NCBI RefSeq assembly: GCF_003966335.1
Contig: NZ_CP034549.1
Location: forward strand, 480,001-512,000
DNA length: 32,000 nt
Direction of reading: 5' to 3'
Origin: Nonlabens ponticola
GTDB lineage: Bacteria > Bacteroidota > Bacteroidia > Flavobacteriales > Flavobacteriaceae
The translations under genes and the position numbers were made by a program. Of this stretch, positions 1 to 32,000 are shown one piece after another; the stretch's first letter is position 1; each line of letters begins with the position of its first letter. The notes under the pieces were generated by a model. That model was not told the origin of the DNA. It did not search any database and worked only from the letters and a program-made list of their open reading frames with translations.

Positions 1-965
1 ATTTCTGGCAACTGCATGAGCTGCAGATTACCTGTTCCTTCTACCACGACTGTTGCATTAAGGCTTTCACCAGCTTCCAACTGTGATCTGGTAACATCTA
101 CATTAAAATCAAACTGACCTACCGCACCTGTAAAACTCGCTGGCCTGCCATCTTGTGGTAAATCCTTTACATTAAGTGTTCTAGCACCAGCCGTGACACG
201 TAATTTTTCAAGAACATTTTGTTGACGGCCAAAGAAACTGCGCCTACCTGAAGGCACTAGCACATTCACATCCATCACCAGTGGTTCCATGGTCACGCGA
301 CCCGTTTTCTGCGGATATAAAATGGCATCACGTAATACAAGATATCGGTAAGGCTCGCCCTTGTAGGTGCCATCACGTACAGGTTCATCGCGTCTATCCT
401 TAGTCAATGACCAGAAGTCTTCATATTTAGGCGTCTCGACATCTGTCCAGCCGCGTATGCCAGTATTGTTTGAGACATATAATTTATAAACGACCCGTAT
501 GGCTTCATTGAGGTAAGGTGATGCGTTAGAAACCTCAGCGACTAGATGGACATTGAGTTCTGGTAGCGGTTGCTGGCTGTCCATTTCTCGCGGTCGCTCA
601 ATAGCTTTGGTCACCTGAATATTGAAAGGATCTGACGTATAAGTTGTGCCTTGATAATCCATGGTAGCACTACCTATGGTCTTAGTACCTGTGCTTTCTG
701 GCGCTAATATGTAAGTATAGGTTTTGGCAAACGAACCTACTCCATTGATATATCGCTGTGAGACGCCAGTCACTGGTCCAGTTGCTACTTTAAAACCTCT
801 AAAATCTGGTGGTGTAAAATTGTCACCATCAGCATTCATCTTGAATTCTACTCGCAGCCGTTCATTGAGTGCGATGTTATCTCGTGTTGCGGTTGCTGTA
901 AACGTTGTTTGCGCAGCGGCCACCGCTGCACTCATCCATAAAAACAAAAAAAGCAGTTGTTTCAT
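1..965 (-). CDS. batD: BatD-like oxygen-tolerance protein, N-terminal ~321 aa (C-terminus lies beyond the window start)
   Basis: This ORF is not in the supplied track because it runs off the window edge. A manual reverse-strand translation from the ATG at 965..963 gives MKQLLFLFLWMSAAVAAAQTTFTATATRDNIALNERLRVEFKMNADGDNF... and stays open to position 1. It has a signal peptide. Its start overlaps the batC stop (TAATG). Its position after batA-batB-batC matches the Bacteroides Bat operon order. Confidence 0.8.
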   Translation of the reverse strand, partial: MKQLLFLFLWMSAAVAAAQTTFTATATRDNIALNERLRVEFKMNADGDNFTPPDFRGFKVATGPVTGVSQRYINGVGSFAKTYTYILAPESTGTKTIGSATMDYQGTTYTSDPFNIQVTKAIERPREMDSQQPLPELNVHLVAEVSNASPYLNEAIRVVYKLYVSNNTGIRGWTDVETPKYEDFWSLTKDRRDEPVRDGTYKGEPYRYLVLRDAILYPQKTGRVTMEPLVMDVNVLVPSGRRSFFGRQQNVLEKLRVTAGARTLNVKDLPQDGRPASFTGAVGQFDFNVDVTRSQLEAGESLNATVVVEGTGNLQLMQLPE

Positions 966-1807
966 TACCAATCTTTCTCTGTGCGCACGCCCTTGCCTTT
1001 TTGCTTGCGTGCATTGATTTTATCTTGAATTTTCTGTTCCTCGTTATTCATGGCCTCTAGGATCTGGCGTATTTGCTGCGGTGTCATCTGACCTTCTTGA
1101 CGTGGTCGCTGTTCGTTGCCGCCTTGCTCTTTAGGTTTGCCATCACCGTTGTCACCTTCGCTATTCTCGCCTTTGTCGTTCTCCTTTTCCTTGCCGTCAT
1201 CGCCTTCTTTATCATCACCATCTTTCTCTTTGTCACCATCTCCTTTACCATCAGAATTTTCATCTTGGTCGCCTTCCTTGTTCTGATTCTCGTCCTTGTT
1301 GTCGCCTTGCTCTGGCTGGTCTTTATCATTACCGCCACCACCGCCTTGATTCTCTTCTTCTTGCTTGGCAAGTGCTAGGTTGTATCGCGTCTCATCATCG
1401 GTTGGATCGTTGCGCAGTGCATTTTTGTAGGCCTCAACCGCTTCTACATACTGCTTGTTTTCCATAAAGGTGTTACCCAGATTATGGAAGATTTTATGCT
1501 TTTCTTCTTTAGTTTTAGCGCTCAATGCAGCGTCTCTATAATTCTCCACAGCACTGTAGCCTTTCTTATTGTTATAGTAAACGTTCCCTAGATTATAGCT
1601 AGCCTCAGCACTTGACGGATTGATAGCTTTAGCTTTTCTATAGGCTGCTTCAGCTTCCACAAAGTCGCTGCTTTGAGCTGCAGACTGACCATTGGCCATT
1701 GCGGTCTCATAATCTTGTTGTTGGACTTCTGATAATTGCGCTTTCGCGAAAGCGGAACACATCAAAACCAAAACCAAAGCAACTATGTTTTTCATGTACC
1801 TATTCAT
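965..1807 (-). CDS. batC: BatC-like TPR protein with an acidic low-complexity C-terminal half
   Basis: 280-aa ORF with a signal-peptide-like N-terminus and TPR-like repeats (AEASYNLGNVYY, YVEAVEAYKNALRNDP). An ~80-aa G/D/E/K/N-rich tract follows. It overlaps the batB stop by 8 nt. An alternative ATG lies at 1795. Confidence 0.8.
   Translation of the reverse strand: MNRYMKNIVALVLVLMCSAFAKAQLSEVQQQDYETAMANGQSAAQSSDFVEAEAAYRKAKAINPSSAEASYNLGNVYYNNKKGYSAVENYRDAALSAKTKEEKHKIFHNLGNTFMENKQYVEAVEAYKNALRNDPTDDETRYNLALAKQEEENQGGGGGNDKDQPEQGDNKDENQNKEGDQDENSDGKGDGDKEKDGDDKEGDDGKEKENDKGENSEGDNGDGKPKEQGGNEQRPRQEGQMTPQQIRQILEAMNNEEQKIQDKINARKQKGKGVRTEKDW
1739..1754. repeat. CGCTTTCGCGAAAGCG palindromic element inside batC (encodes SAFAKA in the signal peptide)
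   Basis: Exact 16-mer palindrome within the CDS. Confidence 0.9.
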
Positions 1808-2828
1808 TGAACAAGTTTAATTTCTTGATCCACGGCGTCTTGCGATTGCTATAGAAAATTTCTAATATCAAAAACAGCAATCCTAATGCCAAAAACCACT
1901 GGTACTGTGAGGCAAAGTCTGCATATTGCTGTGAGTCAAAAGCGACCTTGTCCACGCCAGAAAGCTCGTCCTGTAGCTCTTCAATGGCATTTGCCGTGAT
2001 GGTGCCGTCTATGTAAGTGCCGTTTCCAGCTTCGGCGATTTCTGACAAAGTTTCAGTATTGAGTTTTGTAATGACGGTATTGCCGTCACGATCTTTTTTA
2101 AAGGATTGCGTGATACCACGACGTTTGATAGGAATGGTGCCACCTTTTTCAGTCCCAACGCCTATGGTAATGATGCGTACGCCGTTATCGGCAGCATCTT
2201 CTGCCATGCTGATGGCTTCGCCTTCATGATCTTCTCCATCGCTGATGATGACCAATACTTTTGAGGCTTCAGATTCTTCTTGATAATAACTTTCTGCCAG
2301 CTGGATGGCTTCTGCGATGGCGGTTCCTTGACTGGAAATAAGATCTGTGTTGAGTGCCTGCAAGAACATTTTGGCACTGCTGTAGTCTGTAGTGATGGGC
2401 AACTGCGGTACGGCGCTACCTGCATAAGCAATCAAACCAACTCTATCGCTGCCTAAATTATTGATAATTTGTGTGACCAGCTGCTGTGATTTTTGCAGTC
2501 GGTTGGGTGCAATGTCTTCAGCCAGCATGGATTTGGAAACGTCCACTGCAAAAACGATGTCCACGCCTTCACGATTGACGGTTTGCACCTTAGTTCCTGC
2601 TTTGAGATTGACCAACGCCAAAACAATGAACACAATACTCACGCATATCGTGACCAGTTTCAACACGGGTTTGAACCAAGATCTATCTGGAATCAAGTGA
2701 TCCAGCATGGCTTGCTGGGCAAACTTGCGCTGTGCACGCACTTTCCAAAACGACAAGCCTAGAAAGAGCAATACCAAAACAGGTATGATCAACAGTAACC
2801 AGAAGTATATTTTTTGTTCTAGGATCAT
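1800..2828 (-). CDS. batB: BatB-like von Willebrand factor A (VWA) membrane protein
   Basis: 342-aa ORF with an N-terminal TM helix pair, a MIDAS motif DVSKSM (DxSxS) and a C-terminal TM segment. It is tightly packed against batA and batC. Confidence 0.85.
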   Translation of the reverse strand: MILEQKIYFWLLLIIPVLVLLFLGLSFWKVRAQRKFAQQAMLDHLIPDRSWFKPVLKLVTICVSIVFIVLALVNLKAGTKVQTVNREGVDIVFAVDVSKSMLAEDIAPNRLQKSQQLVTQIINNLGSDRVGLIAYAGSAVPQLPITTDYSSAKMFLQALNTDLISSQGTAIAEAIQLAESYYQEESEASKVLVIISDGEDHEGEAISMAEDAADNGVRIITIGVGTEKGGTIPIKRRGITQSFKKDRDGNTVITKLNTETLSEIAEAGNGTYIDGTITANAIEELQDELSGVDKVAFDSQQYADFASQYQWFLALGLLFLILEIFYSNRKTPWIKKLNLFNE

Positions 2829-2829
2829 A

Positions 2830-3843
2830 TCACGCAGCAGTTCTAAATAATGTATACCTCAATAACATCTCCATACTCAACAATGCCAAGGCTAGCAAAA
2901 CTAGCGGTCTAAATTTTTCTTGAACATCTGTGAACTTAAATTCTTCCACTTCGGTTTTTTCTAGTTGATCAATTTCTTGATAAATCTGGGCCAGCTTTTT
3001 ATTGTTGGTCGCACGATAATAGGTACCACCTGTAGATGATGCAATTTCTTTCATTAATTGCTCGTCGATCTCAACTGGCGTCAATGCAAATCTAAAGCTA
3101 CCATCAGCCTTGATGGAAACTGGTGAATAAGCGTTCCCGTTTGTGCCAATTCCTATCGTATAAACTTTAATGCCGTATTCCACCGCAAGCTCAGATGCTA
3201 TTTTAGGATCTATAAATCCAGAATTGTTCACACCATCAGTCATCAAGATAATGACTTTACTTTCTGACTCGCTTTCTTTAAGTCGGTTTACTGCGGTTGC
3301 CAGACCCATGCCTATGGCTGTACCATTTTGTAATACGTTATCGTACTCAATATCTTCAACAGCTCTCACCGTGATACTTTGATCTGTAGTGATTGGTGTT
3401 TTGGTGTAACTCTCACCTGCATAAACAACCACGCCAATGCGATCTGTAGGTCGGCCTTTGATGAAATCCAGCGCTACTTCTTTAGTCGCTTCCAGTCGGT
3501 CTGGTTTGAGATCTTTGGCAAGCATACTAGCACTCACGTCAATGGCGAGAACGATGTCGATACCTTCGGTAGTGCTGACTTTTGTGGTGGTGTCTGTCGT
3601 TTGCGGTCGTGCCATGGCAACAATTAACAACGCAATAGCCAGTAATCGCAACACATATAACAGCGGTCTAAGTCTGGCCAGCCACGAAGTGCCCGATTCA
3701 AAACCTTGCAAACTAGAAATCTTAACAGTAGCGTTGTCTTGCCTGCCTTGCCACCAGTAATACGCGGCCAGGAATGGTATGATCAACAACAACCAGAACC
3801 ACTGCGGATTCAAAAACTCTACCCTATTCCACCACTGTATCAT
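2830..3843 (-). CDS. batA: BatA-like VWA membrane protein
   Basis: 337-aa ORF with N-terminal TM helices, a MIDAS motif DVSASM and a C-terminal TM segment. It overlaps the upstream ORF by 4 nt. Confidence 0.85.
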   Translation of the reverse strand: MIQWWNRVEFLNPQWFWLLLIIPFLAAYYWWQGRQDNATVKISSLQGFESGTSWLARLRPLLYVLRLLAIALLIVAMARPQTTDTTTKVSTTEGIDIVLAIDVSASMLAKDLKPDRLEATKEVALDFIKGRPTDRIGVVVYAGESYTKTPITTDQSITVRAVEDIEYDNVLQNGTAIGMGLATAVNRLKESESESKVIILMTDGVNNSGFIDPKIASELAVEYGIKVYTIGIGTNGNAYSPVSIKADGSFRFALTPVEIDEQLMKEIASSTGGTYYRATNNKKLAQIYQEIDQLEKTEVEEFKFTDVQEKFRPLVLLALALLSMEMLLRYTLFRTAA

Positions 3844-5474
3844 TGCTGCTGGTCGTTTTTAGGTTGCGGTTTTTTAAGCTCTATGCTGTTGACAATTTGT
3901 TCTCTCAATAATCTACCGTATTCTTTGTCTTCCTCATCATTGTTAGTCTTGAGGTTTCCTATCCAGACTTGCTGTACGGCAGCGCCTTGAATGTACAGAT
4001 ATACTACATACTCAAAGGCTTGCTCGTCATATTCATAAGTCCCTTCGAGTTTCAGGCCTTTGAAACCTTGCAGCTCTGCTGGCTCGTCCAGCATCACGAT
4101 GTTTGTCGCGCCTTGTTCTTCCAGACTGGTGTAAATAGGCTCTGTAAATAATTCGGCAGGAATTTCCTCATCGGCAGCTGGTCCTTGACCTTTAAACTGC
4201 ATGGTCATCAAGATGACGTACAAATCGCTGTCCATGTCATTGAGACTGAACATATCAATGTTAGATGTTGCTAATGCCAGCTGTCCACCTACTGGTTTGT
4301 CCAGTCTGCGCTTTAATATTTCTGGTGTGGTAAGTGTGATACTAGGCGTCCCATAACTACTGGTATATCGAGGTCCATCATAATATTCACGCAGTTCATT
4401 ACCAAACAGCTGATCCTTAAAATTATCATAGCCTACCACGGCAATCCAAGTTCCTATTGCCACAGCAATTGCCAAAATTGTCGCGCCTATATACAGCGCT
4501 ATTTTCTTAATCTTGTTCTTGCGGTCTTGCTTGCGTCTGTATTCTACATCTAGCTGCAGCTCATCTTCAGATGGTGGTGGCAACACTTGGTGAATATTAT
4601 AAATGATATCGTGCGCTGCGCCGCGATCTTCTTTGGCACTAATTGCATCACCACTCATGCCTGCAAACTTGATCAAGTCGGCTTTTTTCAAGAGTTGCTC
4701 CAGTCGTGCCAGTGTTTTATCTGTAAGCGATACATCTCTAGCCGCAGTCTCTTGTTTCAGATTTTCCAGCAGCTCGTCGGTTGTATTTTCAAGTGCGTGA
4801 TCATAGACTTTTTGATCTATGTAGCGACGCAAGATGTACGTGAGTTCTGTGTAATATTCTTTCCAGGCACCGTTTTGGGCGAGTTTGCTCTCTTCCAGCA
4901 GTTTCAAGCGGTATTTTGCCCACTCAAATGGTGGTAGCGTGTCCTCATACATTTTACGAGTACGCTTTCGCGAAAGCAAAACAAAAACAATCCCTAATGG
5001 AATCCACAAGAGCAGCCACAAGAGTCCAGCCCAGTTGAATGGTTTGGGGTAATCGTTCTCAATGTCTGCCTTGATCGGGAACATTTTTTGCACCGTAGTG
5101 TCGGCTTTTACCTCGCGCACTTTTACCATCAAACTATCGCTGTAGATCGAGGCATTGTTCTTAATCACTTTTAAGGCTGGTATGCGGTAATCGCCAGAAT
5201 CCCATTGCGTGAGACCGTATTTTTTGAAGAGCGTGATGTTGTCGTTTTCCCTGATCGTATCTACTGGATAGGATTCTATGACCTCGAGCGGCCCAACGTT
5301 TTGCTGAATAGGAAAAATGACCAAGTCATCCTTAGTCACTGGAACAGCCAGTTGCAGCAAGATTTCCTCGCCCATCATGATGCTGTCTCGATCCACGCTA
5401 GTCTGTACAGCTGTGGATTGTGCGCCTGCGGTGGTTGATATCAATGCTATGAAAATGAATAACAATTTTCTCAT
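3840..5474 (-). CDS. Bat-operon-associated membrane protein of unknown function (signal peptide plus internal TM helices)
   Basis: 544-aa ORF that begins MRKLLFIFIALISTTAGAQ. It has TM segments around WAGLLWLLLWIPLGIVFVLL and IALYIGATILAIAVAIGTWIAVV. It is translationally coupled (4-nt overlaps) to DUF58 upstream and batA downstream. Confidence 0.6.
   Translation of the reverse strand: MRKLLFIFIALISTTAGAQSTAVQTSVDRDSIMMGEEILLQLAVPVTKDDLVIFPIQQNVGPLEVIESYPVDTIRENDNITLFKKYGLTQWDSGDYRIPALKVIKNNASIYSDSLMVKVREVKADTTVQKMFPIKADIENDYPKPFNWAGLLWLLLWIPLGIVFVLLSRKRTRKMYEDTLPPFEWAKYRLKLLEESKLAQNGAWKEYYTELTYILRRYIDQKVYDHALENTTDELLENLKQETAARDVSLTDKTLARLEQLLKKADLIKFAGMSGDAISAKEDRGAAHDIIYNIHQVLPPPSEDELQLDVEYRRKQDRKNKIKKIALYIGATILAIAVAIGTWIAVVGYDNFKDQLFGNELREYYDGPRYTSSYGTPSITLTTPEILKRRLDKPVGGQLALATSNIDMFSLNDMDSDLYVILMTMQFKGQGPAADEEIPAELFTEPIYTSLEEQGATNIVMLDEPAELQGFKGLKLEGTYEYDEQAFEYVVYLYIQGAAVQQVWIGNLKTNNDEEDKEYGRLLREQIVNSIELKKPQPKNDQQQ
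4964..4977. repeat. GCTTTCGCGAAAGC palindromic element inside the 3840..5474 CDS (encodes LSRK after a TM helix)
   Basis: Exact 14-mer within the CDS. Confidence 0.9.
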
Positions 5475-6334
5475 CTGCGCTTGAAGTATCCTAAAAGTTT
5501 AGTGGTGTAATTCTCTCTCGTTTCCAGATCGATGGCGCCAGCATCTGCCTTGGTAAAGCTATTCTTGAAGTAAGCAGCGTTTTCTTTGTGAAAGGCGGCA
5601 TACTTAGTTCTCACGCTGCGCGAGCTGGTATTAATGATGCGTTGCTTGCCTGTTTCTTGATCCTTAAATGGCACTAATCCCATGCTGGGCAATTCCTGCT
5701 CTCGCTGGTCATACACGCGCACGCCAGTGACATCGTGCTTGCGACCTATGACTTGCAATGGCTTTTGATAATCGCTGGTCATGAAATCTGACATCACAAA
5801 AACAATAGCTTTTTTCTTGAGCACGCCACCTAGATATTCTAGTGCGTTACCCAAGTTAGTGGTCTTGTTGGATGGTTCAAATTCCAACAGCTCACGAATG
5901 ATGCGCAAGATGTGAAACTTACCTTTTTTAGGCGGTACAAATAATTCTACCTGATCTGAAAAGAGCAGCAAGCCTACCTTATCATTATTCTGCAAAGCGC
6001 TGAATGCCAGCGTTGCGCTGATTTCGGTAATGATCTCACGTTTGAGCTGGTCTTGGGTTCCAAAAAGGGTACTGCCGCTGACATCTGCCACCAGCATGAG
6101 TGTGAGCTCACGTTCTTCTTCAAAAACTTTGACAAACGGCTCTCTAAATCTAGCGGTAACATTCCAATCGATATTGCGCACATCATCGCCGTATTGATAT
6201 TGGCGCACCTCACTAAAAGTCATACCACGACCCTTAAAGGCGCTGTGGTACTCACCTCCAAAAACGGCATCGCTCAACCGCCGAGTCTTGATCTCGATCT
6301 TGCGTACTTTTTTAAGGAGTTCTTTTGTGTCCAA
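5471..6334 (-). CDS. DUF58 domain protein (MoxR-associated, VWA-like)
   Basis: 287-aa ORF with the DUF58-type motif YGDDVRNIDWNVTAR. It lies downstream of the moxR-type ATPase, the canonical MoxR-DUF58-VWA arrangement. Confidence 0.85.
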   Translation of the reverse strand: MDTKELLKKVRKIEIKTRRLSDAVFGGEYHSAFKGRGMTFSEVRQYQYGDDVRNIDWNVTARFREPFVKVFEEERELTLMLVADVSGSTLFGTQDQLKREIITEISATLAFSALQNNDKVGLLLFSDQVELFVPPKKGKFHILRIIRELLEFEPSNKTTNLGNALEYLGGVLKKKAIVFVMSDFMTSDYQKPLQVIGRKHDVTGVRVYDQREQELPSMGLVPFKDQETGKQRIINTSSRSVRTKYAAFHKENAAYFKNSFTKADAGAIDLETRENYTTKLLGYFKRR

Positions 6335-6346
6335 TTTTTTAATCAG

Positions 6347-6375
6347 TTAATGTGGTAATGGGTTAATGTGCTAAT
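6347..6375. repeat. left arm of the 29-bp imperfect inverted repeat flanking the four-helix-bundle gene
   Basis: TTAATGTGGTAATGGGTTAATGTGCTAAT. The reverse complement of 6777..6805 matches at 26/29 positions, with the innermost 14 nt identical. Confidence 0.85.
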
Positions 6376-6734
6376 TACTTTATTGGCGTATTTCTTTTAG
6401 TTGATGCGATTATAGATGATAACAATTTTGCTATTGACGTTCTTTTCTCAAATAATAATTCTGGCGGTGTTGGTAAATGTTGAGACGTTTTACACAGTTG
6501 TAACCAGTAATCTGTTTCAAGACATTCTTTAGAGGCTATCTTTAATTTATGGACAAAATCATTTCTGCTTTCTGCACCTTGTGCTTCATGAATATTGGCT
6601 CCTATGCTTGTACCAGATCTAAATATTTGTGAGGAAAGCTCCCAATTCTTTTGTTCTTTCAATACTTGAACAAATTCAATAATCTCTAATGAAAACTGAA
6701 AACTCAGATCTACGATCGGATTCGTTTTAGACAT
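6375..6734 (-). CDS. four-helix-bundle protein (23S rRNA intervening-sequence protein / Avd-like family)
   Basis: 119-aa ORF. The motifs SIGANIHEAQGAES, FVHKLKIASKECLETDYWLQL match the family signature as I remember it (sIgaNiaEg, flhklkia.kE..Et.yWl). It is AT-rich relative to its neighbours and flanked by inverted repeats. Confidence 0.8.
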   Translation of the reverse strand: MSKTNPIVDLSFQFSLEIIEFVQVLKEQKNWELSSQIFRSGTSIGANIHEAQGAESRNDFVHKLKIASKECLETDYWLQLCKTSQHLPTPPELLFEKRTSIAKLLSSIIASTKRNTPIK

Positions 6735-6776
6735 TTTTAATTATTAAATCTTGGGAAGCAATTCAGAACAAAACAC

Positions 6777-6805
6777 ATTAGCACATTAACCAATTATCGC
6801 ATTAA
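6777..6805. repeat. right arm of the 29-bp imperfect inverted repeat flanking the four-helix-bundle gene
   Basis: ATTAGCACATTAACCAATTATCGCATTAA, which ends 1 nt before the moxR stop codon (6806..6808). Confidence 0.85.
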
Positions 6806-7810
6806 TTAAGGTACTTCAATCGTATTCACGATCTTATTCACGATATCTTCCGTGGTGTAACTTTCTGCCTCGGCTTCATAGGTGATTCCTATACGGTGAC
6901 GCAGGACGTCTAGCACTACCGCGCGCACATCTTCTGGCACGACATAACCGCGGCGCTTGATAAATGCATAGCATTTGGCGGCCTTGGCAAGGTTGATGGA
7001 TCCACGTGGTGATGCGCCAAAACTAATCAGCGGCTTCAAGTCGGCCAGGTTGTATTTTTCTGGGTAACGCGTCGCAAAAATGATGTCGAGAATGTACTTT
7101 TCAATCTTCTCATCCATATAAACCATCTCTACCGCATCTTGCGCACGCAGGATTTGCTCTGGCGTGATTACAGGATTAGGTTCTGGAAATTCCTTCTTGA
7201 GATTGGCGCGCATGATAAATTGCTCGTCTGCGATGGTAGGATAGTCGATGACTGTTTTTAACATAAAACGGTCCATTTGTGCCTCAGGTAACGGATAGGT
7301 TCCTTCTTGATCTACTGGATTTTGAGTGGCCATTACCAGAAATGGTTTCTCCAGTTTGAAAGTCGTGTCGCCTATGGTCACTTGCTTTTCCTGCATGGCT
7401 TCCAGCAGTGCAGATTGTACTTTGGCAGGCGCACGATTGATCTCATCTGCCAGGACAAAATTGGCAAAAATGGGTCCTTTGCGTATGGAAAAATCATTTT
7501 CCTTCATGTTGTAAATCAGCGTTCCTACGACATCTGCTGGCAGCAGGTCTGGTGTAAACTGTATGCGCGAGAAACTACCTTGAACGGCTTTGGAAAGCGT
7601 GGTGATCGCCAGTGTTTTGGCAAGTCCAGGCACACCTTCTAGCAATATGTGACCGCGTCCTAGCAGTCCTATGAGCAATCGATCGATCATGTACTGTTGA
7701 CCCACGATTACCTTATTCATCTCACGTACCAGCTGATCTATAAACGCACTTTCAGCTTGCACCTTATCATTGATACTGGCCACATCTACGGCCGTATGTT
7801 CTTGATTCAT
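6806..7810 (-). CDS. moxR: MoxR-family AAA+ ATPase
   Basis: 334-aa ORF with Walker A GVPGLAKT and Walker B VLADEINRA. The overall MoxR-like sequence includes LLEAMQEKQVTI and ATQNPVDQEGTYPLPEAQMDRF. Confidence 0.95.
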   Translation of the reverse strand: MNQEHTAVDVASINDKVQAESAFIDQLVREMNKVIVGQQYMIDRLLIGLLGRGHILLEGVPGLAKTLAITTLSKAVQGSFSRIQFTPDLLPADVVGTLIYNMKENDFSIRKGPIFANFVLADEINRAPAKVQSALLEAMQEKQVTIGDTTFKLEKPFLVMATQNPVDQEGTYPLPEAQMDRFMLKTVIDYPTIADEQFIMRANLKKEFPEPNPVITPEQILRAQDAVEMVYMDEKIEKYILDIIFATRYPEKYNLADLKPLISFGASPRGSINLAKAAKCYAFIKRRGYVVPEDVRAVVLDVLRHRIGITYEAEAESYTTEDIVNKIVNTIEVP

Positions 7811-7884
7811 AAATAATGATTTTCGACTCTTTTCTTAACTCCTAAAAATAGCTTTTCTTGTTCCAGGCTTCCTTAATATCCTCT

Positions 7885-7892
7885 CAAAAATA
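7885..7892 (-). promoter_or_regulatory. candidate Bacteroidota -7 promoter box (TATTTTTG on the minus strand) for the moxR/Bat operon
   Basis: The plus-strand CAAAAATA is TAnnTTTG on the minus strand, 75-82 nt upstream of the moxR ATG. This is a motif match only. Confidence 0.3.
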
Positions 7893-8064
7893 AAAAGTAG
7901 CCGGTACACTGCAAACTGTCTATTTGTTGCAGTTGGTATAGGTTTGTTACGCTTTGCTCTTTACTCCATTAAAAACTTGGTTAAATAACTCATAGGCACA
8001 CTTGTCCACCTATTAATTATATTCTTTAAAGCACATATTTAACGATGCTGTTTTTTGGGATTAC

Positions 8065-8078
8065 GCTTTCGCGAAAGC
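8065..8078. repeat. GCTTTCGCGAAAGC palindromic element (intergenic copy)
   Basis: Exact 14-mer, in the context TTACGCTTTCGCGAAAGCAAAA. Confidence 0.9.
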
Positions 8079-8172
8079 AAAATTCTAACCCACATAAAGT
8101 AAGACACAAGCGCAGGCAAAAGGTTTAAAATTCCTGCAAGTAGGCTGCGGTGCATCACACCAAGATTCTGAC

Positions 8173-8180
8173 TACCTTTG
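8173..8180 (+). promoter_or_regulatory. candidate -7 promoter box TACCTTTG placed 4 nt upstream of the ATG (leaderless-type)
   Basis: Matches TAnnTTTG, and only the 4 nt AGAT separate it from the ATG at 8185. Confidence 0.3.
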
Positions 8181-8184
8181 AGAT

Positions 8185-8937
8185 ATGGCAAAAACAGTAT
8201 TGATCACAGGCGCCACCAGCGGTATAGGACTCGCAACGGCACAACTACTAGCAAGTAATGATTACCGACTCATTTTATGCGGTCGCAACAGTGAAAAACT
8301 TGCGGAATTGCAAAATGAACTCGGCGAAAAGACAGACGTCACCACGCTGGAATTTGACGTGCGTGACAAGGATCGCGTCCATGAATTAATTCAAGGATTG
8401 CCAGCTGAATTCAGCCAGATTGATGTGCTTATCAATAACGCGGGAAATGCACATGGGCTGGATCCTATCGATAAGGGCAGTGTGGACGATTGGGACGCGA
8501 TGATGGATATCAATGTCAAGGGCTTGCTGTATGTAAGTCATGCGATCATACCGCAAATGCGCGAGCGTGAGTCTGGTCATATTATCAATATAGGCTCTAC
8601 CGCTGGTAAGGAAGTTTATCCCAATGGTAATGTGTACTGCGGTAGCAAACATGCCGTAGATGCCATCACGACTGGTATGCGTCTAGATTTGAATCCGTAC
8701 AAAATCAAGGTAGGTGCGGTAAATCCTGGACTGGTAGAAACCAATTTTAGCAAGGTGCGTTTTAAGGGCGATACCGATAGAGCCGACAAAGTATATCAAG
8801 GCTACAAAGCCCTGCAACCAGAAGACATTGCAGATGTCATTCTATTTGCCCTTACCAGACCTGCACACGTCAACATTGCAGACCTGACCATGATGTGTAC
8901 AGCACAGGCTAGTAGTACAGTGTTGAATAAGGGATAG
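8185..8937 (+). CDS. SDR-family NAD(P)-dependent oxidoreductase (YdfG/serine dehydrogenase-like)
   Basis: 250-aa ORF with the cofactor motif TGATSGIG, NNAG, and catalytic S...YCGSK. Confidence 0.9.
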   Translation: MAKTVLITGATSGIGLATAQLLASNDYRLILCGRNSEKLAELQNELGEKTDVTTLEFDVRDKDRVHELIQGLPAEFSQIDVLINNAGNAHGLDPIDKGSVDDWDAMMDINVKGLLYVSHAIIPQMRERESGHIINIGSTAGKEVYPNGNVYCGSKHAVDAITTGMRLDLNPYKIKVGAVNPGLVETNFSKVRFKGDTDRADKVYQGYKALQPEDIADVILFALTRPAHVNIADLTMMCTAQASSTVLNKG

Positions 8938-9020
8938 GTTTTACGGTATGTTCCAGCCGATTCCGCATCACTTCGACAAGCTCAGCTCGGCGCAAGTGCG
9001 GAATGACAATTACAAATTAC

Positions 9021-9431
9021 ATGAAAAAAATACTGCCACTTCTTGTATTTCTACTGCTGCTTTCCTGCCAGAAAGAGCTGGCAGCTACCAGTGAAAATAT
9101 CAACGCAGTTTTTGATACTCAGGATTTCAGTATCAGGTATGTTATTCTGGAAAATGAAGAACATCGCATGAGTTTTATGAATAATGTGATGGCATATTTT
9201 GGCCCTGAAGAGACGATAAGAAAAGAGCTTTCTTATGATGAAGCCATTTTGATCAATACCTTTGTACAAGACCGCTTTCAAAACAGAAATCAAACCGCTG
9301 CAAAAACAGATCAATTGATCATCTACAACGACACTAAAAAAGTTGTTTTTGAAACTGCGGCGTTTGAAAAAGAGTTTGAGACTTTATTGCAACAATTAGA
9401 CATACCCTATGTATCCGCTAAGAAGAAATAG
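9021..9431 (+). CDS. hypothetical lipoprotein
   Basis: The ORF track starts at 9003, but I prefer the ATG at 9021, which gives MKKILPLLVFLLLLSC with a lipobox Cys. The 3' end overlaps the hemB start by 23 nt. Confidence 0.6.
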   Translation: MKKILPLLVFLLLLSCQKELAATSENINAVFDTQDFSIRYVILENEEHRMSFMNNVMAYFGPEETIRKELSYDEAILINTFVQDRFQNRNQTAAKTDQLIIYNDTKKVVFETAAFEKEFETLLQQLDIPYVSAKKK

Positions 9432-10383
9432 AAGATTACGTACCACAGCTGCTATACGTTCACTGGTTCAAGAAACCGTGGTGACGCCTAGTGATTTTAT
9501 CGTTCCGCTATTTGTGGTAGAAGGTAAAGGCGTGAAAGAAGAGATAGCCAGCATGCCTGATTATTACAGATACAGTCTGGACTTGCTGGCAAAAGAAGTC
9601 AAAGAACTCTGGAACATGGGATTGAAAAGCGTGCTGCTTTTTGTCAAGGTTCCCGATGATTTAAAAGACAACAAAGGCACTGAAGCTCTCAATAGTGACG
9701 GTCTCATGCAGCGAGCCATCAAAACCGTCAAAGATGCCGCACCAGATATGTATGTCATGACAGATGTAGCGCTAGATCCTTATTCCAGCTATGGTCATGA
9801 TGGTATCGTTGAAAACGGTAAGATCTTAAACGATGCTACCAGCGAGGTGCTGGCGCAAATGAGCGTCTCGCAAGCACAAGCTGGCGCAGATATGGTGGCA
9901 CCAAGTGATATGATGGATGGACGTATTCTTTACATACGGGAAGCGCTGGAAGAAAACGGATTTACCGATACAGGTATCATGAGCTACAGCGCCAAATATG
10001 CCAGTGCTTTTTACGGCCCTTTTAGAGATGCGCTGGATAGCGCACCAGGTTTTGGCGATAAGAAAACCTACCAAATGGATCCAGCCAATAGGTCTGAAGC
10101 CATTAAGGAATCTCTCATGGACATCGATGAAGGTGCTGACATTCTCATGGTAAAACCAGGATTGTGCTATCTGGACATCGTGCGCGATTTACATAATGAA
10201 GTAGAGCTGCCTATTGCCGTTTATCAAGTAAGTGGTGAGTATGCGATGCTCAAAGCCGCGGCCGATCAAGGCTGGCTAGACCACGATGCCGTCATGATGG
10301 AACAGGTCACTGCCATCAAGCGCGCTGGAGCTAGTTTAATTGCTAGTTATTTTGCTAAGGATGTGGTCAAGGTGATTTCTTAA
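9409..10383 (+). CDS. hemB: porphobilinogen synthase (delta-aminolevulinic acid dehydratase), Asp-rich (non-Cys) metal-site type
   Basis: 324-aa ORF with typical HemB sequence throughout (RRNRRL, MVKPG, YQVSGEYAM). The metal-site region reads DVALDPYSSYGHDG, so it has no cysteines. Confidence 0.95.
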   Translation: MYPLRRNRRLRTTAAIRSLVQETVVTPSDFIVPLFVVEGKGVKEEIASMPDYYRYSLDLLAKEVKELWNMGLKSVLLFVKVPDDLKDNKGTEALNSDGLMQRAIKTVKDAAPDMYVMTDVALDPYSSYGHDGIVENGKILNDATSEVLAQMSVSQAQAGADMVAPSDMMDGRILYIREALEENGFTDTGIMSYSAKYASAFYGPFRDALDSAPGFGDKKTYQMDPANRSEAIKESLMDIDEGADILMVKPGLCYLDIVRDLHNEVELPIAVYQVSGEYAMLKAAADQGWLDHDAVMMEQVTAIKRAGASLIASYFAKDVVKVIS

Positions 10384-10385
10384 AA

Positions 10386-10982
10386 TCAATCAACTTTTAT
10401 GAGTGTCATTTCCTTAGGGATCCTCAACCTTTGAGATGCCTCTGGGTCATCATTAAGATTGAGAAAACCTACAATCATAGTTTTCATTCTTAGCACCTTT
10501 TGCTCAACCAGTCCAGATGATGTCAAGATCTCTCTAGTACTGAGTATAACATTTGAGTCATAGCTTGTCCACTTACTATTCACCGGATCTTCAAAGATAA
10601 AGTTAACAGGTTTTCCTGGCCTAAAATACATAGAGGAAAAATGATAGACATCATCTGGAGAGCCTTGTGTTATTGCTTGATTCAAAGTATTGATGATCTC
10701 AACACCATTTTTCACATATTTGTAGTTCCCCAATAACATGTCTGCTTTGCCGTACTCACCACCCTTTTCGTGCGCCTCGACTCTTTCCAAAACTAAGGTG
10801 AATTCTTCATTGCTTTGTTCAAATTTATAAGTGCCTTCAAAAACCAACATATCGTTATTGATATCCTTGATATACAAATTGGATTGATCATCTATGGATA
10901 AATAATTATAATCAATTGGTACAATTTGAGAATAGCCTAGACATGCACCTATAAAAAATATCAAGTTTACATGTAGTTTCAT
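10386..10982 (-). CDS. hypothetical secreted protein (paralog A of a tandem pair)
   Basis: 198-aa ORF with a signal peptide (MKLHVNLIFFIGACLGYSQ). It is AT-rich. It shares Y[IV]KDIN, a spacing-conserved core and a C-terminal M.L..V[DE] with the next ORF. Confidence 0.6.
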   Translation of the reverse strand: MKLHVNLIFFIGACLGYSQIVPIDYNYLSIDDQSNLYIKDINNDMLVFEGTYKFEQSNEEFTLVLERVEAHEKGGEYGKADMLLGNYKYVKNGVEIINTLNQAITQGSPDDVYHFSSMYFRPGKPVNFIFEDPVNSKWTSYDSNVILSTREILTSSGLVEQKVLRMKTMIVGFLNLNDDPEASQRLRIPKEMTLIKVD

Positions 10983-11154
10983 CTTGCTATAAATATTTTG
11001 ATGCAGTTTGAGATGTTGCGATTATTTAATGAGAAATTTCTGCTACTAAATTTAGAGCGGAACAAGACTTAATAAGACCACCGAAGAAATCAGATTAATC
11101 ATTTTTCCAGAAGTTTAATGGTCTTTAAGTCATTCAATAATAATGTTTTTCTAA

Positions 11155-11745
11155 CTACTCTACTCGTGTTAAAATCATATTGTCTGGATACAATTGATTG
11201 AAACCACTAGGACAATCTTCTTGAGTTGGCTGGCTTGAGCCATATTGTTGAAAAAATAATTTTAGAGTGTTATCATCGATTTTGGTAATAAAGACATTAC
11301 CGTAAATGTAGCACTCCGAGCTTTTTAACTGAAAAAAATCATAAAACCAATTACCATTACGTCCTTGTGTTATTCCATGACCTCTAAGACGTTTACTTCT
11401 AATAGAGACATTGAATGTGTCTTCTATAACTTCATCAGTATTCAAGTCAATAATTTTATGCTGCTTGCCTAAAATGTCCATGGCAAAGTCAGCGGAATTC
11501 TCTCTGTATTTCTCAATATTTAATTCATAACTCTTACCGTTTGCGATTCCAGACCATTTACCAACTAAAGGATCTAGAATATCATTAATGTCTTTGACGT
11601 AATCTAGACTCGAAGGCAATTCGCAATTTTCCTCATCTAATATGCATGCACGATGAGCCTCTAACGACATAATCGTTTGGCAGCTCGCTTGACCAACGCA
11701 AAGAAATAGTATCATCAATAAGTGACTCTTTCTCAATTCAACCAT
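11155..11745 (-). CDS. hypothetical secreted protein (paralog B of a tandem pair)
   Basis: 196-aa ORF with a signal peptide (LLMILFLCVGQASCQ) and the motif DYVKDINDIL. It ends MILTRVE, compared with MTLIKVD in paralog A. Confidence 0.6.
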   Translation of the reverse strand: MVELRKSHLLMILFLCVGQASCQTIMSLEAHRACILDEENCELPSSLDYVKDINDILDPLVGKWSGIANGKSYELNIEKYRENSADFAMDILGKQHKIIDLNTDEVIEDTFNVSIRSKRLRGHGITQGRNGNWFYDFFQLKSSECYIYGNVFITKIDDNTLKLFFQQYGSSQPTQEDCPSGFNQLYPDNMILTRVE

Positions 11746-11825
11746 GACTCTAAGATAACCTTTTCACAAAAGTGTCTGGAGCGCATCTGAGCAGCTAGAA
11801 TTAAAATTTAATCTTCGATAAAGAC

Positions 11826-11945
11826 TGGCTAGATCACGATGCAGTCATGATGGAACAGGTCACTGCCATCAAGCGTACTGGCGCTAGTTTGATTGCGAAC
11901 TATATTTTTAAGGATGTGGTTAGGATGATTGGGTACGGCTATTAG
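11826..11945 (+). pseudogene. orphan duplicate of the hemB 3' end (last 39 codons plus stop)
   Basis: Translates to WLDHDAVMMEQVTAIKRTGASLIANYIFKDVVRMIGYGY*, compared with WLDHDAVMMEQVTAIKRAGASLIASYFAKDVVKVIS* in the intact hemB. A 32-nt identical block is present at 10291..10322 and 11844..11875. No upstream hemB coding sequence is attached. Confidence 0.85.
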
Positions 11946-12060
11946 AACTATGATAAATTCCAGAAAAACGGATTGATTAAAAAATGATGTCTCAACATTT
12001 TCCCTAAAACTTAACGACCTCAACAAACCGCTTTCCCTACTTTTACCTTAAAATAATTTC

Positions 12061-13179
12061 ATGGGATTACTTATCCTTTACGCAGTAGTATCGATTTTTT
12101 TCTCGTTTATGTGTTCCATACTCGAGGCCGTTCTACTTTCCATCACGCCTACTTTTATCAAGATGAAAACGCAGGAAGGCGCCTCTTATACAGATGCGCT
12201 GACTGAGCTCAAGGAAGACGTTGACAAACCGCTAATTGCCATCTTGACACTCAATACACTGGCGCACACCGTTGGTGCGATTCTCGTTGGTGTACAGGCA
12301 GAAAGTATGGTGGCGGACGGCTACCAAGCCTACGTTCTAGGCATACCGCTAGTCGGTGTGGTGTCTGGTATCATGACCGTGCTGATTCTTGTCGTCAGTG
12401 AGATTATTCCTAAAACCATAGGTGCTACCTACTGGCAAGGACTTGCTGGTATCTCGACCAGGATTTTGGTGGGTATGGTTGCGGTTCTCAAATACACAGG
12501 AATTTTATGGGTATTACAATTGACCACTAGAGCTATTGGTAAAAGTGCGCACATGAATACCATGACCCGTGAGGAATTTGTGGCTATCACAGAAACTGCC
12601 GAGCAAGAAGGTGTCTTTGAACCTACTGAAGGTCAATACATCAAAAGCCTCATGAACTTCAACAAGATCGAGGTCAAGGACATTATGACGCCACGATCTG
12701 TGATGTTTATGGCGCAGCAATCCATGGCGATCAAAGACTTTTTTGAAGCCAATCAAGAATTGCGTTTTTCTCGTATTCCCATTTTCGGAAAGAACCGTGA
12801 TGACATCACAGGATATGTCCTCAAGGATGCTATTCTAGCAGACATTATTCACGACAAACCTGCCGAAACACTAGAAGATCTACGACGTGAAATCGCCATG
12901 GTACGTGCCGACTTGCCCATCACGCAACTATTTGACCAGATGATTGCTAGCAAGGAACACATCGCGCTGGTACTTGATGATTACGGTAGTGTTCAAGGCC
13001 TAGCCACTATGGAAGACGTGATCGAGACCATGCTAGGTCTAGAGATCATGGACGAAAGCGATAATGTAGAAGATATGCAGCTACTCGCCCGTAAAAACTG
13101 GGAGAAACGAAGTAAAGTCCTAGGCTTAGAAACCTTGGGTACCGATGCTGAAAATCCTGAGGAAGATTCTAAAAAGTAG
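12061..13179 (+). CDS. CNNM/DUF21 + CBS-pair transporter (HlyC/CorC family)
   Basis: 372-aa ORF with an N-terminal multi-TM region that includes the conserved LNTLAHT motif, followed by a tandem CBS-like region (IMTPR ... EDVIE). Confidence 0.85.
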   Translation: MGLLILYAVVSIFFSFMCSILEAVLLSITPTFIKMKTQEGASYTDALTELKEDVDKPLIAILTLNTLAHTVGAILVGVQAESMVADGYQAYVLGIPLVGVVSGIMTVLILVVSEIIPKTIGATYWQGLAGISTRILVGMVAVLKYTGILWVLQLTTRAIGKSAHMNTMTREEFVAITETAEQEGVFEPTEGQYIKSLMNFNKIEVKDIMTPRSVMFMAQQSMAIKDFFEANQELRFSRIPIFGKNRDDITGYVLKDAILADIIHDKPAETLEDLRREIAMVRADLPITQLFDQMIASKEHIALVLDDYGSVQGLATMEDVIETMLGLEIMDESDNVEDMQLLARKNWEKRSKVLGLETLGTDAENPEEDSKK

Positions 13180-13212
13180 AATTTCTTTAATTCCCGCTGG
13201 ATGCTTTTGATC

Positions 13213-13282
13213 ATTACGCTTTCACCGTTGTGAAGCAAGGGTGAAGTTTATGCCGTGCCACGAAACGGTACGAAAGCGTAAT
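13213..13282. repeat. extended/split variant of the palindromic element (ATTACGCTTTC...GAAAGCGTAAT with a ~48-nt interior)
   Basis: The outer arms ATTACGCTTTC (13213..13223) and GAAAGCGTAAT (13272..13282) are exact reverse complements. Further ACCGTT/AACGGT pairing occurs inside. It lies between convergent genes. Confidence 0.75.
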
Positions 13283-13359
13283 CACGATATTTTATCCTGC
13301 AAGAAATTGGCCCAGATCGTAGCCTGTATGATTTGGATGATATACTAAGTAGACAAATT

Positions 13360-13716
13360 CTAATCAATCACCTCAGCGGCCATCATATAGTGGACAATCG
13401 CCTCTTTCATAAGCAATGATTGCTCGCCTGCCTTGAGTGGTGGCAGATTTTGCATCACGCGATAATGAGGCCATTTTTCATCGTCAAAATGTGAGAATTC
13501 GTAATAGCCATAAGGTTCAAGAACGCGACATATAGCAATGTGCATCAATTGGTACTTCTCATCCTTGCTGAACTTACGATGCAGTTGTCCCAATTCCTGT
13601 ACACCGATGATAAACAGAATCGCATCCAGGTCCATCTCTTCACCATCACCAAAACGTTCTTGAAAAAACGCCACCGTGCGCGCCCAGCGCTCTTTTAACT
13701 GCTCATCTCTTGCCAT
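13360..13716 (-). CDS. hypothetical cytoplasmic protein
   Basis: 118-aa ORF with normal composition. I recognised no motif. Confidence 0.55.
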   Translation of the reverse strand: MARDEQLKERWARTVAFFQERFGDGEEMDLDAILFIIGVQELGQLHRKFSKDEKYQLMHIAICRVLEPYGYYEFSHFDDEKWPHYRVMQNLPPLKAGEQSLLMKEAIVHYMMAAEVID

Positions 13717-13797
13717 ACTGCAAAGCTACTGCTTATCTACAGTTTTAGAACCTACTCTCGTGCGTGACTCAATAGTTAAAATCTTAATAGTTGTTAT

Positions 13798-13815
13798 TTG
13801 AAACGATTGTTTCAA
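13798..13815. promoter_or_regulatory. 18-bp palindromic operator candidate TTGAAAC-GATT-GTTTCAA (TetR autoregulation site)
   Basis: 7-bp perfect inverted arms around a 4-nt centre, sitting between a TTTG (-33-like, 13797..13800) and the -7 box at 13818. It shares the AACGATTGTT core with the site at 14421. Confidence 0.55.
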
Positions 13816-13817
13816 TA

Positions 13818-13825
13818 TATATTTG
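13818..13825 (+). promoter_or_regulatory. candidate -7 promoter box TATATTTG placed 4 nt upstream of the tetR ATG (leaderless-type)
   Basis: Matches TAnnTTTG. The geometry (box + 4 nt + ATG) is the same as at 8173..8187. Confidence 0.4.
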
Positions 13826-13829
13826 CACC

Positions 13830-14402
13830 ATGCCTAGAGTAGAAACATTCAATCGTGAACAAGTACTAGAAGCTGCCATGCAGACTTTCTGGGCTCATGG
13901 TTATCAGGCTACCAGCATGCAGCAATTGGTTGATGCGACTGGTCTTAATCGCAGTAGTTTATATAACAGCTTTGGCGACAAGATGGATTTGTATAAGGCG
14001 TCGCTCAAACATTACATGAACGGGACGCAACAACAGTTTACGGCCGCGATTGAACAAGCTGCCCATCCGCTAGAAGCGATACGCAACATATTTTACATGT
14101 TTTTACCAGAGATTCAGACCGATTCTCGTGGCTGTATGAGCATGAGCTGTAAGTCAGAATTAAATGCGGACGTATCCATCAAAGCGTTTCTTGAGAACAC
14201 CCAAGAGCAATCGCTGCTCATGTTTGAGAAACTAGTGAGAGATGGTCAGGAATCTGGCGTGATTAATAAAGACAAGAGCAGTCGTGAATATGCGTGGCAT
14301 GTGTTCAATGCTTTTCAAGGCTATCGCATGACGGGAATTTTAGTTAAAGACATCAACGTATTGAAAGGAATCATCGATTTGAACCTTTCGGTTTTAGAGT
14401 AA
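13830..14402 (+). CDS. TetR/AcrR-family transcriptional regulator
   Basis: The ORF track starts at the TTG at 13791, but I prefer the ATG at 13830 (MPRVETFNREQVLEAAMQTFWAHGYQATSMQQLVDATGLNRSSLYNSFGDK), which is a classic TetR HTH. Confidence 0.9.
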   Translation: MPRVETFNREQVLEAAMQTFWAHGYQATSMQQLVDATGLNRSSLYNSFGDKMDLYKASLKHYMNGTQQQFTAAIEQAAHPLEAIRNIFYMFLPEIQTDSRGCMSMSCKSELNADVSIKAFLENTQEQSLLMFEKLVRDGQESGVINKDKSSREYAWHVFNAFQGYRMTGILVKDINVLKGIIDLNLSVLE

Positions 14403-14420
14403 TATTTTTTTTAACCCAAT

Positions 14421-14438
14421 CTGGAACGATTGTTCCAG
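14421..14438. promoter_or_regulatory. second 18-bp palindromic operator candidate CTGGAAC-GATT-GTTCCAG upstream of the SDR gene
   Basis: Perfect 7-bp arms with the same central GATT and the same AACGATTGTT core as 13798..13815. It lies between the tetR stop and the SDR ATG. Confidence 0.55.
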
Positions 14439-14456
14439 TAATTAAATTTATAAATT

Positions 14457-15206
14457 ATGAGTGATTTTAAAGGAAAAACAGTAGTAGTTACCGGTGGTAC
14501 CAGCGGTATAGGTAAAGCAACTGCCAAGGCGTTTCTTGACAAAGGCGCAACGGTAATTATTACCAGCCGTAAGCAGGAAAACATCGACAGCACCGTTCAA
14601 GAACTAGGTGGCGACATCAAAGGTTTTGTGAGTGACGCTGGAAAGTGGGAAGACTTGCAGTCTTTTGGTACACATCTAGGAAAACATACAGATCATGTGG
14701 ATGTTTTATTTGTAAACGCAGGTTTTGGTAAGTTCACTTCGCTTGCTGAGGCTAGCGAGGAAGCTTTTGATAGCCAATTCAATGCTCTTGTAAAAGGTGG
14801 TTATTTTACCACGCAAAAGACGCTACCTTTTTTGAAAAAAGGCAGTTCAATCATTTTTAACACGAGTGTGGTAACTGATATGGCGATGCAAGGTGCCAGT
14901 ATATATGGTGCTGCCAAAAGTGCCGTTAAATACTTTACCAGCAGTTTTGCTAATGAGTTTAAAGAGCAGGGCATCAGAGTTAATGCGGTAAGTCCAGGCC
15001 CGATTGGAACCAACTTCTTCAATGAAGCTGGTGTTCCTGAAGAGCAACAACAACAAATGGCAGAAGGTATCTTAAACATGGTACCGATGAACCGTTTTGG
15101 TGAGCCGTCTGAAATAGCCAAAACCGTTTTGTTCCTAGCCAGCGACGACGCCAGTTACATCACAGGCCACGAGATCCAAGTAGATGGTGGTATGGTGCAA
15201 GTGTAG
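14457..15206 (+). CDS. SDR-family oxidoreductase (probable TetR-controlled target)
   Basis: 249-aa ORF with TGGTSGIG, NAG, and S...YGAAK. Confidence 0.9.
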   Translation: MSDFKGKTVVVTGGTSGIGKATAKAFLDKGATVIITSRKQENIDSTVQELGGDIKGFVSDAGKWEDLQSFGTHLGKHTDHVDVLFVNAGFGKFTSLAEASEEAFDSQFNALVKGGYFTTQKTLPFLKKGSSIIFNTSVVTDMAMQGASIYGAAKSAVKYFTSSFANEFKEQGIRVNAVSPGPIGTNFFNEAGVPEEQQQQMAEGILNMVPMNRFGEPSEIAKTVLFLASDDASYITGHEIQVDGGMVQV

Positions 15207-15279
15207 TGACTGATGATTTATGACTTAAGACCAGTTCAAAACAATTTGAATGACTAAGCGATTCACAGAAATCAAAAAA

Positions 15280-15304
15280 GGGCAAACTCAAGTTTGCCCT
15301 TTTG
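15280..15304. terminator. bidirectional rho-independent terminator
   Basis: GGGCAAAC-TCAA-GTTTGCCC stem-loop, preceded by an A-run and followed by TTTTG. It lies between convergent genes. Confidence 0.8.
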
Positions 15305-15374
15305 TTATATAGTGATGTTTCGTCTCGCAAGTTTTCGCAAAAAAGCGTAAAAGTCTTTCGTCTTACATTACAAG

Positions 15375-15398
15375 ATTTTCCGTCAGGAAAAACGAGCA
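15375..15398. repeat. 24-bp direct repeat copy 1 (ATTTTCCGTCAGGAAAAACGAGCA, contains the TTTTCC/GGAAAA hairpin)
   Basis: Identical to 15458..15481. Confidence 0.9.
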
Positions 15399-15457
15399 TC
15401 TTTTGTCAATCAGTCAATCGTCATCAAGTCGGTCGTCAAAAAGTCAATCGTCACAAA

Positions 15458-15481
15458 ATTTTCCGTCAGGAAAAACGAGCA
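15458..15481. repeat. 24-bp direct repeat copy 2, abutting the aminopeptidase stop codon
   Basis: Identical to 15375..15398. On the minus strand the hairpin is followed by a T-run, so it may act as a weak terminator for the aminopeptidase gene. Confidence 0.9.
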
Positions 15482-15483
15482 AC

Positions 15484-16776
15484 TTACTTATTCATCAAAT
15501 CCTCAATCTCTTCAACCTCAATAGGAATATCGCCCATCAAATTTTTAGGCGCGCCGCTTTCTTGGATAACAACATCATCTTCCAGTCGGATCCCAAAACC
15601 TTCTTGCGGTATGTAAATTCCTGGTTCTACGGTAAAGACATTATTGGCTTGCATAGGTTCCCAAAGCAAACCATAATCATGTGTGTCTAGACCTATGTGG
15701 TGTGAGGTACCGTGCATAAAGTATTTTTTATAAGCTGGCCAGTCTGGATTTTCATTTTGTACATCAGCTTTGTCTAGCAAGCCTAGATCCAGCAACTCAC
15801 TGGTCATGAGTTTACCTACCTCAACGTGATATTCCTTCCACAGCGTGCCTGGCACGAGCATCGCTGTTGCCTCGTTCTTTACTTTATTGACAGCATTGTA
15901 AACCTGCTTTTGACGATCTGTGAATCGGCCATTTACAGGTATGGTGCGCGACATATCTGCGCTGTAGTTGGCATAGACCGCACCTACATCCATCAGGATC
16001 AAATCACCATCCTTACATTGCTGGTTGTTCTCTATGTAATGCAGCACATTGGCATTATTACCACTCGCTATAATTGGCGTGTAGGCAAAACCATCACTGC
16101 GGCGTCTAATAAATTCATGCAGATATTCTGCCTCAATCTCATATTCCCAAACGCCAGGCTTCACAAAATCCAGCACGCGTCTAAAACTATGATTGGTAAT
16201 ATCACAAGCCTTTTGCAGCAATTCCAGCTCTTCAGGTTCTTTTACAGCGCGCAGACGCTGTAGTATAGGCGCACTTTTGGCATAATTGTGTGCAGGATAC
16301 TGCGCCTTGGTTTTCTTGATAAATCGATCCTCGCGCGTTTCCATTTCCACTGCCTGACGATAATGCTCGTTAGTATTGAAATACACCGTATCGCACTGCG
16401 TCATCATTTCAAAAAATTTCTTGTCCAGATCTTTGAGCCAGTAAACAGTCTCAATTCCAGTAACCTCAGTCGCTTTTTCCTTAGTCAGCTTCTCGCCTTC
16501 CCAAACGGCGATGTGGTCATTGGTTTCGGTCACAAAAAGCACCTCACGATGCGCAGGATCTGGACAATCTGGAAAAAGTACCAGTACCGTATCCTCTTGA
16601 TCTGCACCCGATAGATAAAAAATATCGCGATGCTGCTTGAACGGCATGGTACTATCTGCACCCGTTTTAAAAACGTCGTTTGAGTTAAAAACCGCTAGAC
16701 TCGATGGCTTCATCTGCGCCATAAATTTCTTGCGGTTCTTCTTAAAAAGGTTGCTATCAATAGGATCGTACTTCAT
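15484..16776 (-). CDS. Xaa-Pro aminopeptidase (M24B family)
   Basis: 430-aa ORF with metal-ligand motifs (DVGAVYANYSADMSRT, HGTSHHIGLDTHD, TVEPGIY, IRLEDDV). Confidence 0.9.
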   Translation of the reverse strand: MKYDPIDSNLFKKNRKKFMAQMKPSSLAVFNSNDVFKTGADSTMPFKQHRDIFYLSGADQEDTVLVLFPDCPDPAHREVLFVTETNDHIAVWEGEKLTKEKATEVTGIETVYWLKDLDKKFFEMMTQCDTVYFNTNEHYRQAVEMETREDRFIKKTKAQYPAHNYAKSAPILQRLRAVKEPEELELLQKACDITNHSFRRVLDFVKPGVWEYEIEAEYLHEFIRRRSDGFAYTPIIASGNNANVLHYIENNQQCKDGDLILMDVGAVYANYSADMSRTIPVNGRFTDRQKQVYNAVNKVKNEATAMLVPGTLWKEYHVEVGKLMTSELLDLGLLDKADVQNENPDWPAYKKYFMHGTSHHIGLDTHDYGLLWEPMQANNVFTVEPGIYIPQEGFGIRLEDDVVIQESGAPKNLMGDIPIEVEEIEDLMNK

Positions 16777-16813
16777 GTAGTGATTTTAATAATTGCAGTA
16801 AAGATGGTGGTAG

Positions 16814-16835
16814 TTACGCTTTCGCGAAAGCGTAA
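16814..16835. repeat. full 22-bp perfect palindrome TTACGCTTTCGCGAAAGCGTAA (intergenic copy)
   Basis: Exact self-complementary 22-mer, downstream of the 16895..17701 gene. Confidence 0.9.
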
Positions 16836-16894
16836 TTATCCAAAGCATGCAAGGTAACGATCATCATACGGCTCTACAAATGCCTGTTGCACGA

Positions 16895-17701
16895 CTAGTT
16901 CACGGTAGTCGCATTCTCTGGCTTGCTGTAAAAATCATCGCCCATGGCAGACGCATCGATATCCACATTATTAAAAGCACGCGGCTCACCAGCAGGCACG
17001 GTAGGCTGGCCATCTTCTACTTGATACCAGGTCAATAGCTCTGGCAACCACAGGCCGTTCACGTCTTGCCATTTGTTGTAGTGTATGAAGCTGTACTTTT
17101 CTGACGTGGTGTCCTGACCATAAGTGACCGTGTAGGCGAGCCAGGCCATCTTTTTGGTATCTGGATCATAATAAATGATGTAATTGTCCTCTGGCGAGTT
17201 GCCCACATTGTCTGCATAAGAGATCTTGGTGCCTGGATACAACGTGCCGTCCTTTTCCAGCGCTCTCACTTGCTCGTATTGGATGCCATCATCTGCCAAA
17301 ACAAAAGGCATGGCATAGAAATAAAACATGAGATTGTAGTAGAATTCGGCTCGTGCTGGATCAAAAGCTTGCTCGTCTTGTTGCAGCCACAGGCTATCGC
17401 CATCAAAACCTAATTGGTAAGCATCTGTTTCTATCAAAGTCTTGCGACTCGTTAAATCGATAGTATGTACCTCATCGCCGCTAGGTTTTGGCATGGTGTA
17501 GGTCAGGCTTTGCATGGAGCGCCACTTTTCAAGGCCGCCATGATTTTCAAAAACCTCTTGTAGATCTGCTGGATAGCGATCCATGTCAATGCTGGTTTCG
17601 GCAGTGGTGTTTTCTGTAGTTTCTTCGTTTTCGGTATTAGGCTTGCAGGCGATGAGCATCGCGATGGCAAGAAATCCTATAAGTAATCTGGTATTTTTCA
17701 T
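16895..17701 (-). CDS. hypothetical lipoprotein
   Basis: 268-aa ORF beginning MKNTRLLIGFLAIAMLIAC (lipobox), with normal composition. Confidence 0.65.
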   Translation of the reverse strand: MKNTRLLIGFLAIAMLIACKPNTENEETTENTTAETSIDMDRYPADLQEVFENHGGLEKWRSMQSLTYTMPKPSGDEVHTIDLTSRKTLIETDAYQLGFDGDSLWLQQDEQAFDPARAEFYYNLMFYFYAMPFVLADDGIQYEQVRALEKDGTLYPGTKISYADNVGNSPEDNYIIYYDPDTKKMAWLAYTVTYGQDTTSEKYSFIHYNKWQDVNGLWLPELLTWYQVEDGQPTVPAGEPRAFNNVDIDASAMGDDFYSKPENATTVN

Positions 17702-17823
17702 GATCCAAAACTAAAAATATTACCCATTCTCAACTTTCTGATCGCATAGATATTGCAAATGGTCCTATTTTCTAATCGCTAGCAGAGTGCTTATCTTGCT
17801 CTTATCATTTTCTTTTTCGTCGC

Positions 17824-18363
17824 ATGAGATTCTACTTAAATTTTCTGTTTCTATTATCAAGTTTCTTACTTCTTTCCTGCAATGGGTTTGCTCAAGAAAA
17901 TGAAATAACTACCGAGACGGCCGAGTCTGACCTTTCAAGAAATTCAAGCGTTTATTTCCCGAAATCCATTGGAATCGTGAATGATTACAACAATCTATTC
18001 ACCAATAAACAAAAAGCCGAATTGGACCAAATGCTCTACTATTATGAGATAGAAACAACCAGGCAAATAGTTGTCGTTAGTGTTAATAGCATCGCACCTT
18101 ATGACGATATACAGCAATATGCTACAGACCTAGGTAGTTATTGGGGCGTGGGTCAAAAAGAATCAAACAACGGCTTGATGATAGTAGTATGTAAACCATG
18201 CCGATCTTTTGGTATCGCTACAGGATTGGGAACTCAAGAAGTCTTGACAGATGAAATTTGCAAAACTGTTATAGACGAGACTATCATTCCAGCATTCAAA
18301 AACGGCAACTTTTATAAGGGAATTAAAGATGGAGTCGTGGAACTGATCGAGAAATGGGACTAG
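17824..18363 (+). CDS. TPM-domain (TLP18.3/Psb32/MOLO-1-like) protein
   Basis: 179-aa ORF with a signal peptide and the TPM-like pattern VNDYNNLFT...EL...L...E..T..QIVVV followed by GLMIVV...R...I.TG.G. Confidence 0.75.
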   Translation: MRFYLNFLFLLSSFLLLSCNGFAQENEITTETAESDLSRNSSVYFPKSIGIVNDYNNLFTNKQKAELDQMLYYYEIETTRQIVVVSVNSIAPYDDIQQYATDLGSYWGVGQKESNNGLMIVVCKPCRSFGIATGLGTQEVLTDEICKTVIDETIIPAFKNGNFYKGIKDGVVELIEKWD

Positions 18364-18466
18364 GCTCTGTTTTTGAGATATGATCGACACAATCAATTCA
18401 CTTACTCTAAAAAATAATATCTAATTTGAGCAGCGATTAGCTCTAGCAGTTTATAAACCACCTATC

Positions 18467-21337
18467 ATGAAAAAATCACTACTTCTTATTGTATTCCTAA
18501 GCAGCGTCATGAGCTTTGCTCAAACAGACGCCCAACAAGTGCTGCAAGGCATCGCGCAGATGGAAGACATGGCGGCCAACTCGCCTTATAAAAATTTAAG
18601 CTTCAAAAACATAGGCCCGACCATCATGTCTGGTCGTGTGGTTGATGTAGATGTCAATCCGCAAAATCCTACTGAAATGCTCGTGGCATATGCCAGCGGT
18701 GGTTTATGGCATACCAAAAATAACGGTACCAGCTTTGAACCTATCATGGACAATGCAGGCACCATCAATCTAGGCGATATCGCCGTAGATTGGAACGATC
18801 GTGTGATCTGGGCAGGAACTGGCGAGAACAATTCCAGCCGCAGCAGCTATGCTGGCATCGGCCTGTTGAAATCTACCGATTGGGGTAAAACCTGGAGCGA
18901 GCCCATGCTGCCAGCATCGCATCACATAGGTCGCATTTTGATTGATCCCAACAACGCAGACCATGTAGTGGTAGCCGTGACAGGTCCTTTGTATACAAAT
19001 AGTGATCATCGTGGCATATTTACGACCATAGATGGTGGTACATCGTGGAACAAAACTTTATACGCGACTGATATGGCTGGGTTTATCGATCTAGCTGCAG
19101 CACCAGAGGATTTCAATACGCTTTTTGCTGCTAGTTGGGAAAAGGACCGCAAGGCATGGAATTTTGACGGCGATGGCGAGGCAAGTGCCATTTATAAAAG
19201 CACCGATGGCGGCCAAAACTGGACTAAGATCACAACAGAAGCCAGCGGTTTCCCGACAGGTAGTGGTGTTGGTCGCATAGGTCTAGCGGTTTATGATGCC
19301 AATACGATTTATGCCATTCATGACTCGCAATTCCGTAGGGAGAAGGAAGATGGTGGTAATTCTGCTTTCGCGAAAGCGGAATCCGACTCAGACCTATCAA
19401 AAGACGACTTTAAATCCATGTCTCGCAACGAGTTTATGGCACTGGAAAACGACAAGCTGAACAAGTTCTTGAAGCAAAACGGTTTCCAAGAAAAATACCG
19501 TGCAGAGAATGTCAAAAACATGGTAAGTAATGGCGCAGCACAACCAGCTGATCTGGCGTTATACCTAGAAGATGCCAACTCGCAATTGTTTGACACACCA
19601 GTTAAGGGTGCCGAATTATACCTATCAAAAGATGGCGGTAAAACCTGGACCAAAACACATGAAGGTCAAATAGACGATGTGTTTTATAGCTATGGATATT
19701 ATTTCGCTCAAGTGCGCGTAGATCCTAGCGATGTCAATAAAGTTTATGTGATGGGCGTGCCTATCATCAAGTCTGACGATGGTGGTAAAAATTGGACCAG
19801 TATTTCTAGAGAAAACGTGCATGCAGATCATCACGCGTTGTGGATCAATCCAAAGATGAGCGGTCATTTGATCAATGGTAATGACGGTGGTTTGAACATC
19901 TCTTATGACGATGGCGAGACCTGGATCAAGAACAACTCACCTGCGGTAGGTCAGTTTTATGCCATTAATTATGATATGGAAGAACCGTATAACGTTTACG
20001 GTGGTTTGCAAGACAATGGCGTTTGGGTAGCGGCGCATAACGCTCGAGAAAATCGTGCGTGGCACCAGCAAGGTCAATATCCATGGGAATCCATTATGGG
20101 TGGTGATGGAATGCAAGTGCAAATTGACAATCGTGATAGTGATGTGGTTTATACAGGATTCCAATTCGGTAACTACTACCGCATCAATCGGGAAACGGGC
20201 GATAGAACATACATCCAGCCAAAACATGAGTTAGGCGAGTCGCCTTATCGATTCAACTGGCAAACGCCTATTTTGTTGAGCAGTCACAATCAGGACATTC
20301 TTTATCTAGGCGGTAACAAACTGCATAGATCCATGAATCAAGGAAACGATTGGACAGCCATCTCGCCAGACTTGACGCAAGGCGGCAAAAAAGGAAACGT
20401 GGCTTACGGTACGTTGACCTCTATCAGCGAGTCGCCGTTTCAATTTGGAATGATCATCACAGGATCTGATGATGGATTGGTACAATTGACCAAAGATGGT
20501 GGCGCAACCTGGTCGCAGCTGAATGGCGGCTGGCCAGCAGATCTTTGGGTAAGCCGTGTGGTAGCATCACAACACGACCAAAACACACTTTACGTAACAC
20601 TTAATGGTTACCGCAATGACGACTTTACACCTTATGTATATATGAGTAAAGATGCTGGTAAGACTTGGCAAAATATAGGCAGCTCATTGCCTGTATCGCC
20701 TGTCAATGTAATTATCGAGCATCCTACAGATAAAGACATGGTTTTTGTTGGTACTGACAATGCCGTTTATGTAGCAACGCAACCAGGCGCCTGGAGCTTG
20801 CTGAATGCCGACATGCCACCAGTGGCAGTGCATGATTTGAAAATACAGCCAAAAGCTAATGATCTATTAGTGGGAACACATGGTCGTTCAATTTATCTAG
20901 CCAATCTAGATGCTATGGGCTTACCAAAAGCCGCTTCTAGCGAAAACGCGGTGGGTTACTACAGCCAGAAATTGAAGTTGGCGCCTGTTGAAGGGTTTAG
21001 AGCATCAAATCGTTATGGAAGCAAAGGCTTCATGTGGAGTGATGGCCCAGAACCTAGTGTGGACATCAGCTACTTCTCGCCTACTGCTGGTAAAACAATG
21101 CTGACGATCACCAACGAGGACGGCAAAGTGGTCAATGAAATGGAACTGGAATCTGACAACGGATTGAACTTTTATACCTACAACGGCACAGTATCAGAAA
21201 AAGGCAGAAAGAAGTACAAAAAAGACATGCAACCTAAAGTCGCTGACAATGGTCGTTATTACCTGCCAAAAGGCAAATACACATTGACTCTTAAGAACAG
21301 CGCTGGTAGTGCTAGTGAGAAGTTTGAGGTGGAGTGA
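18467..21337 (+). CDS. large secreted Asp-box/BNR-repeat beta-propeller protein (sortilin/VPS10-like)
   Basis: 956-aa ORF with a signal peptide and at least 8 Asp-box motifs (STDWGKTW, TIDGGTSW, STDGGQNW, SKDGGKTW, SDDGGKNW, YDDGETW, TKDGGATW, SKDAGKTW). Confidence 0.85.
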   Translation: MKKSLLLIVFLSSVMSFAQTDAQQVLQGIAQMEDMAANSPYKNLSFKNIGPTIMSGRVVDVDVNPQNPTEMLVAYASGGLWHTKNNGTSFEPIMDNAGTINLGDIAVDWNDRVIWAGTGENNSSRSSYAGIGLLKSTDWGKTWSEPMLPASHHIGRILIDPNNADHVVVAVTGPLYTNSDHRGIFTTIDGGTSWNKTLYATDMAGFIDLAAAPEDFNTLFAASWEKDRKAWNFDGDGEASAIYKSTDGGQNWTKITTEASGFPTGSGVGRIGLAVYDANTIYAIHDSQFRREKEDGGNSAFAKAESDSDLSKDDFKSMSRNEFMALENDKLNKFLKQNGFQEKYRAENVKNMVSNGAAQPADLALYLEDANSQLFDTPVKGAELYLSKDGGKTWTKTHEGQIDDVFYSYGYYFAQVRVDPSDVNKVYVMGVPIIKSDDGGKNWTSISRENVHADHHALWINPKMSGHLINGNDGGLNISYDDGETWIKNNSPAVGQFYAINYDMEEPYNVYGGLQDNGVWVAAHNARENRAWHQQGQYPWESIMGGDGMQVQIDNRDSDVVYTGFQFGNYYRINRETGDRTYIQPKHELGESPYRFNWQTPILLSSHNQDILYLGGNKLHRSMNQGNDWTAISPDLTQGGKKGNVAYGTLTSISESPFQFGMIITGSDDGLVQLTKDGGATWSQLNGGWPADLWVSRVVASQHDQNTLYVTLNGYRNDDFTPYVYMSKDAGKTWQNIGSSLPVSPVNVIIEHPTDKDMVFVGTDNAVYVATQPGAWSLLNADMPPVAVHDLKIQPKANDLLVGTHGRSIYLANLDAMGLPKAASSENAVGYYSQKLKLAPVEGFRASNRYGSKGFMWSDGPEPSVDISYFSPTAGKTMLTITNEDGKVVNEMELESDNGLNFYTYNGTVSEKGRKKYKKDMQPKVADNGRYYLPKGKYTLTLKNSAGSASEKFEVE
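19364..19377. repeat. GCTTTCGCGAAAGC palindromic element inside the Asp-box protein CDS (encodes AFAKA)
   Basis: Exact 14-mer. The flanks extend it to ATTCTGCTTTCGCGAAAGCGGAAT, a 24-bp palindrome with one mismatched pair. Confidence 0.9.
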
Positions 21338-21390
21338 GTATCAGATTAAATCGCGGAAGGAACAGCTCTATTTGCATCTAATTTAAGCCC

Positions 21391-22797
21391 ATGAAAGAAG
21401 AGTTACAAATAATTCAAAAATTTCTAAGTGAATTTTCAAAATTAGTATCAACTCAAGCGGATCTAAGTTTCCCCATAGAATTTTATACGGAGTATAAAGG
21501 CCAAATGAAGGTTGTTGATGCTGCATTAATTAAAAACAAAGAGGTACTTGCCATTTTTGAGTTTAAGGCAGGTGTTGTTAAAATCAATCCACAAGATTTT
21601 TGGGACGCAATACCACCAATAAATATCAACTATAAATTCTTAGTTCTTTCTAATGGTTTGGATCACTATGTATTAAATGTTTTTACAAATGCACTTCTTA
21701 GCTTTGATAATTCTGAAGATTTATTAACCCATTTATTAGAACTACCCACTGTAGAAGAAATCAATGAAACAAAGGAAAGTATAGCTTCGATCATCGAAAA
21801 AACAGTCATGGAATTTGAAAAAGAATTTGTTCATCATGATCATCCTCTGTATGAAAAATTGCCTGATTTAGTTGCTCATTTCAAAAAGGAAAAAATTGAA
21901 AGTTCGCTACGATTCGATAAAAACGGTCAGTTCTATCACCTTACTAAAGACATAAGGGATTTAACCAATTTTGAAAATCAATTTTTTCAATTGATCACCG
22001 AGGAATTAGAGGAGTCTGAAACAATCTATAGATACACTACACTTGAAACAATGTTTTCGACTATCAATCACAAGAGTATTCGATTAAATGGTATTCCTGG
22101 AATGAATGATCTTTCTGAAGTTGATTACGTTCAATCGTATCGTGACAAAGGTTTTAAATTGTCTGACTCAGCTATAGACATTGACGAATTAAATAAAAGA
22201 TTTATATTATGTAGTTCATCTTTGGAAGACGACTTGATGCAATGGAGATTGTACGGAGATGATTCTAAAGGAGCCTGTCTAGTTTTCAAGATTAAAAATA
22301 CCTCGAGAATTCCTGGACTGCAATTACGAAAGATTTGTTACGGAATCAAAGTAAATGGAGAAAACTATCATCCTGAAATTGAATTGATAAACAAGATAAT
22401 TAGCGACGTTAAGAAGCAAAAAAAAGAATCCTTTCAATTTAGAGCGTTATCAATTTGGAAGCATTTTTTCAAGTCTTACGAATATCAGCCAGAAAAAGAA
22501 GTGAGATTGTTATTAATTCTGGCTCGTGATAAAACTATTAAAGGAGAAAGTATACTTGAAGAGAAACTTCATTCAATACAAAAAATGTGGTGCTTAACAA
22601 GCTCTCATAAAATCGTTAATCCGTATATCATAATCAATGTTGATGACGATTTATTGCCGATAGAGCTAACCGAGATCGTTCTTGGTAACAAGAGCCCTGA
22701 ACCAGTTACAAATAAGAAGCAGATTGAACAATTACTATATGAAAACAAGTTAGATAACGTTTCAGTAAACATTTCTAAAATTGATAGCTATCGCTGA
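21391..22797 (+). CDS. PD-(D/E)xK-like N-terminal domain fused to a DUF2971 domain (candidate defence-island protein A)
   Basis: 468-aa ORF that is strongly AT-rich. The N-terminus carries VVD43AALIKNKEVLAIFE57FK59 (D...ExK, HsdR-N-like). The DUF2971-like motifs are IYRYTTLETMF...IRLNGIPGMNDLSE (from nt 22024), ILCSSSLEDDLMQWRLYGDDSKGACLVF (nt ~22210-22290) and YQPEKEVRLLL (22492..22506). Confidence 0.7.
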   Translation: MKEELQIIQKFLSEFSKLVSTQADLSFPIEFYTEYKGQMKVVDAALIKNKEVLAIFEFKAGVVKINPQDFWDAIPPININYKFLVLSNGLDHYVLNVFTNALLSFDNSEDLLTHLLELPTVEEINETKESIASIIEKTVMEFEKEFVHHDHPLYEKLPDLVAHFKKEKIESSLRFDKNGQFYHLTKDIRDLTNFENQFFQLITEELEESETIYRYTTLETMFSTINHKSIRLNGIPGMNDLSEVDYVQSYRDKGFKLSDSAIDIDELNKRFILCSSSLEDDLMQWRLYGDDSKGACLVFKIKNTSRIPGLQLRKICYGIKVNGENYHPEIELINKIISDVKKQKKESFQFRALSIWKHFFKSYEYQPEKEVRLLLILARDKTIKGESILEEKLHSIQKMWCLTSSHKIVNPYIIINVDDDLLPIELTEIVLGNKSPEPVTNKKQIEQLLYENKLDNVSVNISKIDSYR

Positions 22798-22866
22798 AAG
22801 CATGTTTTATCAATTTTTTTGTCTTCCAAGAATTGTATTTTGGCCTTAATAACATGCATTTTTAAT

Positions 22867-22874
22867 TATGTTTG
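22867..22874 (+). promoter_or_regulatory. candidate -7 promoter box TATGTTTG upstream of island gene B
   Basis: Matches TAnnTTTG, 55 nt upstream of the ATG at 22929 in the 131-nt A-B spacer. This is a motif match only. Confidence 0.3.
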
Positions 22875-22928
22875 ATTTACCAATTTTTTTCTAAAGGCGT
22901 AAGCCCTGTTTCTATTAAAGGATAAAAT

Positions 22929-24887
22929 ATGCCAAAAATTATTGATGTTGGAGTTGAGCAAGATCATATTGAATCCTTGACTAAGGCGAGCGGAATTACG
23001 GCTATTTCAGAGCTAATATGGAATTCTCTCGATGCAGACGCCACTAAGGTAAAAATAGAATACATTAAAAATAAACTAGGAGGCTTTGAAGAACTGGTAG
23101 TTGAGGACAATGGATTGGGAATTGAATATTCAAAAGCGCAGGATGTCTTTGGTCGATTAGGAGGTTCAGAAAAGAAGATTCAAACGAGTAGCCCAAATGG
23201 ACGCCAGTATCATGGTAAAGAAGGAAAAGGCAGATACAAATCACTGGCATTAGGTGATTTAGTAAAATTCACAAGCGTTTATAAAAATGGTGAGTCTCTA
23301 AAAGAGTTTACTGTAACATTTGACAGAAATAATTTATCACACTCGAACTTCAGCGATTTGAAAACGCTTCCGAAAGGTAGTGTGGAAACAGGTTTCAAAG
23401 TTGAAATAAAAAACATTAACCAAGAAAACGTAATTCAAGCAGTAGATCCGAAGTTCAGGAGAGAAATAGAACAGAAATTCACATCATATTGGATAAACTA
23501 TAATGATTTTGAAATTTATTTCAACGGTAATAAATTAGAATTTGAGTCTTTAATCAAAAACACAGAGGAAAAAGAATTCTTCGTTCAAAATGGTGAATTA
23601 TCATACAGATTCTCCATAAAAGTAATCGAATGGAGCTTTGACATAAGGAAGAGAACTTATTTATGCAATACCAAAGGTATTCCATTTAAAGAATTGAACC
23701 TTGGTATTCGTTCGACTATTCCTATTTCGATTTTCATTCAGTCAGTTTATATTGAAAAATTACATAGAGAAAACCTCATAGATTTAGAAAACTTTGATGA
23801 CATACTCCAAGGAGCTTATGTAGAAGCAAAGAAATTCGCTAGAGAATATGTCAGAAATAGACTTCATTTATATTCCGGAGAATTTATTAAGGAACTGAAA
23901 ACGAAGGGGCTTTATCCATATAAGGAGAATGCAGATTCTATAATTGAAGAAAGTAAAAGACAGGTTTTTGATATAGTTGCGCTTCAGGTAAATGAATATC
24001 TACCCGAATTTGAAAGTCAAAATGATAAGAGCAAAAAATTTACCCTTTCTCTAATTAAGGAAGCTTTGGAAAAAGATTCTCATTCATTACAAAAGATTTT
24101 GACTGAGGTTATTGAATTACCAGATGAAAAAAGAGAAGAATTAGTCGAAATTCTAGAAGAAACATCTTTGTCAAGTGTAATTGATACAATGACAGAAATT
24201 AAAAATAGATTGAGATTTATCAATGGTCTTGAGGAACTAATTTATAATAAAGACCTAAACAAGAATATTTTAGAGCGAAAGCATCTTCATAAAATTTTGG
24301 TGAACGAAACATGGCTATTCGGCGATGAATATACATATGGCGTTGATGACGTTACGCTTAAGAATGTTTTAAAAGCATACTTGAAAAGTTTAGGTAGATC
24401 TGATTTTGAAGAGACTATAAGTAATGACTCGAATAATGATCTGCAAATCATACCTGACGTATGCTTATGGAGGCAATTCCCACAAGGTTCGCCTGGTCAT
24501 AAAACAAATTTGATTATTGAATTGAAAAAGCCAACAAAAGATGCTGGTGTTGAAGAACTGATGCAGATAAAGCTTTATGCCGCTAGAATATCCAACGATA
24601 AGAGATTTCCTAAAGAAAAAACCAAATGGAAATTTCTTTTGATTACTAAAGACATTAAGCCAGACATTGAACCTGAATTAGAACAAACTGGGAGGAAATA
24701 TGGTCATGTTGTTTCAACGGATTTATATGACGTATTCGTTTTAACATGGGGACATATCTTGACCGAGGCAAAAACAAGATATGAATATGTAAAAGATAAA
24801 TTGAATTTGAACTTAATGGATAACCAACATAATTTGGATTATCTCAAATCAAGATACAATGAATATTTACCGAATGAATTGAATTGA
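22929..24887 (+). CDS. GHKL (HATPase_c_3/MORC-like) ATPase fused to a C-terminal Shedu/DUF4263-like PD-(D/E)xK nuclease domain (candidate defence-island protein B)
   Basis: 652-aa ORF, AT-rich. The Bergerat-fold motifs are E28LIWNSLDADA (23010..23042), D60NGLG (23106..23120), and FGRLGGSEK / GKEGKGRYKS. The C-terminus reads ERKHLHKILVNETWLFGDEY...IIPD510VCLW...LIIE531LK533KP...Q546IKLY550 (D 24456, ExK 24519..24527). Confidence 0.7.
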   Translation: MPKIIDVGVEQDHIESLTKASGITAISELIWNSLDADATKVKIEYIKNKLGGFEELVVEDNGLGIEYSKAQDVFGRLGGSEKKIQTSSPNGRQYHGKEGKGRYKSLALGDLVKFTSVYKNGESLKEFTVTFDRNNLSHSNFSDLKTLPKGSVETGFKVEIKNINQENVIQAVDPKFRREIEQKFTSYWINYNDFEIYFNGNKLEFESLIKNTEEKEFFVQNGELSYRFSIKVIEWSFDIRKRTYLCNTKGIPFKELNLGIRSTIPISIFIQSVYIEKLHRENLIDLENFDDILQGAYVEAKKFAREYVRNRLHLYSGEFIKELKTKGLYPYKENADSIIEESKRQVFDIVALQVNEYLPEFESQNDKSKKFTLSLIKEALEKDSHSLQKILTEVIELPDEKREELVEILEETSLSSVIDTMTEIKNRLRFINGLEELIYNKDLNKNILERKHLHKILVNETWLFGDEYTYGVDDVTLKNVLKAYLKSLGRSDFEETISNDSNNDLQIIPDVCLWRQFPQGSPGHKTNLIIELKKPTKDAGVEELMQIKLYAARISNDKRFPKEKTKWKFLLITKDIKPDIEPELEQTGRKYGHVVSTDLYDVFVLTWGHILTEAKTRYEYVKDKLNLNLMDNQHNLDYLKSRYNEYLPNELN

Positions 24888-25053
24888 AGAAAAGTTAGGA
24901 TAAAAGTTATTTAATGCGAATTCAAAAATGATTACACAGAAAATCAGACTGTATAAAAATAAAATACTCACAACCCAACCTCAATCCTATTTTTATGTGA
25001 ACGCTTCTAGCTAATAGCTGTAAGTCAGCGATATTGCTGTAAAATCAAATATC

Positions 25054-25584
25054 ATGTCTTGGATTTACAGCGCAGATGATCCACTATGGCAAACCATAGT
25101 GTTAACCTTCATCCTTTTTCTTACCATCGTATTGCTTACCAGGATTATCGGCTTGCGGTCTTTTGCGAAGTTTACGGCCTACGATTTTGCATTTACCATC
25201 GCGATAGGTAGCATCGTCGCTGGCGTGCTCACTTCAAGTACAACATTTGTGCATGGTGCGGTAGCGGTGGCCAGCTTGCTGGGTTTGACCTTTATATTCT
25301 CGCAGTTGCAGCGCAAATATCCATGGCTTGAATCGGTTATTTCAAACAAGCCATTGATGCTTATGGACGGCAATCAAATACTTGACGATAATCTAGCGCA
25401 TGCACGTATCGAGCGTTCTCAACTTATGGCAAAACTGCGTGAGGCAAACGTGCTCAACTTTGACCAGGTGCGTGCAGTGGTTCTTGAATCTACTGGCGAC
25501 ATTTCGGTTTTACACACTTCTGATAAAGCAGATGAGGTCAAACTTGCTAACGAGATCTTGGATGGCGTCCGCAAGACTGTATAG
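25054..25584 (+). CDS. DUF421 (YetF-like) membrane protein
   Basis: 176-aa ORF with N-terminal TM helices that include the RIIGLRSFAKFTAYDFAFTIAIGS motif, and a C-terminal soluble domain. Confidence 0.8.
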   Translation: MSWIYSADDPLWQTIVLTFILFLTIVLLTRIIGLRSFAKFTAYDFAFTIAIGSIVAGVLTSSTTFVHGAVAVASLLGLTFIFSQLQRKYPWLESVISNKPLMLMDGNQILDDNLAHARIERSQLMAKLREANVLNFDQVRAVVLESTGDISVLHTSDKADEVKLANEILDGVRKTV

Positions 25585-25643
25585 CAGTGACTCTATGGTG
25601 TTTTGTCGATGTTCGATAAACGTAATTATGATTCTTGAGATTC

Positions 25644-25659
25644 CGCTTTCGCGAAAGCG
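25644..25659. repeat. CGCTTTCGCGAAAGCG palindromic element (intergenic copy)
   Basis: Exact 16-mer palindrome between the DUF421 gene and sdhC. Confidence 0.9.
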
Positions 25660-25780
25660 TAACCAGCCCAAAACGCAAACGTTATAGAAAAGCACGGATT
25701 TGCTATCTAGAAACAGTACAAATAAGATGCTAGGTCTAGCGATAACGTACGACCTAATTGAAAATACAGTAGCTGACAAC

Positions 25781-25788
25781 TATCTTTG
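25781..25788 (+). promoter_or_regulatory. candidate -7 promoter box TATCTTTG for sdhCAB
   Basis: Matches TAnnTTTG, 21 nt upstream of the preferred sdhC ATG (25810). A TTG lies ~20 nt upstream at 25758..25760. Confidence 0.4.
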
Positions 25789-25809
25789 CAGCAATTTAAA
25801 AATCGATAC

Positions 25810-26481
25810 ATGAGCGCATTAGTGAAATCTTCTCTTGCACGCAAATGGGTAATGGCCCTTTCTGGTTTGTTTCTTGTGGTCTTCTTGACGCAGCACTTTA
25901 CCATCAACATTACTTCTGTAATTGCACCAGACACTTTTAATGAGTGGTCGCATTTCATGGGTTACAATCCGCTGGTACAATTTGTACTGCAACCTATCCT
26001 TATAGGTGGACTTATCGTTCACTTTGTAATGGGTATCGTGCTGGAATATCAAAATAACAAGGCACGCCCGATTAAATACAAGAACTTTAACGGTAACGCA
26101 AATAGTGCATGGGTTTCTAGAAATATGATTATCACAGGTCTTGTGGTACTGGCTTTTTTAGGGTTGCACATGTATGATTTCTGGGCACATGAGATGACTT
26201 ACAAGTATGTCGCTTTTCTAGAAGAGGACAGCACGAGATATTACGGTGAGACCGTGGCAAAATTCCAACCGTTCTGGCGTGTGGTGATTTATGTGATCTC
26301 GTTCATCTTGCTTGCGATGCACTTATGGCATGGGTTTAACAGCTCTTTCCAGTCCATGGGTGTAAAGAGTGTCAAAAAAGGCGACACATTAAGAAAGGTA
26401 ACTTATGCATGGGCCGTATTGATCCCAGCTGGTTTTATCTTCATCGCCATCTATCATCATCTTAATCCTGTAACAGCATAA
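25810..26481 (+). CDS. sdhC: succinate dehydrogenase/fumarate reductase cytochrome b subunit (b558 single-subunit anchor)
   Basis: The track ORF begins at the TTG at 25786, but I prefer the ATG at 25810 ([22 protein letters not shown]...). It has five predicted TM helices with conserved His residues and lies immediately upstream of sdhA. Confidence 0.9.
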
Positions 26482-26483
26482 TT

Positions 26484-28487
26484 ATGGCAGTTTTAGAATC
26501 TAAAGTACCCGTAGGACCCATTGCTGAAAAATGGACTACGCATAAGAATACAATCAATCTGGTAAACCCAGCCAACAAACGTAACATTGATGTTATCGTT
26601 GTAGGTACCGGTCTTGCTGGTAGTAGTGCCGCAGCAACTTTAGGTGAGCTGGGCTATAACGTCAAGACTTTTTGTTATAATGATTCACCACGTCGTGCTC
26701 ACTCGATTGCTGCACAAGGTGGTATTAACGCTGCCAAAAACTATCAAGGTGATGGTGATTCTAACTACCGCTTGTTTTATGACACGGTAAAAGGTGGTGA
26801 CTATAGATCTCGCGAGGCAAACGTTTACCGTCTTGCAGAGGTTTCTTCAAATATCATTGATCAATGTGTGGCGCAAGGTGTTCCTTTTGCCCGTGAATAT
26901 GGTGGATTGCTTGACAACCGCTCTTTTGGTGGTGTATTGGTTTCTAGAACATTTTATGCCGCTGGACAAACAGGGCAACAATTATTACTAGGTGCCTACA
27001 GCGCGCTTAACAGACAAATAAACCGCGGTAAAGTGGTACCATTTAACCGTCATGAGATGTTAGATCTTGTGGTTGTAGATGGTAAGGCTCGTGGCATCAT
27101 CGCTCGTAACTTGGTTACTGGCGAGATTGAAAGACATGGAGCACATGCCGTGGTCATCGCATCTGGTGGTTATGGTAATGTTTTCTTCCTATCGACTAAT
27201 GCGATGGGAAGTAACGTGATGGCTGCCTGGAGAACACACAGACGTGGCGCTTATTTTGCCAATCCATGTTTTACACAAATACACCCAACCTGTATTCCAG
27301 TAAGTGGTGAGCACCAGTCAAAACTGACCTTGATGTCAGAATCCTTGCGTAATGATGGACGTATCTGGGTTCCTAAAAAGAAAGAAGATGCTGAAGCCGT
27401 ACGCGCAGGAAAACTGAAAGGTGTCAACATTCCAGAAGAAGATAGAGATTACTACCTAGAGCGCAGGTATCCTGCCTTTGGTAATCTAGTACCTCGTGAT
27501 GTAGCCTCAAGAGCTGCCAAGGAGCGTTGTGATGAAGGTTATGGTGTGAACAAAACAGGTCAGGCCGTTTATCTTGACTTTAGCGCTGCATTCTTGAGAT
27601 ATGGTAAGGTTGAGGCCTTGACAAGCGGTAATAAAGACGCTAGCGAGGAAGAAATGATCAAGCTGGGTAAAGAGGTAATCCGCAAGAAGTATGGTAACCT
27701 GTTTGACATGTACCAGAACATTGCAGACGATAATCCGTATGAAGTACCTATGAAGATTTTCCCAGCGGTACACTATACCATGGGTGGTCTTTGGGTAGAT
27801 TACAACTTACAAACTACTGTTCCTGGTTGTTTTGCAGCTGGTGAGGCAAACTTCTCTGACCACGGTGCCAACCGTCTAGGTGCGAGCGCCTTGATGCAAG
27901 GTCTAGCCGATGGTTATTTTGTATTGCCATACACAATAGGTGATTATCTAGCTGACGAGATTAGAACTGGTGAGATTTCAACGGACACCCGAGAATTTGA
28001 AGAGGCTGAAAAGTCTACTAGAGAGCGCATCGAGAAATTGATGAGTGGTTCTGGAACGCACAGTGTGGATTACTACCACAAGAAGCTGGGTCTCATCATG
28101 TGGAACAAATGTGGTATGTCCCGTAATGCAGAAGATCTGCAAAAAGCGATGGATGAAATCGCAGAATTAAGAGCAGATTTTTGGAAAAATGTACGTGTGC
28201 CAGGTAGCGCAGATACTAAAAACCAAGAGCTTGAGAAAGCAGGTCGTGTAGCAGACTTCCTAGAATTAGGTGAGTTGTTTGCTAAGGATGCCTTAACAAG
28301 AAATGAGAGTTGTGGTGGTCACTTCCGTGAGGAATACCAAACACCAGAAGGTGAGGCCTTGAGAGATGACGAGAACTTTGCTTTTGTAAGTGCGTGGGAA
28401 TACAACGAGAATCCGCGTGATGCTCGCCTGCACAAAGAGCAGTTGGAGTTTGAGAATATTGAGGTGAAGACACGTTCGTATAAATAA
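26484..28487 (+). CDS. sdhA: succinate dehydrogenase/fumarate reductase flavoprotein subunit
   Basis: 667-aa ORF with the FAD motif [12 protein letters not shown], the covalent-FAD region [14 protein letters not shown], and HYTMGG. Confidence 0.95.
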
Positions 28488-28501
28488 GAATTTAATTATT
28501 A

Positions 28502-28517
28502 CGCTTTCGCGAAAGCG
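28502..28517. repeat. CGCTTTCGCGAAAGCG palindromic element inside the sdhA-sdhB spacer
   Basis: Exact 16-mer, in the context TTACGCTTTCGCGAAAGCGCAA. Confidence 0.9.
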
Positions 28518-28540
28518 CAATAGACCAAATACAACAAAGT

Positions 28541-29287
28541 ATGAAACTTACTTTAAAAGTGTGGAGACAAGAAGGCCCAGATACTAAGGGTAAAATGGTT
28601 ACCTATCCGCTAGACGGCGTTGATGGTGATATGTCTTTTCTTGAAATGATGGATATCCTGAACGAAAATTTGATCAACAAGGGCGAAGTGCCTGTGGAGT
28701 TTGATCACGATTGTCGTGAAGGTATTTGTGGTAGCTGTAACATGATGATCAATGGTGAGCCACATGGTCCCGCCAAAATGATCACGACCTGCCAGCTGCA
28801 CATGCGTAAATTTAACGACGGTGACACAATCACTATTGAGCCGTGGAGAGCAAAAGCATTTCCAGTAATCAAGGATTTAATTGTTGACCGTAGTGCTTTT
28901 GATCGTATCCAACAGGCTGGTGGTTATATCTCGGTAAACACTTCAGGAAACACTCAAGATGCAAATAGTATTCCAATTGAGAAAGAGAAGGCAGACGAGG
29001 CATTTTACGCAGCTACCTGTATAGGTTGTGGCGCGTGTGTTGCCGCTTGTAAGAACGCAAGTGCGATGCTATTTACCAGTGCAAAAATCTCACAGTATGC
29101 ATTGTTACCACAAGGAGAAATTGAGGCAACAGATCGTGTACAAGCGATGGTGCGCCAGATGGATGAAGAAGGATTTGGTAACTGTACCAACACAGGAGCT
29201 TGTATGGTAGAATGTCCTAAAGGCATCAAGTTAGAAAATATCGCAAGAATGAACCGTGAGTATTTAAAAGCAGAGACGATTGCTTAA
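28541..29287 (+). CDS. sdhB: succinate dehydrogenase/fumarate reductase iron-sulfur subunit
   Basis: 248-aa ORF with Cys clusters [20 protein letters not shown] and [12 protein letters not shown]. Confidence 0.95.
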
Positions 29288-29310
29288 CACATAGTTCTCA
29301 AGTAATATCT

Positions 29311-29342
29311 AAAATCCCGATCTGTTGATCGGGATTTTTTTG
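29311..29342 (+). terminator. rho-independent terminator of sdhCAB
   Basis: ATCCCGATC-TGTT-GATCGGGAT stem followed by a T7 run. Confidence 0.85.
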
Positions 29343-29408
29343 TTATTGATTATCGCTGCTCAATACATCATAACGGCTTGACTATATTTAAACACACTAA
29401 TAGATCAA

Positions 29409-31373
29409 ATGCAAAGAGCTTATTATTCAAAATCACTTACCAAATTTATATTAGAAAGCGAATCCTCCATTTTGGGTGAGTTATCCTCAAAACATGCCAA
29501 CAGGCAATTGGACGAGCTGCAAATCAATGCATGGAAATCCCAAATTAAAATACTAAGAGAGAAGGTTAATGGTCAAAAGGGAAAAATCTATTTTGAGTTT
29601 GCCATACCACGCATGGGTAAACGCGTTGATAATATCATAATCATTCACGATACTATTTTCATAGTAGAGTTTAAAGTGAATGATAGAATCTATTCTAAGA
29701 ATGCTATCGAGCAAGCGATAGATTACACGATAGACCTTAAGAATTTTCATGAAGGCAGTCATAAAGCTAAACTTATACCTGTTGTTGTATCCACTAAAGC
29801 GAAAAATTGGCCTGAGAACACTGATGCTGTTAAACACTTTCACACAGCCGCAAAAGCTAATCAAAGTAATCTCAAACAAGTACTAGATCAATACATTGAA
29901 GTAAGCAATGAACCGATCAACATTGAGAATTGGGAAAACTCTCTTTACAAACCAACTCCAACTATAGTTCAAGCAGCACAAGCTCTATACAAAGGCCACA
30001 ACGTTGAAGAAATTACAAGGTCCGACTCGGGAGCGATCAATTTATCAAAAACGGCTGATTGCATTAACGACATCATCCATAATTCAAAAAACAATAAACT
30101 AAAATCTATTTGTTTTGTAACTGGCGTCCCAGGAGCTGGAAAAACTCTTGCTGGACTTAATGTGGCTGTTGACAGAATGAATACGGACAAAGATGAACAT
30201 GCTGTTTTCCTTTCTGGTAACGGTCCTCTTGTAGAGGTATTAAGAGAAGCACTTACAAGAGACGAAGTTGCGACTGAAAAATTGAGAGGAAACAAATTGA
30301 CTAAAAAGAAGGCAGCGATTAAAGCCAATTCTTTTATTCAAAACATTCATCATTTTAGAGATGATAACCTGCTTTCAAATAAAGCTCCGGTAGAAAGGGT
30401 TGTAGTTTTTGATGAGGCACAACGTGCCTGGACAAAGCATCAAACCAGCTCATTTATGCGACGCAAAAAGGGAAAAGACGATTTTGACATGTCTGAACCA
30501 GAATTTTTAATAAGTGTAATGGATCGACATACAGATTGGTGTACAATTGTTTGCCTTATAGGTGGTGGTCAAGAAATCAATACAGGCGAAGCAGGTCTTG
30601 AAGAATGGATTAAATCATTAGCACGGAGCTTTCCGGATTGGCAAATTCACTTTTCTACACCGATACTTACGCAATCTAATTATCTTAAATCTGAAGCGTC
30701 AAAGAGCTTTCTAGTGAAAAATGGTCATCAAACACGAGACTTGCATTTGTCTGTCTCGATTAGATCATTTCGTTCAGAGAAATTATCAAGGTTTATTCAT
30801 GAGATGCTGGAACTCAATTTGAGTCACGCTCAAAATTTGTTCAAGGAAATTAAAAATGACTATCCGATAGTAATCACAAGAGATCTTGAAAAAGCGAAGA
30901 AATGGATGAAATCAAAAGCCTTGGGAACAGAGCGAATTGGATTAGTTGCCTCTTCTGGAGCTCGTAGATTGCGACCCAAAGGAATAGATGTGAAAAACGA
31001 AATCTCTGCCTCAAATTGGTTTTTAAATGACAGCACTGATATCAGATCATCATATTTTTTAGAAGATGTTGCTACCGAGTTCGATATTCAAGGGCTTGAA
31101 ATTGATTGGTGTTGCGTCGCATGGGGCGCTAACTTTTATCTTAAAGATTCAGAATGACAATATCAGAACCTCAAGGGAACTAAATGGCAAAACATCAATA
31201 AAACAGAACTTCAAGAATATTTAAAAAACACCTATCGAGTCCTTTTAACTAGAGCAAGACAAGGAATGATCATTTACATTCCAGAAGGTGATGTTTCTGA
31301 CATTACAAGGGCGGACGAATTTTATGATGAAACTTTTGATTACTTCAAGTCAGTAGGAGTTTTTGAAATATAA
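29409..31373 (+). pseudogene. DUF2075-type nuclease-helicase (Schlafen-like/COG3410 ATPase) interrupted by an in-frame TGA at 31155..31157
   Basis: The 582-aa ORF carries a PD-(D/E)xK-like motif (RVDNIIIIHDTIFIVEFK), Walker A GVPGAGKT (30123..30146) and Walker B VVVFDEAQ (DE at 30411..30416). The same frame continues after the TGA for 72 codons (QYQNLKGTKWQN...YRVLLTRARQGMIIYIP...VGVFEI*) to the TAA at 31371..31373. That stretch contains the helicase C-terminal LTRAR motif. Confidence 0.8.
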
Positions 31374-31390
31374 TTTGTATGTACATGTTA

Positions 31391-31424
31391 AACGAGCTGC
31401 CACATCTGGCAGCTCATTGTTTAA
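31391..31424. terminator. bidirectional stem-loop terminator between convergent genes
   Basis: GAGCTGCCA-CATC-TGGCAGCTC stem (9 bp, extendable with one mismatch), followed by ATTGTTT. Confidence 0.65.
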
Positions 31425-31468
31425 TTACTTTCAAGGCAGAAAAAATTGCTGATAAGCAAAATACTTTT

Positions 31469-32000
31469 TTAATCCCTCAAATACTCCTGAACATCTACCA
31501 CATCATACACTGGACTGTACCTCATGAATTCCTGAAAGAAAGCAATGTGTGTGGCTCCTTGTAAGATCAAGACACGATCGTCTGGCTGGATATCTAGGCG
31601 GTTGATATTGGCAAACATGCGCAAGTTGCGCTTATAAAAGTCTGCTGCTACGTCCGCACCTTCAAAATTGCCGTCTGTATTGACATAAGTGAGCAAGTCT
31701 GAATTGGCGTGCTTTAAAAAACTGATGTATTCTGGTGAGTTGGTAAAGCGGTACAACTGTTTAGTGGTTGCCGTTTGTTCTAATGCAGCAGCTTTTTGAA
31801 GCAATGGCATCAATTGAGCATAATATTTATTGACGGCCTGAGTGTTGAGTGAGTCTGCCATTTGACCTATGCGGCCGTAATCATATCCCATTTTGTGATC
31901 AATCGCGTGCAACGTAGCGCCACTGGATCTGGCTATTTGAAATGCTAGCAAGCCTACCTCACCGCCATAGGTGCTCAGCTCAGTTGGATTGGCGATATAG
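31469..32000 (-). CDS. hypothetical protein, C-terminal part (N-terminus lies beyond the window end)
   Basis: The frame is open from the stop at 31469 to the window end. The 'M' in the track at 31951 is a TTG, and the codons upstream of it (…YIANPTELSTYGGEVGL) stay in frame. I could not assign a domain confidently. Confidence 0.6.
   Translation of the reverse strand, partial: YIANPTELSTYGGEVGLLAFQIARSSGATLHAIDHKMGYDYGRIGQMADSLNTQAVNKYYAQLMPLLQKAAALEQTATTKQLYRFTNSPEYISFLKHANSDLLTYVNTDGNFEGADVAADFYKRNLRMFANINRLDIQPDDRVLILQGATHIAFFQEFMRYSPVYDVVDVQEYLRD

Follow-up and report, generated by a model that had tools for sequence, protein, structure and literature searches.

Does the AT-rich island at 21338..25053 (unstranded; 3.7 kb) in the Nonlabens ponticola window analysed here (32,000 nt) encode one undescribed two-gene defence system, as a reading of the sequence alone had proposed, or two independent defence-type genes? 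The two co-oriented open reading frames lie where that sequence-only reading had placed them, gene A at 21391..22797 and gene B at 22929..24887, both on the + strand. The composition of the island is foreign: its G+C content is 31.9% (0.319), vs. 42.6% (0.426) in the remaining window, and, because the 417 remaining windows of 3716 nt average 0.425 with a standard deviation of 0.014 (all at or above 0.39), it lies ~7.5 standard deviations below their mean. The contrast with the flanks had thus been recognised correctly, but flank G+C had been estimated too high, at 45-57%; the computed values are ~40-47%. Annotation of the flanking genes bears out the neighbours that had been named, a Sortilin/BNR Asp-box protein upstream and DUF421 followed by SdhC/A/B downstream. 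Also as described, no integrase was found at the island, no tRNA in the 32,000-nt window, and around the island only chance-level direct or inverted repeat matches of 12-28 nt; terminators sought around the island gave nothing above chance. In an empty-site test, the neighbourhood of the DUF421 gene was not kept in N. arenilitoris, N. mediterrranea or one Nonlabens MAG. A third single-gene candidate, PDC-S41 (PADLOC, E 4e-252), lies 4.5 kb downstream of the island. The G+C outlier, the domain content of both genes and the contexts of their relatives uphold the proposal that the island is compositionally foreign and that both genes are of defence type.

Gene B encodes a 652-aa protein in which the open reading frame, profile homology and a structure model indicate four parts, all on the + strand: a GHKL (Bergerat) ATPase fold at residues 19-165 (22983..23423; E28, N32, D35, D60-G62-G64, G78-S80-K82, G99-G101-R102), a GHKL-associated, S5/transducer-like middle domain at residues 174-289 (23448..23795), an all-helical linker region at residues 291-444 (23799..24260), and a PD-(D/E)xK nuclease domain, homologous to the VcSduA-family nuclease, at residues 445-628 (24261..24812; E449, D474, D510, E531, K533, Q546). 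The HATPase_c_3 domain expected in B is found by Pfam (E 6e-20), and the GHKL motifs E28/N32, D60xGxG, G78-S80-K82 and G99xG101-R102 are invariant in the family alignment. Across 65 diverse homologs (29-54% identity), the nuclease residues E449, D510, E531, K533 and Q546 are invariant, and N32, D60, D510, E531 and K533 vary rarely or not at all. An AF2 model of B has a pLDDT of 87, and comparison with the PDB by Foldseek shows that its N-terminal half resembles MORC2/3/4, TRAP1/Hsp90 and MutL, with matches that span the N-terminal and middle domains. For two full-length B models the best 50 matches are all MORC, TRAP1/Hsp90 or MutL, and, because GHKL matches fill these 50, neighbours of the C-terminal domain are hidden. 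Sequence and profile searches against PDB chains likewise returned GHKL proteins only and no SduA.

The same architecture has been published and validated in VcSduA, a single-gene GHKL-ATPase Shedu of type I-D, formerly paraMORC3, that has been modelled as a dimer, that protects directly, and in which E27A and K557A each abolish defence. VcSduA and B are alike in being single polypeptides of ~650-673 aa with the order GHKL ATPase, clamp-like middle domain, helical linker and C-terminal PD-(D/E)xK nuclease, and in being encoded by a standalone gene on a mobile island. They differ in motif I, which is ISELIWNSLDADA in B and P-x-FEAV-x-NSI in the VcSduA family, and in how far standard searches connect them. 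Pairwise BLASTP of B against VcSduA gives nothing significant. The 543 hits of the published VcSduA model (HMM/MacSyFinder) do not include N. ponticola, the genus Nonlabens being represented among them by N. ulvanivorans alone, and none of the best 150 B-family representatives has both E27 and K557, the residues sought to spot VcSduA. The DUF4263 domain (PF14082) that had been expected in B is not recovered by Pfam, which gives no match at E<=0.01 in B, in its isolated C-terminus or in any of 65 family members. The PADLOC SduA models match B weakly (E 0.039, residues 373-468) and 4 of the 65 family members (best E 1e-4), and on isolated C-termini the match is limited to a 20-aa stretch corresponding to B residues 449-468.

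Because Pfam, PADLOC, the published VcSduA hits and BLASTP miss or barely reach B, its membership rests on profile-profile homology. With hhalign, the N-termini of the B and VcSduA families align with a probability of 98.1% (E 8.9e-14) over 256 columns that cover the GHKL and middle domains, with E28 of B aligned with E27 of VcSduA. The C-terminal halves, taken for the VcSduA family from N-terminally truncated published entries that extend to the C-terminus, align with a probability of 96.6% (E 5.8e-10) over 225 columns that cover the linker and nuclease and reach the C-terminus. Residues E449, H452, W462, D474, D510, E531, K533, P535 and Y550 of B fall on invariant positions of the VcSduA family, and E531-x-K533 is in register with the invariant ExK motif of that family; negative controls using the PD-(D/E)xK domain of A gave E 0.56 and 0.08. 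The alignments indicate that B and VcSduA are remote homologs, collinear over their full length, and the absence of B from the VcSduA-model hits, together with the non-significant BLASTP result, places it in a sister clade, outside the VcSduA clade proper.

B thus combines a nuclease domain homologous to that of a validated Shedu, PD-(D/E)xK catalytic residues conserved in 65 sequences, and, on gene context, a single gene with no conserved partner; of the features of type I-D, it has N-terminal GHKL motifs I-IV and a middle domain (HATPase_c_3, Foldseek, hhalign); the published VcSduA HMM does not recover it. B also conforms to the family definition of paraMORC3, a computational family with no phenotype assigned that is common in Bacteroidetes and Proteobacteria, consists of GHKL, S5 and a C-terminal restriction-endonuclease-fold E-D-ExK nuclease, and includes a standalone subset without conserved neighbourhood (Iyer, Abhiman and Aravind 2008; PMC2292703). 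Canonical Shedu SduA (DUF4263; Bacillus cereus, E. coli) shares with B a PD-(D/E)xK core preceded by an E-containing helix and, for B by analogy, may share the character of a single-gene defence in which an N-terminal regulatory domain gates the nuclease; unlike B, it has ~400 aa, non-enzymatic N-terminal domains and a tetrameric assembly, whereas B has an ATPase module and scores below the Pfam and PADLOC SduA thresholds. The sequence-only reading had set Shedu aside as a single-gene system and had proposed that the system was undescribed. Neither the exclusion nor the proposed novelty is supported, since B is itself a single-gene Shedu-type protein whose architecture was already known from VcSduA.

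The family to which B belongs is large and mobile. A search with the C-terminal half of B returned 1,222 clusters at 50% identity, nearly all of ~650-690 aa and of the same architecture, for which the RefSeq name is "ATP-binding protein" only; the profile searches indicate a large clade missed by Pfam DUF4263, by the PADLOC SduA models and by the published VcSduA model. Homologs occur in Bacteroidota, and full-length homologs are carried on plasmids, including proteobacterial and Streptomyces plasmids; the gene also occurs in ICE-like elements. Neighbours in other genomes include type I R-M genes, conjugative TraG, T4CP, DUF5712 and a UvrD-like helicase. A Maribacter homolog is 88% identical to B, vs. 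68% for the DUF421 core protein, and the gene is AT-rich in every host among the 19 B loci compared.

One alternative is that B is a BbrUII/HgiDII (GHKL-type) restriction endonuclease, not a Shedu-like sensor-nuclease, and either pairs with an unlinked methyltransferase or belongs to the modification-dependent type IV enzymes. The N-terminus of B matches the NCBIfam BbrUII/HgiDII model (NF050001, E 4e-15), but at 55 bits the match is below the cut-off of 550, and it covers residues 26-206, the GHKL part, only; on this score the assignment was rejected. PADLOC REase_II models match 42 of the 65 B-family members, Iyer et al. put paraMORCs mainly in R-M systems (PMC2292703), and several B homologs have type I R-M genes nearby; against this, no methyltransferase is present in the island or adjoins B in most loci, and the homology of B with VcSduA is full-length and collinear. 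We consider a restriction-enzyme identity for B unlikely.

Gene A (21391..22797) encodes a 468-aa protein in which the open reading frame and domain and PADLOC matches indicate a PD-(D/E)xK domain, a helical linker and DUF2971, an arrangement that points to a PDC-S31/Aristaios-type single-gene module. The two domains that had been proposed for A are both recovered. DUF2971 (PF11185) scores 28.5 bits against a Pfam cut-off of 22, and the DUF2971/PDC-S31 core, defined by Pfam, PADLOC and conservation, occupies residues 213-376 (22027..22518, + strand). The N-terminal HSDR_N_2-like PD-(D/E)xK domain, at residues 27-97 (21469..21681, + strand), has a borderline profile score (23-25 bits, cut-off 25), and its catalytic residues are mostly kept in 31 homologs (D43 in 28, E57 in 26, K59 in 22). 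PADLOC PDC-S31 matches A with E 6e-6 and 28 of the 31 family members with a best E of 4e-13. In the core of the family, R214, Y215, D240, E243, R286, Y288, H358, K361, E368, E370 and R372 are invariant, and position 276 is S or T in 30 of 31 members. A profile search of PDB sequences with A gave marginal Cas4 and HsdR N-terminal matches only (E ~1), with no ADP-ribosyltransferase (ART) among the matches.

Contrary to what had been supposed, DUF2971 is not wholly uncharacterised: Aristaios, a 316-aa DUF2971 protein from a Lactococcus plasmid with a predicted ADP-ribosyltransferase-like fold, has been validated as an Abi-type system and acts by blocking phage transcription, and PADLOC lists PDC-S31 as a single-gene candidate. 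A shares with both the DUF2971 domain, in its C-terminal half, and the character of a single-gene module; unlike Aristaios, it has an additional N-terminal HSDR_N_2/Cas4-like PD-(D/E)xK domain and helical linker, and it belongs to a Bacteroidota clade. The closest relatives of A are standalone genes. Those that are more distant sit within type I R-M operons (HsdM-HsdS-[A]-(GmrSD)-HsdR), and others adjoin Schlafen/AlbA_2 or KAP NTPase genes. With DUF2971 above the Pfam threshold and a PDC-S31 match, A has the predicted features of a DUF2971 single-gene defence protein.

Whether A and B act together was assessed from their co-localisation, the test that had been set beforehand for the proposed pairing. 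Within +-10 kb of B, tblastn detects an A homolog in 0 of 19 B loci, and no neighbour of B is conserved across the 19. Conversely, of 80 A loci sampled, 31 of them with at least 2.5 kb of sequence on both sides, 79 have no GHKL gene, and the single exception (L087) has a distant one, with 24% identity, 5 kb away. At the nucleotide level, the window is homologous to all 19 B loci over 22917-24889 only, the B ORF, and the homology ends at its boundaries. Divergence differs as well, with nearest homologs at 90% identity for B vs. 55% for A. The 131-nt spacer between the genes (22798..22928, + strand) is AT-rich and shows no conservation with the other B loci. Within it, TATGTTTG (22867-22874) matches the Bacteroidetes -7 promoter consensus TAnnTTTG and stands 54 nt upstream of the B ATG, a candidate promoter motif for B.

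These results bear on two forms of cooperation. The first is a lineage-specific composite in N. ponticola, in which A would, for example, make a DNA or protein signal that licenses the B nuclease, coupled with the separate proposal that the B clade is a distinct GHKL-Shedu branch that comprises 1,200 or more clusters at 50% identity, responds to a trigger of its own and is unseen by current defence-finding tools; we regard this as very unlikely. The second is the undescribed two-gene system first proposed, with A sensing or modifying a target, for instance, and DNA degradation left to B. The genes are co-oriented and 131 nt apart, so they may be co-transcribed, and they are alike in AT-rich composition; L087 also speaks for a link. 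However, VcSduA and Aristaios each act alone, the closest relatives of A stand alone, and the spacer has a candidate promoter motif. Such a system is highly improbable, and is already largely refuted by the lack of co-occurrence. Because A and B are unrelated neighbours, each of a known kind, the island is not a new two-gene system; it holds new members of known defence kinds.

It is no less improbable that neither gene serves defence, B being a MutL/MORC-like factor for DNA repair or chromosome organisation, or serving the maintenance of a mobile element, and A being an unrelated accessory protein: B does have a GHKL and middle domain like those of MutL, MORC and Hsp90, and Iyer et al. speculated on functions of standalone paraMORC3 outside R-M (PMC2292703), but B is patchily distributed, horizontally mobile, AT-rich in every host and found next to R-M genes, on plasmids and in ICE-like elements, anti-phage activity has been proven for its homolog VcSduA, and members of the A family lie within R-M operons and match a defence candidate.

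We conclude that the island is probably a small defence-gene hotspot that holds two unrelated, independently acquired single-gene anti-phage modules as chance neighbours. In this hotspot, B would be a GHKL-ATPase Shedu-type nuclease (type I-D Shedu, paraMORC3 architecture), most likely a dimer by homology to VcSduA. Extrapolating from VcSduA, ATP binding and hydrolysis by the N-terminal GHKL ATPase with its clamp-like middle domain would gate the C-terminal PD-(D/E)xK nuclease, which would then cleave the DNA of the invading phage directly and leave the host alive. A would belong to the standalone DUF2971 proteins of the Aristaios/PDC-S31 kind and carry an extra PD-(D/E)xK domain at its N-terminus, and would most likely act as an abortive-infection-type effector. 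At motif level, the R, S/T and ExE of its core (R214, S/T276, E368-x-E370) are compatible with an ADP-ribosyltransferase-like active site, and the nuclease-fold domain may be a DNA sensor or a second effector. For this B clade and this A clade, we infer defence activity from these relatives.

The value of the locus lies in annotation, not in a new concept, and adjacency on an AT-rich island is insufficient to establish an operon-level system. The A family, in which PD-(D/E)xK is fused to DUF2971 and which often lies between hsdS and hsdR, is a candidate to extend knowledge of Aristaios and PDC-S31. The clade to which B belongs is very large, consists of GHKL-ATPase/PD-(D/E)xK proteins and is widespread in Bacteroidota; covering it with a profile would increase the number of defence systems counted in marine Flavobacteriia and related groups, and would offer a second, divergent model for GHKL-ATPase gating of a Shedu nuclease.

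The two ORFs of the island, A (21391-22797, 468 aa, a PD-(D/E)xK and DUF2971 protein) and B (22929-24887, 652 aa, a GHKL ATPase and PD-(D/E)xK nuclease), both lie on the plus strand, exactly where the sequence-only reading had placed them, and their products are 100% identical to N. ponticola records AZQ43091.1 and AZQ43092.1. G+C content is 0.319 across the island (21338-25053) vs. 0.426 in the rest of the window, upholding the proposal of a compositionally distinct, horizontally acquired island, and is never below 0.39 in 417 other 3716-nt windows (mean 0.425, sd 0.014). Upstream, where the neighboring gene encodes a Sortilin/BNR Asp-box protein, the drop sets in no more than about 60 nt from that gene's stop codon; downstream, it ends about 50 nt ahead of a gene for a DUF421 protein, which is followed by genes for SdhC/A/B. 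The window contains no tRNA; no integrase was found, and the search for repeats flanking the island returned only chance-level matches of 12-28 nt. An empty-site comparison showed that synteny at DUF421 does not extend to other Nonlabens species. The DUF421 orthologs of N. arenilitoris, N. mediterrranea, and a Nonlabens MAG (loci L100, L101, and L102) adjoin neither sdhCAB nor the Asp-box gene; the gene order around the island is thus specific to N. ponticola, and the DUF421 gene bordering it may itself have been relocated.

The architecture of B, which had been put forward as part of an undescribed system, is already in the literature: as paraMORC3, comprising GHKL, S5, and a C-terminal domain that has a restriction-endonuclease fold and carries E-D-ExK motifs (Iyer et al., 2008, PMC2292703); as type 1D, comprising Shedu homologs with a HATPase_c_3 fold and linked middle domain (Gu et al.); and as VcSduA of V. 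cholerae, validated as a single-gene type I-D Shedu that is protective at all MOIs, loses protection with E27A (ATPase) or K557A (nuclease), and is modeled as an entwined dimer (Adams et al., 2025). The domain calls made from sequence were largely right, in that HATPase_c_3 in B (Pfam E 6e-20) and DUF2971 in A are confirmed; the call of DUF4263 in B did not stand, this domain being undetected in B, in the isolated B C-terminus, and in all 65 diverse relatives. The proposed catalytic residues of B, N32, D60, D510, E531, and K533, show little or no variation across 65 sequences 29-54% identical to B. An AlphaFold2 model built on the 65-sequence alignment has a pLDDT of 87, and its N-terminal ~330 residues, spanning the GHKL and middle domains, resemble MORC2/3/4, TRAP1/Hsp90, and MutL.

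Pairwise BLASTP of B against VcSduA gives no significant match, and none of the 543 sequences retrieved by the VcSduA model is from N. ponticola. Profile-profile comparison with VcSduA-family sequences (bioRxiv 10.1101/2024.11.23.624991 supplement) aligns the GHKL, middle, and nuclease regions collinearly, with catalytic residues in register. With nine VcSduA-family N-termini, the B family aligns over 256 columns (probability 98.1%, E 8.9e-14), placing B 19-289 on VcSduA 18-313 and B E28 on VcSduA E27. With seven VcSduA-family C-terminal halves, it aligns over 225 columns, up to the C-terminus (probability 96.6%, E 5.8e-10), and B E449, H452, W462, D474, D510, E531, K533, P535, and Y550 correspond to the family's invariant E, H, W, D, D, E, K, P, and Y. 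Negative controls with an unrelated PD-(D/E)xK domain, the A N-terminus, gave E 0.56 and 0.08 over 23-67 columns. We conclude from these alignments that B is remotely homologous to VcSduA, collinear with it over the full length, and that its clade is a sister clade overlooked by current profiles. Several of the VcSduA-model hits (supplementary Table 5 of the same preprint) are N-terminally truncated 'hypothetical proteins' having only the helical linker and nuclease half, among them Burkholderia cenocepacia A8F32_RS08515, Elizabethkingia JCR23_RS06370, and F. psychrophilum MUG73_RS11325; these represent either genes that have been split or have decayed, or nuclease halves that stand on their own.

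Used as a query, the C-terminal half of B retrieves 1,222 clusters at 50% identity, nearly all of them 650-690 aa long and matched at residues ~300-650, so the architecture is conserved whole, as one polypeptide. Relatives 85-90% identical to B occur in Polaribacter, Maribacter, Lacinutrix, Mariniflexile, Arenibacter, and a Balneolales MAG, and full-length relatives are carried on plasmids of Phaeobacter, Psychrobacter, Sinorhizobium, and Streptomyces. The gene is AT-rich in every host (27-33% G+C), and homologs adjoin genes for type I R-M (HsdM/S/R), conjugative TraG, T4CP, DUF5712, and a UvrD-like helicase, a genomic context in line with a mobile defence gene. Two homologs, in a Saprospiraceae MAG (L015:10001-11958) and an uncultured Bacteroides contig (L018:191-2157), are each present as two ORFs, reflecting either frameshifts or ongoing decay, or else assembly errors.

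A carries DUF2971 at residues 284-373 (28.5 bits, above the Pfam cut-off of 22) and an N-terminal HSDR_N_2-type PD-(D/E)xK domain that scores at the cut-off (23-25 bits; cut-off 25). Of 31 homologs, 28 retain the putative catalytic residue D43 of this N-terminal domain, 26 retain E57, and 22 retain K59. The PADLOC single-gene defence candidate PDC-S31 is matched by 28 of the 31 members of the family, the best of them with E 4e-13 and A with E 6e-6. DUF2971 is common to A and Aristaios, a validated lactococcal Abi-type protein that disturbs phage transcription and is predicted to have an ADP-ribosyltransferase-like fold. Residues R214, Y215, D240, E243, R286, Y288, H358, K361, E368, E370, and R372 are invariant in the A family, and 30 of the 31 members have S or T at position 276. 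R-S-E-class ADP-ribosyltransferases have an R / S-T / ExE pattern, which the A-family pattern appears to resemble.

The closest relatives of A (52-55% identity) are standalone, and none has a GHKL neighbor. More distant relatives are typically built into type I R-M operons arranged as HsdM-HsdS-[A]-(GmrSD)-HsdR; 18 loci have HsdS directly upstream and 11 have HsdR downstream. Other relatives adjoin Schlafen/AlbA_2 or KAP NTPase genes. The R-M-embedded homologs (L024:1349-11062; also L029, L035, L036, L040, L041, L051, and others) show that this placement of an accessory gene within the operon recurs, and it recalls other Abi genes housed in type I R-M loci. In Draconibacterium orientale (L103:9465-14180), the gene directly after a 52%-identical homolog encodes a protein of 1571 aa that has no recorded Pfam hit and could be either a large, uncharacterised partner or separate mobile-element cargo; resolvase and HTH genes are nearby.

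The proposal that A and B form a single undescribed two-gene system is not supported. No A homolog was detected by tblastn within ±10 kb of B homologs in 19 genomic loci, and clustering of flanking ORFs across these loci revealed no conserved neighbor of B. Conversely, a GHKL-like gene occurs in only one of 80 metagenomic loci of A homologs, of which 31 have flanks of 2.5 kb or more in both directions. When the window is compared with each of the other B loci at the nucleotide level, homology starts at 22917-22929 and stops at 24874-24889, covering the B ORF only, without the spacer or A. The nearest relatives of B are 85-90% identical to it, and the nearest relative of A is 55% identical. Homologs of A and B are therefore not co-localised, an outcome that the sequence-only reading had itself named as counting against a pair. 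In the one A locus with a GHKL-like gene (L087:1500-2885 and L087:8001-8822), that gene shares 24% identity with residues 25-472 of B and is located 5 kb upstream of the one for DUF2971, non-adjacent to it; the two look like co-residents of a defence island rather than a pair. A TAnnTTTG motif, the Bacteroidetes -7 promoter consensus, lies in the A-B spacer 54 nt upstream of the B ATG, is one of only 11 on the window plus strand, and would be consistent with a separate promoter for B. A and B may be co-transcribed in the N. ponticola strain.

Just past the sdhB terminator (a stem-loop and T-run at about 29313-29342), another low-GC patch (G+C 0.35-0.39) contains a plus-strand ORF of 582 aa (29409-31157) that matches PDC-S41, a further PADLOC single-gene candidate, near-full-length (profile positions 1-579 of 657; E 3.9e-252) and Pfam SLFN-g3_helicase/DUF2075 (E 8e-72; a Schlafen group 3 / DUF2075-type helicase). 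Because short ORFs in other frames follow (31066-31224 and 31266-31373), the 3' end of the 582-aa ORF may contain a frameshift. With this match past sdhB, the surroundings of DUF421-sdhCAB look like a hotspot collecting separate single-gene modules, a picture that fits the reading of A and B as independent modules. On the minus strand, a low-GC patch at 10386-11745 (G+C 0.33-0.37), containing the gene for a DUF6705 protein of 198 aa and an ORF of 196 aa that matches nothing in Pfam or PADLOC, is possibly another small acquired segment.

Comparison at the profile level shows B to be homologous to a protein with demonstrated ATPase and nuclease requirements, and all residues needed by the following mechanism are conserved in B. 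By analogy with VcSduA and GHKL biology, we infer that B would dimerise via its ATPase, that ATP binding and hydrolysis would move its clamp-like middle domain, and that the PD-(D/E)xK domain, thereby freed or positioned, would cut invading DNA, giving direct, non-abortive protection. A would act as a standalone Abi-type effector, its DUF2971 core modifying a host or phage target and its N-terminal nuclease-fold domain binding or cutting DNA; its frequent placement inside type I R-M operons suggests that it may back up or monitor restriction.

The results support the view that both island genes are of defence type and horizontally acquired. We conclude that A and B are additional representatives of already known kinds of defence gene and, as a by-product, that B belongs to a large GHKL-Shedu sister clade currently missed by annotation tools.

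Follow-up and report, generated by a model that had tools for sequence, protein, structure and literature searches.

A putative single-gene anti-phage protein of Nonlabens ponticola with a restriction-endonuclease-like domain fused to a DUF2971/ADP-ribosyltransferase-like domain

In the genome of Nonlabens ponticola, a gene encoding a protein with nuclease-like and DUF2971 motifs (gene A) is directly followed by a gene encoding a GHKL ATPase (gene B). The locus raised the question of whether the two genes belong to a single conflict system, in which DUF2971 would serve a GHKL ATPase-nuclease as sensor or effector, or whether A acts by itself, and which of its two domains would then be the effector. 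The window analysed was a 32,000-nt stretch of contig NZ_CP034549.1 (positions 480,001 to 512,000); all positions below are those of the window.

The low-GC islet and its two genes

Genes A and B were the only genes of an islet with a GC content of ~31-36%, compared with ~43-48% in its flanks (Table 1). The islet was bordered on one side by a Sortilin/BNR-repeat gene (18467-21337) and on the other by a YetF/DUF421 gene (25054-25584), which is followed by sdhC. No direct or inverted flanking repeats, integrase or tRNA signal was found at the islet borders, and no R-M genes were found within 32 kb of gene A. The ORF call gave ATG as the start codon of A. The intergenic gaps beside A were 53 nt and 131 nt, which are too small for a small antitoxin gene in the window.

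Table 1. Features of the A-B locus in the window
Feature	Position	Strand	Evidence
Low-GC islet, genes A and B only	21338..25053	.	Composition profile, ORFs, Pfam of flanking genes
Gene A, 468 aa: REase-like N-domain, helical linker, DUF2971/ART-like C-domain	21391..22797	+	ORF, Pfam, AF2, Foldseek
N-domain of A, REase-like (HSDR_N_2-like), residues ~24-105	21460..21705	+	Pfam, Foldseek, AF2 strands, relatives
Triad codon D43	21517-21519	+	
Triad codon E57	21559-21561	+	
Triad codon K59	21565-21567	+	
Helical linker of A, residues ~108-202, ending in conserved F-E195-N-x-F-F helix	21712..21996	+	AF2 secondary structure
C-domain of A, DUF2971 / putative DarT-like ART fold, residues ~209-468	22015..22794	+	Pfam, PADLOC PDC-S31, phrog_1762, domain-only model, conservation
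C-domain motif R214-Y215	22030-22035	+	
C-domain motif N239-E243	22105-22119	+	
C-domain motif R286-Y288	22246-22254	+	
C-domain motif E368-R372	22492-22506	+	
A-B spacer, 131 nt, TAnnTTTG box and imperfect direct repeat	22798..22928	+	Sequence
Gene B, 652 aa, independent neighbour of A	22929..24887	+	Pfam, comparative contexts
GHKL ATPase of B, residues 24-159	22998-23405	+	HATPase_c_3 72 bits (Pfam)
Candidate PD-(D/E)xK and QxxxY motif of B, D510...Y550	24456-24578	+	Motif conservation

The box TATGTTTG occupied 22867-22874 of the A-B spacer, which also contained an imperfect 18-nt direct repeat (22803-22820 and 22873-22890). In the initial annotation, the TAnnTTTG box was taken as a sign that A and B may be expressed separately. 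Both the spacer and the box were present, but TAnnTTTG had 25 occurrences in the window where 32 +/- 5 would be expected, and since the motif was not above chance the box is no evidence for a promoter. Sigma-70-like and terminator-like sites were at shuffle level, with no terminator separating the two genes, and the RNA fold of the spacer was not significant (z = -1.19). As the spacer has no terminator or strong RNA structure, A and B may be co-transcribed here; this, together with their adjoining, co-oriented position in a common low-GC islet, is what speaks for a two-gene system.

Comparative genome analysis argued against it. When B was searched by tblastn in 80 A-family loci, no relative of B adjoined a relative of A (0/80), and the sole match was a weak GHKL match on the opposite strand, ~6 kb away, in locus L054. 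On the side of B, no DUF2971 gene was found beside its relatives in five independent contexts (identity of 74-90% in four of them and 67% in the fifth). The best relative of A was 55% identical, against 90% for the best relative of B. DNA similarity to the other B loci ran from ~12 nt before the ATG of B to its stop codon, and the flanks of B had nothing in common with those loci. Judged by comparative genomics, the two-gene reading is largely refuted, and it was rejected as very improbable. The comparative data show that A and B are functionally independent and that their pairing is peculiar to the window locus. B would be a separate, highly mobile GHKL-ATPase/nuclease-motif gene that arrived by chance in the same islet. 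This independence keeps a false two-gene system out of defence catalogues.

B had also been described as an ATPase-nuclease. Its ATPase part was confirmed by Pfam (Table 1), while its nuclease part is a candidate assignment made solely from the C-terminal motif D510...E531-x-K533...Q546-x3-Y550, which did not vary even in a phage copy with 30% identity. The C-terminal half of B had no Pfam match (E <= 10) and no PDB sequence match. Assignment of B to Shedu/DUF4263 was rejected as too weak, the PADLOC profile SduA giving just E 0.039 over residues 373-468, outside the D...ExK motif.

Domain architecture of protein A

The initial annotation described A as a HsdR-N-like PD-(D/E)xK module fused to DUF2971, and Pfam, AF2 and Foldseek showed this fusion to be real. 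Residues 40-59 (KVVDAALIKNKEVLAIFEFK) contain the signature D43-x13-E57-x-K59, which lies inside a restriction-endonuclease-like (REase-like) fold. Pfam HSDR_N_2 matched residues 27-97 with 23.2 bits (E 7.6e-5), narrowly below its gathering cutoff of 25. The AF2 model of full-length A (pLDDT 89.8, pTM 0.86) matched DrdV (7lo5, E 6e-4), an HsdR fragment (3h1t, E 1.6e-3) and DUF820 (3ot2 and 3ijm) in Foldseek, each with a probability of 1.0. In this model the N-domain had strands at residues 29-35, 38-48 and 51-58, the second carrying D43 and the third having E57/K59 at its end; D...(D/E)xK is thus found at the canonical places on the core strands of the fold. HSDR_N_2 and HSDR_N matched 17 and 6 of 41 relatives, respectively, and 39 and 13 of 104 relatives at E <= 0.01 (best relatives E 2e-10). 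The Pfam match, the HSDR_N matches of the relatives and the REase folds in Foldseek together counter a chance origin of so short a motif. No QxxxY motif after the triad was conserved in the A family.

In the helical linker, E195 was kept in 113/120 relatives. The sole full-length phmmer match, yeast Stu1 (E 9e-4), lay over this linker; it was rejected, as it looks like a low-complexity/helical artefact.

For the C-domain, Pfam DUF2971 (PF11185) passed its cutoff of 22 (28.5 bits, E 4.1e-6, residues 284-373, model 1-89 of 89). DUF2971 also matched 40/41 and 100/104 relatives. The DUF2971 motifs named in the initial annotation were all found in A, and they hardly vary among its relatives: Y-R214-Y215, M238-N-D-x-x-E243, W285-R-L-Y288, G294 and E368-K-E370-V-R372. 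Across 120 close and 104 distant relatives, the polar residues N239, D240, R286, Y288, E368-x-E370 and R372 were 98-100% conserved, and Y288, E368-x-E370 and R372 were 100% conserved. The invariant Y467-R468 are the final two residues of A, directly before the stop codon. The C-domain was further matched by phrog_1762 (E 5e-16) and by the PADLOC PDC-S31 HMMs (E 6.2e-6 and 4.4e-5), the latter weakly and partially (21-24 bits).

ADP-ribosyltransferase (ART) domains carry H or R on strand 1 as motif I, Y or S-x-S as motif II, and a catalytic E, often in ExE, as motif III. In the AF2 model, R214 lay on strand 211-216, [S/C]274-x-[S/T]276 ended strand 270-276, and E368-x-E370 led into strand 370-377. 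Position 214 was R in 119/120 relatives, K in some distant relatives, and H in short relatives without the N-domain (~316-340 aa). R214 is therefore a candidate for the canonical motif I position, and R214, Y288 and E368/E370 can be mapped, by sequence and secondary structure only, as candidates for motifs I-III.

In the full-length Foldseek search, cholera toxin A was matched at E 1.5 only; the ART domain was invisible there because the N-domain dominated the matches, and hence a domain-only model was used. The domain-only model of the C-domain had a pLDDT of 84.8, and its six best PDB matches were all DarT (7omv, E 7.4e-4, probability 0.99; also 7omx, 7omy, 7omw and M. tuberculosis DarT 7yk3). 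These DarT matches ranged from E 7.4e-4 to 0.029 with probabilities of 0.75-0.99, but their TM was 0.31-0.47 and the rmsd was large. Below DarT were weaker ART-fold matches, KptA/Tpt1 and TreTu. The predicted likeness to DarT is thus modest and at the level of the fold. Pfam DarT/DUF4433-type and ART families matched neither A (E <= 1) nor its relatives (E <= 0.01), the C-domain profile had 0 matches among PDB sequences at E <= 10, and in the viral structure library A had just weak matches to uncharacterised entries.

The same fold and motif evidence would also serve another reading, in which the C-domain is not a transferase acting on DNA or protein but an NAD+ glycohydrolase that uses up NAD+ upon infection. 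NAD+ depletion is a common outcome of abortive infection, and the lack of a dedicated antitoxin or of a gene for a reversing hydrolase would suit a transferase and a tightly gated NADase equally well. Against this, the closest folds, DarT and KptA/Tpt1, are DNA/RNA-acting ART enzymes, and a nucleic-acid substrate for the C-domain is suggested by its fusion to a REase fold of the DNA-binding type. In addition, the DUF2971-only protein Aristaios specifically affects phage transcription (PMC13064643). A NADase was considered unlikely.

The N-domain could also be taken as the killing effector, cleaving DNA, with DUF2971 as a non-catalytic sensor or regulatory domain. D43, E57 and K59 are intact in A, the triad was intact in 9/11 relatives embedded in type I R-M loci, and the fold of the N-domain matches real nuclease domains. 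However, the intact triad was found in 71/120 close (59%) and 44/104 distant (42%) relatives, with the lysine lost most often, and these counts are minimum values, as alignment is uncertain at such divergence; the triad is gone in ~40-58% of relatives, against the near invariance of the polar residues of the C-domain. The RADAR-linked and the short (~320 aa) relatives have no N-domain and keep the core of the C-domain, and DUF2971 by itself suffices for defence in Aristaios (PMC11381338). Killing by the N-domain was considered unlikely. The decay of the triad in about half of the relatives suggests a mainly non-catalytic role of the N-domain, while that of the window's A, with its triad intact, could be a true effector here.

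Genomic contexts of the A family

The architecture of a REase-like domain plus DUF2971 was widespread, with 463 representative clusters at E <= 1e-10. A had one match in the plasmid collection, a DUF2971 gene of a Segatella plasmid with 28% identity over the C-domain, and no match in the phage collection.

Co-oriented type I R-M genes were present within 7 kb in 11/80 A-family loci and RdrB in 6/80. In L007, the order was hsdM-hsdS-[A relative]-hsdR, with an overlap of 4 nt with hsdS and a gap of 4 nt before hsdR; in L037, the RADAR-linked A relative lay downstream of rdrB and overlapped its 3' end. Avs4 was located 58 nt downstream of the A relative of Draconibacterium (52% identical). PADLOC matches were found in 7/10 sampled neighbours of A relatives, namely GajA (562 bits), type IV REase (747 bits), PDC-M60A, SngA, HEC-06, a PD-T4-6-like kinase and PDC-M54A. 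A-family genes sit in defence islands with type I R-M operons, RADAR, Avs4, Gabija and type IV restriction. The proposed conflict-system context of DUF2971 was thereby borne out, but the expected association with GHKL genes was not, as the search with B had shown.

No family of neighbours of A relatives recurred in >9/77 loci. Among these 77 loci (ORFs >=80 aa) and in the gaps of the window, neither a DarG macrodomain nor a NADAR antitoxin was found as a recurrent neighbour. The closest relatives of A were solitary genes amid housekeeping genes.

This last context would also suit a role outside defence, as a secreted or injected ART toxin effector or as a housekeeping enzyme of DNA metabolism. 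About 18% of DUF2971 proteins were predicted as effectors (PMC12522546), and a secreted or injected toxin role has been proposed for some DUF2971 proteins of pathogens. Yet A had no secretion-associated domain in Pfam, and its patchy distribution, low GC and rapid divergence, the operonic embedding of relatives within R-M (type I) and RADAR loci, and the strong association of the family with defence islands all speak against such a role, which was considered very improbable.

Proposed role of A and comparison with known systems

With moderate confidence, A is proposed to be a stand-alone, antitoxin-less anti-phage protein with an ART-like effector C-domain and an accessory REase-like N-domain, B being unrelated. 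A would be a self-contained single-gene defence of the abortive-infection type. Its DUF2971 C-domain, a putative ART-fold module whose nearest fold is that of DarT, a toxin that ADP-ribosylates DNA, would be the conserved catalytic or effector part, and would most likely use NAD+ to ADP-ribosylate nucleic acid when triggered by phage infection; alternatively, a protein of the machinery for transcription or replication may be the target. The N-domain, linked by helices, would be an accessory module for nucleic-acid binding, targeting or sensing, and in the window's A, with the D-ExK triad intact, it may also cut DNA. A would need no dedicated antitoxin and no obligatory partner.

A more specific and more tentative reading, to which a rather low probability is given, is that the A family represents 'restriction by ADP-ribosylation'. 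The C-domain would be an antitoxin-free DarT-like DNA ART, gated or targeted by its own, often catalytically decayed, REase-like domain that recognises invading DNA. The triad-keeping subset between hsdS and hsdR would be a PrrC-like back-up that fires when type I R-M is disabled.

To our knowledge, a single member of the DUF2971 family has been validated against phages, and a biochemical activity is known for none of its proteins. The family is very large and has been reported in ~6000 species (PMC12522546). The description of DUF2971 as a family without assigned function is nevertheless out of date, as it has been predicted to be ART-like, near DarT and AbiGi (PMC12522546), and Aristaios has been validated (PMC11381338, PMC13064643). 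The proposed stand-alone protein A lends itself to clean dissection as a single protein, with its predicted ART residues and its nuclease triad open to separate mutation, and its architecture recurs within operons of type I R-M and RADAR. Once its target and its silencing without an antitoxin are shown, the whole DUF2971 family would have a mechanism, and immunity by ADP-ribosylation of DNA or protein would reach beyond DarTG.

The N-domain of A resembled that of HsdR (HSDR_N/HSDR_N_2, PD-(D/E)xK) in its fold, in the triad on canonical strands and in the family-wide Pfam matches. In contrast to HsdR, the nuclease-like domain of A is isolated, without an SF2 motor, and its Pfam score is just under the cutoff. 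PrrC/RloC-type effectors are embedded in type I R-M operons (hsdM-hsdS-prrC-hsdR), and a subset of A relatives occupies the same slot between hsdS and hsdR. However, the PrrC/RloC effector is an anticodon nuclease, whereas A has an ART-like fold, and type I R-M linkage is limited to the 11/80 loci.

DarT, the toxin of DarTG, is an ssDNA thymidine/guanosine ADP-ribosyltransferase that acts against phages via DNA ADP-ribosylation, and was the best structural match of the C-domain of A. In the ART fold of DarT, a Glu is catalytic and an Arg is important for the reaction (PMC11543638). No sequence-profile relationship between DarT and A was detected by Pfam or by the C-domain profile against the PDB. 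The C-domain of A is longer (~260 aa vs ~210), contains insertions, and is extended at its C-terminus by a conserved stretch that closes with Y-R-COOH. Unlike DarT, A is fused to a REase-like domain, and whereas DarTG has a DarG macrodomain/NADAR antitoxin, A had no such neighbour in the 77 loci or the window gaps.

Aristaios, from the Lactococcus plasmid pUCCL641_199, is a 316-aa DUF2971-only protein. Experiments have validated it as an Abi-like system made up of one gene, and it interferes with phage transcription (PMC11381338, PMC13064643). AlphaFold models led to its prediction as an ADP-ribosyltransferase-like protein (PMC11381338), and its mechanism is listed as unknown (PMC13064643). 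Compared by description, A shares with Aristaios the DUF2971 (PF11185) core, the mobile/defence contexts, and probably the trait of a single gene without partner or antitoxin, supported here by the lack of a conserved neighbour. The PADLOC candidate PDC-S31 may likewise be related to A, given its weak, partial match to the C-domain. A (468 aa) differs from Aristaios by the addition of a REase-like N-domain of ~105 aa and a helical linker of ~95 aa, and its putative motif I residue is Arg, compared with His in the short relatives of Aristaios-like length. The combination of a REase-like domain with DUF2971 in A is best read as a new architectural variant of the known DUF2971 defence.

Domain architecture of A and conservation of its N-terminal domain

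Composition analysis showed that the stretch holding A, a two-domain protein, and its neighbour B, a GHKL ATPase, had 31–36% GC vs 43–48% GC in the flanks, where Pfam analysis placed a Sortilin/BNR-repeat gene upstream and a YetF/DUF421 gene and sdhC downstream. A second low-GC patch (33–35% GC), flanked by hemB (ALAD) and a CNNM/CBS gene, carried two ORFs, one with DUF6705 (198 aa) and one of 196 aa lacking annotation, and may likewise be a small acquired islet.

Coordinates of features in the window, in protein A and in loci holding A relatives
Feature	Location	Strand	Details
Second low-GC patch	window 10386–11745	-	
Gene A	window 21391–22797	+	ATG ORF, 468 aa
HSDR_N_2 in A	residues 27–97		E 7.6e-5, 23.2 bits, cutoff 25
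D43-x13-E57-x-K59 in A	residues 40–59		KVVDAALIKNKEVLAIFEFK
DUF2971 in A	residues 284–373		28.5 bits, cutoff 22
C-terminus of A	window 22774–22794		residues 462–468, S462...Y467-R468-COOH
Direct repeat, first copy	window 22803–22820		TGTTTTATCAATTTTTTT
TAnnTTTG box	window 22867–22874		
Direct repeat, second copy	window 22873–22890		TGATTTACCAATTTTTTT
Gene B	window 22929–24887	+	ORF, 652 aa
Type I R-M locus	L007, 6217–14138		A relative between hsdS and hsdR
RADAR-like locus (example)	L037, 4279–10750		A relative after RdrB
Avs4 locus	L088, 9465–14180		Draconibacterium orientale

The initial annotation had described A as a D-x13-E-x-K nuclease motif joined to DUF2971, and this was correct given the motif and the Pfam placements of HSDR_N_2 and DUF2971; the nuclease call for A alone was just below the curated Pfam threshold. 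Pfam analysis detected HSDR_N_2 and HSDR_N in 17 and 6 of the 41 close relatives and in 39 and 13 of the 104 distant family representatives. The AlphaFold2 model of A, with an input alignment of 41 relatives, was confident (pLDDT 89.8, pTM 0.86), and D43 on strand 38–48 and E57/K59 ending strand 51–58 occupied the canonical PD-(D/E)xK places. The top Foldseek PDB matches were all restriction-endonuclease-like (REase-like) folds with probability 1.0 [DrdV 7lo5 (E 6e-4); HsdR fragment 3h1t (E 1.6e-3); DUF820 3ot2; 3ijm]. From these matches and the detection of HSDR_N_2/HSDR_N across the family, the predicted REase-like fold of the N-domain was considered solid.

Among 120 relatives, D43 was kept in 108, E57 in 98 and K59 in 84. 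The full triad was intact in 71/120, and in at least 44/104 distant representatives; the second count is a minimum, since sequences this divergent align with uncertainty. Judged by these alignments, the nuclease catalytic triad is poorly kept.

The C-terminal DUF2971 domain

The premise that DUF2971 has no assigned function has been changed by published work. A 2025 survey of ADP-ribosyltransferase (ART) families classed it as a new ART-like family whose sequences resemble those of DarT, AbiGi and Tox-ART-HYD1; the histidine of motif I is poorly conserved, whereas a tyrosine is strictly kept and an ExE motif is present (PMC12522546). Aristaios, a 316-aa DUF2971-only protein with an ART-like AlphaFold model, was reported in 2024 as a single-gene abortive-infection-like system (PMC11381338); according to a later review it interferes with phage transcription by an unknown mechanism (PMC13064643).

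Residues 186–468 of A were modelled separately (pLDDT 84.8), and Foldseek analysis revealed that the six best PDB matches were all DarT [Thermus DarT 7omv (E 7.4e-4, probability 0.99); further, 7omx, 7omy, 7omw and M. tuberculosis DarT in 7yk3], followed by weak ART-fold matches to KptA/Tpt1 and TreTu. The TM-scores were modest (0.31–0.47) and no PDB sequence matched the profile of the C-domain; the likeness to DarT was at the fold level, without DarT family membership.

D240 and Y288 were 100% conserved, and K361, E368, E370 and R372 were kept in 118/118 aligned close relatives and 100% of the distant set. Conservation in the 120 relatives and the distant set was 119 and 97/104 (plus 7 K) for R214, 120 and 98/104 for Y215, 119 and 100% for N239, 120 and 102/104 for E243, and 120 and 103/104 for R286. 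This pattern fits an enzyme. That the enzyme is an NADase instead of a transferase was considered unlikely, with DarT and KptA/Tpt1, ART enzymes that act on DNA or RNA, as the closest folds.

Position 214 was Arg in the fused forms, Lys in some distant forms and His in relatives of ~316–340 aa lacking the N-domain (L042, L043, L046, L048, L054, L056). His in the short relatives is expected if position 214 is ART motif I (H or R); the alignment is consistent with this assignment and with the short relatives being Aristaios-length forms. The extreme C-terminus was ~97–98% conserved across the family and ended exactly at R468 in most relatives, which suggests a structural or autoinhibitory role for the free C-terminus.

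Relationship of A to gene B

The initial annotation had treated A and B as a pair that may nonetheless be expressed separately, given a TAnnTTTG box ahead of B in the 131-nt spacer. The TAnnTTTG box was present, but the motif was not above chance (25 occurrences in the window vs 32 ± 5 expected), and neither a terminator-like site nor significant RNA structure was found in the spacer. The spacer also contains an 18-nt imperfect direct repeat with copies 70 nt apart, the second of which abuts the box.

The closest relatives were 55% identical for A and 90% identical for B. When 80 loci of A relatives were fetched with 10-kb flanks and searched by tblastn with B, no adjacent B relative was found; the sole match was a 91-residue GHKL segment ~6 kb away on the opposite strand (L054). 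Five contexts of B relatives (67–90% identity) contained no DUF2971 gene: after a mer operon; in an integrase/TraG element adjoining a Gabija-like pair; beside a resolvase, an AIPR gene and a Type ISP restriction enzyme; in a TraG/RadC element; and beside an integrase and helicases. DNA similarity between the window and the other B loci ran from ~12 nt before the B ATG to the stop codon. On these comparisons the pairing was largely refuted and B is not a partner of A; despite the adjacency and common low GC of the two genes, a single A–B system is very improbable.

B matched the GHKL ATPase family (72 bits, Pfam) and, over its full length, phrog_6203. Relatives in Maribacter and other Bacteroidota were 88–90% identical at the protein level and had nothing but the ORF in common at the DNA level; those in the Pasteurella phages Pmp3 and Pmp14 (phrog_6203) were ~31% identical. 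The motif D510...E531-x-K533...Q546-x3-Y550 was invariant even in the 30%-identical Pasteurella phage copy. B-type genes (window copy; L081–L087, L092–L095) appeared highly mobile, with integrative elements, a mer operon, and Gabija or Type ISP genes as neighbours. Most simply, B is independent and mobile and a candidate for a single-gene defence or restriction-like function; as no specific PADLOC model exists for it, it would be an uncatalogued one.

Defence neighbourhoods and proposed role of A

Exhaustive HMMER search returned 760 representative A-family clusters at E ≤ 1e-3 (463 at E ≤ 1e-10), mostly 400–480 aa long, in which the N-terminal module (~160–220 aa) is divergent. Among neighbouring ORFs of at least 80 aa, no family was common to more than 9/77 loci, so neither a dedicated partner nor an antitoxin accompanies the A family. 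Neighbours that did recur were defence systems, which bore out the conflict-system context first proposed for the DUF2971 gene.

Type I restriction-modification (R-M) genes were co-oriented within 7 kb of the A relative in 11/80 loci, and the embedded relatives kept the D-E-K triad in 9/11. In L007, a type I MTase and then the specificity subunit preceded the A relative, and the type I REase followed; there was a 4-nt overlap between the hsdS stop and the start of the A relative, and hsdR began 4 nt downstream of the A relative. The same slot, with 4-nt overlaps or gaps, was occupied in L004, L017, L020, L027 and L029. In the EcoprrI locus, prrC lies in this hsdS–hsdR slot.

In five Bacteroidales-type MAG loci of gut or rumen origin (L033, L036, L037, L039, L041), the A relative directly followed an RdrB-like adenosine deaminase (overlapping it by 11 nt in L037), itself preceded by a large P-loop protein of ~900 aa; the DUF2971 gene looks like the third gene of a RADAR-like operon. 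RADAR-linked relatives had a different N-terminus in 6/6, and some reached 730–766 aa. In D. orientale, a full-length Avs4 (PADLOC 1664 bits) lay 58 nt downstream of a 52%-identical A relative in a compact defence islet, with resolvase and HTH genes close by. A further 7/10 hand-picked large neighbours matched PADLOC models (GajA, type IV REase, PDC-M60A, SngA, HEC-06, PD-T4-6-like kinase, PDC-M54A). Other close relatives were lone insertions amid housekeeping genes; given the recurring defence neighbours, a non-defence role was considered extremely unlikely.

The best-supported reading is that A is a stand-alone abortive-infection-type defence protein, in which the invariant DUF2971/ART-like domain would be the effector. 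The predicted folds, the conservation, the independence of A from B and the defence neighbourhoods are direct results of the analysis. As to chemistry, substrate and trigger, we infer that the reaction would probably be NAD+-dependent ADP-ribosylation, that nucleic acid is a plausible substrate because the fold resembles DarT and a DNA-binding-type domain is fused to it, and that the REase-like N-domain would serve in nucleic-acid binding, targeting or sensing. The N-domain may still cleave DNA in this protein, and the triad is retained in most type I-embedded relatives; with the triad poorly kept elsewhere and the DUF2971 residues nearly invariant, a nuclease effector regulated by DUF2971 is improbable. 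Both the ART-like nature of DUF2971 and its anti-phage role have already been published. Since the HsdR-N-like fusion, its frequent placement within type I R-M and RADAR operons, and the presence of His, Arg or Lys at the presumed motif I are described neither in the ART survey (PMC12522546) nor in the other papers found to mention DUF2971, A is regarded as a new architectural variant of this family.

Follow-up and report, generated by a model that had tools for sequence, protein, structure and literature searches.

The analysed window, a stretch of 32,000 nucleotides from Nonlabens ponticola (contig NZ_CP034549.1, positions 480,001 to 512,000), contains a low-GC island (GC of 0.319, compared with 0.432 to its left and 0.436 to its right) that carries the genes for two proteins, referred to here as Protein A and Protein B (Table 1). 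The island is flanked by a housekeeping-looking gene of 956 aa on one side and by a region toward the succinate dehydrogenase genes on the other. No tRNA genes were found at its boundaries and no convincing direct or inverted repeats around it, and scans for sigma-70 promoters and terminators, which are ill-suited to Bacteroidota, returned only background-level signals. The open reading frame of Protein B is genuine, as its product matches the N. ponticola protein WP_126445163.1 with 100% identity. Proteins of this type are labelled “ATP-binding protein” in RefSeq, and their Pfam coverage is limited to the first 160 residues. Protein B combines in a single polypeptide a GHKL ATPase domain, a middle domain, a helical arm, and a nuclease domain of the PD-(D/E)xK type.

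Table 1. Features of the low-GC island and of Protein B (nucleotide positions within the window; residue numbers refer to Protein B)
Feature	Residues	Nucleotides	Strand	Details or basis
Low-GC island with the genes for Proteins A and B		21338..25053	.	GC 0.319
Protein A		21391-22797	same as Protein B	inside the low-GC island
Protein B, complete ORF		22929..24887	+	652 aa plus stop; ORF call
GHKL (Bergerat-fold) ATPase domain	1-172	22929..23444	+	Pfam, motifs, Foldseek
GHKL motif I	E28/N32/D35 (E28LIWN32SLD35A36)	23010-23033	+	codons checked
GHKL motif II	D60xGxG64 (D60NGLG64)	23106-23120	+	codons checked
GHKL motif III, lid	G96xxG99xG101R102	23214-23234	+	codons checked
GHKL motif IV	T154-G155	23388-23393	+	codons checked
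Predicted GHKL-associated middle (S5/transducer-like) domain	about 173-290	23445..23798	+	AF2, Foldseek, hhalign
Predicted helical arm	about 291-445	23799..24263	+	AF2 helices, conservation
PD-(D/E)xK nuclease domain	about 446-652	24264..24884	+	AF2, conservation, Foldseek
Nuclease motif I	E449	24273-24275	+	helix start in model
Lead-in	W462-x-F464-G465	24312-24323	+	within H452LHKILVNETWLFGDEY468
Nuclease motif II	D510	24456-24458	+	precedes strand in model
Nuclease motif III	E531-x-K533 (E531-L-K533)	24519-24527	+	strand end in model
Nuclease motif IV	Q546xxxY550 (Q546IKLY550)	24564-24578	+	in next helix in model

The N-terminal region, described previously as a GHKL ATPase, is indeed one. 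The Pfam HATPase_c_3 domain is recognized at aa 24-159 with an E value of 5.7e-20 (72.2 bits, the cut-off being 25) and in each of the 74 relatives, 28-53% identical to Protein B, that were used for the analysis of conservation (E values of about 1e-20). All four GHKL motifs are found in the proper order and are invariant or nearly so in these relatives, including the fully invariant E28, N32, D35, D60, G62, G96, G99, G101, and R102; two Gly-rich segments, G75RLGGSEK82 and G96KEGKGRYKS105, are also present. The motifs cited in the preliminary description are located at the residues given there, and their match is far above chance, except that motif I (ExxxNxxDA), whose span had been extended to A38, actually covers E28-A36, with A38 being the second Ala of a DADA sequence. 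In Foldseek searches, the model of the GHKL and middle domains matched TRAP1, MORC2/3/4, the LN40 fragment of MutL, and topoisomerase VI-B with E values of about 1e-13 to 1e-10. The catalytic Glu is replaced by Gln in three representatives of the family; ATP hydrolysis may not be required in every one of its members.

The region between the two catalytic domains, which had been described as a helical linker of ∼260 aa (aa 170-430), is helical only in its second part. Its first part, aa about 173-290, is beta-rich in the AlphaFold2 (AF2) model, with six predicted strands (residues 195-198, 209-221, 224-235, 242-246, 252-256, and 266-272; pLDDT of about 83-92). This segment is the middle (transducer) domain associated with GHKL ATPases, since the Foldseek alignments, 320 to 430 columns long, extend over the N-terminal and middle regions of TRAP1/Hsp90, MORC2/3/4, and MutL LN40. 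It contains an invariant Trp235 and a conserved basic residue at the position of Lys241. The predicted helical arm (helices 291-325, 338-357, 366-382, 384-395, 399-411, and 413-439) was modelled with lower confidence (pLDDT of 55-83) and contains the nearly invariant Tyr329-Pro330 and Phe347. In this model, it is the arm that serves as the true linker joining the ATPase module to the nuclease.

The C-terminal domain carries a complete set of PD-(D/E)xK motifs with the QxxxY tail, as had been proposed. The residues E449, W462, D510, E531, K533, and Q546 are invariant in the 74 relatives, and Y550, F464, and G465 are conserved in at least 90% of them; the core set (E449, D510, E531-x-K533, and Q546xxxY550) shows little or no variation among relatives sharing 25-54% identity. 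Because the full-length AF2 model had low confidence at the nuclease core (pLDDT of 43-54 at aa 470-530), the domain was remodelled with a deeper alignment. The resulting model of aa 425-652 (pLDDT of 90.6) places the motifs on the expected elements of the canonical alpha-beta-beta-beta-alpha fold. The best Foldseek matches of this domain are all PD-(D/E)xK enzymes, namely MspJI, FokI, AF1548, Cap4, McrC, and EndoMS, and are all weak, with an E value of 3.7e-3 at best (MspJI) and of 0.15 for EndoMS. Relatives of Protein B match the Pfam families HSDR_N_2, VRR_NUC, and SduA_C in this region. Sequence-profile searches of the PDB retrieved no chains related to the Protein B family.

The preliminary description went further and assigned this domain to the Shedu (DUF4263) nucleases. 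The generic part of that assignment stands: motifs I to IV (E, D, ExK, and Q), a preceding helical linker, and an N-terminal region are all present, although these motifs are common to the entire clan. The direct evidence for a specific Shedu/DUF4263 assignment is weak. The Pfam SduA_C domain (DUF4263, PF14082) does not match Protein B at E values of up to 1 and is found in just 2 of the 74 relatives (best E value of 0.024), compared with 39 of the 74 for HSDR_N_2, and in 1 of 31 relatives in a separate scan. As a control, SduA_C matched none of 40 members of the VcSduA family, published as “Shedu” (see below). The PADLOC SduA model PDLC00401 yields a weak match to Protein B (E value of 0.039) that covers only aa 373-468, mostly the helical arm; it matches 10 of the 74 relatives (best E value of 2e-4), 2 of 31 relatives when the nuclease core alone is scanned, and none of the 40 VcSduA family members. 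PADLOC assigned Protein B to no known system above noise. In a structural comparison of the kind that the preliminary description had suggested as a check, no SduA structures were found among the best 50 Foldseek PDB matches of the nuclease domain, and the family profiles matched no SduA chains in the PDB at E values of up to 10.

Proteins with this architecture form a very large family. When the C-terminal domain (aa 382-652) was used as the query, 1,070 clusters were recovered at the 50% identity level. Of the 150 best clusters, almost all consist of proteins of 640-700 aa with the same layout as Protein B, and in none of the 150 was this type of nuclease seen together with another N-terminal sensor. 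The possibility that the nuclease core is reused in combination with different sensors was considered and rejected: the short “homologues” (220-460 aa) are mostly fragments, several of which begin at an internal Met residue (e.g., “MYLCD” at family position 243). The phyletic distribution of the family is patchy, and 57 plasmid records from many phyla carry members of it. Five other loci, encoding homologues with 64-90% identity to Protein B, were compared with the N. ponticola locus with respect to neighbouring called genes that had a Pfam hit. In Maribacter, the gene lies within an integrative element next to Gabija; in Christiangramia, it adjoins genes for AIPR, a resolvase, and a Type ISP restriction enzyme; in Pedobacter, it is found next to TraG/DUF5712 mobilization genes; and in a Bacteroidota metagenome-assembled genome, it is located next to a mer operon. 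The neighbours differ everywhere, and no conserved partner gene was detected at the six loci.

This domain architecture has been described before, under two names. In 2008, Iyer, Abhiman, and Aravind defined paraMORC3 as a GHKL plus S5 module followed by a conserved C-terminal restriction endonuclease (RE)-fold domain with an E-D-ExK signature and RecB-like affinities; the nuclease-bearing paraMORC3 genes were found mainly in Bacteroidetes and Proteobacteria as laterally mobile, standalone genes without a conserved neighbourhood (PMC2292703). This definition fits Protein B, as judged from the published description rather than from the 2008 sequences. The beta-rich middle domain directly follows the GHKL domain, as in the MORC/paraMORC-type module; the signature of the RE-fold domain is formed by E449, D510, and E531-x-K533; and the gene is a standalone one in mobile surroundings, its lack of a partner being in agreement with the 2008 report. 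A MORC-specific S5 motif, GhXhhpXXRhl, separates true MORCs from paraMORCs (PMC2292703). More recently, Gu et al., whose set comprises 7,687 proteins, catalogued those containing HATPase_c_3, N24, and DUF4263 as type 1D Shedu (10.1101/2023.08.10.552793). The cataloguing of type 1D Shedu dates from 2023/2025. Adams et al. (2025) tested one GHKL-containing “type I-D Shedu,” VcSduA from the VSP-II island of the Vibrio cholerae WASA lineage, and found that it protects against phages, that E27A and K557A substitutions each abolish the defence, and that the protein is predicted to be a dimer; these authors equate paraMORC3 with VcSduA-like proteins (PMC12137116). Protein B is therefore an uncharacterized member of an already described single-gene design. 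An ATPase in the sensor position of Shedu is thus already known from the literature, as paraMORC3, type 1D Shedu, and VcSduA, and Protein B does not represent a novel type of system; a previously characterized architecture had been named in the preliminary description as grounds for refuting its proposal, and that is what was found. The accompanying idea of ATP-gated nuclease activation fares better and agrees with the effects of the two VcSduA substitutions.

The similarity between Protein B and VcSduA becomes apparent only at the level of family profiles: BLASTP aligns just the GHKL motifs of the two proteins (E value of 0.014), whereas an hhalign comparison of the two families yields a probability of 97.4% and an E value of 1.3e-11 over 549 collinear columns with 18% identity, with the upstream Glu, the Asp, ExK, and QxxxY all in register. 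When the segments are compared separately, the hhalign probabilities are 94% for the GHKL domain, 88.8% for the middle domain (E value of 2.5e-6), 9.5% for the helical region, and 65% for the nuclease (E value of 6e-5), and each off-diagonal pairing scores 2.5% or less. The Protein B family is a remote homologue of the VcSduA family over its whole length, yet a separate sister clade without a characterized member. The list of 543 hits to the VcSduA model published by Adams et al. includes N. ulvanivorans as the sole Nonlabens, although the database they searched may have omitted the N. ponticola genome. Sequence-profile searches revealed no solved structures of VcSduA family relatives.

Taken together, Protein B is probably an ATP-dependent DNA endonuclease of the paraMORC3 or GHKL-type (“type 1D”) Shedu kind that acts without a partner gene and was acquired by horizontal transfer. 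Its most likely role is to protect the host from phages or other mobile DNA; such a function for this clade is suggested by its remote relationship to VcSduA and by its mobile and defence-associated surroundings. In the proposed mechanism, the GHKL and middle (transducer) domains would bind ATP and dimerize to form a clamp similar to those of MutL, MORC, Hsp90, and topoisomerase VI-B, and the helical arm would pass the ATP-driven closure and the hydrolysis cycle on to the C-terminal PD-(D/E)xK domains, in which E449, D510, E531, K533, and Q546/Y550 are predicted to form the active site. The nuclease would become competent for cutting DNA only once the two halves have met on the substrate, so that both the ATPase and the nuclease activities would be needed. 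Both the dimerization and the link between ATP and cleavage are extrapolated from other GHKL enzymes because no relative with a solved structure turned up in the sequence-profile searches.

A further proposal is that the Protein B clade differs in function from canonical Shedu as well as from VcSduA and would recognize its targets through ATP-driven DNA clamping or loop capture similar to that of MORC or MutL, instead of sensing DNA ends as Shedu does. The clade pairs a canonical MutL/MORC-type clamp with a nuclease that appears closer to the HsdR N-terminal or RecB type than to DUF4263. A recognition mode of its own is conceivable because the clade is large, its nuclease is HsdR/RecB-like, and no other sensor is seen among the best 150 relatives, but this remains a tentative and rather doubtful proposition.

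Alternatively, Protein B could be an abortive-infection or toxin-type effector that, once triggered, degrades the DNA of the host along with that of the invader. Shedu nuclease domains become toxic once they are separated from their N-terminal regulators (10.1101/2023.08.10.552793; 10.1101/2023.08.10.552762), an abortive action has been proposed for a Type 1B Shedu (PD-T4-8) and for KELShedu, and the sequence of Protein B gives no sign of how self DNA would be spared. However, VcSduA, the sole GHKL-type relative tested so far, protects its host at all multiplicities of infection without killing it (PMC12137116), and the Shedu system of Bacillus cereus is likewise non-abortive (10.1101/2023.08.10.552793), which makes such a role unlikely.

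It is quite unlikely that Protein B is instead a restriction endonuclease of the BbrUII/HgiDII type, which contains a GHKL domain, and that it is specific for a certain site or modification and works with a methyltransferase encoded elsewhere. These Type II enzymes are also defence nucleases that bear an ATPase domain, and their N-terminal GHKL domains are similar to that of Protein B: the NCBIfam model NF050001 of the BbrUII/HgiDII family matches aa 26-206 with an E value of 3.8e-15, and the PADLOC REase_II models PDLC03419 and PDLC03485 match Protein B (E values of about 1e-6) as well as 49 and 41 of the 74 relatives, respectively. In addition, paraMORCs in general were linked to restriction-modification operons in the 2008 analysis (PMC2292703). 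Nevertheless, these matches are confined to the GHKL region, past which no similarity is seen, and the NF050001 score of 55.4 bits compares with a curated cut-off of 550. No adjoining methyltransferase gene was seen among the window ORFs inspected or among the neighbours with a Pfam hit at the five other loci, and for the nuclease-bearing paraMORC3 genes, which stand alone, Iyer and colleagues found no matching solo restriction-modification system (PMC2292703).

A two-gene system, in which Protein A (with a PD-(D/E)xK-like N terminus followed by DUF2971) would act as the sensor or partner of Protein B, is very unlikely. The two genes share a strand and a single low-GC island and are just 131 bp apart, and Protein A matches DUF2971 (E value of 4e-6, above the cut-off) and, weakly, HSDR_N_2 and the PADLOC model PDC-S31. 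The gap, however, leaves room for a promoter of Protein B's own, and neither DUF2971 nor Protein A-like neighbours occur at any of the five other loci. Finally, a housekeeping role in DNA repair, as a MutL-like mismatch or recombination nuclease, is highly improbable: MutL is the nearest PDB sequence (E value of 2.2e-4), NCBIfam models of MutL and topoisomerase VI-B match the first 80-160 or so residues, and EndoMS/NucS is among the weak fold matches, but the MutL-type matches are limited to the GHKL motifs and fall far below the family cut-offs, the C-terminal domain of Protein B is not the MutL endonuclease/dimerization domain, and the low-GC island, the patchy spread, and the presence on plasmids and mobile elements all speak against a repair function.

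GHKL-nuclease fusions are widespread, and genetic data are available for a single distant relative, VcSduA. With its most canonical ATPase domain, the Protein B clade would be a sensible choice for biochemical work and cryo-electron microscopy and, should its mode of action prove distinct, could provide the first tractable prokaryotic model of a MORC-like clamp that licenses a nuclease. For annotation purposes, the domain layout described here goes beyond the current RefSeq label.

Among known systems, the GHKL-plus-transducer modules of MutL, MORC, Hsp90 (TRAP1), and topoisomerase VI-B are the best structural matches of Protein B and share with it the Bergerat fold, all the ATP-binding motifs, and the subsequent middle domain. 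This likeness is restricted to roughly the N-terminal 290 residues, the C-terminal halves being unrelated, and none of those proteins has a PD-(D/E)xK domain in cis. Canonical Shedu SduA proteins, such as those from B. cereus B4264 and Escherichia coli, are similar to Protein B in being single-gene systems with a common layout of N-terminal regulation, a helical linker, and C-terminal PD-(D/E)xK motifs I to IV. However, they are only about 380-410 aa long, lack an ATPase, and form tetramers, whereas the GHKL type is a predicted dimer (PMC12137116), and the spacing between the motif Lys and Gln residues is 29 residues in B. cereus Shedu as opposed to 13 in Protein B. A close parallel is VcSduA, likewise encoded by a single standalone gene, which is 673 aa long compared with 652 aa and has an identical order of GHKL, middle, helical, and PD-(D/E)xK regions; its catalytic residues E27 and E555-x-K557 correspond to E28 and E531-x-K533 of Protein B, with the upstream Glu, the Asp, and QxxxY found in both. 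The two families nevertheless differ in their ATPase domains: in the VcSduA family, the motif I context is divergent (P-x-x-E-A-x-x-N-S) and Pfam barely recognizes the GHKL domain (13 of 40 proteins, best E value of 0.004), whereas the Protein B family has a canonical HATPase_c_3 domain in all of its sampled members.

Protein B, the product of the Nonlabens ponticola gene under study, is identical to WP_126445163.1/AZQ43092.1, where the database label is just "ATP-binding protein," and carries, at the same residues, every motif that the preliminary description had assigned to it (see table). The HATPase_c_3 profile of Pfam matches its N-terminal region with 72 bits (cut-off, 25; E=5.7e-20). 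Among 74 full-length relatives (28 to 53% identity), residues E28, N32, D35, D60, G62, G96, G99, G101, and R102, as well as W235, E449, W462, D510, E531, K533, and Q546, are invariant, and conservation is 90% or more at Y550, F464, and G465; this invariance and the HATPase_c_3 match argue that the motifs are not chance matches. In three aligned relatives (P0150, P0156, and P0208), the otherwise invariant catalytic Glu of motif I, equivalent to E28, is replaced by Gln. Such E-to-Q variants of GHKL ATPases serve as an experimental means of trapping the ATP-bound state.

Features of Protein B (aa) and of the surrounding genes (nt, positions in the window)
Feature	Position	Strand	Description
Low-GC island	nt 21338-25053		GC 0.319 vs ~0.43 in flanks; holds genes for Proteins A and B
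Protein A	nt 21391-22797	+	468 aa
Protein B	nt 22929-24887	+	652 aa
582-aa protein	nt 29409-31157	+	PADLOC candidate PDC-S41
Short other-frame ORFs	nt 31066-31224, 31266-31373
HATPase_c_3 match	aa 24-159
ATPase motif I	aa 28-36		E28LIWN32SLD35A36
ATPase motif II	aa 60-64		D60NGLG64
Gly-rich segment	aa 75-82		G75RLGGSEK82
Gly-rich lid	aa 96-105		G96KEGKGRYKS105
Middle domain	aa ~173-290		beta-rich, GHKL-associated (S5/transducer)
Helical arm	aa ~291-445
PADLOC SduA match	aa 373-468		helical lead-in up to WLFGDEY
Lead-in to nuclease core	aa 452-468		H452LHKILVNETWLFGDEY468
PD-(D/E)xK acidic residue	aa 510		D510
PD-(D/E)xK ExK motif	aa 531-533		E531-L-K533
QxxxY motif	aa 546-550		Q546IKLY550

In the full-length AlphaFold2 model (pLDDT 76.5), the nuclease core is poorly modelled; the best Foldseek matches of this model in the PDB are TRAP1/Hsp90, MORC2/3/4, MutL LN40, and Topo VI-B (E=5e-13 to 1e-10), in alignments of 320 to 430 columns, which must then take in the domain that follows the ATPase and not the ATPase alone. 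Since the model places six strands at aa 195 to 272, the first part of what had been described as a 260-aa helical linker is a beta-rich middle domain, and only the remainder belongs to the helical arm proper. Remodelling of the nuclease region (aa 425-652) with 120 diverse relatives raised the pLDDT to 90.6. In this model, E449 lies at a helix start, D510 immediately ahead of a strand, E531 and K533 at the end of the following strand, and Q546 and Y550 in the helix after it, so that the motif residues are predicted to occupy canonical PD-(D/E)xK elements. The two domains originally proposed, a GHKL ATPase and a PD-(D/E)xK nuclease, are thus borne out.

By predicted fold and motifs, the C-terminal domain is certainly a PD-(D/E)xK nuclease; its family membership is less clear. 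Pfam gives no match at E<=1 in this region of Protein B, and in the 74 relatives it detects HSDR_N_2 in 39 (best E=4e-5), VRR_NUC in 7, and SduA_C in 2 (best E=0.024). The PADLOC SduA model matches Protein B at E=0.039, with the catalytic core outside the match; it also matches 10 of the 74 relatives (best E=2e-4) and, on a scan restricted to the nuclease core, 2 of 31. Foldseek matches of the aa 425-652 model are weak, none reaching E<=1e-3 (MspJI, FokI, AF1548, Cap4, McrC, EndoMS, LmuA, and HamA), and the top 50 contain no SduA entry; the library, with an April 2026 cut-off, presumably includes such entries (8PS5 and others). No sequence in the PDB is matched at E<=10 by profiles of the Protein B family. 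From the ExK Lys to the motif IV Gln, Protein B has a spacing of 13 residues, versus 29 in the Bacillus cereus Shedu (K266 to Q295). Taken together, these results make the Shedu signal faint but recurrent, and short of family membership: the original reading of the protein agrees with the published classification, but the Shedu link is weak in direct tests.

Inspection of the island found no tRNA gene, no convincing flanking repeats, and no integrase among the ORFs examined. At each of five loci encoding homologues with 64 to 90% identity, the neighbors differ: integrase, TraG, and Gabija in Maribacter; AIPR, a resolvase, and a Type ISP restriction enzyme in Christiangramia; mobilization genes in Pedobacter; an integrase and hypothetical genes on a metagenome contig; and a mer operon in a Bacteroidota MAG. 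The Maribacter litoralis homologue (88% identity; positions 6001-7971 of locus L001) sits in an integrative mobilizable element with an integrase, a DUF5712 relaxase-like gene, and a TraG coupling protein, and directly adjoins a Gabija pair (OLD-like TOPRIM ATPase and UvrD helicase) and a Schlafen/AlbA_2-HATPase_c_4 gene. Full-length relatives (26 to 33% identity) occur in 57 plasmid records, including those of Phaeobacter, Sinorhizobium, Streptomyces, Salmonella, and Deinococcus. Because neighbors vary and no methyltransferase or Protein-A-like gene recurs at the loci examined, Protein B is a mobile gene of the defence-island type that stands alone. Used as a query, the C-terminal domain yielded 1070 clusters (50% identity); among the best 150, nearly all share the layout of Protein B at a length of 640 to 700 aa, and shorter hits are mostly fragments. 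Several putative homologues of 370 to 450 aa (P0164, P0183, P0206, etc.) have no ATPase and start at the internal Met of the conserved YLC(N/D) motif (family position ~243); decay of the gene or a gene call cut short may account for them, and such nuclease-only remnants, if expressed, could be toxic.

The N-terminus of Protein A resembles a PD-(D/E)xK domain (HSDR_N_2, E=7.6e-5, just under the cut-off), its residues 284-373 match DUF2971 above the cut-off (E=4e-6), and there are weak PADLOC PDC-S31 matches. Protein A is absent beside the Protein B homologues at the other loci examined and is therefore probably an independent defence-candidate gene. Elsewhere in the window, the 582-aa protein matches PDC-S41 (E=3.9e-252) and Pfam SLFN-g3_helicase (E=8e-72) and has a NERD-like N-terminus; the match covers model positions 1-579 of 657, short other-frame ORFs follow, and the gene may be frameshifted.

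The architecture of Protein B is already known from the literature, which includes experiments on a relative; the preliminary description had itself named such prior characterization as grounds for refutation. ParaMORC3 proteins, prevalent in Proteobacteria and Bacteroidetes, were defined by a GHKL+S5 module and a conserved C-terminal RE-fold domain with E-D-ExK motifs, the nuclease-bearing members being standalone genes (Iyer, Abhiman & Aravind 2008; PMC2292703); every point of this definition fits Protein B. Among 7,687 DUF4263 proteins gathered by PSI-BLAST, Gu et al. (bioRxiv 10.1101/2023.08.10.552793; Mol Cell 2025) described type 1D Shedu, in which "HATPase_c_3" is joined to an "N24" middle domain, a relative of the middle domains found in Hsp90, MORC, and topoisomerases. 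Adams et al. (Nat Microbiol 2025; PMC12137116), who equate such proteins with paraMORC3 and type I-D Shedu, tested the GHKL+"DUF4263" protein VcSduA of Vibrio cholerae: E27A and K557A each abolished defence, protection was non-abortive, and the predicted oligomer was a dimer, not a tetramer.

The best-supported model of Protein B action is a four-step ATP clamp, in which the GHKL and middle modules would bind ATP and dimerize, the helical arm would couple clamp closure to two PD-(D/E)xK domains, DNA cleavage would be confined to the ATP-engaged state, and defence, the putative role of the clade, would need both activities; the nature of the trigger is likewise inferred. Less well supported are an abortive effector, to be set beside the non-abortive protection by VcSduA, and a MutL-like repair protein. 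A two-gene system formed with Protein A would share the island, but this pairing is not conserved. For the remaining rival, a restriction enzyme like BbrUII/HgiDII, similarity is confined to the GHKL region (55 bits versus a cut-off of 550).

The relationship to VcSduA, barely visible pairwise, is clear at the profile level. BLASTP of Protein B against P0391, a VcSduA family member, aligns the GHKL motifs alone (E=0.014, 24% identity). Full-length members of that family were retrieved with the first ~400 residues of VcSduA, taken from the preprint supplementary table; hhalign of the two families gave 549 collinear columns (97.4% probability, E=1.3e-11, 18% identity), with the upstream Glu, Asp, ExK, and QxxxY all in register. 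Like segments paired at 94% (GHKL), 89% (middle), 9.5% (helical), and 65% (nuclease, E=6e-5), and off-diagonal pairings at no more than 2.5%, so that the two families are sister clades of one ancestral architecture, yet separate families. Protein B sits in a large sister clade without a characterized member or a solved relative structure detectable by sequence profile. N. ponticola is not among the 543 published VcSduA hits, which list N. ulvanivorans, and the motif I context common to the listed proteins differs from that of Protein B. As a control, current SduA_C (Pfam) and SduA (PADLOC) models each matched 0 of 40 VcSduA family members, whose HATPase matches are only marginal, so that the Protein B family is nearer to both models than VcSduA, which the literature names Shedu. 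Since it is also the one of the two in which Pfam sees HATPase_c_3, it may be the very group catalogued by Gu et al. What underlies the "Shedu" label of GHKL-nuclease fusions is inference, iterative or structural, rather than the family HMMs.
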